Virus record (IMG/VR): IMGVR_UViG_3300026544_000001
Coordinates: 60,677 to 124,676 of that record
DNA from: a virus
Strand: one strand, 5' to 3'
DNA: 64,000 nucleotides
A program made the translations under genes and the position numbers. The notes under the pieces are model-generated. The model ran no database searches. It saw only the letters and a program-made list of their open reading frames with translations, and was not told where the DNA came from. How positions within the stretch are numbered: position 1 is the stretch's first letter; each line of letters begins with the position of its first letter. Below are positions 1 to 64,000 of the stretch, piece after piece.

Positions 1-201
1 CTTGCATTAACCAATGGCTGTATGGCTATGTTCAATGATACTGAAGCTGCGTTATTTGAGGATTTCCTCAGATCACAAGATAACTATTCATTTAGAGATA
101 TTACGTATGATAATGATGATATACTTGTAGCACTAGATAAGTGGTTATTAAATTTAACATTAGAACTAGATAACCCGGTTATAAATAGTTGTATTAAGTA
201 A
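1..201 (+). CDS. 3' end of a gene that starts upstream of the window (hypothetical)
   Basis: Frame +1 is open from base 1 to TAA at 199-201 (LALTNGCMAMFND...VINSCIK*). The RBS of the next gene follows directly. Confidence 0.5.
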   Translation, partial: LALTNGCMAMFNDTEAALFEDFLRSQDNYSFRDITYDNDDILVALDKWLLNLTLELDNPVINSCIK

Positions 202-219
202 TAGATAAAAGGTAAATAA

Positions 220-3200
220 ATGGCTGATAATTTTATAGATATATTAAAGGATATTAGAGGTACAGGTACAGACATAAATGCTGTGGGTAATGCTGACAGA
301 GCTGGGGAATTAGTTAGTCAAGATGGTGGTGGTATATGGCAAAGGTTTAAAGATAAAGAAGCAGCTGTAACTATAACACATGCTAATGTGGTTACAATGA
401 GTGAAACTGTTGCAACTACTCTATATGGTACTGAGGGAAATAACGGAGAACTTGCTAAGATAGCCACACAAGTAGCTGCAGTTAATGAGGTAAATGAAGT
501 ATTAGTAGCAGGAGACAATAATCTGTTTGATGACTTTAATACTAAGTATAGTACATTCACTAATGATGATCCGGATAACCCAGGGCTATATGAAAGACTA
601 GTTGAGTATACAGATGTGCTTACACATGATGGTGAAAATAAGAATATTAATCATTTAGATATAAGTGAGACTCCTGGTTCAGTTGTAGCTGTAGCTAGAG
701 ATTTAGAGGCTACTGATATAGATGGTACAGTTAGATCTGGTGATATGGCTGGGGTATCTTACATAGAGACTGTGTCTATTGATATGAATAGTGATTCTGG
801 TATGCTTCCTACTATAGCTAATGATATGCTAAGTACTGATAGTAAGATAGGTATTGTTAGTACTGATTTAAGTACTAATCATTATATAGAAGTAGTACAT
901 AATGATTTAACTAGCGTAGATGAAGATGGTGTAAATATTAGTAAGATAGTTAGTATAGGTACTAATATACAGAAAGGTAGTAGTTACTCTGAATTGTTAG
1001 CTACTGGTTCAGATTTACTATTAGGAGATACAAGCCATATAGTTACAGTTAGTAATGATATTGCAAATGTTGGTTATGTTAGTCAAGATTTACAAGGTAA
1101 GAAGTATGATGGTAGTGACTATGAAAGTAACATCGGAGAATCTAGAATAGAAGTACTTGGTAGCAACATACTTAAAGGTACTAATAGTGAAATGCTTATA
1201 GTTGGTGATGACTTACTTAAAGAAGAGAATAGTAACGTAGTTAAAGTATCTGATATAGTTGATGATGTTACAACAGTAGCTGGTAAAACTACAGAGATAA
1301 CTGACTTAAGTCAAAATATGTACAAGATTACTAGTATATATGAAGATTTAGAAGATACACTTAAAGTAGCTGATGAATTAGATGATGTTACTATAGTAGG
1401 TAAAGATTTAGATAATAGAGATGCTAATGGCGATGTATATGAGAATGGTGAAACTTCTAGAGTAATGACAGTTAGTAGAAACTTAGCTAAAAGTACTGAA
1501 AGTGAAGTATTACTAGTTGGTACAGATTTATATAAAGATACTGATAGTAGTATTAAAATAGTAAGTAATAATATAGATAATATAAATGCTGTTAAAGATG
1601 ATCTAGATAATGATGATAGTTATGTAGTAGCTGTTGGTACTGATTTAGTTAGTGATGAAAGTGAGATACGTAGATTATATACTATTAGTGATGAAGTAGT
1701 AGCTGTTAGTGGTAATAGTACTAATATCAATATAATATCAAATGACCTACAAGATAAAGATAAAGACGGTAATGATTATGAAGAAGGTACTAGTAGGATA
1801 AAAGTTGTAGGACTTAATATTAGTAAAACGGATAGCGAGACTATAGCAGTAGGTGAAGATTTACTTAGTACTACTAGTAAGATAGTTAGTGTATATACTA
1901 ATCAAGATAATATAATAAGTATAGCTGATAACTTGGCTAAAGGAGATGATAGTACTATATCAATAGTAGCTACTGACTTAAATAGAGATGATAGTAGAAT
2001 ATACCAAGTAGGTGTACATATTGATAATGTTATAGTAACTTCTGATAATATTGATTCTATTGTCTCTGTAGCTACAGATTTAGATTTAGGTGATGACTCA
2101 ACTGTTAAAGCGGTTAGTGATAATATGGAGAATGTTGTAAACGTTGGTCAAGATATTATTAGAGTTGAGAGAGTAGCACAATCTGCCGATAATGTTGATA
2201 ATGTATCTGATAATATAGGTAATGTTAATATTGTTGGAGATGACTTAGCACTAGGTAACGATAGTTTAATTAAACAAGCATCTGATGCTGTTGACGATTT
2301 ACAAGAAATTAAAGATAATATAGATGACATAACTACTATCGCTGATGATCTTAATAGCAAAGATGATGATGGTAATAGTACGAGTAAGATTATAACTGTA
2401 TCAGATAATATTACTAATGTAATAGCTGTAGGTAATAGTATTGGTAATATAGATACTGTTACTAAAGATCTTGATAAAATCAATAGAGTGTACGATAGTG
2501 TTGATAACGTTGATAGGGTAGAAGATAGTATAGCTAATATAGATAGAGTATATACTAGTGCCGATGCTATTGATAGAGTTAAGCTATCTGCTGATAATGT
2601 TGATACTATTGCTGAAGATATTGATAATATTGATGCAGTATCTGATAATGTAACTAAAATTAATACAGTAGCTGATGATATTACTAAAGTTGGTACTGTA
2701 GCAGATAGCATAGATAATGTTAACACTGTAAGTGATAACTTAGCTAAAGATGATAGCGAGATTAAATCTGTAGCTGGTAGTATAGATAGTGTAGAAGCTG
2801 TTGGTGCTAAGATAAGTCAAGTAAACACTGTAAGTGATAACTTAGATGATGGTGATGATAGCACTATAAAAATAGTTAGTGACAATATTACATATGTTCA
2901 AGATGTTAGCGCACATATGGATAATGTTAGAGACGTTAGTGATAGTACCGATAATATAGACAGTGTTGCAGCTGATGTTAACTTGGGAGATGATTCAACG
3001 ATTAAAATTACAGCTAATAATATTACTGATGTAAATACTGTAGGTACAAATATAGCTGATGTAAGTACAGTTAGCACAGATATAGCTAGTGTGAATACAA
3101 CTGCTACAGATATAGGGAGTATAAAAACTGTTGCTAGTAATTTAGATGATGGGGATACAAGTACGGTTAAGATAGTTAGTGATAATATCTCTAACGTTGA

Positions 3201-6200
3201 CTATGTAGGTGGAAGTATTGATAACGTAAATATTGTAGCTGAAAATGTTGATGATGGCGATACTAGTACTATTAAGATTACTGCTGATAATATTGGTAGT
3301 GTAGCTACTGTTGGAAGTGCTATAGACAATGTGAATACTGTAGCAGATAGAGATGCAGATATAGCTACAATTGCAGATGATCTAAATGCTGATACATCTA
3401 CAATAAAGACAGTATCTGATAATATAACTAATGTAAATTCTGTATCTGACATATCTTCAGATGTTAGTATAGTTGCTTCTAGAGATGCTGATATAGGTAC
3501 AGTAGCGGATGATGTAGAGCTAGGTGATGATAGTACAATTAAGATAGTAGCTGATAATATAGTAGATGTTCAGAATGCTGAAGAGAACGCCATACTAGCT
3601 AAAGGGTATGCTACTGCTGATGAAGATGTAGAAGTAGAAGATGGTACATACAGTGCTAAGAACTACAGCATAAAAGCAAATGCTAGTAAAGTAGCTAGTG
3701 CTAACAGCGAATCTATGTCAGCTGAGTGGGCAGATAAAGATGAAGATGTAGAGATAACCGATAATGCTGGTAAATATAGTGCTAAACATCATGCTATAAA
3801 AGCTGACGCTAGTGCAGTTGCTGCTAAAAGTAGTGAAGATACTACTAAGGATTACTTAGATCAAGTTAGCACTATTTATGATAACTTTGATGATAGATAC
3901 TTAGGAGCATTTGATACAGATCCTACTGAGGATAACGATGGTGATGCACTTGTAATGGGTATGATGTACTACAATACAGATGCTAAAGAGATTAGATTCT
4001 ATGACAGTGAGAATTGGGATAGACCAGAATTTAGTGCAAGTCAATCTGCATTAGCTGCTGCTGATAGTCAAGATGCTGCAAAGGTTAGTGAAGATAATGC
4101 TAAAATATCTGAGGACAATTCAGCTACAAGTGAGACCAATGCTAAGACTAGTGAGGACAACGCTAAGACATCTGAAGATAACTCAAAAGTTAGTGAAGAT
4201 AATGCTGCTGCTAGTGAAAGTAAAGCTAATGAATGGGCCGAGAAAGATGGTGAAGTAGAAAGTGGAAAATACAGTTCTAAACACTGGGCTGATGCTGCAA
4301 GTTCTTCAGCTAGTAGTGCCAAAGACAGTGAAGATGCTGCCAAAGTATCTGAAGATAACAGTAAAACATCTGAAGATAATGCCTTAAGTAGTGAGACTAA
4401 GGCAAGTAAATGGGCTTCAGAAGTTGAAGATACTGAAGTAGAAACTGATAAATACTCTGCTCTACACTATGCAGCCAAAGCTAGTGCTAGTGCTGATTCT
4501 GCAAATACAAGTGAAACTAATTCGTCTGCTAGCGAAACACTAGCCAATAAGTGGGCAGAAGAAGTAGAAGATACAGAAGTAGTTGACGGTAAGTACTCAG
4601 CGTTGCATCATGCTGCTAAAGCAGAATCAAGTGCTAGTGCAGCTAGTACTAGTGAGATTAATGCTAAAACTAGCGAAGATAATGCCAATGATAGTATGAA
4701 TACAGCTGTTAGTGCAAGAGATGAAGCTGTAGCTGTATACGATAACTTTGATGACAGGTATCTTGGAGCTAAAGATACAGCGCCAGATACAGATAATGAT
4801 GGAGATGATTTAATAACAGGTGCATTATATTTTGATACAGATGCAGGAGCTATGCAAGTATATGATGGTACTGATTGGACAGCAGCATATATCAGTGACG
4901 ATAAAATGTTAGATAAAACTAAAAACTTATCAGACTTAGATGATACCAGTATAGGTAGAACTAACTTAGGAGTTGAAATAGGTGTAGATGTATTAGCTTA
5001 TAGTGCTGATGTAGTTATAGATAGTGCTTATGTACATACAGATAATAACTATACTACAGAATATAAAGATAAGTTAGACGGTATTGCAGATAATGCAGAA
5101 GTTAATGTACAATCAGATTGGAATGTAACTGATGATACACTAGATACTTATATAGCTAATAAACCTAATGTTGTAGTACAAGAATCTATAATAGATGAAG
5201 ATGACATGGCTAGTGATAGTGATGTTAAGATTCCTACTCAACAATCAGTAAAGGCTTTTGCAAGTAATGCAGGAAACTTAACTAGTGGTGTTATAGATGA
5301 TGCAAGATTACCTGATGAAATAACTAGTAATACTAGCAGTGCATCTATATGGAAAACAGCTAGAAAAATAACATTAGAGGGTGATACAGACGGAGATGTT
5401 ACTATAGATGGATCTGCTGATGTTACACTAACAGTAACAGTAAAAGATGACAGCCATTCACACATCATAGATAACATAGATGGACTTGCAGATAGTTTAG
5501 ATAGTAAATTAGACGATAGTCAATTAGATACAACTAGTACACTTGGTACAGATGATACAAAGATACCTAGTCAAAAAGCTGTTAAAACTTATGTAGATAC
5601 TTCAGTTAGTGTAGATACTACAAACTTTGATGGTGTATTAGGGTCTAATGAAGATACTATACAAAAAGCATTTGATAAGTTAGATGATATTGTACTTACT
5701 AGTACTATGGAAGATCTAACTAATGTGAGTGTTACTGATATAACAGCTAGTCAAATACTAGCATGGGATAATGATAATACCGTATGGAAAAATATAGATA
5801 TACCAGAAAGTGGTGAATACAATGTTCAAGCAGATTGGAATGAAACAGATACTGCTGTAGATAGTTATATACTTAATAAGCCAGATGTTGTTACAGTAGA
5901 TAGAATATTAGATGAAGATGATATGGATAGTGACAGTAATACTAGTGTACCTACACAACAGTCTGTTCGTGCTTATGTTGAAGCTATGACTAGTCAGGCT
6001 GATGCTAATGCTAAACTTACTAAAGTATTTCAAGAAGTAGCTGCTGATGGGCAAACTGAATTTAAGTTTGCTTCAGATGAAATTAAGTACTTAGTAGATA
6101 GTATATCAGTATTTACAGATGGTGTGATATCTGATATAGCATACACTGCTGATGATGGTGTAAAAATAGTATTTGATCAAGGGTTAGAGGTAGATACGGA

Positions 6201-6357
6201 AGTTACTCTTATAGCTTATGGAGGAGCTGATGTATATACTAAGCAACAAATAGATACTAAGTTAGCATCACGTATAGTTGATTTAATACTGCATGGTGGA
6301 CATGCTGACACAACATATGATGATACTACAACAATAATAAATGGAGGAGCAGCATAA
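220..6357 (+). CDS. Giant acidic tail fibre/appendage protein
   Basis: 2045 aa. Contains ~10-residue repeats (NVNTVADNI-type), SEDNAK/ASAS coiled-coil repeats, two YDNFDDRYLGA..P..DNDGD.L..G..Y motifs typical of podovirus fibres, two Q.DWN.TD...YI.NKP motifs and three PTQQSV/PSQKAVK motifs. Confidence 0.8.
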   Translation: MADNFIDILKDIRGTGTDINAVGNADRAGELVSQDGGGIWQRFKDKEAAVTITHANVVTMSETVATTLYGTEGNNGELAKIATQVAAVNEVNEVLVAGDNNLFDDFNTKYSTFTNDDPDNPGLYERLVEYTDVLTHDGENKNINHLDISETPGSVVAVARDLEATDIDGTVRSGDMAGVSYIETVSIDMNSDSGMLPTIANDMLSTDSKIGIVSTDLSTNHYIEVVHNDLTSVDEDGVNISKIVSIGTNIQKGSSYSELLATGSDLLLGDTSHIVTVSNDIANVGYVSQDLQGKKYDGSDYESNIGESRIEVLGSNILKGTNSEMLIVGDDLLKEENSNVVKVSDIVDDVTTVAGKTTEITDLSQNMYKITSIYEDLEDTLKVADELDDVTIVGKDLDNRDANGDVYENGETSRVMTVSRNLAKSTESEVLLVGTDLYKDTDSSIKIVSNNIDNINAVKDDLDNDDSYVVAVGTDLVSDESEIRRLYTISDEVVAVSGNSTNINIISNDLQDKDKDGNDYEEGTSRIKVVGLNISKTDSETIAVGEDLLSTTSKIVSVYTNQDNIISIADNLAKGDDSTISIVATDLNRDDSRIYQVGVHIDNVIVTSDNIDSIVSVATDLDLGDDSTVKAVSDNMENVVNVGQDIIRVERVAQSADNVDNVSDNIGNVNIVGDDLALGNDSLIKQASDAVDDLQEIKDNIDDITTIADDLNSKDDDGNSTSKIITVSDNITNVIAVGNSIGNIDTVTKDLDKINRVYDSVDNVDRVEDSIANIDRVYTSADAIDRVKLSADNVDTIAEDIDNIDAVSDNVTKINTVADDITKVGTVADSIDNVNTVSDNLAKDDSEIKSVAGSIDSVEAVGAKISQVNTVSDNLDDGDDSTIKIVSDNITYVQDVSAHMDNVRDVSDSTDNIDSVAADVNLGDDSTIKITANNITDVNTVGTNIADVSTVSTDIASVNTTATDIGSIKTVASNLDDGDTSTVKIVSDNISNVDYVGGSIDNVNIVAENVDDGDTSTIKITADNIGSVATVGSAIDNVNTVADRDADIATIADDLNADTSTIKTVSDNITNVNSVSDISSDVSIVASRDADIGTVADDVELGDDSTIKIVADNIVDVQNAEENAILAKGYATADEDVEVEDGTYSAKNYSIKANASKVASANSESMSAEWADKDEDVEITDNAGKYSAKHHAIKADASAVAAKSSEDTTKDYLDQVSTIYDNFDDRYLGAFDTDPTEDNDGDALVMGMMYYNTDAKEIRFYDSENWDRPEFSASQSALAAADSQDAAKVSEDNAKISEDNSATSETNAKTSEDNAKTSEDNSKVSEDNAAASESKANEWAEKDGEVESGKYSSKHWADAASSSASSAKDSEDAAKVSEDNSKTSEDNALSSETKASKWASEVEDTEVETDKYSALHYAAKASASADSANTSETNSSASETLANKWAEEVEDTEVVDGKYSALHHAAKAESSASAASTSEINAKTSEDNANDSMNTAVSARDEAVAVYDNFDDRYLGAKDTAPDTDNDGDDLITGALYFDTDAGAMQVYDGTDWTAAYISDDKMLDKTKNLSDLDDTSIGRTNLGVEIGVDVLAYSADVVIDSAYVHTDNNYTTEYKDKLDGIADNAEVNVQSDWNVTDDTLDTYIANKPNVVVQESIIDEDDMASDSDVKIPTQQSVKAFASNAGNLTSGVIDDARLPDEITSNTSSASIWKTARKITLEGDTDGDVTIDGSADVTLTVTVKDDSHSHIIDNIDGLADSLDSKLDDSQLDTTSTLGTDDTKIPSQKAVKTYVDTSVSVDTTNFDGVLGSNEDTIQKAFDKLDDIVLTSTMEDLTNVSVTDITASQILAWDNDNTVWKNIDIPESGEYNVQADWNETDTAVDSYILNKPDVVTVDRILDEDDMDSDSNTSVPTQQSVRAYVEAMTSQADANAKLTKVFQEVAADGQTEFKFASDEIKYLVDSISVFTDGVISDIAYTADDGVKIVFDQGLEVDTEVTLIAYGGADVYTKQQIDTKLASRIVDLILHGGHADTTYDDTTTIINGGAA

Positions 6358-6833
6358 TGGCTACTAAAATACAATTACGAAATGATACATCTGTTAATTG
6401 GGCAGATGTAAATCCTACCTTAGCCAGTGGAGAGCATGGGTATGAAACTGATACGGGCAAACAAAAAATAGGTGATGGTACTACTGCATGGGTTGATCTA
6501 CCGTATAAAATAGTAGGTGAAGCTAATACATTCACAGCTAGTCAAAGAGGAGCTATAACATCTTTAGCAGATGATACAGTAGCTTGGGATTTTAGAACAA
6601 CTAATAATTACAGTGTTAGTTTAACTGCTGATGCTGATATAACACTAGCTACTGATGGTGCTTTAGGTTGTACTGGTCAAGGTGGTATGTTTACTGTGAC
6701 TACAGCTGAGCACATAACTGGATGGAGTGCTGAGTTTAAATGGAAAACTGAACCAACTGACTTAAGTGGTGTTGAGAGATTTGCTTATTTTGTAGAAGCT
6801 GAAGATACAATAGCTATTGGTAGGATTCAATAA
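6357..6833 (+). CDS. Tail fibre protein with Mtd-type N-terminal domain
   Basis: The N-terminus KIQLRNDTSVNWADVNPTLASGEHGYETDTGKQKIGDGTTAWVDLPY matches the major-tropism-determinant/hyaluronidase N-terminal anchoring motif. Translationally coupled (TAATG). Confidence 0.75.
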   Translation: MATKIQLRNDTSVNWADVNPTLASGEHGYETDTGKQKIGDGTTAWVDLPYKIVGEANTFTASQRGAITSLADDTVAWDFRTTNNYSVSLTADADITLATDGALGCTGQGGMFTVTTAEHITGWSAEFKWKTEPTDLSGVERFAYFVEAEDTIAIGRIQ

Positions 6834-9800
6834 TGAGTATAGTTAACGGTATGGGTGGTATGTTTGGAGGGTGTACATTTCGCCCTCAGTTAGGATGTAC
6901 AACTACAAGTATAGTAGATAATACTGATCCATTTGGTGATGGTAGTTTAATAGCTAAGTATCTATTAGATGGAGATGCTACTGATTTGTGTGGTAATTAT
7001 GATAGCGATAGTGAAAATTATAGCACCTATTTAAGTGGGGTGTATAATGATTGTATTGCATTTACTGATAAAACTGGGTATGTAAATGTTCCTAATATAG
7101 GTCCTATATGTGACTATTCAAAATCGTGGACTGTTAGTTTTGCGTGGAAATGGGATGGCGAACAGCCTAATAGTAAATATTGGTTTCTTATCCACATAAA
7201 TGATTTAGCTATAGAATGGGCTAATAATGCTAACGACGGTGAGATATATTTTGCGTTACTAAACGGTGGTACAGGTGATGTTATAGATAGACGCTTTGAT
7301 GATGATACATTATTCACTGATAACAACTGGCATCATACAGTAATAGTACATAAAGAAGGTGTAGATGATTTATTTATTACTATAGATGGTGGTGTATTAA
7401 CTGAAGAGGATGCTGGATTACACGATAATGGTACATTTTATCGTACCGATAATATGAGGATAGGTAATACCGCAGATGATGAGGATAAAGTGAGTGATAG
7501 TGGTCTCATAGATCAAGTTGAAATATACAACAGAGCATTAAATCCTCAAGAAGTACAAATGCTATATACTCAAAGTAAATACATAGCTGATCCAACACAA
7601 TCAATACCAGGTTTAGTAGCACATTACCCATTAGATGGTACAGCAGAGGATATACAAGGATATGGAGCTAATGAAAGTGGTGTGGAGTACAATGGAGTAG
7701 CATTTGTAGATGAGACTAAGTTTGGCGGTAGTAAGGTAGCTGTGTTTGATGGTAGTGATGATTATGTGAAGATCCCTATAATTGGCTTATCACCAAGTAA
7801 TTACACAATGACAGCTTGGGTAAAAACCACAGGTAGTGGTATATTTACGTCTATGTTATCTGATTCTTTTTGTTACGCTCAAGTAAATGATGATGGTTAT
7901 TTAAGATCTTATGACCTAAATGAGGAAGTTATAGGAAGCACTATAGTAAATGATGGAAAATGGCATTTCCTTACTGTTGTTAAAGATAACGGAGTGCAAT
8001 CTGTGTGGGTGGATAGTATAAAAGAAGCTGAAAAAGATAATGGAGATAATGGGGATAGTGGAGATAGAATAACATGTATAGGTTGTTATAATACTGAAAG
8101 TTCTTTTTTATCTGGTTTTATAGCAAGAGTTGGTTTTTATAATAAAGCTTTATCAGATAGTGAAATAACTGACCTATACAATCAAGAGAACGAAACAACT
8201 GATGGGTTGATTGCATATTACCCACTAGATGGTGATGCAAGTGATTATAGTACAAGTAACAATGCTGTATTGGATGGTACAATAAATGGTGATGTAAGCT
8301 TTGCTAATGATGATGACTATGGAGATAGTGTAGCATCATTTGATGGTGATGGGGATTATGTTAGTACTCAAATAGTACCTGCAGGAGGAGATAAAACATT
8401 ATCGTGTTGGTTCAATATGAATGGAACTTCTGATACTCAAGGATTGATATCGTTTCCTACAACTGCTAACGAGTATCAAGGAACATCATTAATAATTGAT
8501 GGGGATAAATTAGAGGTTAGTGGTAGAAATGGAGATGGTGCTTTTAAGTCAACTTCAGTTGATTTTACTACCACAAATGAATGGCATCATGCAGTTGGTG
8601 TATTGTCAGGTGCAGTATTAACACTATACTTAGATGGTGAGGATGTTGCTACACTAGATATGACTGATGTATCTGATGATAAAGATGGGGTTGTTATAGG
8701 GTGTGTAAATGGAGATTCTGTAAGTTATTATACAAACGGCTCAATAGCCAATGTCCAAATATTCAACAGAGCATTAACAAGTGATGAAGTTAATAAACTA
8801 TATAATAAAGAAACAATAACATCAGGATTAATAGCTCATTATCCATTAGCTGAAGATGCAACTAATAAAGCAGGATATTATGGAACTGAGAATGGTGGAT
8901 TGATCTATAGTGAACAATATGGTGATAGTGTTGGAAGCTTTGATGGTGTTGATGACTATATAGAGACTACTGAAATGTCATTAGCTTCAGAGTTCACTGT
9001 TACTGGTTGGGTTAAGGTTATTGACTTAGATAGTGATGAAGACGTGGTTATCGCTATAAATTGGAATGCAGATGCAAGTACGAGATTTGGTATAAAGAGT
9101 GATTCTGACGACGATACATCATTATCTATACAATGTGGTGATGATGATGCTTGGCATAGTATACCTGGTGCTATTGATAATACTTGGATGTTTATATCAG
9201 TTACGTATGATGGTACTGATACAGTATCAAAAGTATATGGCGAAACTGAAGTTGCATTTACTACGAATGTAACATTAGATAATAGTAAAGTGTGTATAGG
9301 TAATTTCAATTCTGATTCTAGTGGATATTTCAATGGAAATGTAGCCAATGTTAGAATATACGACAAAGCACTAACAGCAGAACAAATAACAGACTTATAC
9401 AATAAGAAAGATGTAACTGATGGATTAGTAGCTCACTATCCATTGACTAAAGAATGGAGAGCTAGTGATAGATGGGTTGCATATAATGGTACTGAAGTTA
9501 GTAATGTTTATGAAGAAGACTCTATTAGTGTAGTGTCTAAATTTCCATCAGATGTAAATTCAAGAATAGCGCTTAATCAAAAATTCAATAAAACATATAC
9601 TTATGGGTTTTGGATTAAAATGCCAACAGATGATACTACTTTTGTACCTTTGTCTGTATATGAAGGTGATGATGCTAGAGGGTATTTCAACTTAAATAGA
9701 GATGATGAACAAGGTTCAATTATAACTGCTTATAATGATGGTAGTTGGACCATATCAGATAAACTTACAGGTGCATATACCGATATAAAAGAATGGACTT

Positions 9801-10663
9801 ATCTAGTATTTGTGTGTAAAACAGATAATGTAGATGTATATGCAGATGGAATATATACAGGTAATATAACATCATTACCTATTGAAGAAAGGGATTTATA
9901 TATAATGGGTGGTGGCCCTAGTAATGATAGTTCTGATGATGATGTTTATATCAAAAATGTACGAATCTACAACAGAGCTTTAACAGAAGATGAAATATCT
10001 ACTATATACAACTACGAGAAAGTAACTAGAAATATAGTAGTAGATAGAGGATTGGTAGCTTATTATCCGCTAAAAGATAACAGTAATGATCATTGGGTTA
10101 ATCAGTTAGATGGAACTGATAATGGTGATGTAAGTTATGATGGAGTTAGTGCTAGTTTTGATGGAGATGGTGATTATATAAAACTCCCTAATATCACACA
10201 GGATACCAGTAGAAGTATGTGCTGTTGGTTAAAAACTGTAGATACTAATACCCATTATTTTATAACAAATAAAGATAACTCAAGCACTAGTGATGATATA
10301 GGAGAGTCTATACAGATGTCTGGAGATAATTTAGTTGCTAGTGCTAGATGGGCTGTTCAAGGAGAATCTGCTACTATTGATTCAGGTATCTCACCAGCAT
10401 CAGATATTTGGTATTTTGCTTGTGTGGTTGTAGACGCTGATGCTTCAACAATGACATTTTATGTTGGTGATACTTATTCAGATACTGCGGATGTAACTTT
10501 TAAAGCTACAGATGAAGACAAATGTATGATAGGTGCTATAGATGACAGTGGTGCTACAGGTTTCGCTAACGGAAAGATATCAAACGTACGTATTTACAAT
10601 AGAGTACTAAGTCCAGAAGAAATTACAACAATATACAATACAGAAAAGGGAGAATTTGAATAA
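6833..10663 (+). CDS. Multi-LamG (concanavalin A-like lectin) virion adhesin, six domains
   Basis: Six repeats starting L(I/V)A(H/Y/K)Y(P/L)L and ending (I/F)(Y/F)(N/D)(R/K)(A/V)L...E(I/V)..(L/I)Y. Most contain FDG.DDY and WH/W.F motifs of LamG_3 domains. Confidence 0.85.
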   Translation: MSIVNGMGGMFGGCTFRPQLGCTTTSIVDNTDPFGDGSLIAKYLLDGDATDLCGNYDSDSENYSTYLSGVYNDCIAFTDKTGYVNVPNIGPICDYSKSWTVSFAWKWDGEQPNSKYWFLIHINDLAIEWANNANDGEIYFALLNGGTGDVIDRRFDDDTLFTDNNWHHTVIVHKEGVDDLFITIDGGVLTEEDAGLHDNGTFYRTDNMRIGNTADDEDKVSDSGLIDQVEIYNRALNPQEVQMLYTQSKYIADPTQSIPGLVAHYPLDGTAEDIQGYGANESGVEYNGVAFVDETKFGGSKVAVFDGSDDYVKIPIIGLSPSNYTMTAWVKTTGSGIFTSMLSDSFCYAQVNDDGYLRSYDLNEEVIGSTIVNDGKWHFLTVVKDNGVQSVWVDSIKEAEKDNGDNGDSGDRITCIGCYNTESSFLSGFIARVGFYNKALSDSEITDLYNQENETTDGLIAYYPLDGDASDYSTSNNAVLDGTINGDVSFANDDDYGDSVASFDGDGDYVSTQIVPAGGDKTLSCWFNMNGTSDTQGLISFPTTANEYQGTSLIIDGDKLEVSGRNGDGAFKSTSVDFTTTNEWHHAVGVLSGAVLTLYLDGEDVATLDMTDVSDDKDGVVIGCVNGDSVSYYTNGSIANVQIFNRALTSDEVNKLYNKETITSGLIAHYPLAEDATNKAGYYGTENGGLIYSEQYGDSVGSFDGVDDYIETTEMSLASEFTVTGWVKVIDLDSDEDVVIAINWNADASTRFGIKSDSDDDTSLSIQCGDDDAWHSIPGAIDNTWMFISVTYDGTDTVSKVYGETEVAFTTNVTLDNSKVCIGNFNSDSSGYFNGNVANVRIYDKALTAEQITDLYNKKDVTDGLVAHYPLTKEWRASDRWVAYNGTEVSNVYEEDSISVVSKFPSDVNSRIALNQKFNKTYTYGFWIKMPTDDTTFVPLSVYEGDDARGYFNLNRDDEQGSIITAYNDGSWTISDKLTGAYTDIKEWTYLVFVCKTDNVDVYADGIYTGNITSLPIEERDLYIMGGGPSNDSSDDDVYIKNVRIYNRALTEDEISTIYNYEKVTRNIVVDRGLVAYYPLKDNSNDHWVNQLDGTDNGDVSYDGVSASFDGDGDYIKLPNITQDTSRSMCCWLKTVDTNTHYFITNKDNSSTSDDIGESIQMSGDNLVASARWAVQGESATIDSGISPASDIWYFACVVVDADASTMTFYVGDTYSDTADVTFKATDEDKCMIGAIDDSGATGFANGKISNVRIYNRVLSPEEITTIYNTEKGEFE

Positions 10664-11340
10664 TGAAATTATATAACAACGGAACAGGTAAGATAGAAGA
10701 AGTACCATCTATGATTAGAGTAGATGGTATCAATAGATACTCAAAGAAGATGAGTGAGAGTCAACTAAATCAAGCAGGATACTATAGAGTAACTAGTAGT
10801 CCAGCAATAGATAAGAAATACTATAAAGAAGGTCCAGTAAGTTGGGAGATAGTAGATGGTAAAGCAGTTAAAACAATAGAAAAGATAGAATTACCATTGG
10901 ATAATATAAAGAAAAGAATGTTATCTAGTATAAGTGAATCGTTCAAGAAGTTTGGTGAAAGACCAGTGGTAGATACAGGGCTAGGATATAAAGTAGATGG
11001 TGGGTTAGCTGACCTACAAAGATTCCAAATAGGTGCAGAGTTAGGTATAGAGTTCATAAAAGATATAGATGGTAATACTAACAGTATAGATACTGATGGA
11101 TATGCAATAGTAATACAGAAGATTAAAGAGTATGGTTTAGCTATGTACCAAACTAAGTGGACTAGAGAAGCGGAAGTACAAGCTATAGATAATATAGAAG
11201 ATTGTATAGCTTATGAGAAATTTCCATATGAAGTAGAACAGTTAATAGTGGATGAAAATGGTGATGCTATACTAGATGATGATGGTAATGAACAATATGA
11301 AACAGTAACTAAGTATAAAAATAAATGCACTGAATGGTAG
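10663..11340 (+). CDS. Tail fibre assembly/chaperone-like protein (DUF4376-like C-terminus)
   Basis: Directly follows the fibre gene. The pattern LGY.VDGG..D...F...IKD.DG...YQTKW..EAE resembles DUF4376-type chaperones. Confidence 0.55.
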   Translation: MKLYNNGTGKIEEVPSMIRVDGINRYSKKMSESQLNQAGYYRVTSSPAIDKKYYKEGPVSWEIVDGKAVKTIEKIELPLDNIKKRMLSSISESFKKFGERPVVDTGLGYKVDGGLADLQRFQIGAELGIEFIKDIDGNTNSIDTDGYAIVIQKIKEYGLAMYQTKWTREAEVQAIDNIEDCIAYEKFPYEVEQLIVDENGDAILDDDGNEQYETVTKYKNKCTEW

Positions 11341-11350
11341 GAGATAGATT

Positions 11351-12100
11351 ATGAGCTATAGACGTAAATTATTATATGAATTTAAAACAAAAGATAGCAC
11401 TGGGTTAGACCTTATACCTACGAGTGCTATGGTAGTAGTTATTGACTATAATGGTAAATATACTCAATTTATAAAAACAGGAGCTATAGAAGCTGATACA
11501 ACTATAGAAAATGCTATTTCTGATAATAACTTAGTACGTTTATTAAGTGTTAAAGATGGTGAATTAAGTGAAATCAACTTTACTCAAACTAAGAGTGACA
11601 AGTTAGATAGCACAGACAACCCTCATGGTGTTACTAAAGCTCAAGTAGGATTAGATGCTGTAGACAATACTGCGGATGTAGATAAACCAGTAAGTACAGC
11701 ACAACAAGACGCTTTAGACCTAAAAGTAGATATAGCTAATGTAATAGATGACCTAACTCATACAGATACAGATAAACCATTAAGTGCTAACCAAGGTAAA
11801 ATATTAAATGAAGCTATTGTTACGCTGAACGGTGATGATACTATTTCAGGATCAGTAGATACTAAAGTAAAAGTAGTAAATGATAGAGTAACAGAGTTAA
11901 AAACTACATCTGTATTAGTTGTAGCTACAGAAGATGGAGATCTAGAAGTTACTATAGGTAATACTGATGGTGAGCCATTAACAGTTATGTTAGAAGGATA
12001 TCCATTAGATACAGATGGTTATACTAGAACTGATACTACAGTAACAGTACAAGATGTAAAAGAAAATGAACAAGTATACGTTATAGCTCATAACGGATAA
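11351..12100 (+). CDS. Virion fibre/appendage protein
   Basis: Contains the NPHGVTKAQVGLDAVDNTADVDKPVSTAQQ and KPLSANQGKIL motifs common in phage fibres. The N-terminus is shared with the next gene. Confidence 0.65.
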   Translation: MSYRRKLLYEFKTKDSTGLDLIPTSAMVVVIDYNGKYTQFIKTGAIEADTTIENAISDNNLVRLLSVKDGELSEINFTQTKSDKLDSTDNPHGVTKAQVGLDAVDNTADVDKPVSTAQQDALDLKVDIANVIDDLTHTDTDKPLSANQGKILNEAIVTLNGDDTISGSVDTKVKVVNDRVTELKTTSVLVVATEDGDLEVTIGNTDGEPLTVMLEGYPLDTDGYTRTDTTVTVQDVKENEQVYVIAHNG

Positions 12101-12123
12101 GCTAAACCCTTCCTGGGTTCAGC
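12101..12123 (+). terminator. Intergenic stem-loop
   Basis: GCTAAACCC-TTCCT-GGGTTCAGC with one mismatch, right after the stop codon. No strong U-tract. Confidence 0.35.
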
Positions 12124-12205
12124 AATAATCAATCAATAATTAGATACAATACAACCAACTAAGGAAACTTGGAAATAAACTGGGAGATAGTCCCGACAAG
12201 GAGAC

Positions 12206-15200
12206 ATGATGGCATATCGTAGAAAACCTATATATGAGTTCGAAGATGAGAACTCAGTAGGATTAGCAAATATACCAAATGGAAGTAAAGTAATAGTTAA
12301 GAACTATGAAGGTAAACCAAAGGAATTCACTAAGAGGGATGATAGTGGAATAATAGGTGCTACAGATACAGTAAAAGCAGTATTAGAAAGTAGTGCTACA
12401 CCAACAGGAGTAACAGAAGCTACAGAAGATAGAGACATGATACTGGATGCACAGTTCAATGGTTATGGGTATACTAAAAGAGTACCAAAGAAAGGTAGAT
12501 GGGAATCAACTGATATACCAAATACGCTTATAGATAAGACTTTAGATCCAATAAGATTTAGTGATGGGTTAATAGAAAGAACTGATGGTACAATAAGATT
12601 GCCTGATGCACCATTTGCTCCTCAACTAGAAACAACATTGACTTTAGACCAAGATGTATTTACAGCAACAGCTAATAAAGGTGAAGTGATACAAGCGGTT
12701 GAGGGTAGTGAGTTGGTTGTTAATGGTACGTTTGATGATGATAGTGCTTGGGCCCTAGGGGCTGATTGGGAAATTACTGATGGTGTACTTAGTTGTACGG
12801 ATTCTACACATGATACCCTCCAGGATATAGGACTACAGTTAGGGGTTAGTTATGTGCTATCGATAAACGTTACCTCATTTACTAAAGGTAGTTTCTACAT
12901 CAAAGAAGGGGCTAGTGGGGCATATGTACTATCGAACATTAAGTCGGTAGGTACCTATACTACAGTATTCACTGCCTCATCTACGGGGGACATACTACTG
13001 AGTATGGGTGGTGAGAGTACCTTTAGCTTAGACAACATCTCAGTCAAAGCTGTACCACAAAGGCTACAAGCACTGGAAGATGTAACAGATGAATTTGTGT
13101 TTAGTGATAAGTTCACTATATATGGTAATGATGAGTTATTAGACTATTCAGTTAATGGAGTAACTACACAAGAGTCACATAAGAGTGGGGATATCATTCA
13201 TGTAGGTAATGGTGCTGAGTTGGTGACAGGTGATAGTGCCACATTCACTGATGGTATAGGTGACTGGGAATTATTATCAGGTGATGCTATGACTCACGAT
13301 GATACAGCTAAAGTAGGTGTACTTGCGGCAGATACTTCTGTAACCCTCAAAGCCATCCCTGGTAAGGACCAAATTGATGTGGGATTTGGTTATATAGTGT
13401 CATTCACTCTAGGAAATATGACTAACCAGAGTGTGCAGTTATTTGCAGATGGGTCTGTTTCAAAGACTGTTACTACTAATGGAGTGCACACAGTAGCTAC
13501 CCATACCAATAATAATAGTAACATCTATATAATAGTAACAGCAGGTGATGCAGGGGCTACAGTAGACAACATCTCAGTAACACCAATAGAACAAACATAT
13601 CAAGCTTTAACAGATACAACAGCAGGTGATAAACTGAACACATCTAAATTCCAAAAGATAGATTATATCACTAGAACAGATGTTATACTACTTACTAAAA
13701 CTGGTTACAAAACATTCAAAGGTACACATTCGTTCGCTCCTCAAACAAGTAACAAAGAGATAGCTGAAGCATATGGGTTTAGTTGGAATAAAGGATTGAG
13801 TCAAGCTAGTAACTTAGAGGTTATTAATAGTAATGGTGAGTTAGAAGTAATAAGTGGTGAAGTTATTGTGAGTGGGTTAGTGTCGAGACTTGGAAATTAT
13901 GCATACCATCCAGTCTTTGGGGTTACTGGTGGGACACTTACATATGCTGAAAAATTAGATGGTAGTGGTGATAAAGATAATAGATATTGGTATAATACTT
14001 CATTAGTTAATACTGCTGAATCTATTTATGACTCAATATTATATACGGATACATATGCTAATCCAAGTATTGTAAATGGATTAAATAATGGTAGACCAGA
14101 CAGCAAATTCTACGACAAAATTTACTTCGATGGATTAGGTGGTATTAGATCAAAACTACCATATGCAATCAAACCAAATCTTACTGACTTACTAAAAGAG
14201 CAAGAGCAGTTACTGATAGGTGTTGATGATGATGCTGAGAGTAGTGGGGTGGAGTGTCTTGCCGTGGGTGATCTTGTTTACTCAGGAAACTATAATGATA
14301 TTAATTGCTCAGGACTGTATGTTGCTATTGGTGTTGATGATTATATAGTCGTATTAAACAAAAACTATATGTATTTCCCAGAAGGTACAATTATAGAATT
14401 TTCTAATATCAACGGTAAAGCCATACTTATTGCCAAAGCAAATGGAAGACTTAAGCGATTATATACATCTTCTGAATCTGGTGATTATGGTTTGCCTTGG
14501 GTAGGAAATACAAACCTTGGCAATACTAGTAAAATCACAAAAACAAACAAAGCACTCACAACAGCTGGAACAAATTTAACTATAGATTGTATAGGTGACC
14601 CATCACGTTATAAATCAATAGATACCACAACAGCACTACAGTCAGATTCAACAGATTCAGGTACAGAACTTAGACAAAATGCTCTAGTATGGGATATAGA
14701 CAATTCTAAGATGTATCAATACTTAGATACTGACGATAGGGATAATGTAGATATGACTGCTGAAGATTTTACTGATACAGCTAAGTATGAGTATGTTATA
14801 GGTAGGTATCCAAATTCGTGGATGAATAGACTAGATAGAGGATTGAGTTTAGGGTTTAATCCGTTGTTGATTTCGGATACTGGTGGCAACCTAATACCAG
14901 ATGGTATAAAAGATGATTTCAAATTAAGCACTAAAACAGTAGATATCTATGATGCGGTATATACAGATACTAGCGGTCTTACTTTTTCTAATACAGTAGT
15001 TGCGGGTAGCAATATTCAAAACACTATAGCATGGTCTAATTTAAGCCCTAAGCGAGTTGCAATTATACCTTACACCTCACTAAACCAACCACTACAACAA
15101 TCAACACCAAAACCTATAATAGTACCACCTACAAAGGTTATAGCAAACAGTAGTCACTCTTGGTATCAAGGTGGAGGATTAACTAACTGCGTAACTGGTA

Positions 15201-15982
15201 AAGTAGCTACAAATGATGGTAAAGGATTAGTGAGTAAAGTGGTTGAGGATTGTGAGGTGGGTATGTACACATATAAAGTATCTGATATTAAAAATGGTAC
15301 TGATTATACATTGATTCCTGGTGATATCCTACTAATAGATGTACCAATATCAGAAGTTAGTAATAGTAATACACCCTCTAGTATATACAAAGAATGGGTA
15401 TATGGTGATACTTATACTGTTAACTGGTTGTATATACAAAGTACTCAATGGGAGAATAGTATCTTATGGAAAAACGTGTCAACACCACAGCACGACACAA
15501 TCAACCTATCATCTTCAAACTCACCAGCTTCTAAGTCGTTAATATCACTTGGATTAGATGGTGATGAGTATGTTGTTCAGGTTATGGGTGAGGAGATGGT
15601 TTGGGATTTTGATGCTGATAGTGGAGGTGACGTGTTAGCTCTAGCTATTGACACGGATACGCTACTTACTACTGGTAAACTATTTATGGCGACCGGTTTT
15701 GACAACGCTGAGTTCAATAATAGAGTATTCAAATACCTTAATACAGATAATACTGTAAACTGGGATGCGGGGGAATGGGCTGATTACCACATAGCCGTTG
15801 ATGGTACAATCAAGCACTTTACAGGGAGTGACTACCCTGAATTTGAGCTATGGGATGGAAACGGATTTGGAGAATCAAGTCAATTCGAACAACTCACATC
15901 AGGTACGCGACTTGACGACAACGGAAACACAGTAAGAACATATTGTGGAATTAAAAGAACCGGAATAATGGTAGGAGAATAA
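12206..15982 (+). CDS. Mosaic tail fibre/adhesin with carbohydrate-binding-like domains
   Basis: 1258 aa. Two beta-sandwich modules (ELVVNGTFDDDSAW...LDNISVK and ELVTGD..F...IGDW...VDNISVT). AAGGAG RBS. Confidence 0.7.
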   Translation: MMAYRRKPIYEFEDENSVGLANIPNGSKVIVKNYEGKPKEFTKRDDSGIIGATDTVKAVLESSATPTGVTEATEDRDMILDAQFNGYGYTKRVPKKGRWESTDIPNTLIDKTLDPIRFSDGLIERTDGTIRLPDAPFAPQLETTLTLDQDVFTATANKGEVIQAVEGSELVVNGTFDDDSAWALGADWEITDGVLSCTDSTHDTLQDIGLQLGVSYVLSINVTSFTKGSFYIKEGASGAYVLSNIKSVGTYTTVFTASSTGDILLSMGGESTFSLDNISVKAVPQRLQALEDVTDEFVFSDKFTIYGNDELLDYSVNGVTTQESHKSGDIIHVGNGAELVTGDSATFTDGIGDWELLSGDAMTHDDTAKVGVLAADTSVTLKAIPGKDQIDVGFGYIVSFTLGNMTNQSVQLFADGSVSKTVTTNGVHTVATHTNNNSNIYIIVTAGDAGATVDNISVTPIEQTYQALTDTTAGDKLNTSKFQKIDYITRTDVILLTKTGYKTFKGTHSFAPQTSNKEIAEAYGFSWNKGLSQASNLEVINSNGELEVISGEVIVSGLVSRLGNYAYHPVFGVTGGTLTYAEKLDGSGDKDNRYWYNTSLVNTAESIYDSILYTDTYANPSIVNGLNNGRPDSKFYDKIYFDGLGGIRSKLPYAIKPNLTDLLKEQEQLLIGVDDDAESSGVECLAVGDLVYSGNYNDINCSGLYVAIGVDDYIVVLNKNYMYFPEGTIIEFSNINGKAILIAKANGRLKRLYTSSESGDYGLPWVGNTNLGNTSKITKTNKALTTAGTNLTIDCIGDPSRYKSIDTTTALQSDSTDSGTELRQNALVWDIDNSKMYQYLDTDDRDNVDMTAEDFTDTAKYEYVIGRYPNSWMNRLDRGLSLGFNPLLISDTGGNLIPDGIKDDFKLSTKTVDIYDAVYTDTSGLTFSNTVVAGSNIQNTIAWSNLSPKRVAIIPYTSLNQPLQQSTPKPIIVPPTKVIANSSHSWYQGGGLTNCVTGKVATNDGKGLVSKVVEDCEVGMYTYKVSDIKNGTDYTLIPGDILLIDVPISEVSNSNTPSSIYKEWVYGDTYTVNWLYIQSTQWENSILWKNVSTPQHDTINLSSSNSPASKSLISLGLDGDEYVVQVMGEEMVWDFDADSGGDVLALAIDTDTLLTTGKLFMATGFDNAEFNNRVFKYLNTDNTVNWDAGEWADYHIAVDGTIKHFTGSDYPEFELWDGNGFGESSQFEQLTSGTRLDDNGNTVRTYCGIKRTGIMVGE
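14711..14768 (+). repeat. 58-bp exact repeat, copy 1 (copy 2 at 51559-51616)
   Basis: ATGTATCAATACTTAGATACTGACGATAGGGATAATGTAGATATGACTGCTGAAGATT is identical at both sites and encodes MYQYLDTDDRDNVDMTAED. Confidence 0.95.
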
Positions 15983-15983
15983 G

Positions 15984-16754
15984 ATGACACAAATAACAAG
16001 AGTAATCAATAAGGGTAACCTGAAGGCAGCTGAGAAGCTTCTAAAGGTTGAGCTAGAGAAGCAAAACAGAACTAAGTTCAATAAGGAACTAAGAGAGGCA
16101 TATGAGTTAGCAGTACCCCAAACAAGAGTAGCTAACGATGAAGAGAAAGAGGCACAGTATGCTGATTACACTGAGATGTGTGAAGCAGCTGGAATTGAAG
16201 CAGAGATAGCTGCAGAGGACTATGAGTACTCAGAAGTAACTACAGAGCTAGATGAGGACTACATACCATACAGCACTTGGTCAACAGCTAAGGTACAGAG
16301 AGAGATGACAACTGAAGAAGAGGATAGCTACTACGAAGCTGATGAGTCAGAAGATAAACCAGCTAGAGCAGACTACGAGTTCCCAACAGTAGATACAGAA
16401 GAGCTAGTACACCCATATACAGGATTAACTACTGATGAACTAGAAGCTGGAGTAGTGGGGTATGGTCCACTAGCAGCTAAGAAGAAAGAACTAGAACTAG
16501 CTAAGGTAAATAAACAAGCTGAAGCCCTGTTAACTGAGTATCCTCAATATGAGAGAGATAGTTGGGATATACAAGAAGCAGAGGCGATAGCATACAAGGC
16601 TGATGATACAGCTAGTACTCCATTAATAGATGGAATAGTTGCAGCTAGAGGGTGTGACAAGTCTGAACTAGTAGATAAGATACTAGAGAAAGCTGGCTTG
16701 TTCAAACAAGCAATAGGTTATACTATAGGTCAAAGACAGGTGGTAGCAGGGTGA
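15984..16754 (+). CDS. Tail fibre assembly-like protein
   Basis: The C-terminal YP..ERDSW..QEAEA.AY......TPL.D.I..ARG.....LV.KI motif is typical of phage fibre-associated proteins. Confidence 0.65.
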   Translation: MTQITRVINKGNLKAAEKLLKVELEKQNRTKFNKELREAYELAVPQTRVANDEEKEAQYADYTEMCEAAGIEAEIAAEDYEYSEVTTELDEDYIPYSTWSTAKVQREMTTEEEDSYYEADESEDKPARADYEFPTVDTEELVHPYTGLTTDELEAGVVGYGPLAAKKKELELAKVNKQAEALLTEYPQYERDSWDIQEAEAIAYKADDTASTPLIDGIVAARGCDKSELVDKILEKAGLFKQAIGYTIGQRQVVAG

Positions 16755-17002
16755 TAGAATATATACTAGCTAAATTAAATATAGGTTTAAATGATAAAGT
16801 AATGCATGCTATGTATGGAACTATCATTTATTTAATGTTATTGTTAGTTATTTCACCTCTACAAGCATTAATAGGTATAACCATCATAGCAGTAGGTAAG
16901 GAAGTATATGACTACTTCAATAGTAGTATACATACACCAGATATGTATGATGCATTAGCTACAATAGTTGTACCATTGGTGCTAACAATTATTATAATAT
17001 AA
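16751..17002 (+). CDS. Small VanZ-like membrane protein
   Basis: Hydrophobic helices with DK..H, GKE.YD and D..DALAT motifs. Confidence 0.55.
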   Translation: MIEYILAKLNIGLNDKVMHAMYGTIIYLMLLLVISPLQALIGITIIAVGKEVYDYFNSSIHTPDMYDALATIVVPLVLTIIII

Positions 17003-17013
17003 AAGGATAAGAC

Positions 17014-17238
17014 ATGGGTTTTTGGCATGACATAGAAGAGAGTTTCAGTTTAAAGAGTGAGTTAAAAGATATACTAGCTAAGACTAGTACAGATACAATA
17101 GATGAAGATTATAATACATTTATATCTATGATGTATAGTGCTGGATTAACAGAAGGTACAGCTAATAACATATTAGAAGATGTAAATAAGACATTCATAG
17201 CTAAGGCAGAGGAATTAGGTTGTGTCTTCCCGAAGTAG
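17014..17238 (+). CDS. Hypothetical protein
   Basis: AAGGA RBS, 74 aa ORF. Confidence 0.55.
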   Translation: MGFWHDIEESFSLKSELKDILAKTSTDTIDEDYNTFISMMYSAGLTEGTANNILEDVNKTFIAKAEELGCVFPK

Positions 17239-17527
17239 AGATAGAGAGTACAGACAGTGGAGAGCTGCAGTAATACGTAGAGATAAAAGATGTGCGATAT
17301 GTGGTAGTAGAGCAGGTAGAACTGCTCATCACATAGACTGCTGGAGCTATCATCCTGATAAAAGATATGATGTAGATAACGGGGTTACACTATGTTCACA
17401 TCACCATGTTCTATTCCACTGTAGCTATAAGAATAGTTATAGAGAGGAGTGTACAAGAAAAGACTATGATAACTTCATAGAACTACTAACTAAAGAAAAA
17501 CTATATAATAACTTACTACAACAATAG
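17222..17527 (+). CDS. HNH endonuclease
   Basis: WRAAVIRRD..CAICG...TAHHI...DVDNGVTLC..HH..FH motif. Confidence 0.85.
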   Translation: MSSRSRDREYRQWRAAVIRRDKRCAICGSRAGRTAHHIDCWSYHPDKRYDVDNGVTLCSHHHVLFHCSYKNSYREECTRKDYDNFIELLTKEKLYNNLLQQ

Positions 17528-17562
17528 CGATAGTCGAACAGGCCCGCAAAGTGAGGCAAATA

Positions 17563-17586
17563 GGATGACTAAAGTAGTCATCTTCT
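17563..17586 (+). terminator. Putative rho-independent terminator
   Basis: GATGACTA-AAG-TAGTCATC (8-bp stem) followed by TTCT, at the end of the fibre operon. Confidence 0.45.
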
Positions 17587-17594
17587 AGTATACC

Positions 17595-17773
17595 AAATAG
17601 TTAAATAGTTCAGTGTTTAAAGTAGATTCATATTAAATAGTTGTTAAATATTACTGCTGACGTTAAATAGTTTAGTATTTAAGGGACTATTTAGACTATT
17701 TGGTTTTATCTCTAACTATTTAACAACTATTTGATTTTTATTTCCCTTATTTACTTAACTATTTAAACTATTT
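17595..17773. repeat. Dyad-symmetric iteron array (putative replication origin)
   Basis: AAATAGTT at 17595, 17603, 17635 and 17665 (variant at 17646). Inverted (A/G)ACTATTT at 17685, 17694, 17714, 17725, 17757 and 17766. Non-coding, directly upstream of the helicase operon. Confidence 0.75.
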
Positions 17774-17790
17774 AATAAATTGTATATGCA

Positions 17791-17832
17791 TACATATGTA
17801 TAAGGTACATATAAGTATACATATGTTATAAT
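17791..17832 (+). promoter_or_regulatory. Extended -10 promoter with TACATAT repeats (candidate operator)
   Basis: TGTTATAAT at 17824-17832. TACATAT at 17791, 17806 and 17818. AAGGAG RBS at 17848. Confidence 0.6.
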
Positions 17833-17859
17833 ACAACATAACAAATTAAGGAGTTTAAT

Positions 17860-18012
17860 ATGGAACAAGGTAAGAAGAAGGTATTATGGTTTAATGATTC
17901 ACAGTTAGAATTATTAGAAATGATAAAAGAAATAACAAATGAATCTAATAGTCTAATAGTTAGAAAAAGTATGTCATTATATTATGATACTATAAAAAAT
18001 AAAAAGAAGTAG
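17860..18012 (+). CDS. Small ribbon-helix-helix/CopG-like regulator (not in ORF track)
   Basis: MEQGKKKVLWFNDSQLELLEMIKEITNESNSLIVRKSMSLYYDTIKNKKK, 50 aa, with a strong RBS. Strand-helix-helix pattern with S.S.IVR. Confidence 0.55.
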   Translation: MEQGKKKVLWFNDSQLELLEMIKEITNESNSLIVRKSMSLYYDTIKNKKK

Positions 18013-18014
18013 CC

Positions 18015-18974
18015 ATGATGAATGACCTAACTACATTAGTAGAGGATAAATTAGAAGTAATAACATTAGACTACCTAGAGTCTTTAGGAGATATAGAAAT
18101 GTTAACAAATTTAGTACCTGATGGAATGTTAACTTGCATACATTCAGTAGGTGGACAAGGTAAAAGTACACTAATAGCTGCACATGTTGATACTATACTA
18201 AAAAGTAACAATAGTATAAAAGAAGCTATATGGTTAGATTATGATGCTGCTGTAAGACGTAATACTACATTATTTAAAACATTATTAACAGAACATAAGG
18301 AAAATATTAAAGTAGTTCCTGTATATACAGAAAACAGTATGAACAAACTAGATACTTATTTAAGTAAAAAAGATTTACACAGTACTGTTATTGTAGTAGA
18401 TGCTTTACAAGGTATGTGTAATAGAATGTCAGCAGATATCAATAAAGCTACGGATATGGGAACTGTTATGGATAAACTACGTGGTTACTGTGATAATGGT
18501 GCTACAGTTATTGTAATACATCATAGTAATAAACAGGATAAAGAAGGTTGGTCTAATTTTAGAGGTAGTGCAGTTATACAGGATTCTGTAGATAACCTAT
18601 ACCAACTAAGACAAGTTAAAAGAACAAATAATAAACTAACTGTTGAAGTTGATATATCACCAAAGTTTAGCTTCTCACTAGATGAATCAGGTGATATCAT
18701 AAAGGAGTATACTATAGCTAAAGATTTAAGCTATAATGGATCTTATAAACCTTGTAAATGGACAGACAACCAAATACAATTAGCTAAAGCTATAGTAACA
18801 AATTCAGAGATGACATCATTACTTAAAGCAGAAATAGAAGTTAAATCTAAATTGAAATTTGGATTAAATAAAACAAAAGAATTGATTAAGTATATGCTTG
18901 AAACTAAAATAATAGATAAAGTAAAAGTAGATACTAATAGATATATTTACATACTACCAGGAGAAATAGCATGA
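18015..18974 (+). CDS. RepA/AAA_25-family (SF4-like) helicase/ATPase
   Basis: Walker A SVGGQGKST, Walker B VIVVDAL, and VIVIHHSNK...FRGSAVIQD motifs of RSF1010 RepA-type helicases. Possible C-terminal winged helix. Confidence 0.8.
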   Translation: MMNDLTTLVEDKLEVITLDYLESLGDIEMLTNLVPDGMLTCIHSVGGQGKSTLIAAHVDTILKSNNSIKEAIWLDYDAAVRRNTTLFKTLLTEHKENIKVVPVYTENSMNKLDTYLSKKDLHSTVIVVDALQGMCNRMSADINKATDMGTVMDKLRGYCDNGATVIVIHHSNKQDKEGWSNFRGSAVIQDSVDNLYQLRQVKRTNNKLTVEVDISPKFSFSLDESGDIIKEYTIAKDLSYNGSYKPCKWTDNQIQLAKAIVTNSEMTSLLKAEIEVKSKLKFGLNKTKELIKYMLETKIIDKVKVDTNRYIYILPGEIA

Positions 18975-19624
18975 ATCAGATAAAAGTGACAGTTAGTGGT
19001 ATACTAGATTACTTAGGTATAGTAGGGATTAATCGTAGAATGTTTAGCGAAATGCTAAGTAAATACAATCTACCAGAAGAACGTCACTGTGGGTTTACTG
19101 TATATACAATTCCAGATGACCTACTGTTCAATCTATGTGTAGATAATAACCTATATTGTATGCTTTCTAAGAAGGATCAAGTTGATATGAATTATAAACT
19201 TAAAGACTACAGTGACGATATTGAACGAAGTGTTTCTAGACGTAATAGAAGTAAAAATCAAACTAGTTCTTACTACCACCCTAAATATTTATACATATTT
19301 GGTCTTATGCGTAATAACCAACAAACAGATCTAATTAAAGTAGGAATAAGTAATGCAGTTGAACATAGAATGATCTCTCTTAGTAATAGTTGGAGTCCTA
19401 TAGGAGTTAGTTTTTACCTTAAATACAAGACAACAGTAAAGGTAAATAAAGCAGAACCTATAGAAAAAAGTATACATAGGATATTAGAGTCGTTCGGTTA
19501 TAAATATGAAGCAAAACATAAATATACAGGATACTCTGAATTATTTAGAGATAATGATCTTGTGTACGATATTGTTAGAAGCATAAACAAACAGGCTACT
19601 ATTAATATTAATAGTAGCATATAA
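18971..19624 (+). CDS. T5orf172/GIY-YIG-like domain protein
   Basis: YLYIF...IKVGIS...HR...L...AE.IEK.IH...GYSELF motif. Confidence 0.7.
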   Translation: MNQIKVTVSGILDYLGIVGINRRMFSEMLSKYNLPEERHCGFTVYTIPDDLLFNLCVDNNLYCMLSKKDQVDMNYKLKDYSDDIERSVSRRNRSKNQTSSYYHPKYLYIFGLMRNNQQTDLIKVGISNAVEHRMISLSNSWSPIGVSFYLKYKTTVKVNKAEPIEKSIHRILESFGYKYEAKHKYTGYSELFRDNDLVYDIVRSINKQATININSSI

Positions 19625-19782
19625 ATTCTAGGAATATCAGATGATAACAACTATAAAATAAGCGATATCCTGATAGAGATGTTAAGTAATGAACCAGGAG
19701 GTAGTCTACTATGTAGCGATGATGTTGTATACATAATTAAAATGGTAGAAAAAGATTATATAATAGTAGATAAGGAGAAATA

Positions 19783-20106
19783 ATGAAAAAGTATATAGAT
19801 GTATTTAATAACTATGGAGTAGAGATTACTGATAAGATAAAAACGTACAATAAGATAATCAAAGAGTATGATTGGATAGGTTGTGCAGGTCAAGTAGATG
19901 GTACTAACAGCAGAGGTAGAACCACAAAGATAGAAACCCCAGATGGACAAATAAGGATAGTTATATACTACAATGGTGAAGTATCTGTATTAGCTCATGA
20001 AGCATACCATGCAATGATGTATATAGCAAATCTGCATGATATACAGGATGAAGAGTTTATAGCGTATGGGGTACAAAAAATAATAAAAGAAGTAATGGAG
20101 AAATAA
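19783..20106 (+). CDS. Small HExxH metalloprotease-like phage protein
   Basis: VLAHEAYHA...DEEFIAY motif. AAGGAG RBS. Confidence 0.6.
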   Translation: MKKYIDVFNNYGVEITDKIKTYNKIIKEYDWIGCAGQVDGTNSRGRTTKIETPDGQIRIVIYYNGEVSVLAHEAYHAMMYIANLHDIQDEEFIAYGVQKIIKEVMEK

Positions 20107-20405
20107 TGAAAAGACCAGTAGGAAGACCAAGAAAAGATAGAGTTAAAATAGGCTTGTCAATATATAAAGAAGCTAATAATCAGTTAACAGAGTTAGCTGA
20201 TAAAGAAGGTAAGACTAAGAGTGCATACATAGAAGATCTGATAAGCAATGCATATGAGATGGAAAAGATTGCAGTACTTACACAGGAAGAACTTATTAGG
20301 TTCTGGGAAGAAGAGAAAGAAGTATGTGAAGCTAGAATAGGTAAGATGGAAGAAGTAGGTACAGATCAGTACTTCGATCTAGATGCGATAGGAGAAAATA
20401 GATGA
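20106..20405 (+). CDS. RHH/CopG-like DNA-binding protein
   Basis: N-terminal GRPRK hook followed by KIGLSI...L.ELA...GKTKSAYIEDLI. Confidence 0.65.
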   Translation: MKRPVGRPRKDRVKIGLSIYKEANNQLTELADKEGKTKSAYIEDLISNAYEMEKIAVLTQEELIRFWEEEKEVCEARIGKMEEVGTDQYFDLDAIGENR

Positions 20406-20686
20406 ATATAGAACTAAAATTAAAATTTGCTTGGTTACCAAAAATAACTAGTAATGATGAAAAGATATGGCTAGGTTGGTATGTGTCAGCAGTACAAACA
20501 AGAATTAGTTATACATATGAAGATAACATAGGTGCTTTACCTGAAGAGGTATCAGAAGAAATATACTCATGGTACAATCCAGATTCAATAGGTTATGACT
20601 ATGATATTATAGATGCAGAAAATTGGGGTGTAGCTAACCTAAACAGATCAGTTAGATTTACTTACCCTTGGAGTACCTCATGTTAG
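20402..20686 (+). CDS. Hypothetical phage protein
   Basis: FAWLP...IWL.WY motif seen in small phage proteins. GGAG RBS. Confidence 0.5.
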   Translation: MNIELKLKFAWLPKITSNDEKIWLGWYVSAVQTRISYTYEDNIGALPEEVSEEIYSWYNPDSIGYDYDIIDAENWGVANLNRSVRFTYPWSTSC

Positions 20687-21066
20687 AACGTTTACCCGAT
20701 TGGTGCTATAATGAAGAAGAGATAGCTGAGTATAATGCTGAGCTACTTGCCACTAGGTATATACCAATGACACATGAGAAAGGACATATAGTAGCATACA
20801 AGTTGTATGGTAGTAAAGGTTACACTGGAAAAGTGATGCTGATGCATACAGAAGATATAGATGGATTGCAGACAGCGGCAGACAATGAGTGGAAGGATAC
20901 TAGGATTAGATGCATAGTAGGATGTAGTAGAGAAGCATACATAGATGAATACTGGGCAGTAATGAAAGTACTAGATAGATGGAAGTATAAACCAAAGTAT
21001 GATAGAATAGGTAGTGATAGAGTATTCAGTTGGGAAGACTGGATGGATAAACTAATAGGAGAATAG
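20668..21066 (+). CDS. Hypothetical protein, possibly degenerate T5orf172-like
   Basis: The C-terminus WKYKPKYDRIGSDRVF resembles YKYEAKHKYTGYSELF of 18971-19624. Confidence 0.4.
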   Translation: MEYLMLERLPDWCYNEEEIAEYNAELLATRYIPMTHEKGHIVAYKLYGSKGYTGKVMLMHTEDIDGLQTAADNEWKDTRIRCIVGCSREAYIDEYWAVMKVLDRWKYKPKYDRIGSDRVFSWEDWMDKLIGE

Positions 21067-21213
21067 ATGTCACTAGAACAAGATGAAATAGATGAACTGC
21101 TGAGAGTTAAAGAGCAGATAGACAGTAAACTAAGCTTGGCACAAGAAGCTAAGAATAAGATAGCTATAATATATCAAGATGTGTGTGGTATGACACTAGA
21201 TTCAGAACTCTAG
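21067..21213 (+). CDS. Small protein (48 aa, not in ORF track)
   Basis: GGAG RBS. MSLEQDEIDELLRVKEQIDSKLSLAQEAKNKIAIIYQDVCGMTLDSEL. Confidence 0.55.
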   Translation: MSLEQDEIDELLRVKEQIDSKLSLAQEAKNKIAIIYQDVCGMTLDSEL

Positions 21214-21334
21214 ATAGTAGAGATGAAGTAATATCCGTGATAACACTAATCGAGTCATTTATACGGGGTGATAATCAATATAAAGTATGTATACAGAGAA
21301 TAAAATCCAGTATGAAGAAGAGGGATGGGGTATA

Positions 21335-21366
21335 TAAGCTGTATGTAAGGTACATGCAGTTATAAT
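21335..21366 (+). promoter_or_regulatory. Sigma70-type promoter for the tRNA cluster
   Basis: TATAAT at 21361-21366, with TAAG at 21335 and 21346. Confidence 0.55.
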
Positions 21367-21384
21367 ACGTGTAATTTAAATAAA

Positions 21385-21460
21385 GGGCCATTAACTCATT
21401 TGGTAGAGTATCTGCCTTGCACGTAGAAAGCGATCAGTTCGACTCTGATATGGTCCACCA
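21385..21460 (+). tRNA. tRNA-Ala(TGC)
   Basis: Cloverleaf with acceptor GGGCCAT/ATGGTCC carrying G3-U70, anticodon arm TCTGC-CTTGCAC-GTAGA, TTCGA T-loop and encoded CCA. Confidence 0.95.
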
Positions 21461-21474
21461 TTTAAATAATATAC

Positions 21475-21510
21475 GAGGTAGTAGCTCAATTGGTAGGGCA
21501 CCACTCCATA
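21475..21510 (+). pseudogene. Truncated 5' tRNA fragment
   Basis: GAGGTAG-TA-GCTC-AATTGGTA-GGGC-ACC gives an acceptor 5' strand plus D-arm. No matching anticodon stem, T-arm or 3' end follows. Confidence 0.6.
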
Positions 21511-21523
21511 TAGGCTAATACAT

Positions 21524-21599
21524 ACAGCTGTAGCTCAATCGGAAGAGCGTTCGCCTGTCACGCGAAAGGTAGCGGGATCATAACCCGTCAGCTGTGCCA
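21524..21599 (+). tRNA. tRNA-Asp(GTC)
   Basis: Acceptor ACAGCTG/CAGCTGT, anticodon arm TTCGC-CTGTCAC-GCGAA, GCCA end. The T-loop ATCATAA is atypical. Confidence 0.9.
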
Positions 21600-21664
21600 G
21601 CTCAAAAGTTTACATTAAGCGCCATTAAGATATACTTATACAAATAAACTAAAAGGTATATAAG

Positions 21665-22513
21665 ATGGAATTCGCAGAAGACGAAAAAGGAATATGGTTA
21701 ATTCAGCCAAATGGACGAAGAAGAAGGGCAATCAAAACAAGTTGCAAACACTGCAATAAAGAATTCTTTACACCCAAGAGAACACAGATTGCTAAATTCT
21801 GTTCAAGAGAGTGTGTAATAAACTCAAAATCGCATAAACGAAGAATAACACAGTGTGTTAATTGTGGTAAAGATACTAAAAACGATAAATTTTGCAGTCA
21901 TAGTTGTAGTGCTGCTTTTAATAATAAAAGAAGAAAATTAAGTAAAGAGACGAAAGCTAAAATTAGTATTGCCGCAGTATCAAATATGAGTCATCTTAAT
22001 TTTATAGGAAATAAAAGTACCAAGCGTAGACCAAAGTATTGCAAATTGTATTTATGCAAATGTAAAAAATGTGGAAAAGATTTTCTATACAAAAGAAAAG
22101 ATAAAAAATGCTGTTCGGATAAATGCTACCATGAAACAGTAGGAGGGTATAGAGAAAACTCTGTAAGATCAAATGGTGCATATGTTACAGACTCGTTTGG
22201 TAATAATGTTTATCTGCAATCTTCCTATGAACTTGAATGTGCAAAAGTTCTTGATCGTAATAACATAAAATGGGTCAGGCCATCTTATTTAAAGTATAGA
22301 GATTCTTTAGGTAAAAATAGAAAGTATTATCCAGATTTTTACTTACCTAGTATAGATGTGTATCTTGATCCTAAAAATAAATTACTTATAGGTAGAGATA
22401 CTGAGAAAATACATTTAGCGTCTATTCAAAATAATGTAAAGATACTTATTCTTGGGAAAGATATAATATATAATGAAAAACTACTTTTAAAAACAGTATT
22501 AATCAAAACTTAA
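21665..22513 (+). CDS. Putative homing endonuclease (Zn-finger repeats + PD-(D/E)xK-like domain)
   Basis: Three CxxC...CS..C repeats, then QSSYE...YYPDFYLP...YLDPKN. Free-standing, next to the tRNAs. Confidence 0.75.
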   Translation: MEFAEDEKGIWLIQPNGRRRRAIKTSCKHCNKEFFTPKRTQIAKFCSRECVINSKSHKRRITQCVNCGKDTKNDKFCSHSCSAAFNNKRRKLSKETKAKISIAAVSNMSHLNFIGNKSTKRRPKYCKLYLCKCKKCGKDFLYKRKDKKCCSDKCYHETVGGYRENSVRSNGAYVTDSFGNNVYLQSSYELECAKVLDRNNIKWVRPSYLKYRDSLGKNRKYYPDFYLPSIDVYLDPKNKLLIGRDTEKIHLASIQNNVKILILGKDIIYNEKLLLKTVLIKT

Positions 22514-22557
22514 AACTTATTGTTATATAATTATTAAAAATTTAAAAGGATAATTTA

Positions 22558-22692
22558 ATGGATGAAATAGCTGATGAATGTGCAGATATAATTGATAATG
22601 TGTTAGAACGTAAGGGTATAACACTATCACCTATGGAAATAGATGAAGTAAGAGATATAATACAAACTATATTAGAAGATGGTGGTTATTAA
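22558..22692 (+). CDS. Small hypothetical protein (44 aa, not in ORF track)
   Basis: AAGGA RBS. MDEIADECADIIDNVLERKGITLSPMEIDEVRDIIQTILEDGGY. Confidence 0.5.
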   Translation: MDEIADECADIIDNVLERKGITLSPMEIDEVRDIIQTILEDGGY

Positions 22693-22694
22693 TA

Positions 22695-22907
22695 ATGGAT
22701 CTTATGGGTAATATACTGATAATAGTATCTATGATAATTGTATTTATAGGTATAAGTAGTATGCTTATAAGAAGCACTAAACCTTGTCCTGAGTGTGGTG
22801 GTACAATGACTACAGTAGGTTACATAGGCGATAGAAACGGTCCAGCTGTAGATAACATACTTTGGGAATGTAAAGATTGTAACTATAATGAACAGGAGTT
22901 GGTGTGA
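22695..22907 (+). CDS. Membrane-anchored zinc-ribbon protein
   Basis: N-terminal TM helix, followed by CPECG...W.CKDC. Confidence 0.6.
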   Translation: MDLMGNILIIVSMIIVFIGISSMLIRSTKPCPECGGTMTTVGYIGDRNGPAVDNILWECKDCNYNEQELV

Positions 22908-23329
22908 AGGTACATAGTAGAAGAAACTCTAACAAACGTAATAAGAAGATGGAAAGTCAACGTAGATATAGAGGTAAAGACTTTGCTAAAAGAGATAAAC
23001 AAATAGCAGATAAGTTCTCTAGTATTAAAAGAGTTGAGTTATATAGTAAAGTATATAAAGAAGTTAATTTCAATGGAGAAACTACTTTTAGAGGTAGCGT
23101 AAAGACAGAACCAAAACCTATACTACTTACTGATGTAGTAGTAGATGGCACATACATTGAATATGTATGGGTTACTATAGGACAAGAAGATTGGGCGAAA
23201 TTAGCTATGTTACCAAAAGATAGAGACTCTTACAGAATATATCTAACTGGTGAAGTTCATAAGTATATGACAGATAAATGCTCTACTGAGAAGATAGGTA
23301 TAAGAAAAGCAAGGTTAATACATGAGTAA
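22904..23329 (+). CDS. Hypothetical protein
   Basis: 141 aa ORF overlapping its neighbours. GGAG RBS. Confidence 0.55.
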   Translation: MKVHSRRNSNKRNKKMESQRRYRGKDFAKRDKQIADKFSSIKRVELYSKVYKEVNFNGETTFRGSVKTEPKPILLTDVVVDGTYIEYVWVTIGQEDWAKLAMLPKDRDSYRIYLTGEVHKYMTDKCSTEKIGIRKARLIHE

Positions 23330-23585
23330 TATAATTAAGTATAGTAAAGCTATTAGAGCTTATAGTAATGAGATAGGAACTCCTATTGTAGCTGATATGG
23401 ATATAGGCGAAATAGCTATGTACTGGTATGACAAGTACTGCGAGTTAAAAGAAGTAGAAATAAATAACTTTGCACAAGGTATGGAGTATATGGCTAGAGC
23501 TACTGCAGCTGAAAGTAAAGCTAATGCCTATGCAGAAGCACTGGAAAGTGTACTACTTGTTAGCAGACCTAAGAGGTTATCATGA
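23322..23585 (+). CDS. Hypothetical protein
   Basis: 87 aa ORF coupled to the spanin gene. Confidence 0.5.
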   Translation: MSNIIKYSKAIRAYSNEIGTPIVADMDIGEIAMYWYDKYCELKEVEINNFAQGMEYMARATAAESKANAYAEALESVLLVSRPKRLS

Positions 23586-23836
23586 ATACAGTAATACTAT
23601 ACGGATTAGTTATTTCTATTATGAGTTTCTTATATATAGATGTACAAGCTAAGGATAAAGAGATAGCTGATCTTGAGAATAAACTAGTCAACCAGAAAGC
23701 TTATCTAGAAGATAAAGTTAAGAAAGTTGCATTTAATGTAAAGATGCTTACTAAGAAACAATCTATAGAGGAGAAGATTAACTATGACAAGAATAGCTCT
23801 AGTGTTAATATCAATAGCTTACGTATTTACTATTAG
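23582..23836 (+). CDS. Inner-membrane spanin (Rz-like)
   Basis: N-terminal TM helix followed by a coiled coil. Overlaps a lipoprotein gene out of frame. Confidence 0.7.
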   Translation: MNTVILYGLVISIMSFLYIDVQAKDKEIADLENKLVNQKAYLEDKVKKVAFNVKMLTKKQSIEEKINYDKNSSSVNINSLRIYY

Positions 23837-24062
23837 TGGATGTGGTACTGAAGCAACTCCTGCAGTACGTCAAAGATTTGAAATGCAGAAAATAGATCTA
23901 CCAGAAGGTAGTGTGTATGTAGAAGTAGATAGTGTGGAAACTAGAACTAAATGTACACCAGTTGTGTTAGAAGTAAGTAAAGTACTTAGAGGGGTAATAG
24001 GTTTCTATGAGTATCAAGTAGATGAGTATAATAAGGCAGACAATAATGAAAGTCATAAATAA
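23784..24062 (+). CDS. Outer-membrane spanin lipoprotein (Rz1-like)
   Basis: Signal peptide with lipobox ISGC. Overlaps the 3' end of the Rz-like gene. Confidence 0.7.
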   Translation: MTRIALVLISIAYVFTISGCGTEATPAVRQRFEMQKIDLPEGSVYVEVDSVETRTKCTPVVLEVSKVLRGVIGFYEYQVDEYNKADNNESHK

Positions 24063-24624
24063 ACTTATTGAAGATAAGATGGATGAAGCAGATAAGTTAC
24101 ATCTACATAATGTTAATTGCATAGCTACGTTATTAGCTAGTATTATGATGTTAGATGATTATGATCTAATGGTAGTTAGTATAGCTGCAGGTATACATGA
24201 CATAGGTAAGATACAACTAGATCAGGATGTACTGAATGCAGAAAGAAGGCTTACCGAGGAAGAGTATAAACACGTTAAGCAACATAGTCATAATAGCTCA
24301 GAACTATTCATACGTAATGTATCAGATAGTATGGACACTAACCTAGTGATAGCTATATCAAAAGCAATAATGTATCATCATGAAAGAGAGTCAGGAGAAG
24401 GTTACCCTGGAGGACTCAAAGGGCGTGCTATACCTATTCATGCTAAAATAATAGCTGTAGCTGATGTGTACGATGCATTAAGTAGCAAAAGATGTTATAA
24501 GGATAGTTGGGATACTGAAGAAGTAGATAAACATTTCATTGAAAACAGTGGTAAACTGTATGATAGAGATGTAGTTAAAGCATTATTAGGATGCACATAC
24601 AATATAAGGAAGTTATACAAATGA
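24022..24624 (+). CDS. Stand-alone HD-GYP cyclic-dinucleotide phosphodiesterase
   Basis: IHDIGK, VKQH, YHHER, GEGYPGGL, IIAVADVYDAL..KRCYK: the full HD-GYP motif set. The true start may be the second Met. Confidence 0.9.
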   Translation: MSIIRQTIMKVINKLIEDKMDEADKLHLHNVNCIATLLASIMMLDDYDLMVVSIAAGIHDIGKIQLDQDVLNAERRLTEEEYKHVKQHSHNSSELFIRNVSDSMDTNLVIAISKAIMYHHERESGEGYPGGLKGRAIPIHAKIIAVADVYDALSSKRCYKDSWDTEEVDKHFIENSGKLYDRDVVKALLGCTYNIRKLYK

Positions 24625-24827
24625 AAAAGCAAGATATAAAATTAACTGTAAGATACATAGTACTAGGTTTCATAATGTACCTAGCGTATAGAGTAACTAG
24701 TGCTGAGTATATAATTAGTTTAAAAGATGTAAACTCAACTACATTACAAGTAGTAGTAGGTGCAATCTTCGGAGCGCTTACAATGATTACTGGCAAGCAT
24801 TTTTCTGAATCTATAGATAAAGATTAA
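24591..24827 (+). CDS. Putative holin
   Basis: Small protein with two TM segments, inside the lysis cassette upstream of the endolysin. Confidence 0.55.
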   Translation: MHIQYKEVIQMKKQDIKLTVRYIVLGFIMYLAYRVTSAEYIISLKDVNSTTLQVVVGAIFGALTMITGKHFSESIDKD

Positions 24828-24854
24828 TATTAGTTCATACTTAGAAGGATAAAA

Positions 24855-25190
24855 ATGATTTTACATGAAGATATTTTAAATAATAAGTCACCAGGGAATG
24901 GTAAAATAATAAGTACTTTTAAAAAGTTACCTGACAGGATTAAATCTATACATGGTGATAAGCGTATTAGAGAGGTAGCTAGAAAAGCTGGACTAAAGTA
25001 TAAAATACATTATATGATTAAAACAAAAAATGCTATGGGTATTGAGAAGAAGCTTCTTACTTTTGGTAAGCCAGTAGATGCAGGTAATATAGACGGAAAA
25101 ACAGAATTCAGAGAAATAGACGATAAGTTATTCGGAAGCTTTAGTTGGGTGTTAAAAGAACACTTCAACACAACAATAGATAAGGATTAG
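24855..25190 (+). CDS. Hypothetical protein, T5orf172-like remnant
   Basis: AMGIEKKLL...DGKTEF resembles the C-terminal half of T5orf172 domains. Confidence 0.4.
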   Translation: MILHEDILNNKSPGNGKIISTFKKLPDRIKSIHGDKRIREVARKAGLKYKIHYMIKTKNAMGIEKKLLTFGKPVDAGNIDGKTEFREIDDKLFGSFSWVLKEHFNTTIDKD

Positions 25191-25192
25191 AT

Positions 25193-25588
25193 ATGGGTTA
25201 TAGATTTGGTAAGACTAGCTTAAGTAGGCTGGTAGGAGTAGATAATAAATTAGTTGAAGTTGCAAAGACAGCTATTAACATAAGTAAACAAGACTTTACA
25301 ATAGTAGAAGGATTACGTACACCTGAGAGACAGCTAGAGTTGTATGAAAAAGGTATGAGTGAGTTAGATGGTTATAAAAATATAAGCTCACATCAATTGG
25401 GAGAAGCTATAGATATAGCTCCATATAAAGATGGTAAACTACTATGGTCGTTAACTAACAGTAGAGAATGGTTAGAAATAGGTAGAGCAATGCTAAGGGC
25501 AGCTAGATTGCATGATGTTGATATAGAATGGGGAATAGGTTATAACATAGGTACTGGTTATGATGCTCCACATTTTCAACTAAAATAA
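25193..25588 (+). CDS. Endolysin, peptidase M15 (L-Ala-D-Glu peptidase-like)
   Basis: FG..S..RL.GV...L, DFTIVEGLRT.ERQ..LY..G, S.H..GEAIDI, WG and DAPHFQL motifs. Confidence 0.9.
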   Translation: MGYRFGKTSLSRLVGVDNKLVEVAKTAINISKQDFTIVEGLRTPERQLELYEKGMSELDGYKNISSHQLGEAIDIAPYKDGKLLWSLTNSREWLEIGRAMLRAARLHDVDIEWGIGYNIGTGYDAPHFQLK

Positions 25589-25604
25589 TAAGTCTAAAGT
25601 ATGT

Positions 25605-25635
25605 AAGCTGAATGTAATATAAATTAGCCTATAAT
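25605..25635 (+). promoter_or_regulatory. Putative promoter of the signalling operon
   Basis: TATAAT at 25630-25635 with an upstream TAAG, in the gap after the endolysin. Confidence 0.45.
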
Positions 25636-25674
25636 GATTTATAAAATAACGAATATTTAACACAGGTAGATATA

Positions 25675-25929
25675 ATGGATAAAAGAATTGCTAAATTAGA
25701 GTCTGAATTACAACAGCTGCAAATAACAATGAAGATGATGGATGGTACCTTAGAGATACTTAATGGTACACTATCTCGTTTTAATGAATCAGTAAATCAT
25801 ATAAATGAAATAGAAAATATACTATATAAGAAAGAACAAAGAAGAACCATAATATGTGCAAGTGCTATAATACTTAGCGTAGGTTCTATTGCTGGTATAT
25901 TAACTGCAATTACAATGTTTAAAGGGTAG
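25675..25929 (+). CDS. Coiled-coil protein with C-terminal TM helix
   Basis: Heptad N-terminus and hydrophobic C-terminus (XhlA/holin-like architecture). Confidence 0.55.
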   Translation: MDKRIAKLESELQQLQITMKMMDGTLEILNGTLSRFNESVNHINEIENILYKKEQRRTIICASAIILSVGSIAGILTAITMFKG

Positions 25930-25933
25930 TAAG

Positions 25934-26404
25934 ATGAGTAAGTATACTGAAATAGAAACTAAAATAAATAAGATGTCAAAAGACTTTAAAGATCAAATAC
26001 GTGCACTTACAGTTGTCGGTCAGAGTGAAATAAGTGATTTTGCAATAGACATAAAAACAGATGAGAATAAAGATGTAGTTAGATTCGTTATCCATGCAAA
26101 TGATGTACTTAATACAAAACAAATACATATAACAAACGCTATAGTAGATATACTTGAAGAGATGCTAAATATTAAAAAAGAAGTTGTTGCAGGTTTAGAT
26201 GAAATAGAAAACAGAAGAATAACGCCTAAGAAAGTTGTATCTAAAGGATGGGGTATAATAGAAAAAATAACGGGGTTAAAAACCATACTAGCTTTGATTG
26301 TTATACTTGGTATACTTGGTATATTTATTACTATGCCAGATCAGACAATAGAGTTATTTAGAAGTGGCGGTTTAAAAGAATTATTAAAAGGTATATTAAG
26401 ATGA
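25934..26404 (+). CDS. Membrane protein with C-terminal TM helix
   Basis: TM segment TILALIVILGILGIFI. Overlaps the response regulator start. Confidence 0.55.
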   Translation: MSKYTEIETKINKMSKDFKDQIRALTVVGQSEISDFAIDIKTDENKDVVRFVIHANDVLNTKQIHITNAIVDILEEMLNIKKEVVAGLDEIENRRITPKKVVSKGWGIIEKITGLKTILALIVILGILGIFITMPDQTIELFRSGGLKELLKGILR

Positions 26405-27063
26405 GTATGTTTAATTTTATAAAAAAGTTATTTAACAAAGAGGAATCTGAAAGTATAATAGAGTACAACCTTGAGGAAGAAACATTGGAACCTGATGACA
26501 AGCCTTTGATATGTGCAGATTGTAATCTGCAGAAGATAGGTAATTGTAATCCGTGTATAATGGATAATATAGCATTTGTTAATAGTTACCATGCTAATAG
26601 AAAAACTCTAATAATTGTAGATGATAACAGAGGTTCAGCATCATTTCTAGCAGATGACCTGTATAGAGAGATAGGTGAGGATATTAACATCATAACATTT
26701 ACTAGTGAGTATGCAGGTTTTATATTGGAAGAGATGTTAGATAAGACTGGTATAGGTGTAGACTATGCTATACTAGATATAACCCTAGGTGGAATAAGAA
26801 GACTAGGTGGAAAGAATGTTGTATACGATGGAGTAGATATATATAAAATACTAATGGAAAAGAATAGTGAAACAGAGTATCTATTCTATACAAGTAATAA
26901 TATGAATAAACAGTTGAAAACTATCAATGCTTTAATAGTAAAGTATAATAAAACTAATAGAGGTAATGATATAGAAAATAAGATAATCTATAAAGCTAGT
27001 AAATTTTCAAAACAAGATATAGAGAGCATCATTAGTAAATTAAATATTAAAAGGAGCAGATAA
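26401..27063 (+). CDS. CheY-like response regulator receiver protein (no output domain)
   Basis: LIIVDD acidic pocket, ILDITL phospho-acceptor Asp, DG.D, FYTS Thr and IYK Lys. N-terminal extension contains CADC-x7-CNPC. Confidence 0.8.
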   Translation: MSMFNFIKKLFNKEESESIIEYNLEEETLEPDDKPLICADCNLQKIGNCNPCIMDNIAFVNSYHANRKTLIIVDDNRGSASFLADDLYREIGEDINIITFTSEYAGFILEEMLDKTGIGVDYAILDITLGGIRRLGGKNVVYDGVDIYKILMEKNSETEYLFYTSNNMNKQLKTINALIVKYNKTNRGNDIENKIIYKASKFSKQDIESIISKLNIKRSR

Positions 27064-27674
27064 TGCCAGGTAGTTTAAAAACAACGTTACTTTCACTTCT
27101 TGTTATCTTTATAATCTTTGTTGGGTACGTAACAGGTAAAATGGTAGTAGAGAATATAGCTAGTAGTCAGAATATACTAAATCTTAACAGTGTATCTAAA
27201 TGTGCTAAGAAACTAACAAGATGTGATATTAGTAATGTTGACGAAAAGCAAATAGTTGAAGTTATGAATATATGTGCAAAGAATGTTAGATCAATTGGTC
27301 AAACTGGAGATATGTTTGTTATACGTAAAAGTGATGCTAAAATAGTATGGGATGCTTCTCAAGATTGTAGTGTATCTGATAGTAATAAAGCTTTCCTTAC
27401 CAAAGAAGGTGTGTGTAAGTTATTTACAAAACCAGATACGTGTAAACAAGCATCTTATATAATGAGAAATGAACCTCCTAGAGGGACATTAAAGTGGACA
27501 TTTGATGATAGTGAAGAAATAGTTAATTATCTATACCTAGCTTGTTCTATAGATAATGATCATTACATACTTGGTTGTGGTGCACAAACAGATGAGATAA
27601 TAACTACACTTAGGGTATTTATTATACCTGTACTTTCTCTTCTAGTAATCTTACTTATCGTTATATCAGTATAG
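27063..27674 (+). CDS. Two-TM periplasmic sensor, Cache-like domain
   Basis: TM-periplasm-TM topology. GDMFVI...IVWD...G.LKW.F...E.V.Y...YILGCG...DEI resembles the Cache fold. Cys-rich, with no cytoplasmic domain. Confidence 0.6.
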   Translation: MPGSLKTTLLSLLVIFIIFVGYVTGKMVVENIASSQNILNLNSVSKCAKKLTRCDISNVDEKQIVEVMNICAKNVRSIGQTGDMFVIRKSDAKIVWDASQDCSVSDSNKAFLTKEGVCKLFTKPDTCKQASYIMRNEPPRGTLKWTFDDSEEIVNYLYLACSIDNDHYILGCGAQTDEIITTLRVFIIPVLSLLVILLIVISV

Positions 27675-27686
27675 AGTTCATTAGAT

Positions 27687-28871
27687 ATGTTAATACATAA
27701 GATAATAATAATTATAGCATTCACAATTGTTATGACGCTTGTGGAGCAAGTAGTTAATAACATGTATAAACTACTTAATTCACAGAAGTACTACTATTTA
27801 CAATACAATAAAGGTAAAGAGATAACTAGGAGAGAGTGTGTAAAACTATTTAACTGTAAATATGTTATTAAGATAGATAGCTATAAATTTGTAAAAAAGA
27901 CTTTTGATAAAGGTTATGTTATATCTAAAGAAGAGGTTATTCCTACATGGAAAGCAATACTTGATAATAAAGTATACATAGATCTAAATACAATGATGGT
28001 TGGTGTTAGAGCTGGTAAGGATAGAATAATTTTTAAAAACATATTTATCATTACAGGTAATAATATAAGAACAATTATGGTTAGTAGCCCTATATATGTG
28101 TTGTTTATACTCTATATGGTTATTGTACTTAATGATGGAAAAAGAAAACATGATATAATTAAAAATAGAATGAATGAGTACAGTGTTGAGTTAAGAGGTA
28201 TTATAATGTTTAGTGAAAATCTTAATCATGAAGTTAACAATGCATTAAGTGTAATAAATAATAAAGCTCGACTTGCATTGGAAAAAGTTAATAGAACATG
28301 TATGGGTAAAGAGATAATAAACAATGATTTTGAATATATATTTGATGCATGTGATCAGATAGAAACTATAACAAAGAAGTTACAAGGTATAAAACACTTT
28401 AAGCATAATAGCGATCATAGAACATTATATGAGGTTATACAAAAATCATTTGATTTCGCTACACTAGGTTCACCTAATGTAAAAACTACTATAGATGAAA
28501 AACTACTTAGTTATGAAGCTAAAGGTATTAGTAATATTGACCTTCATGGTAGATTACTAAACCATATAAAGAATAGTATAGAGGCTAAAGCTAGTGAAAT
28601 AAAAATAGTACTAGGTAAACTAAAAGGGGATACTATCGGGTTATATATTATAGATAATGGTAATGGTGTACCTGCAGAAGTTAGGAATACTTTATTTGAT
28701 GAAAATGTAAGTAGTAAGAAAGATAAAAACTATGTAGGTGGTAATGGTATGTATATTAACAAACACATAATGAAAGCCTATGGAGGGGATATACGTCTTG
28801 TTAGTAGTATACCTGGTAAAACCGTATTTGAATTATCATTTAAATACAGAAAGATATCAAGCAAAAATTAA
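27687..28871 (+). CDS. Membrane-bound sensor histidine kinase
   Basis: Two TM helices. H-box NLNHEVNNAL, N-box LLNHIKNSIEA, G1 DNGNGVP, F LFD...SSK, G2 GGNGMYI...YGGDI. Confidence 0.9.
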   Translation: MLIHKIIIIIAFTIVMTLVEQVVNNMYKLLNSQKYYYLQYNKGKEITRRECVKLFNCKYVIKIDSYKFVKKTFDKGYVISKEEVIPTWKAILDNKVYIDLNTMMVGVRAGKDRIIFKNIFIITGNNIRTIMVSSPIYVLFILYMVIVLNDGKRKHDIIKNRMNEYSVELRGIIMFSENLNHEVNNALSVINNKARLALEKVNRTCMGKEIINNDFEYIFDACDQIETITKKLQGIKHFKHNSDHRTLYEVIQKSFDFATLGSPNVKTTIDEKLLSYEAKGISNIDLHGRLLNHIKNSIEAKASEIKIVLGKLKGDTIGLYIIDNGNGVPAEVRNTLFDENVSSKKDKNYVGGNGMYINKHIMKAYGGDIRLVSSIPGKTVFELSFKYRKISSKN

Positions 28872-28918
28872 GAAGGATTAGTATATAATTACATATAATT
28901 TATAAAAGGAGAACAACC

Positions 28919-29374
28919 TTGACTCAACAACAAGCAGAAGAACTATTTGAATCTATAGGTAAATCAGTAGATGAAAGATTAAAAAAAGATAGGTTAACTG
29001 TACTTATAGGGCAAGAGAAGTTCTATAAACTTAAGTTAGAGACTATAGGTAAAGAAACTGATGAGTTAGTTGAATACTTTCTAAAAAAATCAAATATTAC
29101 AACTAATAAGAAAAGATCTCCTTGGTTAAACAAGGTATTAACTAAACTAGGTATGGTCCCTATATTAGTAGCACTAAGTATAACTAGTGTATCATACAGC
29201 AGTACTGTGGTGGTTAATGAAGATGTTATGATAGACTTAGCATTTGAGCCTAAACAATCTTTAACTTGTAAACTACTACATGAAGGTTGTGGTACAGATT
29301 TATACAAAAAACTTTGGGGTACAGATAAAGGTAACTTGAAGAATAACTATGGTATACTTTCTACAATAAGTTAA
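28919..29374 (+). CDS. Hypothetical protein
   Basis: TATAAT at 28884, AAGGAG RBS, TTG start. One hydrophobic stretch. Confidence 0.5.
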   Translation: MTQQQAEELFESIGKSVDERLKKDRLTVLIGQEKFYKLKLETIGKETDELVEYFLKKSNITTNKKRSPWLNKVLTKLGMVPILVALSITSVSYSSTVVVNEDVMIDLAFEPKQSLTCKLLHEGCGTDLYKKLWGTDKGNLKNNYGILSTIS

Positions 29375-29383
29375 GGAGTTGCC

Positions 29384-30037
29384 GTGAATATCAAAATATG
29401 TACAAAATGTAAACAAGAATTGACATTTGATAAATTTGCAAAAGCAAAGAAAGGTAAATTCGGTATAGAGGCTGTATGTAAAGAATGCAAAAAAATGTAT
29501 ACTAGAAGTGTAGATGGGTTAGTTAGAGAATTATTTAATCAACAGAAAAAATCTAGTAAACATAGAAATCAAGTAGGTACTGTAGAATATACACTTGAGG
29601 AATTACAATCTTGGTGCAAAGGTCAAAAAGAATTCAAGAATCTATATGATAATTGGGTAAAGTCTGACTATAACACTAAGTTGAGACCGTCGATAGATAG
29701 GCTTGATGACTATAAAGGTTATTCATTTGATAATATTCAACTGATGACATGGATAGAAAACAAGCAAAAGGGCCACGACTCTCGTAAAAATGGCAGCAAT
29801 AATAAAGATAGTAAGGCTGTGGTTCAACTAGATATGGATGGTAACTTTATTGCAGAGTTCTACTCTCAAAAAGAAGCTATGCGTCAAACTGGTATAAACC
29901 ATGCTAGAATATCTAAAGTATGTAGAGGCGATTGTACAACCAACCCTGTTGGTAAACAATATAAAAGCTTAAGTACAGGTGGTTTTAAGTGGATGTTCAA
30001 AACAGAATATGATAGCTTAAACCCTAATAATTTATAA
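29384..30037 (+). CDS. HNH-type homing endonuclease with NUMOD1/IENR1 domain
   Basis: CTKC...CKEC, then PSIDRLD..KGY..DNIQL.TW.EN..K. C-terminal VVQLD.DG.FIAEF.S..EA....GI....IS.VC. Confidence 0.8.
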   Translation: MNIKICTKCKQELTFDKFAKAKKGKFGIEAVCKECKKMYTRSVDGLVRELFNQQKKSSKHRNQVGTVEYTLEELQSWCKGQKEFKNLYDNWVKSDYNTKLRPSIDRLDDYKGYSFDNIQLMTWIENKQKGHDSRKNGSNNKDSKAVVQLDMDGNFIAEFYSQKEAMRQTGINHARISKVCRGDCTTNPVGKQYKSLSTGGFKWMFKTEYDSLNPNNL

Positions 30038-30056
30038 AACAAGAAAAGGATTTAAC

Positions 30057-31715
30057 ATGGCTGATAACGTGACTTCGGATGATTTAGAAAAGGCATTGAG
30101 TGATTTAGCAGAGTCTATGGGGCTTTCTGTAAAAGAATACGTAGAAGGTGGTTTCTTAGACCTAACAACATATAATGAGGCTCAATCAGCAGTAATTGCA
30201 AGATTAGATGCAATTGATGTAATTGATGCAGAAGATGATGTTGAAACAATAGCAGAGAAGCTTATTGCAATTAATAAAGTACTAAGTGATGATGATGGAG
30301 TATTACAAAATATTCTAAATATGATTAATGATAATCAATCACAAATCGTTACTGAGTCAGATAGAGCAAAAGGTGTTGAAGCTGGATTAAGAACAGATGT
30401 TGATAATGCTACTTCAAAAGGTAATGCTAATGAATCTGCAATCAATGATATCAAATCTGGTATAAGTGATTACAAAACTACTACTGAAGATAGATTCACA
30501 GCAGTAGAAGGTAGAGTTACAGATGATGAAGCTGCTATAGCTACATTAACTGCAGATGTTGATACAGAAGGTTCTGTAGCATACTCAGTTGAACAAGAAG
30601 CTATCAGAGCTAAATCAGTAAGTGGTAAACTTGCAGACTTATCTACAGATGATAAAGATTCATTAGTTGGTGCAATCAATGAAGTTCAAGCTGAAACAAT
30701 AACTGCTCAAGCTGGTGTTGATGGTTTAGTAACTAGAATGGGTTCTGCTGAAGAAGCAATCAATACAATTAATGGTGACGTAGATACTGATGGTTCTATG
30801 GCTAAAGCTATTAAAGTTGCTGATGATGCTGTAAGAGCTGACATTGCTGCTGATATTGAATCTACAAGAAGTGGATTACAAGATGGTATAGATGCTAACA
30901 CAGGTGCAATCGCTGTATTAAATGGTGATGACGAAACAGAAGGTTCTGTTGCAAAAGCTATCAAAGATGCTACTGGTGGAGATATCAGTGATTTAAGTGA
31001 TAGAATGGATGCTACTGAAGCTGCTACATCTACAAATAAATCATCTATTGATTTACTAAATGCTGATGATCAAACTGAAGGTTCAGTTGACTACAAAATA
31101 GCACAAGCTGCTGGTGAGTCAAATGAAGTTACTGATGCACTATCTGATAGAATCACAGTAAACGAAGGTGATTTAGCTACACTTAAAGGTGATGCTGAGA
31201 CTGAAGGTTCAGTTGCTAAACAAGTTGCTGATGCTAAAGCTGCTACTGATGCTGTAGTTGCTGATAACAAAGCTGCTATAGAGTCTACTGTATCTGATTT
31301 AGATGATAGAGTTGTTGCTAATAAAACTGCTGCTGCAGATGCACTAGCTGCTGCTAAAACTGAGTTAAGTGATTCAATCGCTGCTGAAGTAACTAGAGCT
31401 ACAGACGCTGAAGTTGCATTAGGTGATAGAGTTAAAGTTAATGAAGATATCTTAAATGATACAACAGATGAAGATGATAACCTAGTTAAAGGTATCGTTA
31501 CTAGAACATCTGATTTAGAGTCTGCATTAAGTGCACAAGCTCAAAAACAAATTGATGATCTTCAAGCTGCAATTGATGATTTAAAAGCTTACTCTGATTC
31601 AAATGATTTAAAAGCTGCTTCAATGGATATTTGTGGTGTTCACAATAAATTCAGAGGTGCTCTTGGATTAGGTGATAAAGACTGTGGTGGTGACGGAGAC
31701 GGTGAGGCTGTATAG
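30057..31715 (+). CDS. Long acidic coiled-coil fibre/whisker protein
   Basis: Repeated L.GD..TEGSVAK.I hinge motifs between heptad segments. Ala/Asp-rich, 552 aa. Confidence 0.7.
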   Translation: MADNVTSDDLEKALSDLAESMGLSVKEYVEGGFLDLTTYNEAQSAVIARLDAIDVIDAEDDVETIAEKLIAINKVLSDDDGVLQNILNMINDNQSQIVTESDRAKGVEAGLRTDVDNATSKGNANESAINDIKSGISDYKTTTEDRFTAVEGRVTDDEAAIATLTADVDTEGSVAYSVEQEAIRAKSVSGKLADLSTDDKDSLVGAINEVQAETITAQAGVDGLVTRMGSAEEAINTINGDVDTDGSMAKAIKVADDAVRADIAADIESTRSGLQDGIDANTGAIAVLNGDDETEGSVAKAIKDATGGDISDLSDRMDATEAATSTNKSSIDLLNADDQTEGSVDYKIAQAAGESNEVTDALSDRITVNEGDLATLKGDAETEGSVAKQVADAKAATDAVVADNKAAIESTVSDLDDRVVANKTAAADALAAAKTELSDSIAAEVTRATDAEVALGDRVKVNEDILNDTTDEDDNLVKGIVTRTSDLESALSAQAQKQIDDLQAAIDDLKAYSDSNDLKAASMDICGVHNKFRGALGLGDKDCGGDGDGEAV

Positions 31716-31727
31716 TCTGACTGTTGA

Positions 31728-31793
31728 TAATAGACTTGGGAAACCTTGTCTATTACCCACTATAGAGATACTATAGGTATTTGTATAGTGGGT
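31728..31793 (+). other. Tandem RNA hairpins (terminator or processing site)
   Basis: TAATAGAC..GG-GAAA-CC..GTCTATTA abuts ACCCACTATA...TATAGTGGGT. Confidence 0.6.
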
Positions 31794-31825
31794 TAAAACC
31801 TATTATATAACTAAAAGGATAAATA

Positions 31826-32866
31826 ATGAAAAAAGTAAAAAAAGCATTTAATGTAGAATATGATTTAACAAGTCAAGAGTTTAAAGAAACAAAGATGGAC
31901 ATGGTATCAGAAAAATGTCAAACAATGCATGGTGATAGTGTACTATGTAAAGTTATGACTTATTGTGTTCCAGATCATCAACTAGTTATTCATACTACTG
32001 CTGAGAATCAAGAGTTTATGGGTGCTCCAAGTATGGAACTAGCTATGAGACCATTAGCTGAACAATCGTTCTTAACAATGGACGATGATATGGTTAAAAC
32101 ATATGAGATCACAATTACAGCTAATACAGATCTACCTGATTATGTTACAGCACTGAACATAGCCCAAGCTAAAGCTGATAAAATGTTCGAAGAAGATGAT
32201 ACTAAAATACCTCTTGTTACTGTTATTGATTATAGATGGGGTAATTCTCCAGCTACAATAGGTGCTAGTATATTTACAAGTACAGATGAAGACGGTAATA
32301 GTATAAGTTTAATAGGTGCTACAGATAGTGCTGCAGTAGTTCATGTAGGTGATGCTGAAGCTGGTGCAAAGGCTGCTGCGTGTACATTATACTGTGAAAA
32401 ATGGGAAGATGGTGTTGACGATGTATTCGTAAAAGATTATAGTGACTCGTTTGCTTATGGGTATAGAGTGGAATGCGACCTAGAAGTAACTAGTGATGAT
32501 AAAAGTGGTTATATCTTTGGTGTGTACTACGCAGGAAAAGAGAGTTATGAAACAAATGGTATAACTTTATATATAGATGATGGAAAATTAACTCTTGATG
32601 CTGAAAAAGGTTCAGGGGATACTGTTCTTGTACATACTGATTTAGCTTTAGTAAAAGAGTCTACTCATTTAGTATATGATGCATACGTTACTTCAGATGG
32701 TAAGAAAAACGTATACATTAAATACGGAGATGAAGAAGTAACTTTAGAAGATACTGGTTGGGATACTGGTTGTAGCAGATTCTACATACCTATGAATGAC
32801 AACTGGTTAGAGGGTATGGTACTATCAGACTTCCAAATGACACAACATACAGAAGCACAAGAATAA
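31826..32866 (+). CDS. Virion adhesin paralog A (conserved N-terminus + ConA-like C-terminus)
   Basis: The first ~185 aa are highly similar to 36443-37612. The C-terminus is a distinct beta-rich domain. Confidence 0.6.
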   Translation: MKKVKKAFNVEYDLTSQEFKETKMDMVSEKCQTMHGDSVLCKVMTYCVPDHQLVIHTTAENQEFMGAPSMELAMRPLAEQSFLTMDDDMVKTYEITITANTDLPDYVTALNIAQAKADKMFEEDDTKIPLVTVIDYRWGNSPATIGASIFTSTDEDGNSISLIGATDSAAVVHVGDAEAGAKAAACTLYCEKWEDGVDDVFVKDYSDSFAYGYRVECDLEVTSDDKSGYIFGVYYAGKESYETNGITLYIDDGKLTLDAEKGSGDTVLVHTDLALVKESTHLVYDAYVTSDGKKNVYIKYGDEEVTLEDTGWDTGCSRFYIPMNDNWLEGMVLSDFQMTQHTEAQE

Positions 32867-32867
32867 C

Positions 32868-32915
32868 CTTACCAATACACTCTTCGGAGTGTATGAGTAA
32901 GTTTATAAAGGAAAA
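32868..32915 (+). repeat. 48-bp repeat with cUUCGg hairpin + RBS, copy 1
   Basis: CTTAYCAATACACTC-TTCG-GAGTGTATGAGTAAGTTTATAAAGGAAAA. One mismatch with 37614-37661. Confidence 0.9.
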
Positions 32916-32918
32916 GAA

Positions 32919-33257
32919 ATGACATTAACCATAGATATGTATACAGATAAAAGTATTAAAGGATCACTTGATATACAGGTAGATAATTACTTAAAAGCTA
33001 AGTTACATAGAGTATACCAACAACCTACATTTGTATTTATAAATAAATTTTGCTATAATAAACTACCAAAAGAAAATAGAGATAGTATAACAACTATGGA
33101 CAGTAATACAGAAACAGAAATGACAGTTGAAGAGATACTAGCTACAGATGTTATGTTTATATTAACTAGTAAAGAAAACAATAATATAGATGAGTTTGTA
33201 GATTTAGTACAACAGTATACTGGTGAGGAACTTAAGTATTTGGTAGTAGATTATTAG
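32919..33257 (+). CDS. Hypothetical protein
   Basis: 112 aa ORF with AAGGA RBS. Confidence 0.55.
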   Translation: MTLTIDMYTDKSIKGSLDIQVDNYLKAKLHRVYQQPTFVFINKFCYNKLPKENRDSITTMDSNTETEMTVEEILATDVMFILTSKENNNIDEFVDLVQQYTGEELKYLVVDY

Positions 33258-33266
33258 GAGAGGTAT

Positions 33267-34592
33267 ATGGGTATCAGTGTAGAAGACGATATAATAATAG
33301 TAACTGACGGTACCTACTCTACTAAAGACATATGTGATGCCCTAGATAATGAGTATGCACAAGAACTAACAGACAATATATATCATATTAAAAAATCAAT
33401 ATTTATAGGTAACAAAGATTGTACAGGAGAAGCTGAACTAATCGATGCTGGTGTGGTAATAAAAGCAGATGGAGAGTATTTCCAAGTACATAAAGGAAGT
33501 AAACTACAACTAGGTGAACTACGAGATAATGGTACTACTGTAAATGGGTGTACACTAATAGGTAAAAACTTAACTAAGTACTATGGTTTTGGTGGGGGTG
33601 CTGACACTGATGGTAACGGTAGATCAACAGACATTAGTGGTGATCTATACCTATATGGGTGTACTATAGATATGTGGACATTCTGGAGTTGGTTCAGAGG
33701 TGAAGATCAAGAAGTAAAAATAGTTGATTGTATTGTAAATGGCTATGGACGTATACAAGGAGAAACTAGTATAGTTCGTAATATTACTATAGAGAAAAGT
33801 AATGGTAGATATGGAGTACTTAGTCCTAAAGGTAGATTAGCAGAGTATAGAAATATATCAGTAGGTAGTACTGATGGTACAAGTGAAGAAGCTGCCATAT
33901 ATTGGAACCCTCAATTAGCTCCTTATATGAGAATAGATGGTGGTGTATTTAGTGGATATGAAAATCTAATATATACAGAAGAAGCTGGTGATGAGAAAGG
34001 ATATCTTGAATTTGTTGGTAGTGAGATACTAGATGGGTTACAAAGATACACTAAAGATGATAAGAGTGATGTATATGTAAAGTATATCTATAATCCTGTA
34101 CTATGTGACATCAATGGTGATGTTATGGATGGATTAGATATACAAGTGCTAGATACTGAAGATAATGAAATCTGGTCTGGTACTAGTGATACAGATGGTA
34201 AAATTTATGTTGAACTAATGACTGCTAGACAGATAGGTGAAGATGACATAGAATACTTCACTAGGTACAAAATGAAAGGTGTAATAGATGATATAGACTT
34301 TGAATTTTGTTTTGAGATAACTAGTAACATAATAGATGTAAATGTAGTTATACCTGCCTGTGTAGCTACTAGTAGTGGAAGTGAAGCTGTAGACTACGAT
34401 AGGATACAAGCTATGCTAGATAGCTGTAAGGACGATGTATGTGAATGTAATAGTGTTAGTACTGATCTATTAATAAGTAAAGTTAACACTATAAGTGAAA
34501 CTCAAATGGAGCTAATGTTAGCTGTTGGTAGTGAAGTAGCTGAAACCCAGACATATGTACAATCCGTAGACAATGGAAGTATGTTAGTCTAG
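33267..34592 (+). CDS. Virion-associated protein, probable beta-helix + Ig-like domain
   Basis: Gly/Ile/Asp-rich beta-solenoid-like N-terminal region, then a G.SD.DG.I Ig-like motif and a coiled C-terminus. Confidence 0.5.
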   Translation: MGISVEDDIIIVTDGTYSTKDICDALDNEYAQELTDNIYHIKKSIFIGNKDCTGEAELIDAGVVIKADGEYFQVHKGSKLQLGELRDNGTTVNGCTLIGKNLTKYYGFGGGADTDGNGRSTDISGDLYLYGCTIDMWTFWSWFRGEDQEVKIVDCIVNGYGRIQGETSIVRNITIEKSNGRYGVLSPKGRLAEYRNISVGSTDGTSEEAAIYWNPQLAPYMRIDGGVFSGYENLIYTEEAGDEKGYLEFVGSEILDGLQRYTKDDKSDVYVKYIYNPVLCDINGDVMDGLDIQVLDTEDNEIWSGTSDTDGKIYVELMTARQIGEDDIEYFTRYKMKGVIDDIDFEFCFEITSNIIDVNVVIPACVATSSGSEAVDYDRIQAMLDSCKDDVCECNSVSTDLLISKVNTISETQMELMLAVGSEVAETQTYVQSVDNGSMLV

Positions 34593-34621
34593 GCATAGAC
34601 TATAAATATATGACATAAACA

Positions 34622-35563
34622 TTGGAGAATGCTATGAAAAAAGCAGGAATAGAATACCTAATAGGTAGAGATTTAAATCCGGATTTTACTGGACTAGCTG
34701 ACACTTTTAGTGCTAAATATAAGTTAAAAGGTGATACAGATTGGACTGATGTAGAAGGTTCATTTGAAGAAGATGGTGCAGGTGTATATAGATTACCTAT
34801 TACATACCCAAGTAAAGGTGTATATACAGTATTAATAGAAAGTACTGATGCACGAGTTAATACTATGAGTGCATTAACAATAGTTGATGATGCAAGTATA
34901 GATGATGTAAAAGAAGTAGTTGATGCTTTAGTTACTACATTAGATGCAGTTAAAACACAAGTAGATACATTAGATGAAGAAACAGTTAATGGTATCAGTG
35001 ATAAAGTTATAGCTGTTGATGATAAATTAGTTGAATTAAAAGGTCTATTAAGTGATACTGATGATGATGCTGTTGTATCATTAAGAGAATTACTACAAGA
35101 TATCACAGATGCTGGTTCTGATAGAGACGGTGTTATTAGTGCATTAACAGGATACACTGATGGTGTTGAGGCTATGCTTCAAGGTTTAGAGTATGTAGAT
35201 GCTGATGGTAATACAGTTAGTGCTGATGACTCATATGGCTTAAAAGACATCTATGATGCTATTACAGCTGGTAATGATGATAGTACTGTAGCTGATAAAG
35301 TAGATGCAGTTAAAGCAGTTGTAGATGCTAATAAAGCATTACTAGAAGATGATACATATGGATTAAGTAAATTAAAAGACTTAATAGATCATTGTGAAAC
35401 TGTAAGTTTAGCTAAAGGTGATGATATCATCGCTATACTAAATGATGAAGATACAGGTATAGTTGCATTAAGAGATAGTTTACAAACTAAACTAGATAGT
35501 ATGGATAGTAAATTAGATACAATAGTAGCTAATACAACTGACCTAGGTACTATACTTATATAG
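34622..35563 (+). CDS. Acidic Ig-like + coiled-coil virion protein
   Basis: N-terminal E.G.GVY...Y...G.Y.V motif followed by heptads. Likely start is ATG at 34633. Confidence 0.55.
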   Translation: MENAMKKAGIEYLIGRDLNPDFTGLADTFSAKYKLKGDTDWTDVEGSFEEDGAGVYRLPITYPSKGVYTVLIESTDARVNTMSALTIVDDASIDDVKEVVDALVTTLDAVKTQVDTLDEETVNGISDKVIAVDDKLVELKGLLSDTDDDAVVSLRELLQDITDAGSDRDGVISALTGYTDGVEAMLQGLEYVDADGNTVSADDSYGLKDIYDAITAGNDDSTVADKVDAVKAVVDANKALLEDDTYGLSKLKDLIDHCETVSLAKGDDIIAILNDEDTGIVALRDSLQTKLDSMDSKLDTIVANTTDLGTILI

Positions 35564-35670
35564 GTAACTGCCATGCTTGATAGAGAAGATATATGGTTAA
35601 TAACTGGTGTATGTATCTATCAAGTGATGGCTTTTATGCTTGAGTATTGGATGATAGAGAGTACACTTAG

Positions 35671-36414
35671 ATGAAACATAATAATCAAAAGAACTTAGGT
35701 GAAGTATTTGATGTAAAATTTACTAGTAGCTTATTAGATACTATAAAGGTGTATGCTATAAATGGCATTGACGATGCAGATGATATAACACCTAGTATAG
35801 ATATACAAGAGAGTAATGGCATATATAGTCAAGAAGTAACTATGCCTGATACAGATAGTTGGGTAGTAGTACTAGTTAACGGTGTTAGTCAAGTACTAAG
35901 AGTAGGTAAACCAGAACCTATAGTTATATTCTATGGTAAAGCAGATAACTATCACTGTGTAAGACGAACGGTAGATGGTGATGTGTTAGATGATAAGGAT
36001 ATGAGTAAAGTAGGTCCTGGTTTATTTACTATGACTGTAAGTGATTACGGTTATAGTATAGTAGAGATAAATGGCTTAAGTGCTGTATTTGATCCTAGGT
36101 ATTGTGATGGTGCAATGAAAGGAACTATCTACATAGAAGCTAACTCTTTTAAAGGTGTACATCTTAATGTAAATGATACCGTAGGTAACTATCTAGTTAA
36201 GCAAATAGAGAATCAAAATAGTGTAATATGTAAAGATGTTATCAAGTATTTTAAAACTTACGTTCATGGTGAGATGTATACCTTTATACCAGGTAGTACC
36301 CCTATAGGAAGTAAGTGGGATTTTAACTTACTAGACGATGACGGACTGTCTAGGTGTATATGGGTAGATAGCCTTGACTTTGATGAAACTTTAAAGATAG
36401 ATTGGGTAAAATAA
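35671..36414 (+). CDS. Hypothetical virion protein
   Basis: The C-terminal domain (G.I.I...TFIPGSTP.G...F.L...W) is shared with 37639-39384. Confidence 0.55.
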   Translation: MKHNNQKNLGEVFDVKFTSSLLDTIKVYAINGIDDADDITPSIDIQESNGIYSQEVTMPDTDSWVVVLVNGVSQVLRVGKPEPIVIFYGKADNYHCVRRTVDGDVLDDKDMSKVGPGLFTMTVSDYGYSIVEINGLSAVFDPRYCDGAMKGTIYIEANSFKGVHLNVNDTVGNYLVKQIENQNSVICKDVIKYFKTYVHGEMYTFIPGSTPIGSKWDFNLLDDDGLSRCIWVDSLDFDETLKIDWVK

Positions 36415-36442
36415 GGTTTAATTAAACTAAAAGGAAATAAAT

Positions 36443-37612
36443 ATGAAACCAGTAAAAAAGATATTGAATGTAGAGTATGACTTAAGTAGTGCAGACTTTA
36501 TTGAACAAAAGATGGATGAGATTAGTACTCATCACCAAGAAAGAAGTAATGACTTTATAGTAAAAGTTACAACATACTGTGTACCAGATCATGCATTCGT
36601 AGTGTCAACTACAGAAGAGAGTGCATCATTTATGGGAGCTCCAGGTAAGATGTTAGCAAATAGACCTGTTAAAGATGATACTATGCTTACAATGGATGAT
36701 GATATGGTTAAAACATATGAAATCACTATCACTAAAGATACTGACTTACCAGACTATGTAACTGCTATAAATGTTGCACAGGCAAAAGCTGATAAAATGT
36801 TCGAAGAAGATGATACTAAAATACCATTAATAGTTGTAATTGATTACAGATGGGGGAATCCTAAGACTATAGTTAGTGCTAGTATATTTACAGATACTGA
36901 TGAAGATGGCAAACCGTTATGTACTATAGGGTATTCTGATAGCGCTGCTAATGTAGTTCTAGGTGATGCTGAAGCTGGTGCAAAGGCTGATGAAGTATAC
37001 AAAGAGTATGGTTATCCTCAAGCCGGAGCATTAGAAGATTCAAATTATTATTGGTCATTTAAAGAATCAGAAAATGCTGATATAGGTGAGTTAAACTGGA
37101 CTTTAAAAGGTGATGCTAAGATAGAAAATGAGTGGTTAGTTGTTAATGGTAATAATGGTATAGCTCAATTAGACGATATGGGTAGCATGCATGTTCGAAA
37201 ATTTAAAACTACTTTTATGATTGATACATTAGAAGATATTAATAATTGTATGATTTTATCTACCAGAAGTGATAATAATCTATCGAGAATGGGTATATCT
37301 TATAATACTAAAGATAAAATGATAGTTGTTTCTACTATATACGATTCAGGTGATACTTATTATGAGTATCATATTAATGATATAGAATTAGAAACTGGAG
37401 TAGCGTATAGTATAATAATTAAATTTACAGAGAATACAGCTACAGTTACTTTAAACGAAACTATTGTTGCTGAAGATATTGATCCAAGTTACAGTAACAG
37501 TGATGTTGATGATAAAATAGATTATGCAGTGATAGGTGCTTATAAGAATAGTGGTGGATATGAAGCTAACCAATTCTTTGGTAAAATAAAAGACTTAAGT
37601 TTGGTATCTTAG
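36443..37612 (+). CDS. Virion adhesin paralog B (conserved N-terminus + ConA/LamG-like C-terminus)
   Basis: Paralog of 31826-32866. The C-terminus ends IGA......F.GKIKDL, as in LamG domains. Confidence 0.65.
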   Translation: MKPVKKILNVEYDLSSADFIEQKMDEISTHHQERSNDFIVKVTTYCVPDHAFVVSTTEESASFMGAPGKMLANRPVKDDTMLTMDDDMVKTYEITITKDTDLPDYVTAINVAQAKADKMFEEDDTKIPLIVVIDYRWGNPKTIVSASIFTDTDEDGKPLCTIGYSDSAANVVLGDAEAGAKADEVYKEYGYPQAGALEDSNYYWSFKESENADIGELNWTLKGDAKIENEWLVVNGNNGIAQLDDMGSMHVRKFKTTFMIDTLEDINNCMILSTRSDNNLSRMGISYNTKDKMIVVSTIYDSGDTYYEYHINDIELETGVAYSIIIKFTENTATVTLNETIVAEDIDPSYSNSDVDDKIDYAVIGAYKNSGGYEANQFFGKIKDLSLVS

Positions 37613-37613
37613 A

Positions 37614-37661
37614 CTTATCAATACACTCTTCGGAGTGTATGAGTAAGTTTATAAAGGAAAA
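37614..37661 (+). repeat. 48-bp repeat with cUUCGg hairpin + RBS, copy 2
   Basis: Near-identical to 32868-32915. Confidence 0.9.
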
Positions 37662-39384
37662 TAATAAGGGGAAAGATATGAGTTTGTCAATAAGTTTTAA
37701 TGGTAACATAGTTGATTCTAATGAGGATGCTATTAATTGTAGGTATAAAGGGTATCATGTTGAACAGGATGAGTGGTCTGATTGGTATGATAGTAGTAAT
37801 GAGTATTATTCACTAGATTTAGGAGATAGTAGTTGGCTGACACAATACGGAAGTGTGAATAATCCTGGTGATAATATAGTTATAATATTCGAAACACTAG
37901 AAGAGGATCCGCTAGATAGACAATTTGGAATACTAAAATTGCAACTAAATAGTGATGACACATATATAATAGATGTACAACTTAGAGCCTGTTATGCCCC
38001 TACTATTGATAGTATGTGGGGATTATCTAGTGCTGTTGATGGTGCTACAACATTTGTAAATGCAGATGATAATGATACAGTAACATATATCGGTAGAGTT
38101 AATACTGATGAGTCTATAGTTGAATCTTTTACTGATGAAAAGTCATGGGACTATAATGGTACTACTATGTGGCATAAGATCATGGTAGGTAGTACAGATG
38201 TATTTGGTGATAGAGTAGGTATAGATACTAAAGAGTATGACTGGACAGAAGATGATGCCTTTGTTACAGATACTGTACATCAATATGACGCGATTAGTCA
38301 AACTGATGAAGATAAAGCACAAGAAGTTGAGGCTAAAGTAACTAACTTAAAAGGTCAAGTAGTAACAAGCATTAAAAAACTACAAATTAGATATAACACA
38401 CCTGTTGCAGACATAACTTGGAGTCCTACAGTTCCTAGTATACTAGATACATTTACAGTAACTGGTGCTAATACTGATATAGATAGTAGAGTTATTGCAA
38501 TAAGCTACAAGTATGATGGTACAGAAGTAGATAATAACACTGAGTTAGACTACGAATGGACACAAGACCTAGGTGATACTTATGTAGTAGAAGGTCATAC
38601 AGTTAATACTGATGTATCATGGAATGATGGATTCAATGATTTTACAATAGCACATCAAGAGCATTTTAGTATGACTAACTTAGCTCCTAGTTTTACATTA
38701 ACTAAAGAAGTAGTAGGTGAAGAAGAGGATAATGACATTAAATTTACTTTAAGTGATCTAATTGATCCTGATGGTGATGATACTAAACTAGAAGCTAGAT
38801 GGGTAATAGAATATAAAGTGCCTTTTAGTAATGATTGGATAGTAGTTCAAGATGCAGGATACCCTGCTGAGGCTGATTTAGATCCTAAAGAATGGATATT
38901 TGAAACAGCTGGTGACTATAGAATTAGTACATATGTTAAAGATGAACATGGATTGGAAGCTACTCAAAATGTAGAAGTAACATTTGCTAGTGGTAGTAGT
39001 TGTGATGGTAGTGGTAAAATCAAACTAAATACTGAAGACGGTAAAGTTAGATGGCAGTTAATTAGTATACCTGTTAAAAATAAAAAAATTAAAGAGTACT
39101 TCGTAGATTGGTTAGATAGCAAGATTAAAGAGTACGATGATACTAAAGATGTAACAGATGTACTAGAAAGAGTTACTGCATACCCAGGTCAATTAGGTAA
39201 GGCATTAACATTTGTTCCTGGATCTACTCCTGAAGGAGCAGAAGGTAACTTCAGTATGGTAATGGAAGATGGAACTAATGTAAACGAGATACTAGGTTTC
39301 TGGTGTGCTATTAAAGACTATAAAAGCATCACAGACGGTGAAGACCTAGTGTTTGAATGGGCACAAGCAGATAGTGAAGCATAA
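37639..39384 (+). CDS. Virion protein with PKD/Ig-like domains
   Basis: N.AP.F...DPDGD...W...F.TAG.Y.I...V.DE.G PKD-like motif. Likely start is ATG at 37678. Confidence 0.6.
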   Translation: MSKFIKENNKGKDMSLSISFNGNIVDSNEDAINCRYKGYHVEQDEWSDWYDSSNEYYSLDLGDSSWLTQYGSVNNPGDNIVIIFETLEEDPLDRQFGILKLQLNSDDTYIIDVQLRACYAPTIDSMWGLSSAVDGATTFVNADDNDTVTYIGRVNTDESIVESFTDEKSWDYNGTTMWHKIMVGSTDVFGDRVGIDTKEYDWTEDDAFVTDTVHQYDAISQTDEDKAQEVEAKVTNLKGQVVTSIKKLQIRYNTPVADITWSPTVPSILDTFTVTGANTDIDSRVIAISYKYDGTEVDNNTELDYEWTQDLGDTYVVEGHTVNTDVSWNDGFNDFTIAHQEHFSMTNLAPSFTLTKEVVGEEEDNDIKFTLSDLIDPDGDDTKLEARWVIEYKVPFSNDWIVVQDAGYPAEADLDPKEWIFETAGDYRISTYVKDEHGLEATQNVEVTFASGSSCDGSGKIKLNTEDGKVRWQLISIPVKNKKIKEYFVDWLDSKIKEYDDTKDVTDVLERVTAYPGQLGKALTFVPGSTPEGAEGNFSMVMEDGTNVNEILGFWCAIKDYKSITDGEDLVFEWAQADSEA

Positions 39385-39394
39385 TAGGTAGTTA

Positions 39395-40093
39395 ATGTAC
39401 TCATTATCTATAAACGGAAAAGCTATAGGGAGTGGGAAGGTAATACTTACCAATACTTCCTGTGATTCTCAATATACTAGTGTATACGTAGATAATTACT
39501 ATTCAATAGAAGGTAAAGCTCCTTCTATTGGAAATGTGTTAGAATGTAACGTAGGTAATAATTCATTTGTGTATGTATACAATGGGGAAAGTACCATAGT
39601 AAAAGATATTAAGGACTATACAGAGACAGTTAAAGATATTAGTGTAGAAAAAGTTGGTATTAATAGATATAAGATAGAATCATCTGATAAAGCATTATAT
39701 GTTATATCTACTAATAATACAGATATCGTAGATACTACAGATATTAATACTAAGTTACAATTGGCTACTGTTATGTCATATAGTGGGTGTGAAATACAGT
39801 TTAAAACTACTGGTGTATTTAATATTAAAGTGTATATATTAGATAATGATAATTTCATATTGTATAGTAAGAAGCTTAATATTAATATTACATGTGAGTC
39901 AACTAACGAAGCTGTAGTAATAGAGAAAGAAGTTATCAAGTTTAATGATAGGATAATATTTGTAAGTGATTATAAGACAGTAAGTGGTGAAATAGAATTA
40001 ATAGAACCCACTGCTGATATAGCTCTGATAAATGGTAGTGCAGATATAGAATCTGGTGAAATTACTGCTGATATAGCAGTTATAGACATATAA
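39395..40093 (+). CDS. Hypothetical protein (beta-rich, likely virion)
   Basis: 232 aa ORF in the structural block. Confidence 0.5.
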   Translation: MYSLSINGKAIGSGKVILTNTSCDSQYTSVYVDNYYSIEGKAPSIGNVLECNVGNNSFVYVYNGESTIVKDIKDYTETVKDISVEKVGINRYKIESSDKALYVISTNNTDIVDTTDINTKLQLATVMSYSGCEIQFKTTGVFNIKVYILDNDNFILYSKKLNINITCESTNEAVVIEKEVIKFNDRIIFVSDYKTVSGEIELIEPTADIALINGSADIESGEITADIAVIDI

Positions 40094-40107
40094 TGAGGTG
40101 AATAAAT

Positions 40108-40707
40108 ATGGCAACTAATTTAAGTGATATAATAAGGCCTGCTGGAGATACTTATCCCAGCAAAACTACTATACGTATAAATGGTGTACCTATAGACTTA
40201 ACAGGATGGAATGTTGATGTTAGGTACAAAAAAGGTGCTGAAGAATACATAATAGATTGTGTTATTACTGATAATAAGAATGGCAGGGTTAACATATATC
40301 CACATGGTGTGAAAAAGATTGATCATGATGAGATACTTGACCCTAAACTATATATAACAAGTGAAAACATACTTCACATGCTCACTAAGTACTCAGATGG
40401 CAATGCTATTAATATAGGTATATTAGAGGATGGCACTATACTAAATAATGAGGAAGTTAGTGATCAGTTAAAAGAGATACATGCAAATGATGATACATAC
40501 ACTGTTCCTGATACTATAGGTGAAGTCCCTTTTGAAGATAAAGATCTATTAATAGCTAGGATGAAGAATCAAGTATGGGATGAAGACGAAGCAGGTGCTC
40601 AGTACCCATACTACTTAGTTAGATGGAAACAGTACCCCGATGGTTATGTAGAAGAGATGACACATGCTTCTGGTATGGTGAGATTAACATCAAGATTCCC
40701 TATTTAA
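40108..40707 (+). CDS. BppU-like fibre-anchoring protein
   Basis: I.R.AGDT.......NG.PIDLTG......K...C.ITD..NG.V motif. Confidence 0.55.
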   Translation: MATNLSDIIRPAGDTYPSKTTIRINGVPIDLTGWNVDVRYKKGAEEYIIDCVITDNKNGRVNIYPHGVKKIDHDEILDPKLYITSENILHMLTKYSDGNAINIGILEDGTILNNEEVSDQLKEIHANDDTYTVPDTIGEVPFEDKDLLIARMKNQVWDEDEAGAQYPYYLVRWKQYPDGYVEEMTHASGMVRLTSRFPI

Positions 40708-40715
40708 TGATTGTA

Positions 40716-40736
40716 TAAGCAGTTGTTAAGTATAAT
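40716..40736 (+). promoter_or_regulatory. Sigma70-type late promoter of the portal operon
   Basis: TAAG at 40716, then TTAAG-TATAAT (TATAAT at 40731-40736). AAGGA RBS follows. Confidence 0.55.
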
Positions 40737-40762
40737 CGGATAATAAATAGTTAAGGATAAAT

Positions 40763-42964
40763 ATGGCATTCGAAAAAGAAATAATAGATGGTGAACAATG
40801 TCGACTTACTAAATGGAAAAAAGAACCCAGCTTCAAAGACTTGTATGCTGACTATGATGAAGCTAGTAGTGATCAGGATAAGCAGGTAGAGAAGATACTA
40901 CAGTATAGAGTAGATATGGAAGGTGGTAAGCCACTACCTAAATCTATTCGTGACAGAGGTAAATCTACACAAAGACCATTAGTTATTCGTAAAGCTGCTG
41001 AATGGGCTTACCCTATTCTGGAAGAACCCTTTCTAAGTACTAGTAATATGTTTGTAGTTAATCCTAGAGGTAAGGATGATGAACAGAAGGCTAAGTTATC
41101 AAGCATATGGTTAAACTGGGTAATGAATACTAAGATAAGAAAGACTGATTTTATTGCTGAAATGGTAAGGACATTATACGATGAAGGTACTGTGTTAGTT
41201 AAAGATGGTTGGTTAGCTGAGTATGATGAAATAGAAGTTGAGTACATGGAACCTGTATATGCAAGCCCTGAAGAAAGTTACCAGATTATACAACAAAAAG
41301 TGCAAGTAGGTGAAATGAGTCAAGAAGAAGCTCAAGCTATGTTAGAAGCAGGGCAACCTGTACAGGTAGGGGAAGTTAAAAGAGTACGAATAGAAAATAA
41401 GCTGGTAGAGAATCATCCTATAGTGGAAGTAATAGATAATACTAATATAACAGTTGATCCATTATGTGATGGTGACATAGATAAAGCTAGATTCATTATA
41501 CATGAATACGAGACTGACTATGCTACACTTAAAGACCAGGAGTACGATGCAGAAACCGGTACAGGTATTTACAAGAATATAGATAATGTAGAGATTGGTG
41601 AAGGGGATGCTGATGAAGTGTATGAGTATAGAGATAATGTACCAACATTTGCATTCAAAGATAAACCTCGTAAGAAAGTTAAAGCTTGCGAATACTGGGG
41701 TTATTGGGACATACATGGTGATGGTACACTAACTGCTATAGTTGCTACTTGGATAGGTAAAACACTAGTTAGATTGGAAGAGAATCCATTTCCACATGGT
41801 GAGTTACCCTTTAGTGTAGCTACATATATGCCAAGAACTAAAGAGTTCTGGGGACAACCTGATGCTGAACTACTTAGAGAAAACCAAGAGACAATAGGTG
41901 TATACACTAGAGCTATGCAAGATCAAACTATAACTAATAGCTTAGGACAACAAATAGTTGATGAGACCTTATTTACTAGAGAGAGTCAATGGCAAGCATT
42001 CAATAAAGGGTTAAACGCTAGATCAAGAGCAGGAGCAAGTCCTGATTCAATGATATACAAAAGTAAAATACAGCCAATAGATAAATCAGCATTTGATATG
42101 TTAACATTACAAAGACAAGATGCTGAATCATTAAGTGGTCAAAAGTCCTTCGATAATGGTATATCAGGAAGTTCGTTAGGTAGTAGTGTAGGAGGAATAA
42201 AGACTGCTGATAATGCTATGACTAAACGTAAGCTAAGTGTACTAAGAAGGATTAGTGATAGCTTATTAGGTAGAATGGCTAGGCATATGTTAGCTAATGC
42301 TCAAGAGTTTGCTGAAGAAGAAATGATACTTAGATTAACTGATGGCGAATTCGTTAATGTGATGAAGCAAGATATCCAAATGGAATACGATCTTAAGGTA
42401 GAGATTAATACGCCCGAAAAAGAAGAAGCTATAAGTAATAAGATAGCATTTATGTTACAAACTACTATGCAGTCTATGCCATTTGACTTTACTAAAGTTA
42501 TGCTGAAAAGATGGGCCAGAGTCAATAAAATGCCAGATGTTGAAAAAGATATAGATGAGATACAACCTCCTGGACCTACTCCAGAAGAACAACAGATGCA
42601 ACAAATGCAGATGGAGAAGATGAGACTAGATCTAGAAACAGCCCAAATGCAAAATGAAAAGATAAAAGCTGAGATAATGAAACTATACAGTGATAAAGAT
42701 AGAAACGATGCACATACATATGAAGCTATGCATAGGATGGACTTAAATAGTGAGAAGTTACAAAGTGAGGCTCGATTAAAAGCTGCGCAGGCAGATAAGA
42801 TAGAAAGCGAAACAGATATGTTGGATGCTGAGTTTATAGATCATCAAACTGGTAGTAAGAGGCAAAGAGAAGTAGAAGATCAAGAGTACAAAGCTAATGT
42901 GGACTTGATGAAACAACAACTAAATAAAAAAGGAATGAACGATGGAAGAACAACAAGTAAGTAA
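40763..42964 (+). CDS. Portal protein, N4-like
   Basis: 733 aa. LT.WK.EPS...L..D, P..IRK.AEW.YP.L.EPFL, EYWGYWDIHGDG.L..IVATWIG.T..R.EENPFP...LPF motifs as recalled for the N4 gp59 family. Confidence 0.9.
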   Translation: MAFEKEIIDGEQCRLTKWKKEPSFKDLYADYDEASSDQDKQVEKILQYRVDMEGGKPLPKSIRDRGKSTQRPLVIRKAAEWAYPILEEPFLSTSNMFVVNPRGKDDEQKAKLSSIWLNWVMNTKIRKTDFIAEMVRTLYDEGTVLVKDGWLAEYDEIEVEYMEPVYASPEESYQIIQQKVQVGEMSQEEAQAMLEAGQPVQVGEVKRVRIENKLVENHPIVEVIDNTNITVDPLCDGDIDKARFIIHEYETDYATLKDQEYDAETGTGIYKNIDNVEIGEGDADEVYEYRDNVPTFAFKDKPRKKVKACEYWGYWDIHGDGTLTAIVATWIGKTLVRLEENPFPHGELPFSVATYMPRTKEFWGQPDAELLRENQETIGVYTRAMQDQTITNSLGQQIVDETLFTRESQWQAFNKGLNARSRAGASPDSMIYKSKIQPIDKSAFDMLTLQRQDAESLSGQKSFDNGISGSSLGSSVGGIKTADNAMTKRKLSVLRRISDSLLGRMARHMLANAQEFAEEEMILRLTDGEFVNVMKQDIQMEYDLKVEINTPEKEEAISNKIAFMLQTTMQSMPFDFTKVMLKRWARVNKMPDVEKDIDEIQPPGPTPEEQQMQQMQMEKMRLDLETAQMQNEKIKAEIMKLYSDKDRNDAHTYEAMHRMDLNSEKLQSEARLKAAQADKIESETDMLDAEFIDHQTGSKRQREVEDQEYKANVDLMKQQLNKKGMNDGRTTSK

Positions 42965-43385
42965 TCAGGTACCCTATGTACCTCATCCAGCAACTGCTGA
43001 CAAGAATGCTCAAATGGCAAGTCAAGCTATTCAAGAGAATACACAGCTTAAAGCGGCTTTGATGAATGAGAGAACAGCACATCAACAAAATATGCGACAG
43101 ATTGGTAATCAATATGAGGCAGATGTACAAGCTGCTCATGATGTAGGTATACAAAAAGGTATGATGGCGGGACAACAACAAGACATGCAAGAACAACCAG
43201 GAATAGCTGAACAAGTTATACAAGCAGCACAGCAAGGTATACCAATAACTCCTGATGATGCTAGAATGGCAGCGGAAGAATTACTAGCTAGTGGTATGAG
43301 TTCTGAAGAGGTTGATCAACTAATGCAGCAAATACCGATAAAGCAGCCACAGCAAGCTTCTACCGATAATAAATACTCTATGTAG
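42942..43385 (+). CDS. Gln-rich hypothetical protein
   Basis: AAGGA RBS. Q/A/M-rich, 147 aa, between the portal and the gp58-like gene. Confidence 0.55.
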   Translation: MEEQQVSNQVPYVPHPATADKNAQMASQAIQENTQLKAALMNERTAHQQNMRQIGNQYEADVQAAHDVGIQKGMMAGQQQDMQEQPGIAEQVIQAAQQGIPITPDDARMAAEELLASGMSSEEVDQLMQQIPIKQPQQASTDNKYSM

Positions 43386-43386
43386 G

Positions 43387-43419
43387 TTAAGATACAGTTA
43401 AGTACTAATATAGTAAAAT
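43387..43419 (+). promoter_or_regulatory. Putative promoter
   Basis: TTAAG at 43387 and 43398. TAAAAT at 43414. Confidence 0.4.
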
Positions 43420-43506
43420 AGCAACGTGACCAATAAAGCTGATGTCTGAAATCTCTGCTTAATAATGGCAATGTGCATAGCATACCCAATAAACTAAGGA
43501 TAGGCA

Positions 43507-43920
43507 ATGGTTGAACAAACTAACCGAACAAAAGAGTTAGAAGCTGTAGATGCTTCAATTAAGCAATTAAGACTAGAAAAAGAAAGTCTTATAGAACAAA
43601 AGAATGTAGCTGACGCTATAGTAAGATTAGAATCTAATGAAGATTATAAGTTAGCTATAGAAAAAGCATTCATAGAAACTGAAACTAAGTCAATAATGGA
43701 TATGTTAGCTGGTGATGATTTCGTAACTAATGAAACTGAAGATGCTCTAAATAGTGCATTAAGAGTTATCAGAGGGTTCAGATCATTTATTAAGAACTAC
43801 AAAGATAGTTGTGCTAATATAGATAGTCAAATTACTGCTAAAGATGGAATGCTAAAAGATGAAATAGCTTATAGGGATTCTGTTTATAAAGGTGAAGTAG
43901 ATTTAGGAGATAGTGAATAA
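43507..43920 (+). CDS. N4 gp58-like coiled-coil protein
   Basis: Position after the portal, and an A..RL..N.D.K..I...F motif. Confidence 0.6.
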   Translation: MVEQTNRTKELEAVDASIKQLRLEKESLIEQKNVADAIVRLESNEDYKLAIEKAFIETETKSIMDMLAGDDFVTNETEDALNSALRVIRGFRSFIKNYKDSCANIDSQITAKDGMLKDEIAYRDSVYKGEVDLGDSE

Positions 43921-45284
43921 TGAGTGCTTATGAGGAACTACAGGCTTTAATGTCAGGGGAAAAGAAGCTAGAAGCTATAGAGGAAGATTTCCAACCAGCT
44001 GATGAGGATGGTGAAGAGATTGAACGAGATATAAACTATGAGGACACAGAGGGTCAAGAAACTGAAGATGTTGATGATGCGGAACCGAATGATGAGAGTG
44101 ACGACGATGATCAGGATAACGAAGAAGGCACTACAGAAGAAGATTCAGAAAACACTCAAGTAGATGATGATAGTGAAAAGTCAGAAGATGATGAATCTAC
44201 TGATGATAACGATGAGGCAGACACGAATGATACTAATGAAGCAGATGGTGACGGTCAGACTGCAGAAGAAGATCAGGAAACTGAAGAAGTTGACTATGAG
44301 AAGTTAAAGTCAGATTACGAGAAGCTACAAGCTGATTATGATAAGACTAAAGCGTTCTACGACAAAGTTACTAGCGACTTTAAAGCAAGTGGCACAATGG
44401 TAAAAGGTATTGATGATCCTGAAAAGATTAGACAGATGATTTCTATGGGACAAAACTATGGAGAAAAAAATGCTGCTCTCAAGCCATATAGACCATTTCT
44501 AAAAACACTTAAAGAATTAGGTGTGATAGAGAAACCAGAGCTGTTTGACTATGCAATAGACATCCTTAAAAAAGATAAAAATGCTATCAAACATGCTGTA
44601 AAAGACAGTGGTATAGATACTGATGAGTTGCTAGAACTAGAGAGTAATGAAGTTAATTACACTCCTAGTGTACATAGAGAATCACAAGCTGAGATAGTGT
44701 TAGATGACCTAATGGATACAGCAAGAGTTCAAGGTATAGATGCTAAATTCACTACGGAATTAGGAGATAAGTGGGCGAAAGACAATAGTCTTAATGACAT
44801 ACTTGAAAATCCTGAAAAAGGTGCAGCTATTATAAGTCACATGAGTCAAGTTAATGAAGATGGTTCTACTGTATATGATGAAATAATGAGTAGAGTTGTT
44901 CAGAATAGAATGACAGATCAATATGGAACATATGCGAATAAGCCGTTAGTTAAACAATATGAAGAAGCAGGAGCTCAGTTACAAAGTGAGTATCAAGAGC
45001 AAACTCGTATACAACAACTTGAACAAGTGAAAGTAAATCAGCAAAAAGTAAATGCTGAAAAAGCTAAGATAGCTGCACAAAGAGAGGCAGAAGAGTATAG
45101 AATAAAAGCTGAACAAGAGAAGAAAAAAGTAGAAGAAGCTAGAAAGAAAGCTGCAAGTTTTAGTAAACCTAAACCAAAGAAAAAACCAAAGAAAAGCTTT
45201 GACCCGATAGAAAAAAGTCAAGAACTAGTTGGTGATGATTTGATGGAATACTTTAATAAGAGTATCTTAGGTAGAGGCTACTAA
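43920..45284 (+). CDS. N4 gp57-like scaffold/'tape measure' protein
   Basis: Acidic disordered N-terminus, then FKA.G.......PE..RQ...MG.NY..K...LKP. Directly precedes the capsid gene. Confidence 0.75.
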   Translation: MSAYEELQALMSGEKKLEAIEEDFQPADEDGEEIERDINYEDTEGQETEDVDDAEPNDESDDDDQDNEEGTTEEDSENTQVDDDSEKSEDDESTDDNDEADTNDTNEADGDGQTAEEDQETEEVDYEKLKSDYEKLQADYDKTKAFYDKVTSDFKASGTMVKGIDDPEKIRQMISMGQNYGEKNAALKPYRPFLKTLKELGVIEKPELFDYAIDILKKDKNAIKHAVKDSGIDTDELLELESNEVNYTPSVHRESQAEIVLDDLMDTARVQGIDAKFTTELGDKWAKDNSLNDILENPEKGAAIISHMSQVNEDGSTVYDEIMSRVVQNRMTDQYGTYANKPLVKQYEEAGAQLQSEYQEQTRIQQLEQVKVNQQKVNAEKAKIAAQREAEEYRIKAEQEKKKVEEARKKAASFSKPKPKKKPKKSFDPIEKSQELVGDDLMEYFNKSILGRGY

Positions 45285-45307
45285 TAAAACAAAATTAAGG
45301 AAATAAG

Positions 45308-46705
45308 ATGAGTAATCAAACAACAATGTTCAATCAAGGTGGAATAACTTCAAGTACAATAGACAGACAGTTTACACCAGAGTTCGTAAGTAAAGCAATA
45401 GTGGAAATGCCTGCTAGACAGACAGTATTCTTAGATAGAGGTAATAGAGATAATCAACCAGATAACCATGGTGATACATTTACTATGGAAGTTAGATTTC
45501 CTGTACTTAATAAAGGTAATATGATAGATGGCGGTATTGATGCATTAGGTGCATTATATTTAGGTAATGAATGGTACTCAATCAATGCTGATGGTTCATT
45601 AAAGAATACGTTTAGAGCCGATAGCTATATGGTTAATGGTGAAAAAACATATGAAGAAGCTGTAGCTGCTGCTAAGGCTGATGCAGAAGCGGATAAACCT
45701 GCTGACGGTAAAATTGCTTCTGGTGCTGGTTCTATTAGAAATGGACAAAATTCATTATTAGTTGATAAAGGTGGAATTACTCCAATCCCTGAAACTGGTG
45801 GTCAAATGAATGAAGTTAATGGTTCGAGTAAAATGGTATCTGCTAAGGTTGATACATTTGGTATGAATACTAAATATACAGTTAAAGGTACTAAATTAGA
45901 TTCTAGACCAAGACTAATTGGCAGAGCTATTGAAGATTTAGGTAGAGCTAGAAAAGAAGCTCAAGAAGGCCAAGCTAGAGCAAGTGTTATTGCTGCTGCT
46001 GAATTAAATAGAATGTGTGCGTCTGCTGATGGTGTATGTCCAGCTGAGCTAGACGGTTACGATACATTAAACTATGAAGTATTTGAAGCTTGGGAGCAAG
46101 ATTTACAAAATGCAGAAATCCCATTACAAACTATGATAGTTAGTGGTTCAACTAAAATTGATACTAAAATTATTGATGGGGCATATATAGTTTATATTAA
46201 TAAAGAGCTGGTACCTACATTAAGAAAGATCAAAGGACCAGATGGTACTACAATTTGGACACCAGTATCTAAGTACACAGAAAGAAGCGGAACTAAAGAA
46301 TGGAATGGACTTCATGGTGAGGTTGGTGCATTAGATGGTTTACCGTTTAGATTCGTTGTAGTTCAAGACATGCCAGTTCTTAAGGGGCAAGGTGAAGAAG
46401 TTGGTGGTGATAATGATGCTGCTAAAGATGATGATGCTGTTAAAGCTAGAGCGTACAAAACACTTAATGCTGCTGGAGATAAAGCATACTATGATATATT
46501 CCAACTAATAGTTGTTGGTGATGATTGTTATACTACATTATCATATAACTGGGGTAACGTTCAAGCTGAACATGTTAAACCTCAAAGAGATTTAGTTAAT
46601 GATATCTATAAAACTAGAGGAGCTATTGTTACTCAATGGAGTTATGGCTTCTTAGCATATAGACCAGAAAGACTAAGAGCACTTGCTTGTAGTTGTGGTA
46701 GATAG
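45308..46705 (+). CDS. Major capsid protein, N4-like
   Basis: GIDA.G, P.I.E.GG..N.V, GSTKIDTK.I..AY..Y, GEVG....FRFVVV..M, YDIF...VVGDD...T, G.....W.YGF...RPERL motifs as recalled for the N4 gp56 family. Confidence 0.9.
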   Translation: MSNQTTMFNQGGITSSTIDRQFTPEFVSKAIVEMPARQTVFLDRGNRDNQPDNHGDTFTMEVRFPVLNKGNMIDGGIDALGALYLGNEWYSINADGSLKNTFRADSYMVNGEKTYEEAVAAAKADAEADKPADGKIASGAGSIRNGQNSLLVDKGGITPIPETGGQMNEVNGSSKMVSAKVDTFGMNTKYTVKGTKLDSRPRLIGRAIEDLGRARKEAQEGQARASVIAAAELNRMCASADGVCPAELDGYDTLNYEVFEAWEQDLQNAEIPLQTMIVSGSTKIDTKIIDGAYIVYINKELVPTLRKIKGPDGTTIWTPVSKYTERSGTKEWNGLHGEVGALDGLPFRFVVVQDMPVLKGQGEEVGGDNDAAKDDDAVKARAYKTLNAAGDKAYYDIFQLIVVGDDCYTTLSYNWGNVQAEHVKPQRDLVNDIYKTRGAIVTQWSYGFLAYRPERLRALACSCGR

Positions 46706-46706
46706 T

Positions 46707-46798
46707 AATTAGGATTCGCACCTAATTCGTTCAGGTCTAAGTAATTCTTAAGACCTGTTACAGTATATTACCTTTATCGATAAATAGGTAAAGGTAAT
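46707..46798 (+). other. Three consecutive stem-loops downstream of the capsid gene
   Basis: AATTAGG/CCTAATT, CAGGTCT-AAG/CTT-A-AGACCTG and ATTACCTTTATC/GGTAAAGGTAAT. Confidence 0.6.
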
Positions 46799-46934
46799 TA
46801 TATGAAACTTATAAAACTAACACAATCAAAAGAACTTATCGCAGACAATAAATAATCTCATTGTAAAATACTAATATTAATATAAGAGTAATATAAGCTA
46901 GTTAAGTGTACAATACGATACAAATAAACTAAAT

Positions 46935-47552
46935 ATGGCAATGCTCAATAGAGTAACCAAAGGAGAAATAATGACATTAACTGGAAATGAAACTAAAAAA
47001 GATTTACTTAAAATAGCAACTAAGTTAGAAATCACTGAAGTAAATGAGAAAACTAAGAATGATGATATCATAGAATTAATTAAAGCACATGCGGACTATG
47101 AAGAAGAGTATGTACCTACATTAGATGAATTAGATGATGAAGATGTTCCTGGTATAGTTAAAACACCTACAGGTAATATTATAGAAAAGACTACTAGCAG
47201 ACGTGAAGATAAGCAACTATTCAATGAAGCTACTGTTAAAGCGATCATTACTGATCATGATAATACTGTTACAATAGAAAATGATCAAGAAGGTCGACTA
47301 TTCTCATTCAGTTGGGGTAATATGTATAGTGGAGTTATACAAGAGAAAGTTAGAGTTGACGGACATGCTACTCCGATAAGTAGAGGAGGTATACGACACT
47401 TAGAGACTATTAAGATACCTCAAAATTATACAGGTACTGATGGTAAACCTAAAGTTAGAATGGTTAAAAGATTTACTATAAATGTAGTGGATGGTTGGAC
47501 TCCTGAGCAATTACAAGAGTTAAAGAAAAAACAACTAGCAGTTATGGAGTAA
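46935..47552 (+). CDS. N4 gp55-like protein
   Basis: Follows the capsid gene. V...IT......G..F...GN...G....V...F.I.V....TPEQL.EL...Q pattern. Phased TAAG and TACAAT promoter at 46883-46914. Confidence 0.7.
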   Translation: MAMLNRVTKGEIMTLTGNETKKDLLKIATKLEITEVNEKTKNDDIIELIKAHADYEEEYVPTLDELDDEDVPGIVKTPTGNIIEKTTSRREDKQLFNEATVKAIITDHDNTVTIENDQEGRLFSFSWGNMYSGVIQEKVRVDGHATPISRGGIRHLETIKIPQNYTGTDGKPKVRMVKRFTINVVDGWTPEQLQELKKKQLAVME

Positions 47553-47555
47553 TAG

Positions 47556-48038
47556 ATGGCAACTATAGTAGTTAACACTGGAATAGAAATAGAGTTTAGT
47601 ACACTAATAGATGCTACTAGCACTAATAGTATTATAGTTGGAGCTAGTGAAAAGAACTACGCTCTTACTGTAGAAAGTGCTAATAGAATGAGCATAACTA
47701 GAGGTCATTTGTATGATGAAGTAGACACTGATACAGATAATGATAGAGTAGTGTATACCGCTCCTGTTACTAATATGTCTCCTACTACTGATGGTAAAAT
47801 AGCTATCAAGCATACATTCGCAATTGCTGGTAGATATACTGTTAAGTTGTGTATCATACAAAATCCTGATATTGAGATAAATGATGATGACTCAGCTAAT
47901 ATCTTAACAGATAAACTATACGAAGAAGTACTTATTCCAATAATAACTACTACAGTACAAGTTAACGATTCAATTACTTCTGTACAACTTGAAGAAGTGA
48001 TTAATGATAGTCTATTCAAAGATCTAGAGTTGGAGTAG
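47556..48038 (+). CDS. Hypothetical virion protein (Ig-like)
   Basis: HTF..AG.Y.V.L PKD-like motif. Confidence 0.45.
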   Translation: MATIVVNTGIEIEFSTLIDATSTNSIIVGASEKNYALTVESANRMSITRGHLYDEVDTDTDNDRVVYTAPVTNMSPTTDGKIAIKHTFAIAGRYTVKLCIIQNPDIEINDDDSANILTDKLYEEVLIPIITTTVQVNDSITSVQLEEVINDSLFKDLELE

Positions 48039-48042
48039 TAAT

Positions 48043-49722
48043 ATGAGTGCACAATTAGAGGGTATAACTGAATTAAAGATAGATGGTACTGGTTCATTTG
48101 ATAAGTTAATGAGTGCTGTGTATCTACACATAGAACAAGCACTTAACAGTAGTCAAATTACTCAAGAACAAGCTGGTGCTATATACACTAATGTAATACC
48201 TTCTATAGTGCATGAATCTGTAAACTTTGAAATGCAGAAAGATGTACTTAATGAACAATTAGTGCAAGAAAAAGCTAAAACTCAATTATTGTACTCTGAT
48301 CTTGAAGTTAAAGATGCTGAGTTAAAACAATTAGGAATTACTATAGATAATAGTGTAAAAGACGGTAAACTCAAAGACAAGCAGATTGTAGAGGCGGATA
48401 AACAGATTGAACAACTAGAAGCTGCTACTAAGATATCTTTAGATAAATTTGAGTTGGATAGAGATACAACACTTACTGATATTAAACTTAAAGAAAAAGA
48501 TTTAGAACTTAAAGCTAAACAAGTTACTCAAGCGGATAAACAGATTGAACAACTAGTTATTGACACTGAACTTAAGCAAAATAAATTTGAACTAGATAGG
48601 GACATTGCATTAAAAGATGTAGACCTTAAACAAGAAGAAATAGATATGTCTAAAAGTCAATTAGTTATCCAAGAAGCTAAAGAGTCAAGAGATAAATTAA
48701 TGTTCGCTAAAGAATTACTTATTAAAGAAAGTGATGTATCTATTGAAGAAACTAAAGTAGCCAGAGAAAACACCATGGCACTTAGCGATAAGAAGAAATT
48801 AGAATCAGAAGAGATACAGCAAGAAATGCTTAAAGAGCAGTTAGTGGAGTTGCAAGAGAAGAATGGAGTTATAGATTACATACCTATATTCTATAGTAAG
48901 TATATAAACTATAATAAAGAAACTAAATTAGTTGCTCCTACACTAGTAGATGGTACTGATGGCTCAAGCATTAATGATTACACCTATTCTGACAGTATTA
49001 CAGTAGAACCTGTATTTCAAGTATACTTAGATGGGATAAATGAGTGGAACATGCTTACTACAGATATGCCTACTAACATTGATACATTAGCTAGGTATAT
49101 ATCATTTCGTAATGGTGGTAATGCCATACATACTAATGTGTTATTACGTAATAACCCATCTGCACTAGGTGATGTATTTGCTATAAAAGATGATACAGAT
49201 AGCTGGATGATAGTTCCATATATAAATGATGAAACAGCTAAACCTACAGCAATATTAAGTCCTACAGCAAGTACTGCTTTAAAGGACTTAAGATATTTTG
49301 ACCCTAACGATACTAGTACAGTACGAACTATTGGGGATTCAGGTGATGACAATAAAGGGTGGTTAAGTTTGTTAGACGAGTTTGCTGACAACGGTATAGC
49401 CCACATAGTAACATTCATAAGAGATGTCTCTACATGGGAACTAGATAACCCTAATAATAGAGTTATTACTGTATTAAGTGAGAATGGTTATAATGGTACT
49501 GGAGATAATCCAGATAATAAACCTAATAGTTTACAGCATATAACTTACCCATTAACTAAGGATGAAACTAATATTTATAAAACAATAAAATCTACATTTA
49601 CTGAAGATTCTGATTCAATAAATAATAGTTTAATATCATTGCAAAAGCAAGAAGTAATACAGAAAATGGAATTAGCTGATAGGCAGAGTAATGTAGCAGT
49701 ATTACCTACAACATTTAAATAA
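48043..49722 (+). CDS. N4 gp54-like virion protein with long insertion
   Basis: N-terminal T...DGTG.FDKLM.AV..H......IT....A.IY matches the gp54 family. Internal duplicated coiled coil (ADKQIEQL...KFELDRD twice). Confidence 0.7.
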   Translation: MSAQLEGITELKIDGTGSFDKLMSAVYLHIEQALNSSQITQEQAGAIYTNVIPSIVHESVNFEMQKDVLNEQLVQEKAKTQLLYSDLEVKDAELKQLGITIDNSVKDGKLKDKQIVEADKQIEQLEAATKISLDKFELDRDTTLTDIKLKEKDLELKAKQVTQADKQIEQLVIDTELKQNKFELDRDIALKDVDLKQEEIDMSKSQLVIQEAKESRDKLMFAKELLIKESDVSIEETKVARENTMALSDKKKLESEEIQQEMLKEQLVELQEKNGVIDYIPIFYSKYINYNKETKLVAPTLVDGTDGSSINDYTYSDSITVEPVFQVYLDGINEWNMLTTDMPTNIDTLARYISFRNGGNAIHTNVLLRNNPSALGDVFAIKDDTDSWMIVPYINDETAKPTAILSPTASTALKDLRYFDPNDTSTVRTIGDSGDDNKGWLSLLDEFADNGIAHIVTFIRDVSTWELDNPNNRVITVLSENGYNGTGDNPDNKPNSLQHITYPLTKDETNIYKTIKSTFTEDSDSINNSLISLQKQEVIQKMELADRQSNVAVLPTTFK

Positions 49723-49730
49723 GGTTTGAT

Positions 49731-50168
49731 ATGAGTGCAGCACACAAAGATATAATAATAGAAAAAGGTAGTAGTTTTGTTATGAAGATACAAGCTACTA
49801 CATCCGGTACAGGGTTACCGATAGATATAAATGGGTACACCCCTGAAATAGTATTAAAATATATAGATAAGGGTTCTGTTAAATATGTGTATGATGCTAA
49901 TAATAAATCATATGTATCATTTACTACAGTTAACACTAAAGATAACACTATTGTAGATGCTTCTAATGGTAAGTTTATGATAAAGTTAAATAGTACTATC
50001 ACAAATGCCTTAAGTACACTTATCGGTGATGATATAAAGAATAAATTTGCTACTGAGTATAACTATAGTTATGATATACTATTAACTAAATATGATACTT
50101 CTGTAGACCCTGCTACTATAGTTGATAGGATAAAAGTAGTACGCGGTAGATGTGCTGTAAGGTTATAG
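49731..50168 (+). CDS. BppU-like tail/fibre adaptor protein
   Basis: DI.IEKG.SF......G.PIDI.GYT...DA.NG.F...L...T..L...Y.YDI.L...V.RG pattern. Confidence 0.55.
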   Translation: MSAAHKDIIIEKGSSFVMKIQATTSGTGLPIDINGYTPEIVLKYIDKGSVKYVYDANNKSYVSFTTVNTKDNTIVDASNGKFMIKLNSTITNALSTLIGDDIKNKFATEYNYSYDILLTKYDTSVDPATIVDRIKVVRGRCAVRL

Positions 50169-50169
50169 T

Positions 50170-53100
50170 ATGTCTGATATCTATGAATTAACTGAATGTG
50201 TTGCAGCTGACCTTGCTAATGGTGATATAATTGCTCAAAACCCTGAAGAAGAGTTTGTAGCAGAGATAGATACAGATAGTTTTAAAACAGCAAATGGTGA
50301 AGAATATAATCAGATCACTATAGAAGATTCCTATAGACTTGTAGCAGGTGCCGACAATACTACTAAGCATGAGTACAGTATTCCACAAACAACATTAGAA
50401 AGTTTATGGACTAGTGTAGACTCACTTAGACAAAGCATATTAGATAATGTAGCAGGTATGGAAACTGCTATTATAAACACTATAGACTATAGTGTGTCTA
50501 ACTCTGAAGGAATTATAAGACAAGAATTAGATAGACTAAATGCCTTATATATAAGTACAGGTATGAAAGATGAATTTGCACTTACCAGCGAATTAAGTCA
50601 AAATGTTATTGCAAGACAATATGTTATAGATAGATGGACTGGTTTATATGTACAAGATAGAGAAGACTGGGGATCAGATCAAGATGATTTTCTTACTCAA
50701 AGATGGGCATATACTAGCGGTGCTGATGCAGACAATAATGGGTATAGTTTAGCAGAAATTCCTGGTACATTAGGATGGATAAAGACTGATGATCCTAATA
50801 GATACAATGATAATGAAACAGATACTTCTGGTAATTCTATAGTACGAGATATAGTGTATGATGATGAATGCCCTGATGGATATGAGAAATGGTATCATTA
50901 TAATACAGTAATAACTAGTCAGGATATATACGATAAAATAATAAGAGTTGAACATAACCAAGCTAGTTATACTGAAGATCTGAGAGTATTAGTAGATAAA
51001 GATACGGAATTAGTAGAAAAGACTGAACACCTACAAGTACAAAGTGATATAAGTACTATTACACTAGATACAATGGCTGGAGTAATGCTAGGTACACAAG
51101 ACTACTACTTATATAATTATCCTGATGAAGTGGGTAAGGTTAATGATGGAGATGATGATACTATAGGAGTACTTCCAACCACAGGGCAATTAGTATGTTT
51201 TGAAGTAGTAGATGACACTTATACACTAAGAACAGATGTAATGGATATTAAGCCTACTGACATTAGGTATGAATATACGGGTACATTAGATGATTCATTA
51301 AAACCAATGGACGGGTGGCTAGGTTGGCAGATTACTGCTGCTTCAGCGTCTGATACTAATATCAATACAATACAAAGTAAAGTTAATATACTACAACAAC
51401 AACTAGATAAAGAAATAGATAGCTGGTTCCAAGATAATGATCCTTTTCCTGTATATGAAGATGCTACTAACGTTGATGATGACACAAAATTAACTAGTGA
51501 TATAGATGATTCACAAACAGCTCTAAGACAATATTCCCTTGTATTGGTAGATTCTGTTATGTATCAATACTTAGATACTGACGATAGGGATAATGTAGAT
51601 ATGACTGCTGAAGATTATAGTAGTGATAAATATAGAAGATATTATAAGGATCCTGAAATAGAGTGGAGATACTCAGGCACTGATGATACTGACAGTGATG
51701 ATGTACTAAAAAATAGACATACTGGAGATTTGTTCTACAATTCAATCAGTGGTCAAGCTTTTAGATATGTATACAAAGAAGGTGAGTTCTACTGGGAAGC
51801 TATTACTGATACTGCTATCACTAAAGCATTAAGTGCTGCTAATAGTGCACAAGCTACTGCTGATGGTAAGATGGCATTTTTCACAGGCAGTGATGTGCCT
51901 ACCTATGCTGAAAGTGAATATGAGAATGCTGTAGGAGATGTATGGGTACCAACAGATACTATATTTGTAGAGTATGATAATGGAGACTATATACTAAAAG
52001 ATAGTACTTATGTGTTAGCTACTGATGACGAAAAAGCAGATGATGATATACAAAAGTACTATAGATATAGTATTAATACTAAATATGTATTTACGAAAAT
52101 CAACTCAGATTCATATATGTGGCTAATTGATAGTACTGAAAATAATATTGCAGCTATAATTACAGGAGATGTAAGTTTAGCTAATGCTACTATTAACGGA
52201 GTAGACTTACCTAGTTATATGTTAGATCCTGCTAATACAGGTACTACAAATATGATACAAACATTTACTAATAGTGGTATGCCATTTGAAGATGATAATG
52301 ATACAATAAAATCGTTCATTGTAGATAAAGGGGTTGATGTCGGAGATATATTCATAGATGAGAGAGAGGTTACTTCTTCGCTAGGTGGTAGTGTGTCAGT
52401 ACTAACTTCATATAAATACAAAGGACTAATTGATGATGTGTATGTATTTACTGCTATGGCTGATCCTGAAAGCACTAAACAACTGATGGACTTGACTGAT
52501 GGTAAACGAAATATATACAATCAAGCAGTCGAACCTAAAAGTACAGATAGTATACCTCCTATGGCTGGAGATATGTGGTACAAAACTGATACTAATGAAT
52601 TATTTATATATACAGACGATTCTTGGCAAAATACTAATTTAAATACTGCGTTAAAAGAAGAATTAGAAACACAGATAGATAGTAAGGTAGTATTCTATCA
52701 TCAAGATGATGTACCTGAAGATGATCATATAACAGGGCATTACGATGAAAGAGATGCTACTAGTGATAGGCATATATATGATTTATGGACATGTACTAAA
52801 TCTGTTGATAGCTATGAAAAAGGTTCAACTTATAAATATACTTGTATAGGAAATGATGATGATGGTTGGGACTACAGTTGGGAACTTACTGATGATATCT
52901 TATCGGCAATAGCTGAGCAAGTAGCAGAAACTACTGTAGCGTACTACTTAGATCATACACCTACTACAAATGACTTAGCTAGAAATAAGACAGACTTTAT
53001 CAAGGGTGATATGTGGATTCCTACTAAATATATAGATGGTTATAATGAAGGTAAAATATATGTGTATAATGATGGTACTTGGGTAGATGGGTCTATTACA

Positions 53101-54746
53101 TATACAGATGATACAGTAATCGAAGCCATACTAGCTGGTACAAAACCATTAGCCATAAATAATTTGCTACTTGCTCAGTTCGATACTGAAGGCAATGTTA
53201 TTGAAGGTACAGAAGTTACATTCGGTGATGCTGTTAGATTACAGTCAGACAGTGAAATAGATGTGTATAGTGGTAGTCACTTACCTGGTACTGTAGTAGA
53301 TGGTGAGACTTATTTAGAAGTATTTGATACTAGTGATGATGGTTATCCGTATAAAGCATTATTAGATGACAGTGATATATATATATACAGGCATACAGTT
53401 AATAGTATTATAAGTGGAACTACTGAAAGTACATTAGTAGAAGATCCTTATGTATATAGTGAAAGTACTGAACGTTGGTACAAAAGTGCAAACTATTCAT
53501 TAGCAGACTTAGCTGACTATACAGATGATAAAAGAGCAATATACTCATCTGACATTCCTACTAATGCAGCTCTTAGAAGTAGTAGTTTATCTACAATAGG
53601 TAAATTAGCTACAAACGATATACTTATAGTTAAACGAGAAGACATTAAGTACTTACCTTATAGTGATTGTTTTGTTAGTTATGGTAGTGATTACTCTAAA
53701 CAAATAATATCAGCTAATTACATTAATAGGTTGGAAGAAGATATAGATAGCCATGATAGTGATGATATAGTATGGGCATTAAAACCTAGTAATGATAAGT
53801 ATTGTAAAATTAAATACTCTGATGCTATTAGTAATAAGTATAAAGTACTAAAAACTAACAGTAGTTACTATCAGCCTATAGGTAGCAAATTTTCAGAATG
53901 TTATGACGATATAAGCAATTCAGAGAAGTATGCTAAACTATATGATGGACAGATGTTCTACTGGGATTCTGATAACTCCACTACTACTATAGGTGATGTA
54001 GCGTACTTATTAGGTAGATGGGTAGACCAGTCTGAAGCAGAAGCTATTAATAACGATGCTAATGCTTGGGTTGGTGGAGGACATAGTTTCGTTACTGGTC
54101 CTAATAGAGAGATAACAGGTTGGAGCTATAATGACGGTAGTGACATATCTAGTGAATTTGTTATAAGGGCAAATACATTTAAATTACAAAGCAGCGATGG
54201 TAATGATCCTATTACACCATTTAAAGTAGAAGGCAGTAATACTTACTTCAATGGTATAGTTACATTTAGTAATGTTATAGATGAAGATGGTAATGATGTT
54301 ACTACTAAAATAGGTGATGCTGAAAGTAGAGCTATACAAGATGCAGCTGATAAATTAGCTGAGGCAAAAGCAGCTATTGAAGACACTACAGATAGTTTAG
54401 ATAGTAAAATAGATACTAATGTAAATACTTTAGATAGTAAAATAGATACTAATGTAAATAGCTTACAAGATAGTATAGATTCATTAGCTGCGGACAACAC
54501 AACATTCTCTGATATTATTAATAATGATGTTGTATACAAAGCTAATGTTATATCAGATATAAATGATAGCGAGGCTGTTATAGATGGTGGTAGGATATCA
54601 GCCAATCAATTAGTTATAGGAGGAGAGTTAGTTAGTGACCTATCTAATAGGACTCCTGTATCAGATGCTTCAGGGATGTTTATGGATAAAAATGGTATAA
54701 GTATATTCAATAATGGAATTGAAGTAATAAGGTTAGGTAAGTTATA

Positions 54747-54747
<1 letters not shown>
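50170..54747 (+). CDS. Central tail fibre/host-specificity protein (J-like, DUF1983-type C-terminus)
   Basis: 1525 aa. H.GDL.Y...G..FRY...W..ITD..ITKAL..A..AQ.TADGK...F...P...GD.W repeats. C-terminal ITGW......SEF.I.A..F......PF.V...TYFNG. Confidence 0.75.
51559..51616 (+). repeat. 58-bp exact repeat, copy 2 (copy 1 at 14711-14768)
   Basis: Identical to 14711-14768. Confidence 0.95.
54396..54460 (+). repeat. 33-bp-period tandem duplication
   Basis: TTTAGATAGTAAAATAGATACTAATGTAAATA occurs twice and encodes LDSKIDTNVN(T/S) twice. Confidence 0.9.
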
Positions 54748-55160
<413 letters not shown>

Positions 55161-55164
55161 TTGG

Positions 55165-56301
55165 ATGGAAGAACTAGTAATTAAAGATAGTAATAATAAT
55201 GTGATGCTTACATCTGCAGGGTATCAGTTATTTTTTAATCAAAAAATAACTTACTCTTTTGTTACTGAACTTGACAATGATAGCAACGGATATAACTTTA
55301 TTTCAGAAGAGAATAGCCAACCTGTAATGTATACCTACTTTACCTTAATAAGGTACACTCCAAATGCTAATATCTTCCCTTTTATTAAGTTTAATGGTGA
55401 AACTAGGTATGTAACTATTCTTGATATTATCATAACCAACTCTAAACTAATAGATAACCCTTATGCTACCGTACAAATTCAACTACTAGCGCACAAAGCT
55501 TTTACAGAAGACAAAGAACCTACGCTGTATGTATTTACTGATTATAAATCCTTAGTAAATAAGAACGATAATGAGTACGGAATGGAGATAAAAGATTCTG
55601 ATAATAATATAAAATACAGTACGAACTATGTACCTCTTAATATACATGAAACTGTAGATGTTACTATTTCTAATAGGTGCAGGGAAGGGTCTAAAGGTAG
55701 TGGTAAATCTGCTAATTTAAACCCTGATACGGAAAACCAGTTTCCGATAGATACTGATACTTGGCTGAATAAATATATGTATTACTGCCCTATACATTCT
55801 TACGGAGCAGAGGTATATACACATGAAGAAAGTCGTACTACTTGTACAGGACTTGACTACTTTGGCGTGTGTATGGGTACAAAAACAGCCTACGCCTATG
55901 GAGGGTTGTGGTATGCTTATTATAAAGGAGCATTTAAACCTCACCATGGATTTATTAAAACTTCTTATTCTCTTTATACCTACTTACAGACTGAACGTAG
56001 TGCCAGTACTACTTCTTGGTCTGTAGCCGGAATTGAGAAGTTATGGGGAGGAGCACCTTCAGTAGACGCCATGGGTATATCAGGCTCTTTTATAAATACA
56101 ACAGCTAATGTCAATAATGAGTATACGGTACTTATTGCGGATTCCGAAGAGTATGGTGATGACAATAACTTTTTTAGGTTTCCTGATGAATATGTGGTAG
56201 ACCTTCTTCTTACTTTTTTTGCCATGCTATTTAGCTCAAGCCCTGTAGCCAATATCTATAAATATAAGTATGATAATCCAGATGATTATCCTCCTTATTA
56301 A
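55165..56301 (+). CDS. Tail-tip accessory/receptor-binding protein
   Basis: Internal YGMEIKDSDNNIKYSTNY.PL repeat of the N-terminal LVIKDSNNNV motif, as seen in proteins downstream of J-like fibres. Confidence 0.55.
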   Translation: MEELVIKDSNNNVMLTSAGYQLFFNQKITYSFVTELDNDSNGYNFISEENSQPVMYTYFTLIRYTPNANIFPFIKFNGETRYVTILDIIITNSKLIDNPYATVQIQLLAHKAFTEDKEPTLYVFTDYKSLVNKNDNEYGMEIKDSDNNIKYSTNYVPLNIHETVDVTISNRCREGSKGSGKSANLNPDTENQFPIDTDTWLNKYMYYCPIHSYGAEVYTHEESRTTCTGLDYFGVCMGTKTAYAYGGLWYAYYKGAFKPHHGFIKTSYSLYTYLQTERSASTTSWSVAGIEKLWGGAPSVDAMGISGSFINTTANVNNEYTVLIADSEEYGDDNNFFRFPDEYVVDLLLTFFAMLFSSSPVANIYKYKYDNPDDYPPY

Positions 56302-56315
56302 GAGAGGTCATATTA

Positions 56316-56543
56316 ATGTATAAATTAGTTATAAATAAAGTTATAAAGAAAAATAATGGGTCTATGGTTTATACCTATACCTTACATACTAGATACCCTA
56401 AGTTAAATGAGGATATTATAATCAGCACTAAAGACAGTATACACTTAAATACCTCATATCCTTTATCTGCGGATGAGCTACTGCTGAAAGTACTTGAAAG
56501 GACAGGAAAATTAGATGAATATAATAATACCCTCAGATATTAA
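56316..56543 (+). CDS. Hypothetical protein
   Basis: 75 aa ORF with GAGG RBS, first gene of the ACP/KS block. Confidence 0.5.
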   Translation: MYKLVINKVIKKNNGSMVYTYTLHTRYPKLNEDIIISTKDSIHLNTSYPLSADELLLKVLERTGKLDEYNNTLRY

Positions 56544-57189
56544 TAGACTATCTCCTTTATTTCTTATATGGTTATACATAGTATCTAATAGATCTATGAA
56601 CCTACTTGACAGGAAGAAGATAATAGAAAGTATACACAGTAACTCTAAAGTTGTTTTGAGTGTGTATGGAGGGTTACTTCGAATAGCAAGTTCATCATAC
56701 AATCCTAGTTTTGCGAGTGCTGCAGATAAATTACTGCATAATTCATTAAATGTTAAATCTATAAAATCTATAAAATCTACTAACAACTTTACTCATGAGT
56801 ATGATTCGGTATTGTACACAGCACTAACTACTGGGACTGATTTCAGCCTTGCGTCTGTTATCTCAAACTTATACGCTTATAATAAAAAATACTCTGTCAT
56901 TGACAGTGATATACGTTTAGTAATGTATAAAATATACTATACTACTATACTTCATAAGGAAAATAGTATACCTAAATTTATTAAGTTATTGGAAACAGTA
57001 GCTATTCTTTCATTTTGTTCTAAGCCAACATCAGGTATGCTATATGTGGATGAAATATATGAAAATCAAGTAGTAATTGGGATTGTTACGGATAAGCCCA
57101 CAACTGGTCTTACTCCGTTAGGTTTCAAGAAAATAAGTAACAAAGCACTGGTATTAGCAGAACTTAGAAAAAGGCATAATAATGAATGA
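56515..57189 (+). CDS. Hypothetical protein (weak acyltransferase-like C-terminus)
   Basis: Overlaps the ACP gene. The C-terminal LGFKKI weakly recalls the GNAT end motif and is not diagnostic. Confidence 0.35.
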   Translation: MNIIIPSDINRLSPLFLIWLYIVSNRSMNLLDRKKIIESIHSNSKVVLSVYGGLLRIASSSYNPSFASAADKLLHNSLNVKSIKSIKSTNNFTHEYDSVLYTALTTGTDFSLASVISNLYAYNKKYSVIDSDIRLVMYKIYYTTILHKENSIPKFIKLLETVAILSFCSKPTSGMLYVDEIYENQVVIGIVTDKPTTGLTPLGFKKISNKALVLAELRKRHNNE

Positions 57190-57412
57190 AAAATATAAAT
57201 TTATATGTGATATTGTAAATGCAAATGGAGGATGTGTTCATGACGTTAATGAACTTTTAATAAAAACAGGAATTGATAGTTTTGCAGTACTTACTGTACT
57301 ATTAGAAGTAGATGATGAGTTTAGTATATTAAAAGACATTGATTTTGATAAAATAGACTATACAGCGTTGAGTATACATAATATCGCCAATGGAGATATA
57401 AAATGTATATAG
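57182..57412 (+). CDS. Acyl carrier protein
   Basis: 76 aa, acidic. L...GIDSF....V...V.DEF.I carries the phosphopantetheine-attachment Ser motif. Confidence 0.8.
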   Translation: MNEKYKFICDIVNANGGCVHDVNELLIKTGIDSFAVLTVLLEVDDEFSILKDIDFDKIDYTALSIHNIANGDIKCI

Positions 57413-58332
57413 CTGATTATACTTATACCGTAGGTGACTATACTTCTAAAGATAGTATAGTGTTTTCTACAGAGCTCCGAGAAAATAATAAAGGTTATAA
57501 TAATTGTAGTAAATATTTTAAACAGTTTTGTGTTTCAAATACTTTGTTATTAGCTAACAGTAAAACTTATATTTTATACATATCCGGTCCTTCATTATCC
57601 TCTACATTTTCTACCATTACAGACTTAAGTCGATTTACTTTTAAAGATAGTACAACAACCAACTACTTAAATGGGTATACTGGACCTCTTATACGTACTT
57701 TGTCATGTAGTATGTTGCATATGTATGAAAAACAACTTATAACAACTGTACCTACTTGCAAAGTAATTGGTAAAGAAACTATAGACTTTGCATGTGCATC
57801 TGGTGGCTATGCTATAGCTCGAGCTGAAGAATTACTAGATACAAAAAATATCGAACAAGTAATAATAGTAGGAGAAGAGATTATTACATTCAATACATAC
57901 GCATTATTTAAAGAAAACAATATTGATTTACTGCTAGGAGACGGGTTTGCCGCAGCTATACTAAATAATACACCTTCTGATTACCAAATAAGTAATTTTA
58001 TAAAGTACAATTCTTATAATATAAACCCATTTCATGTAGATTGTGAAGGGTATTCTAAAGTATATACTGGAGTGTGTAATTATGTGAAATTGCATGGTAC
58101 AGGAACTAATACCAATACCATAGCAGAGGCCGAAATTATTCAAAATAGTAACATACCTATCTATTATAAATATAAAATAGGTCATACCCAAGGTTTAAGT
58201 GCATTTGTAGAAACATTAATGCTACTTAATGATACCAGTATAAGAAATAATTCAACTATTGAGGTACTTGCTAGTGGTTTTGGGGGATACTATATAGGAT
58301 ATACAGTAAGTAAAAACAAAAAGGATAAATAA
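57403..58332 (+). CDS. Beta-ketoacyl-ACP synthase (FabB/FabF-like, compact)
   Basis: Catalytic Cys in FACASG..AI, GDG.AA.IL, His in HGTGT.TN..AE, Lys/His in KYKIGHTQG and a C-terminal SGFGG loop. 309 aa. Confidence 0.88.
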   Translation: MYIADYTYTVGDYTSKDSIVFSTELRENNKGYNNCSKYFKQFCVSNTLLLANSKTYILYISGPSLSSTFSTITDLSRFTFKDSTTTNYLNGYTGPLIRTLSCSMLHMYEKQLITTVPTCKVIGKETIDFACASGGYAIARAEELLDTKNIEQVIIVGEEIITFNTYALFKENNIDLLLGDGFAAAILNNTPSDYQISNFIKYNSYNINPFHVDCEGYSKVYTGVCNYVKLHGTGTNTNTIAEAEIIQNSNIPIYYKYKIGHTQGLSAFVETLMLLNDTSIRNNSTIEVLASGFGGYYIGYTVSKNKKDK

Positions 58333-58333
58333 A

Positions 58334-59242
58334 ATGAGTGATGAAGTAATAAGTAATTTAGCAATAAAAACATTAGAAGTAGATAGCAGTGAGTTAATTA
58401 TATTAACTAATGATTTAGTTGAAAATAGTATAGGTGAATCAGGTGGTTTTAATGCTGCTAAAAGATTATTGAAAGAAGAGTTAGATAATTTAGATAGTAC
58501 TAAAATGGACGATGTACAAAAAGCAGGGGTATTTGCGGGATTTGTAAAAGATGTATATTTAGATATTAATAAGCAAGCAATGCAAATGGCATTTAATATA
58601 TTAAAGACTAATGAAGAGTTAACATTATCTAAATATAAAACTGAAGTTGATTATGATAAAATGAGAGCTGATATAGCTATGCTACAAGAACAAAAAGAAG
58701 GTATTGTAAAAGATAACCTACTTAAAGAAAAAGAGTTATTAGTATCTGATGAGAAAGTTGCTATAGCCAGATATGATAAACTAGATAAGATAGCTAAGTT
58801 GAAAAAACAAATGGGAGTAGAGCCTACTACATACACAACCAGAACTATTACAAATGGCAGTTACTATTCTATCTATAATGGAGCTAGTTATATTACTGAT
58901 GGTGGAGGTAACTTCTTAGATAGTGATGGAAATGCTACAGAAGATCCAGAGCAATACGTTAGAGTGGTATTTGATTCTGTAGATGTTGTTAGTGATGTTG
59001 TAGGAAATACAAGTACACCTGGTGCAATAGATAAACAAATAGTTGGTTACGATCAAGTTAATAGAAAAGATTTGATTAAAACTGTTAATGAAGTTAGGGG
59101 ACTGCTAGTTAATGCACAAGCTGAACATATTCCTACATGGATGAATACAACAGTTAAAGAGTTAATAAAAACAGTAGCTAAAGATGATGCTAATGTTATA
59201 GCAGCAGTAAATTCTAGTACAGCGGATGATGATTTACAGTAA
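58334..59242 (+). CDS. Second gp54-like virion/tail protein
   Basis: Helical/coiled-coil. The C-terminal G.IDKQI.GYD...R...IK recalls the gp54 C-terminus. Positional evidence. Confidence 0.45.
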   Translation: MSDEVISNLAIKTLEVDSSELIILTNDLVENSIGESGGFNAAKRLLKEELDNLDSTKMDDVQKAGVFAGFVKDVYLDINKQAMQMAFNILKTNEELTLSKYKTEVDYDKMRADIAMLQEQKEGIVKDNLLKEKELLVSDEKVAIARYDKLDKIAKLKKQMGVEPTTYTTRTITNGSYYSIYNGASYITDGGGNFLDSDGNATEDPEQYVRVVFDSVDVVSDVVGNTSTPGAIDKQIVGYDQVNRKDLIKTVNEVRGLLVNAQAEHIPTWMNTTVKELIKTVAKDDANVIAAVNSSTADDDLQ

Positions 59243-59868
59243 TGCGTATATTAGTTAGAGCTACTGATTACAAGTTTAGTAAAACATTCTTCAGAAATGT
59301 GTATGATGGTATTACTAATGATTCTATTAGTAATGGTAGATTATTTCATATGATGAAGTCTGTACACTATGCTAAAGTACCTAAGTCGGTACAACAGAAT
59401 ATAGTAAGTTATACTACATATGTAAATGATGAGGGTAATAGTACTAGCACTCCTGTATATGGGCCTACATTTGAAATATCTGGCGGAGCTGACTTTACGA
59501 ACTATATAAAAACACATATAAATAATAATGAACCTGAATGTAAATGGAGTTTCATTTGTACTATGAGTAAGGAGAGTGGGTTAATTAGTCAAGAAGAGCT
59601 GGATATGTTGATAGACTTTAAGATGAGAAAGATACTAGTTGATAGAGAAGGTAAACGTATAGTAGCTGAGTATAAGAAATTTGGATTATCGGTAGAGCAG
59701 AAAATCAGAAATGATATAAGTCATAGAAAAGTACATCAATATATGTATGATACTTGGTTACGAGATATAGTAGAATTAGTTAAAAATGACTGCAGTAGAA
59801 ATGAGTTCTTAGTTAAATACTATGCTATGGTTAATTGGTTGAAACGTAGGTACAACTATGCTGAGTAG
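59242..59868 (+). CDS. Hypothetical protein (virion module)
   Basis: 208 aa, translationally coupled. Confidence 0.5.
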   Translation: MRILVRATDYKFSKTFFRNVYDGITNDSISNGRLFHMMKSVHYAKVPKSVQQNIVSYTTYVNDEGNSTSTPVYGPTFEISGGADFTNYIKTHINNNEPECKWSFICTMSKESGLISQEELDMLIDFKMRKILVDREGKRIVAEYKKFGLSVEQKIRNDISHRKVHQYMYDTWLRDIVELVKNDCSRNEFLVKYYAMVNWLKRRYNYAE

Positions 59869-60541
59869 TTATTTATATAAAGAAATGAACTCATCTTTAG
59901 TACAAACTAAAGAATGGTTTGATACGTATTTTACTAATTGTATAATTGATGATATAAGTATATTTCGTATATCACATAGAATAGGGCCTATAACTAATAT
60001 TAGTGATAATCCTGTTGATATTATCACGAAACAGTTGTATACAGTAGATTTTATGAAATTAATATATAGAGTAGATGAACAACTGCAGTTATGGAACTAT
60101 ACTAGTCCTTATACACCTGCATGTAATACCAAGATGTTTAATCAAGATGCTGGTTGTATGTATATGCCTAATGGGGTAGTTATGACTGTAGAAGATCCTG
60201 GAAATATATATGGAGAGGAAGTAGTAATAGGTAAAGAAACTACAGGCAAAAATATATGCACTAAAATAGATTCAACGTCATTAATGTATGTAAGATCAAG
60301 TTGTTACTTTCCTACTATGCATTATGTTGATATGGAATATGATTTGTTACCTAAGTTGAAGTATGTTAAGGATATACCTAAATATGTGTTAGACTCTATA
60401 AGCTTACTTGCCTATATAGGTAGATTAGTGTATGAACTAACAGAAGCCAGAGATGGTAGTAATGGTGTGTTCATAGTACCTATAACAGTACTTAAAGTAC
60501 AGTTAGATAATCTAGTTAGTATATCAAATAAATATGTATAG
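59858..60541 (+). CDS. Hypothetical protein (virion module)
   Basis: 227 aa, overlaps the upstream gene. Confidence 0.5.
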   Translation: MLSSYLYKEMNSSLVQTKEWFDTYFTNCIIDDISIFRISHRIGPITNISDNPVDIITKQLYTVDFMKLIYRVDEQLQLWNYTSPYTPACNTKMFNQDAGCMYMPNGVVMTVEDPGNIYGEEVVIGKETTGKNICTKIDSTSLMYVRSSCYFPTMHYVDMEYDLLPKLKYVKDIPKYVLDSISLLAYIGRLVYELTEARDGSNGVFIVPITVLKVQLDNLVSISNKYV

Positions 60542-60550
60542 GAGAGTAAG

Positions 60551-61411
60551 ATGACTGGAGGAACAAATAATTCATTAGCTACATATTCTGTAGATGAGGA
60601 TACTTTTGATCTATATGATGAAGTATTTAAGTTTAAAGATAGTTTATCCTCTATTGAATTTGGTGGATTACTAGATTGTTATAAAGTGTTTTTTGCAGTT
60701 GAAGATACAGAGAAAAATAGAAAAGAGCTAGATAGGATATTCACTGGAGATGGCATATCATGGAAAGATAAATTTAACTTACTAGAAGGTGAGCATAAGA
60801 CTTCAGATGGTACTACAATAGTTAATAAGTATTACATAAAGTATGAATACGGTAAAAAACTTAATAGTGCTCAAGCTAAGTTTTTAGCGTCTAATTTAGA
60901 TGTGTACTCTGACAGTCATTCTACTTCCTGTTGGAAACGTACATTAGAACAAATTGCTGTTATGGCTATTGCAGTGTATACTGGAAATCCTTGGGTAATG
61001 GCTTCTGCATTTATAAGCTCAGCTTATTACTTTTCTGGCAGACCTATGCCTAAAGATCTCGCTATAGCTTTAGCAGTTATTACGTTAGGTGAAGGAGTAG
61101 CAAACTCAGGTTGGACAGTAGCAAATGTAGCCAGTGTTGCAAACTTAGGCATTGGTTATGTTAATAATCAAAAAAGTATTCAAGAGCTGCAAAAAATACA
61201 TGAAGTACAGAGAAAAACAAAAGAAAATAGAGAATCCTATTATGAGGCTAAAGAATTTGAAAGTCATTTAAGATATATATATGAAGATAGCTTTAATACC
61301 TGTTGGAGAGGTAACTTAGAAAAGAGCCCATATTACGATATACAGATGTTATATTCAGACTACGCATCATACCCTTGGGTTACTACTAATATATGGGATC
61401 AGGATGAATAA
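60551..61411 (+). CDS. Ejection/virion protein resembling the C-terminus of N4 gp53
   Basis: W.......IAV.AIAVYTG plus long hydrophobic Ala/Gly segments, then a charged coil. Sits upstream of the gp52-like gene. Confidence 0.5.
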   Translation: MTGGTNNSLATYSVDEDTFDLYDEVFKFKDSLSSIEFGGLLDCYKVFFAVEDTEKNRKELDRIFTGDGISWKDKFNLLEGEHKTSDGTTIVNKYYIKYEYGKKLNSAQAKFLASNLDVYSDSHSTSCWKRTLEQIAVMAIAVYTGNPWVMASAFISSAYYFSGRPMPKDLAIALAVITLGEGVANSGWTVANVASVANLGIGYVNNQKSIQELQKIHEVQRKTKENRESYYEAKEFESHLRYIYEDSFNTCWRGNLEKSPYYDIQMLYSDYASYPWVTTNIWDQDE

Positions 61412-61450
61412 AGAAAAATTTAAGTATAATAAAAATAAAAAGGATTTATA

Positions 61451-61978
61451 ATGTCTACGTATTCTTCAACAGGACAACAAATTACTAATACAGATGATTT
61501 ATCACAATACTTTACAGATGGTAGTGTTATTGGTTTTAATAGTGGAGTAACTAGCGCACAAGTTCAACCAGTAACTACAAATAGTATAGCTAATACATAC
61601 CAACCCAATACGGTGTCTTTCTGGGGCAAAACTTTTAACAGCGGAGGAACTGGTAGCTATGCTAACATATCAGATGGTGCTGGAGGTACTATAGGAATAG
61701 ATCAGAGTGCTTATAATTCTATACAACAAGGTAATGCTAATTTGCCAGCTAATCAACAAACACAAGCTACAATAACCCCTAAGCAATATGGTATGAGTCA
61801 AGGAGTTGCTAATGCTATTGGTATAGGACAACTAGGATTAGGTATAGCTAGTTACTTTGATACAAGAAAAGCTAATAAAGCTAACTTAGAACTTGCTAAA
61901 AAGGACTATCAACTAAGTGCGGATAAATGGAATGACTTAAAAAGTTTTAGGTCAAATCTTGGTAAACAATTTAGTTAA
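61451..61978 (+). CDS. N4 gp52-like ejection protein
   Basis: Low-complexity N-terminus, then GIGQLGLGIASYF..RKA.K..L...K..Y. TTAAGTATAAT promoter at 61420-61430. Confidence 0.6.
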   Translation: MSTYSSTGQQITNTDDLSQYFTDGSVIGFNSGVTSAQVQPVTTNSIANTYQPNTVSFWGKTFNSGGTGSYANISDGAGGTIGIDQSAYNSIQQGNANLPANQQTQATITPKQYGMSQGVANAIGIGQLGLGIASYFDTRKANKANLELAKKDYQLSADKWNDLKSFRSNLGKQFS

Positions 61979-61987
61979 GGAATAGGT

Positions 61988-63604
61988 ATGCCACAATTTC
62001 AATATAGAGATCCAACTAAAGCAGCTAGAGAAGCGCTTAATGGCTATGCTAATATGATGAATAAAAGACAAAAGCAAGCTGACGAACAAGCTAGATTAGC
62101 CTTAGCTGATAAAAGGTACCAACAACAACAAGATTGGCAAAATAAGCAATGGGAACATAAGCTTGATAGAGAGCAAACTGCTGATGCTAGACTAGATGCT
62201 AAGCAAGCGCAAGATAGTTATACTAATAGTTTGGTAGCTAAAATGTATGGTGCTAAAGATACTAATGAGTTAGCTAGTACTATGAAAGAGATTAGTAAGA
62301 ATGGTGGGTATAATAGTAATACAATAGGTAGTACTTATAGACAGTTGCATAAAGACTTACAAGCTAATGATAAACAAGCTAGCTCTGCACAGCTGCTGCA
62401 GAATATTAGTAAAGGTAGAACAACAGATAATGTTAGTACATATAGTGATGGTAATAAATATATACTAAGTGATGCAGATATGAATAAACAACTAGCTATG
62501 AGTGATTTATACGATAAGAAATATGCTAATGGTAAAGTAAATGATGGATTCATTAGTAAATTACAAGGAATGGTTCCGCAAGTACAAGGCCATAAATACA
62601 GTAAGTATGACCAAGCTAATGTGCTTAGAAGCCAGATAGCAGGATTGGATCCTACTAAGTATGATGTAAATAGTTTAAATAATGCTGCAGCTAATTTAGA
62701 AAAAGTAGCAGGTAGTAGTACTAATACAGCTGAACTTAATTATCGTGATAGAGCATTAGCTGAAAAAGAAAGAGGTAAGCTAGCTGCTGATATAGTTACT
62801 AAAGGTATAAAAGGTACTGAGCAGTATAAAACTACTGCTAAAAGCTATAATGATAAACTTAACTATATAACTAAACAAATAGCTAAAAGTAACTATAGTA
62901 AAAGTAAGGCTAATGGTGGTAGTAATACTAAATACTTAACTGATGTTATATCATATGAAAATAAGATTAAAGATATGGACTTAGGTTCTAATGATACTAA
63001 AGAAGCTATTAGAATGTATAGAAATCATATCAATGAAGGAGAAGATCCTAAGTTTATATATGAAAAATTCTTAGCTTCTAAAGATGATGGAACATTTACT
63101 GATAATAAGATAAACAAAACTAAGCTTGTTGAACAAGATGTATTCCTAAATGGTTTAAAGAAAAAAGGTGGACAAAGTGGATTACTACAAGCTCAGTTAG
63201 CTAAAGTAACAGCTAATAGAGATAAAGCACTGAAAGAATTACCTGAACAGATACAAGGTAGAGCAATGACTAGAGATGAGAAATTTACTAAATTATATGA
63301 ACAAGCTAGTAAAAATCCAGTAAGTAGTAATATTCCTGTTAAGAAAAATATTCAACCAGTTATTAAGAAAACGCCTAAAATTACTACAAAGGTTATTAGT
63401 AGTGACGCTAACAATACTGTTAGAAATAAAGAAGTAAAAGAAAATCAGAATATGTTACTAGAAAAGATTACTATACAGCAAAAACTTAATAAGCTAAAAG
63501 GATCACTGACTAATAGAAGAACCCACGCTGTTAATCAAACTAAAACTGATGAGTACAATAAATTACTAAGTAGATTAAAAACTATAAATAGTAAACTAAA
63601 GTAA
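61988..63604 (+). CDS. N4 gp51-like internal virion (ejection) protein
   Basis: Q/K/A-rich helical 538-aa protein between the gp52-like gene and the next gene. Basic, unlike the external virion proteins. Confidence 0.55.
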   Translation: MPQFQYRDPTKAAREALNGYANMMNKRQKQADEQARLALADKRYQQQQDWQNKQWEHKLDREQTADARLDAKQAQDSYTNSLVAKMYGAKDTNELASTMKEISKNGGYNSNTIGSTYRQLHKDLQANDKQASSAQLLQNISKGRTTDNVSTYSDGNKYILSDADMNKQLAMSDLYDKKYANGKVNDGFISKLQGMVPQVQGHKYSKYDQANVLRSQIAGLDPTKYDVNSLNNAAANLEKVAGSSTNTAELNYRDRALAEKERGKLAADIVTKGIKGTEQYKTTAKSYNDKLNYITKQIAKSNYSKSKANGGSNTKYLTDVISYENKIKDMDLGSNDTKEAIRMYRNHINEGEDPKFIYEKFLASKDDGTFTDNKINKTKLVEQDVFLNGLKKKGGQSGLLQAQLAKVTANRDKALKELPEQIQGRAMTRDEKFTKLYEQASKNPVSSNIPVKKNIQPVIKKTPKITTKVISSDANNTVRNKEVKENQNMLLEKITIQQKLNKLKGSLTNRRTHAVNQTKTDEYNKLLSRLKTINSKLK

Positions 63605-63612
63605 CCCTTAAC

Positions 63613-63643
63613 TTAATATTAGGTATAATCTACCTAATATTAA
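63613..63643. promoter_or_regulatory. 13-bp perfect inverted repeat overlapping a -10 box
   Basis: TTAATATTAGGTA-TAATC-TACCTAATATTAA. TATAAT at 63624-63629. Confidence 0.7.
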
Positions 63644-63661
63644 AGTACAAGGATACTATAG

Positions 63662-64000
63662 ATGGGATTAATGGAATACTACGAGAATGATCCGTTCTCA
63701 CAACAATTAGACTACGCACCTGAAGAAGATGACTTACTTACTAAAAAGAAAAAGAAGTTATTAGATAAAGTTAAAGAAAAATCAGCAAGATTGCATACAA
63801 TAAAAGATAATAACGTACTTACTAAATTAAATGGTAATGACTTCTATGATGCAGATAGTACATATTCAAAGGGCATAGGTACTAAGTCTACTACAAGATT
63901 AGGAGACCCTGAAGACTCAACTGCTTCATATGTCAACGCTCCAGAAGCCCCTAATACAATAAGACACAAGTTCCATAGAGAGCCTACAGCCGATGAGTTA
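63662..64000 (+). CDS. 5' end of a gene running off the window (position of N4 virion RNA polymerase/large ejection protein)
   Basis: AAGGA RBS at 63649, ATG at 63662, frame open to the window end (MGLMEYYENDPF...). Identity is inferred from synteny only. Confidence 0.45.
   Translation, partial: MGLMEYYENDPFSQQLDYAPEEDDLLTKKKKKLLDKVKEKSARLHTIKDNNVLTKLNGNDFYDADSTYSKGIGTKSTTRLGDPEDSTASYVNAPEAPNTIRHKFHREPTADEL

Follow-up and report, generated by a model that had tools for sequence, protein, structure and literature searches.

The decision systems known from phages use one-component receptors or borrowed single parts, for example arbitrium, VqmA-type receptors or the AgrC of phage phiCDHM1. Single-domain response regulators such as CheY, Spo0F, DivK and CpdR act by protein-protein contact or in steps of a phosphorelay, and YycH and YycI are accessory membrane sensors of the kinase WalK. 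The viral locus described here encodes a histidine kinase (p394) that is like HK853 of the Thermotoga maritima HK853-RR468 system (PDB 4jas, 3dge, 5uht) in its E-N-x-x-H-E H box, DHp domain and CA boxes, and RR468 (5uht_B) was among the many receivers matched by the structural model of the neighboring protein p220. The phage pair differs from HK853-RR468 in being virus-encoded and in having a receiver that has diverged past Pfam detection, with an inserted hairpin and an N-terminal extension of ~65 residues and without a DNA-binding or enzymatic output. At 19 of 23 loci it also has a tail-anchored companion, p156, which belongs to no known family. Like CheY and Spo0F, which were among its best structural matches, p220 is a receiver only, but no partner of FliM, Spo0B or ClpX type recurs with it; a ClpX-like gene was present in five of the 25 records carrying the locus, this genome not being one of them.

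Other systems are less similar. The likeness to YycH/YycI-WalK is one of description only, namely a membrane-anchored extracytoplasmic PAS/PDC-like protein beside a kinase gene; to be set against YycH and YycI are the two TMs and single Cache-like module of the phage protein p203. As in RpfC/RpfG, genes for kinase, receiver and HD-GYP protein occur together, within 5 kb, but here the receiver and HD-GYP genes are separated by a holin-like gene, p111, the endolysin gene, p84 and p156. The best viral structural matches of p220 in BFVD came from Tupanvirus, Feldmannia and Ectocarpus viruses and Myoviridae sp. (E 7e-05 to 5e-03); the matches from giant eukaryotic viruses are fused hybrid histidine kinases, whereas p220 stands alone. 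The 'response regulator' entries of uncultured Caudovirales in BFVD were named by automatic annotation and none is described as such a cassette, nor was a description of one found in the open-access papers searched. Phage phiCDHM1 of Clostridioides difficile likewise carries a histidine kinase gene for which a role of the phage in signaling was proposed; its agr3 locus has the AgrC kinase and no response regulator, and its genes were judged host-derived (PMC3901668). In contrast to that Gram-positive peptide type, the present kinase has its own receiver, and a close cellular relative was not found.

The viral genome and the five-gene unit

The stretch analysed, here called the window (64,000 nt), makes up the final 64 kb of a viral genome of 124.7 kb with distant N4-like features. 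The source of the genome is a phage, as shown by genes for a virion RNA polymerase, a terminase, a portal and a major head protein. Two ORFs matched phrog_2206, the virion RNA polymerase family (6.9e-68 and 1.6e-137), the portal matched phrog_1216 (9.8e-150), and the major head protein was ~25% identical to the head proteins of N4-like phages across 470 GenBank records. The giant virion RNA polymerase, N4-type head protein and portal are those expected of Schitoviridae, but since the listed N4-like relatives have genomes of only 70-79 kb, the phage is at most a distant member of this group. The host is likely to be Gram-negative, given a pair of spanin-like genes and extracytoplasmic domains rich in cysteine.

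An earlier note had described a closely packed five-gene unit directly downstream of the endolysin gene, and all five ORFs were found (Table 1), extending over 25675-28871 on the + strand, with the first gene beginning 86 bp after the M15_4 gene and spacings of +4, -4, -1 and +12 nt between successive genes. Outside the receiver, all parts of the unit are membrane proteins, with TM segments called by a Kyte-Doolittle scan. The unit had also been credited with its own TATAAT. This hexamer exists at 25630-25635, but such sites were no commoner than chance, with 145 TATAAT observed in the window against 202 expected and 36 promoter-like sites in 23400-30200 against 37.8 in shuffled sequences. No + strand terminator-like site was found flanking the unit. 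The three core genes (p156, receiver and kinase), closely packed and co-oriented, are probably co-transcribed.

Table 1. Positions in the window of the five-gene unit and of two context genes
Feature	Position	Strand	Length or match
Stand-alone HD-GYP phosphodiesterase (context)	24022-24624	+	HD_5 3.7e-24
M15-family endolysin, M15_4 (context, outside the conserved cassette)	25193-25588	+	Pfam 1.2e-06; phrog_465 4.1e-37
p84	25675-25929	+	84 aa
p156	25934-26404	+	156 aa
p220, receiver	26401-27063	+	220 aa
p203, Cache-like protein	27063-27674	+	203 aa
p394, kinase	27687-28871	+	394 aa

Spread of the cassette among viral loci

The conserved unit consists of three genes, p156, receiver and kinase; it was overlooked in the first reading and is newly recognised here. 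The kinase family was found at 24 other viral loci, on contigs of 10-273 kb, seven of them at least 97% complete. The receiver gene was directly upstream at 21 of these loci by BLASTP and was detected upstream by clustering at L020 and L027. It thus preceded the kinase gene at 23 of 23 informative other loci, L013 being left out of the linkage count as it is cut at the contig end. Pairwise distances of receivers and kinases correlated (Mantel r 0.84, reached by 0 of 2000 permutations, 21 pairs), which shows co-inheritance, not contact. With an HMM of the p156 family, a member was found encoded directly upstream of the receiver at 19 of the 23 loci with upstream DNA and was missing at four. Immediately after the kinase gene, ten sister loci encode a small secreted protein that has a conserved K-G-W-I/L-R motif.

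The cassette is common to many large uncultured phages. An N4-type major head protein together with the virion RNA polymerase was found in only one of the 25 cassette records, that of the window, and the cassette is one that passes among phage lineages unrelated to each other and was not captured recently from a host. A scan of one genome each from 185,579 species returned two short MAG contigs (1.4 and 5.8 kb) and no near-identical host operon, and no real relatives were found in 50,697 GenBank phage records; these scans rest on short peptide patterns, by which distant cellular relatives are missed. Decay of the genes had been named beforehand as a ground for rejecting the reading of a signaling operon, and was contradicted by catalytic residues kept invariant across the relatives.

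Kinase, receiver and membrane companions

The claim of an intact membrane histidine kinase was borne out, the H, N, G1, F and G2 boxes all being there. Two TMs (1-19 and 130-148) enclose a periplasmic loop of ~110 residues (~20-129) with C51 and C57. The match of p394 to HATPase_c (9.5e-12, 45.8 bits) was over the Pfam cut-off of 26.4 bits. The H box reads S-E-N-L-N-H-E, with the phospho-accepting H181 encoded at 28227-28229, and is followed by the N box at 292-296 (N292/H293/N296), G1 at 323-327 (D323/G325/G327), F337 and G2 at 352-354 (G352/G354). Although identity of p394 to 12 relatives was only 20-54%, residues E177, N178, H181 and E182 of the H box and N292, H293, N296, D323, G325, G327, G352 and G354 of the other boxes did not vary in any of the 12 family members, and F337 was nearly invariant (at least 90%). 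Pfam HisKA (PF00512) did not match p394 at E <= 1 and matched three of the 12 relatives at E <= 0.1 (best 0.0018). The family profile aligned from the H box through CA (DHp and CA) with HK853 (4jas_A) at E 2.7e-14, and in NCBIfam residues 178-386 of p394 matched kinases of the PgtB, AtoS and RstB types. Judged by these sequence features, p394 is an intact HisKA-type (class I) two-TM sensor histidine kinase.

The receiver had been described as CheY-like, with the DD, D, T and K residues and no output domain. All of these residues are present, as the acidic pair D74/D75 (26620-26625), D126 (26776-26778), T164 (26890-26892) and K198 (26992-26994), and the absence of an output domain was likewise confirmed. 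D74, D75 and D126 were invariant in 23 of 23 receiver relatives, position 164 was T in 21 and S in two, and K198 was aligned in 17, most of the others having a K within a few columns. In the AlphaFold model (pLDDT 85.3) strands and helices alternate as in a (beta-alpha)5 fold, with the catalytic residues at the ends of beta1, beta3, beta4 and beta5. Foldseek gave 72 PDB matches at E <= 0.001 (E from 3.9e-05; TM by target up to 0.73), and among the top matches listed nearly all were receivers (RcsB, LiaR, Spo0F, CheY), the exception being 1sul_B at rank 49, which is not a receiver. By Pfam score the protein is divergent. The match to Response_reg (PF00072; E 0.054, 14.1 bits) was under the cut-off of 30.2 bits, only five of 23 relatives matched at E <= 0.1, and a six-frame search of the genome with PF00072 gave 0 matches; p220 is therefore filed as a divergent receiver-fold family outside the curated PF00072. 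The receiver family profile reached CheY in the PDB only at E 0.003. The REC domain spans residues ~66-215, with an additional beta-hairpin at 132-141 that follows the phospho-Asp strand beta3, and the N-terminal extension (~65 residues) carries a motif of F-x-K-K-x-F type and C38/C41/C49/C52 (CxxC-x7-CxxC). Neither a second receiver nor a second kinase was found in this genome (PF00072, 0 matches; PF02518, one match).

Of the two-TM Cache-like periplasmic protein proposed earlier, the TMs and the modeled fold of p203 agreed with the claim, but a Pfam Cache match did not exist: nothing was found in Pfam at E <= 1, Cache models included, and likewise nothing in NCBIfam. TMs 5-23 and 185-203 flank an extracytoplasmic domain of ~160 aa with eight Cys, and p203 has no cytoplasmic domain. 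The model (pLDDT 91.2) comprises a helix at 4-52, strands at 84-88, 93-97, 140-147, 150-158 and 168-175, and a helix at 176-202, that is, the long N-terminal helix and five-stranded antiparallel sheet of the PDC/Cache layout placed between the TMs. PDB matches were to PAS, LOV and FixL structures and to the PDC domain 3lib (E 4e-4 to 1e-3; TM scores just 0.3-0.5), while the ESM Atlas leads were all Cache families, the structures aligning to dCache_1 with TM by query of 0.63-0.75. On the modeled fold, p203 is Cache-like and not a member of a curated Cache family. A counterpart was found among the related viral loci in L007 only, the gene lying between those of receiver and kinase in both genomes; since 22 of 23 other informative loci lack it, p203 cannot be essential to the cassette and is proposed to be an accessory co-sensor.

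The remaining two products, p84 and p156, correspond to the two small TM proteins of the earlier description, with one TM each. The tail-anchored p84 has an N-terminal coiled coil and a single C-terminal TM (58-76). It had no relatives in the 24 related loci and so is an addition specific to this genome; its PHROG matches were weak (phrog_5553, E 7e-4), and the families matched have no assigned function. The conserved cassette begins with the gene for p156, also tail-anchored, in which a helical N-terminal part of ~115 aa, probably cytoplasmic, is followed by TM 117-135. No family in Pfam, PHROG or NCBIfam matched it above cut-off. The alignment of 19 family members had no invariant residue, so that it does not point to any catalytic or binding site. 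An Hpt protein was considered for p156 and ruled out, as a conserved histidine is absent.

Putative mechanism and rival explanations

The region is a genuine, phage-specific and probably functional two-component cassette, and we consider it fairly likely that p394 and p220 are the phage's own functional cognate pair. The kinase would read the periplasm of the infected Gram-negative cell via its periplasmic loop, in this genome possibly aided by p203 through contact in the membrane or periplasm. It would autophosphorylate on H181 and pass the phosphoryl group to D126 of p220. Since the receiver has no output domain, it would act through protein-protein contact; the likeliest partner may be the co-inherited p156 at the inner membrane, although action on p156 is put forward only tentatively. 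The effect would fall on a membrane process late in infection, late timing being suggested by the co-orientation of the genes in the structural and lysis block.

The earlier note had suggested a relay to the neighboring lysis machinery. The cassette would sense superinfection, host density or nutrients, and the phosphorylated receiver would tune holin, endolysin and spanin in a manner like lysis inhibition. The location of the cassette in the window just past the endolysin gene, after a spanin-like pair and a two-TM holin-like gene, fits this explanation, as does the membrane location of all parts except the receiver. Similar settings were found at L009 and L014, where the cassette directly follows a divergent endolysin with a GTA_holin_3TM/phrog_3427 holin, at L023, with an M15 endolysin two genes upstream, and at L030, with an M15 endolysin 2.4 kb downstream. 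However, with the window these are the only five of 25 loci having a recognisable endolysin or holin within ~5 kb, and the putative holin and spanins of the window had no family match. In a PHROG scan of 132 proteins of 110-420 aa, taken from 233 ORFs (60-900 aa) flanking the cassette at the 24 other loci, the only lysis families among the 25 commonest of 93 matched were phrog_465, phrog_315 and phrog_3427, each found twice and already known from L009, L014, L023 and L030. The other neighbors were ClpX-like, PolB, SNF2 helicase, clamp loader, homing endonuclease and structural genes. The specific relay to the lysis genes nearby is not supported, and control of lysis timing is regarded as unlikely.

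Host signaling could alternatively be hijacked, either by a phage kinase that phosphorylates or dephosphorylates host response regulators, or by a receiver that drains phosphate from host kinases. A phosphate sink would fit a receiver that has no output domain and is, like the kinase, the only one of its kind in the genome. Precedents are PIT4 of phage LSL4, reported to interfere with host two-component systems (PMC10714779), and the AgrC of phiCDHM1, which lacks a regulator and was proposed to act via host AgrA (PMC3901668). Yet the genes of kinase and receiver are neighbors in every case and diverge together, which is what a closed cognate pair would show, and the species-genome scan gave no close cellular relatives of the family whose partners could be mimicked, making this possibility rather improbable.

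A still more doubtful explanation is a split RpfG-like system, in which the phosphorylated receiver would bind and activate the stand-alone HD-GYP protein, which would then break down c-di-GMP or a cyclic oligonucleotide that serves as a defence signal. The HD-GYP gene is 1.8 kb upstream of the receiver gene on the same strand, and its product best matched the HD-GYP half of a REC-HD-GYP model, that of the NosR family (E 8.5e-28, positions 176-354 of 422), from which it follows that its cellular relatives are receiver-controlled, the phage enzyme having no receiver. A counter-defence role against cyclic nucleotides was proposed for jumbo-phage HD-GYP enzymes (PMC7824862). Against such a system, HD_5 was found in only three of 25 cassette records (two of eight among those at least 90% complete), the other two HD_5 genes lie tens of kb from the cassette with their own partners (in G018 a PAS domain, in G024 a GGDEF-like gene next to it), and a GGDEF gene was not found in this genome. 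Membership of p220 and the HD-GYP protein in the RpfG-type REC-HD-GYP family was rejected on the separate genes and on this low co-occurrence.

That the region is a chimera with host DNA or a recently acquired, decaying host operon is extremely unlikely and largely refuted: the genome comes from a single assembly and no public contig bridged the junctions, but GC of 0.27-0.31 and positive GC skew show no break between 25-29 kb and the flanks, the genes all share one orientation with tight coupling, and the recurrence in 24 other viral contigs, the invariant catalytic residues and the yield of the species scan all point the other way.

The preferred reading remains that of a cognate pair belonging to the phage. 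What would set it apart is a complete kinase-receiver pair that is conserved, co-diverges, is spread across several phage lineages and is missing from the scanned cellular genomes. Three new protein families come with it, namely the divergent receiver with its hairpin insertion, the tail-anchored protein that accompanies it, and the Cache-like protein that is membrane-anchored and stands alone. Autophosphorylation and phosphotransfer can be tested in vitro without the uncultured host. Phages carrying the cassette probably sense conditions around the infected cell, and if the reading is true, it would mean that sensing across the membrane during infection is something lytic phages keep up with machinery of their own. 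More speculatively, and with a low likelihood, the cassette could be the phages' own sensory organ, exchanged among unrelated large virulent phages and informing a late-infection decision, such as when to lyse or whether to exclude or answer other phages, with the K-G-W-I/L-R protein as a possible ligand. If so, this ligand and the two-component pathway would constitute phage-to-phage communication in Gram-negative hosts.

The five-gene unit and its genome

The viral record is 124,676 bp long and 94% complete by CheckV, with the window at 60677-124676. Its genes are listed in the table. The major head protein shares only ~25% identity with its counterparts in cultured N4-like phages (matches in 470 GenBank records), which makes this a distant, enlarged N4-like phage. 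Every gene of the structural and lysis block of the window is on the + strand, and GC content runs between 0.27 and 0.39 across the window, with no break at the five-gene region. Outside the window, the virion RNA polymerase was found as a single frame of 3514 codons with one in-frame TAA (G000:C1 155-10546, locus L003 of this genome), which could be explained by a split gene, by read-through or by a sequencing error.

The earlier note had described five closely packed genes: p84, p156, the receiver p220, the Cache-like p203 and the kinase p394. These ORFs are indeed near-contiguous, with spacings of +4, -4, -1 and +12 nt, and the unit begins 86 bp 3' of an M15-family endolysin gene. The TATAAT said to be the unit's own is present at 25630-25635 and carries no weight, as 202 copies of the hexamer would be expected in the window and there are 145; promoter-like sites in 23400-30200 were likewise at chance level (36 vs 37.8). 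A PHROG search gave no family for the putative holin or spanins 5' of the five-gene unit, which were assigned by sequence features only. The overlapping spanin-like gene pair points to a Gram-negative host.

On the 3' side of the cassette (p156, receiver and kinase), the Ala-rich repeat protein has a counterpart in loci L009 and L014 that comes almost directly after the kinase. The 346-aa protein that follows shows 60% identity over 126 residues to L030:9-896 of record G024, a non-N4-like genome. G024 also has the cassette, an HD-GYP gene and an M15 endolysin in common with the window genome, which hints at a larger mosaic block exchanged between lineages. Three 151-nt contigs from the X2 DNA run of another study lay inside p203 and the kinase gene with 0-1 differences and the X1 DNA run, which may be the source, yielded just short pieces, whereas no RNA run was listed as containing the region; none of the contigs from the two runs spanned the junctions 25588/25675 or 28871/28919. 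Both runs are labelled 'hydrothermal vent metagenome', and this label was not used to infer habitat.

Features of the window, its genome and related viral loci (window positions unless a locus or record is given)
Feature	Position	Strand	Remarks
tRNA-Ala(TGC)	21385-21460
tRNA-Asp(GTC)	21524-21599
Second HNH-type homing-endonuclease-like gene	21665-22513
Spanin-like gene 1	23582-23836		84 aa, N-terminal TM and coiled coil
Spanin-like gene 2	23784-24062		92 aa, lipobox (..TISGC); start inside gene 1
Stand-alone HD-GYP phosphodiesterase	24022-24624		between spanin-like pair and holin-like gene
Holin-like ORF	24591-24827		two TMs
HNH-type homing-endonuclease-like gene	29384-30037		NUMOD1, phrog_1035; between cassette and Ala-rich repeat protein
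Ala-rich repeat protein	30057-31715
346-aa protein	31826-32866		3' of cassette
Portal, major head protein, tail fibre proteins	inside window
Virion RNA polymerase, N4 type	G000:C1 155-6616 and 6626-10546		two adjacent ORFs, same frame; phrog_2206, E 6.9e-68 and 1.6e-137
Family A DNA polymerase, primase, ribonucleotide reductase, large terminase	same genome
ClpX-like AAA+ gene	L010, L011, L012, L017; e.g. L011:5017-6192	minus	ClpX-type zinc finger; divergently adjacent to cassette (strand is that of the L011 gene)
HD-GYP region of G024	L034:1245-2283		HD-GYP gene overlapping small GGDEF-like gene ('RIGGDEF')
HD-GYP gene of G018	L033:1386-2453		355-aa PAS-HD-GYP fusion

Kinase, receiver and Cache-like protein

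In the kinase p394, a loop of ~110 residues with two cysteines lies between two TM segments, and the HATPase_c domain scores above the Pfam cut-off. Twelve relatives, all metagenomic and 20-54% identical to the query, were found among 5.8 billion proteins. Across p394 and these relatives the H box (E177, N178, H181, E182), the N box (N292, H293, N296), G1 (D323, G325, G327) and G2 (G352, G354) are invariant, and in the F box F337 comes close, with at least 90% conservation in the family alignment. The family profile aligned with HK853 over the stretch between the H box and the CA domain, both included (E 2.7e-14). The Pfam HisKA model gave no match to p394 and weak matches to three of the 12 relatives, and p394 fell far under the NCBIfam cut-off of every named kinase. 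Judged by its sequence, p394 is a predicted HisKA-type kinase forming its own family. An Atlas search with its periplasmic part (1-160) returned sensor-domain leads, all of them sub-threshold.

The receiver scored 14.1 bits on Response_reg vs a cut-off of 30.2. One relative was found by word-indexed search and 21 more among neighbours of the kinase genes. All members of the resulting 23-sequence alignment have D74, D75 and D126; at position 164 there is T in 21 sequences and S in two, and K198 is aligned in 17. The AlphaFold model (pLDDT 85.3) shows the (beta-alpha)5 order of five strands and five helices, places the conserved residues at strand ends and has an additional hairpin (132-141) following beta3. 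When this model was searched against PDB structures the top matches were nearly all receiver domains; the profile-to-PDB match by sequence was weak (CheY, E 0.003). Residues 1 to ~65 form an extension whose start is conserved as hydrophobic-K-K-hydrophobic and which carries a four-cysteine cluster in seven of the 23 receivers, p220 included (C38, C41, C49, C52). There is no output domain in p220, and a search with the receiver alignment at E <= 0.001 found no receiver fused into a longer protein, which is weak evidence.

A search of 1.84 billion representatives gave 38 relatives of p203 (E <= 0.001), a number that may include the window's own cluster. Its model (pLDDT 91.2) runs from a TM segment into a long helix, through a five-stranded sheet and by a further helix into a second TM segment. 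PDB matches, with modest scores, were PAS/LOV/FixL domains and the extracellular PDC domain 3lib, and the ESM Atlas leads were Cache families throughout (feature scores 0.93-0.97, structure rows aligned to dCache_1). As the model and the Atlas leads fit Cache/PDC and none of the Pfam Cache models matched, p203 is called Cache-like by its predicted fold. It is unusual in being entirely without cytoplasmic output. Its outside part has eight cysteines. Fourteen stretches of P0044, a metagenomic protein of 2081 aa, match the Cache-like domain, which therefore occurs as a long tandem array too.

Conservation and spread of the cassette

An IMG/VR scan with the kinase alignment gave 24 loci, whose contigs measure 10-273 kb. 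The receiver gene was directly 5' of the kinase in 21 of the 24 by BLASTP, and clustering added L020 and L027; leaving out L013, where the contig is cut at the kinase, the receiver-then-kinase order held in 23/23 informative loci. A p156 profile placed this family directly 5' of the receiver in 19 of the 23. Pairwise distances of receiver and kinase were strongly correlated (Mantel r 0.84, 0/2000 permutations, 21 pairs), and the two have therefore been inherited as a unit. The other two genes behave differently: p84 did not recur in any of the 24 related loci, and p203 was found among them only in L007, there too between receiver and kinase, with a viral-contig scan using the trimmed p203 alignment returning the L007 record alone and one metagenome contig of 1.1 kb. 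What the earlier note saw is borne out, and its idea of a phage signalling system is supported.

The N4-type head protein and virion RNA polymerase occur in one of 25 cassette records (this one and the 24 related ones), namely this genome; L009 and L014 have a multisubunit-type RNA polymerase gene, and other carriers have PolB or ClpX-like genes. The carriers do not form a single phage lineage. Among bacteria and archaea, scanned with one genome for each of 185,579 species, the only finds were a 1.4-kb and a 5.8-kb MAG contig. Neither the five-gene region nor the kinase matched any of 50,697 GenBank phage records by BLASTN and TBLASTN. P0005, a more canonical member of the family, matched three GenBank phage records in the CA domain only, with coverage of at most 24%; none counts as a real relative, a Salmonella genome record being among the three. 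All of these scans, viral and cellular, worked from peptide patterns or BLAST thresholds, so that an absence refers to close relatives.

Candidate partners and known systems

The cassette had been suggested to act on the neighbouring lysis machinery. Lysis genes do stand beside it in the window, but recognisable ones were found in just 5/25 loci: that of the window, L009 and L014 (endolysin and GTA_holin_3TM holin immediately 5' of p156) and L023 and L030 (M15 endolysins near the cassette). When 132 proteins of 110-420 aa, chosen from 233 flanking ORFs, were scanned against PHROG, 93 families matched, and no extra lysis family was among the 25 commonest. Lysis genes are near the cassette in a minority of loci, and the coupling proposed to lysis or to motility is not supported. 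An HD-GYP gene was found in 3/25 cassette records. That of the window matches regulators of a REC-HD-GYP family in their enzymatic half, and this genome has no second kinase, second receiver or GGDEF gene. Those of G018 and G024 are far from the cassette, each with its own PAS or GGDEF-like partner; these two cassette-bearing phages are also tinkering with signalling of the cyclic-di-GMP type.

A ClpX-like protein as general partner, by analogy with CpdR, was rejected: its gene is adjacent in four loci, but it is present in 5/25 records and not in this genome. An Hpt phosphotransfer role of p156 was ruled out, as its alignment has no conserved His or any invariant column. Being the only constant companion of the kinase-receiver pair, p156 is taken as the likeliest candidate partner of the phosphorylated receiver; a complex prediction of receiver residues 60-220 with p156 residues 1-116 gave no answer (score 0.00), which is evidence neither way. 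Directly 3' of the kinase, ten loci (L008, L011, L012, L017, L018, L019, L024, L025, L026 and L030; e.g. L011:8875-9171) encode a secreted protein of ~90 aa with a signal peptide and K-[ST]-x-K-G-W-[IL]-R as its conserved motif, followed in 8-9 loci by a ~400-aa family. Both families are absent from this genome. The ~90-aa protein may serve as a ligand or have an accessory role in the periplasm.

In its mechanism the cassette belongs with the two-component systems. Among phages, the nearest precedent in the literature consulted is phiCDHM1, which has an AgrC kinase judged host-derived and lacks a regulator (PMC3901668), whereas the cassette pairs kinase and receiver. The consulted passages of a survey of 224 jumbo phages regard HD-GYP enzymes as likely counter-defence and describe a divergent receiver never linked to kinases, 'histidine kinase' occurring there once, inside that negative statement (PMC7824862). 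Among the BFVD entries are hybrid kinases from giant viruses of eukaryotes and auto-named 'response regulators' of uncultured tailed phages, and single two-component parts in viral metagenomes are therefore not new. No description of a conserved phage kinase-receiver cassette was found in the open-access literature searched, supplements aside. Taken together, the results support a two-component cassette that is specific to phages, shared laterally between them and predicted to act in signalling. It combines a divergent receiver with a novel tail-anchored companion and, in this genome, a split-off putative Cache-like co-sensor.
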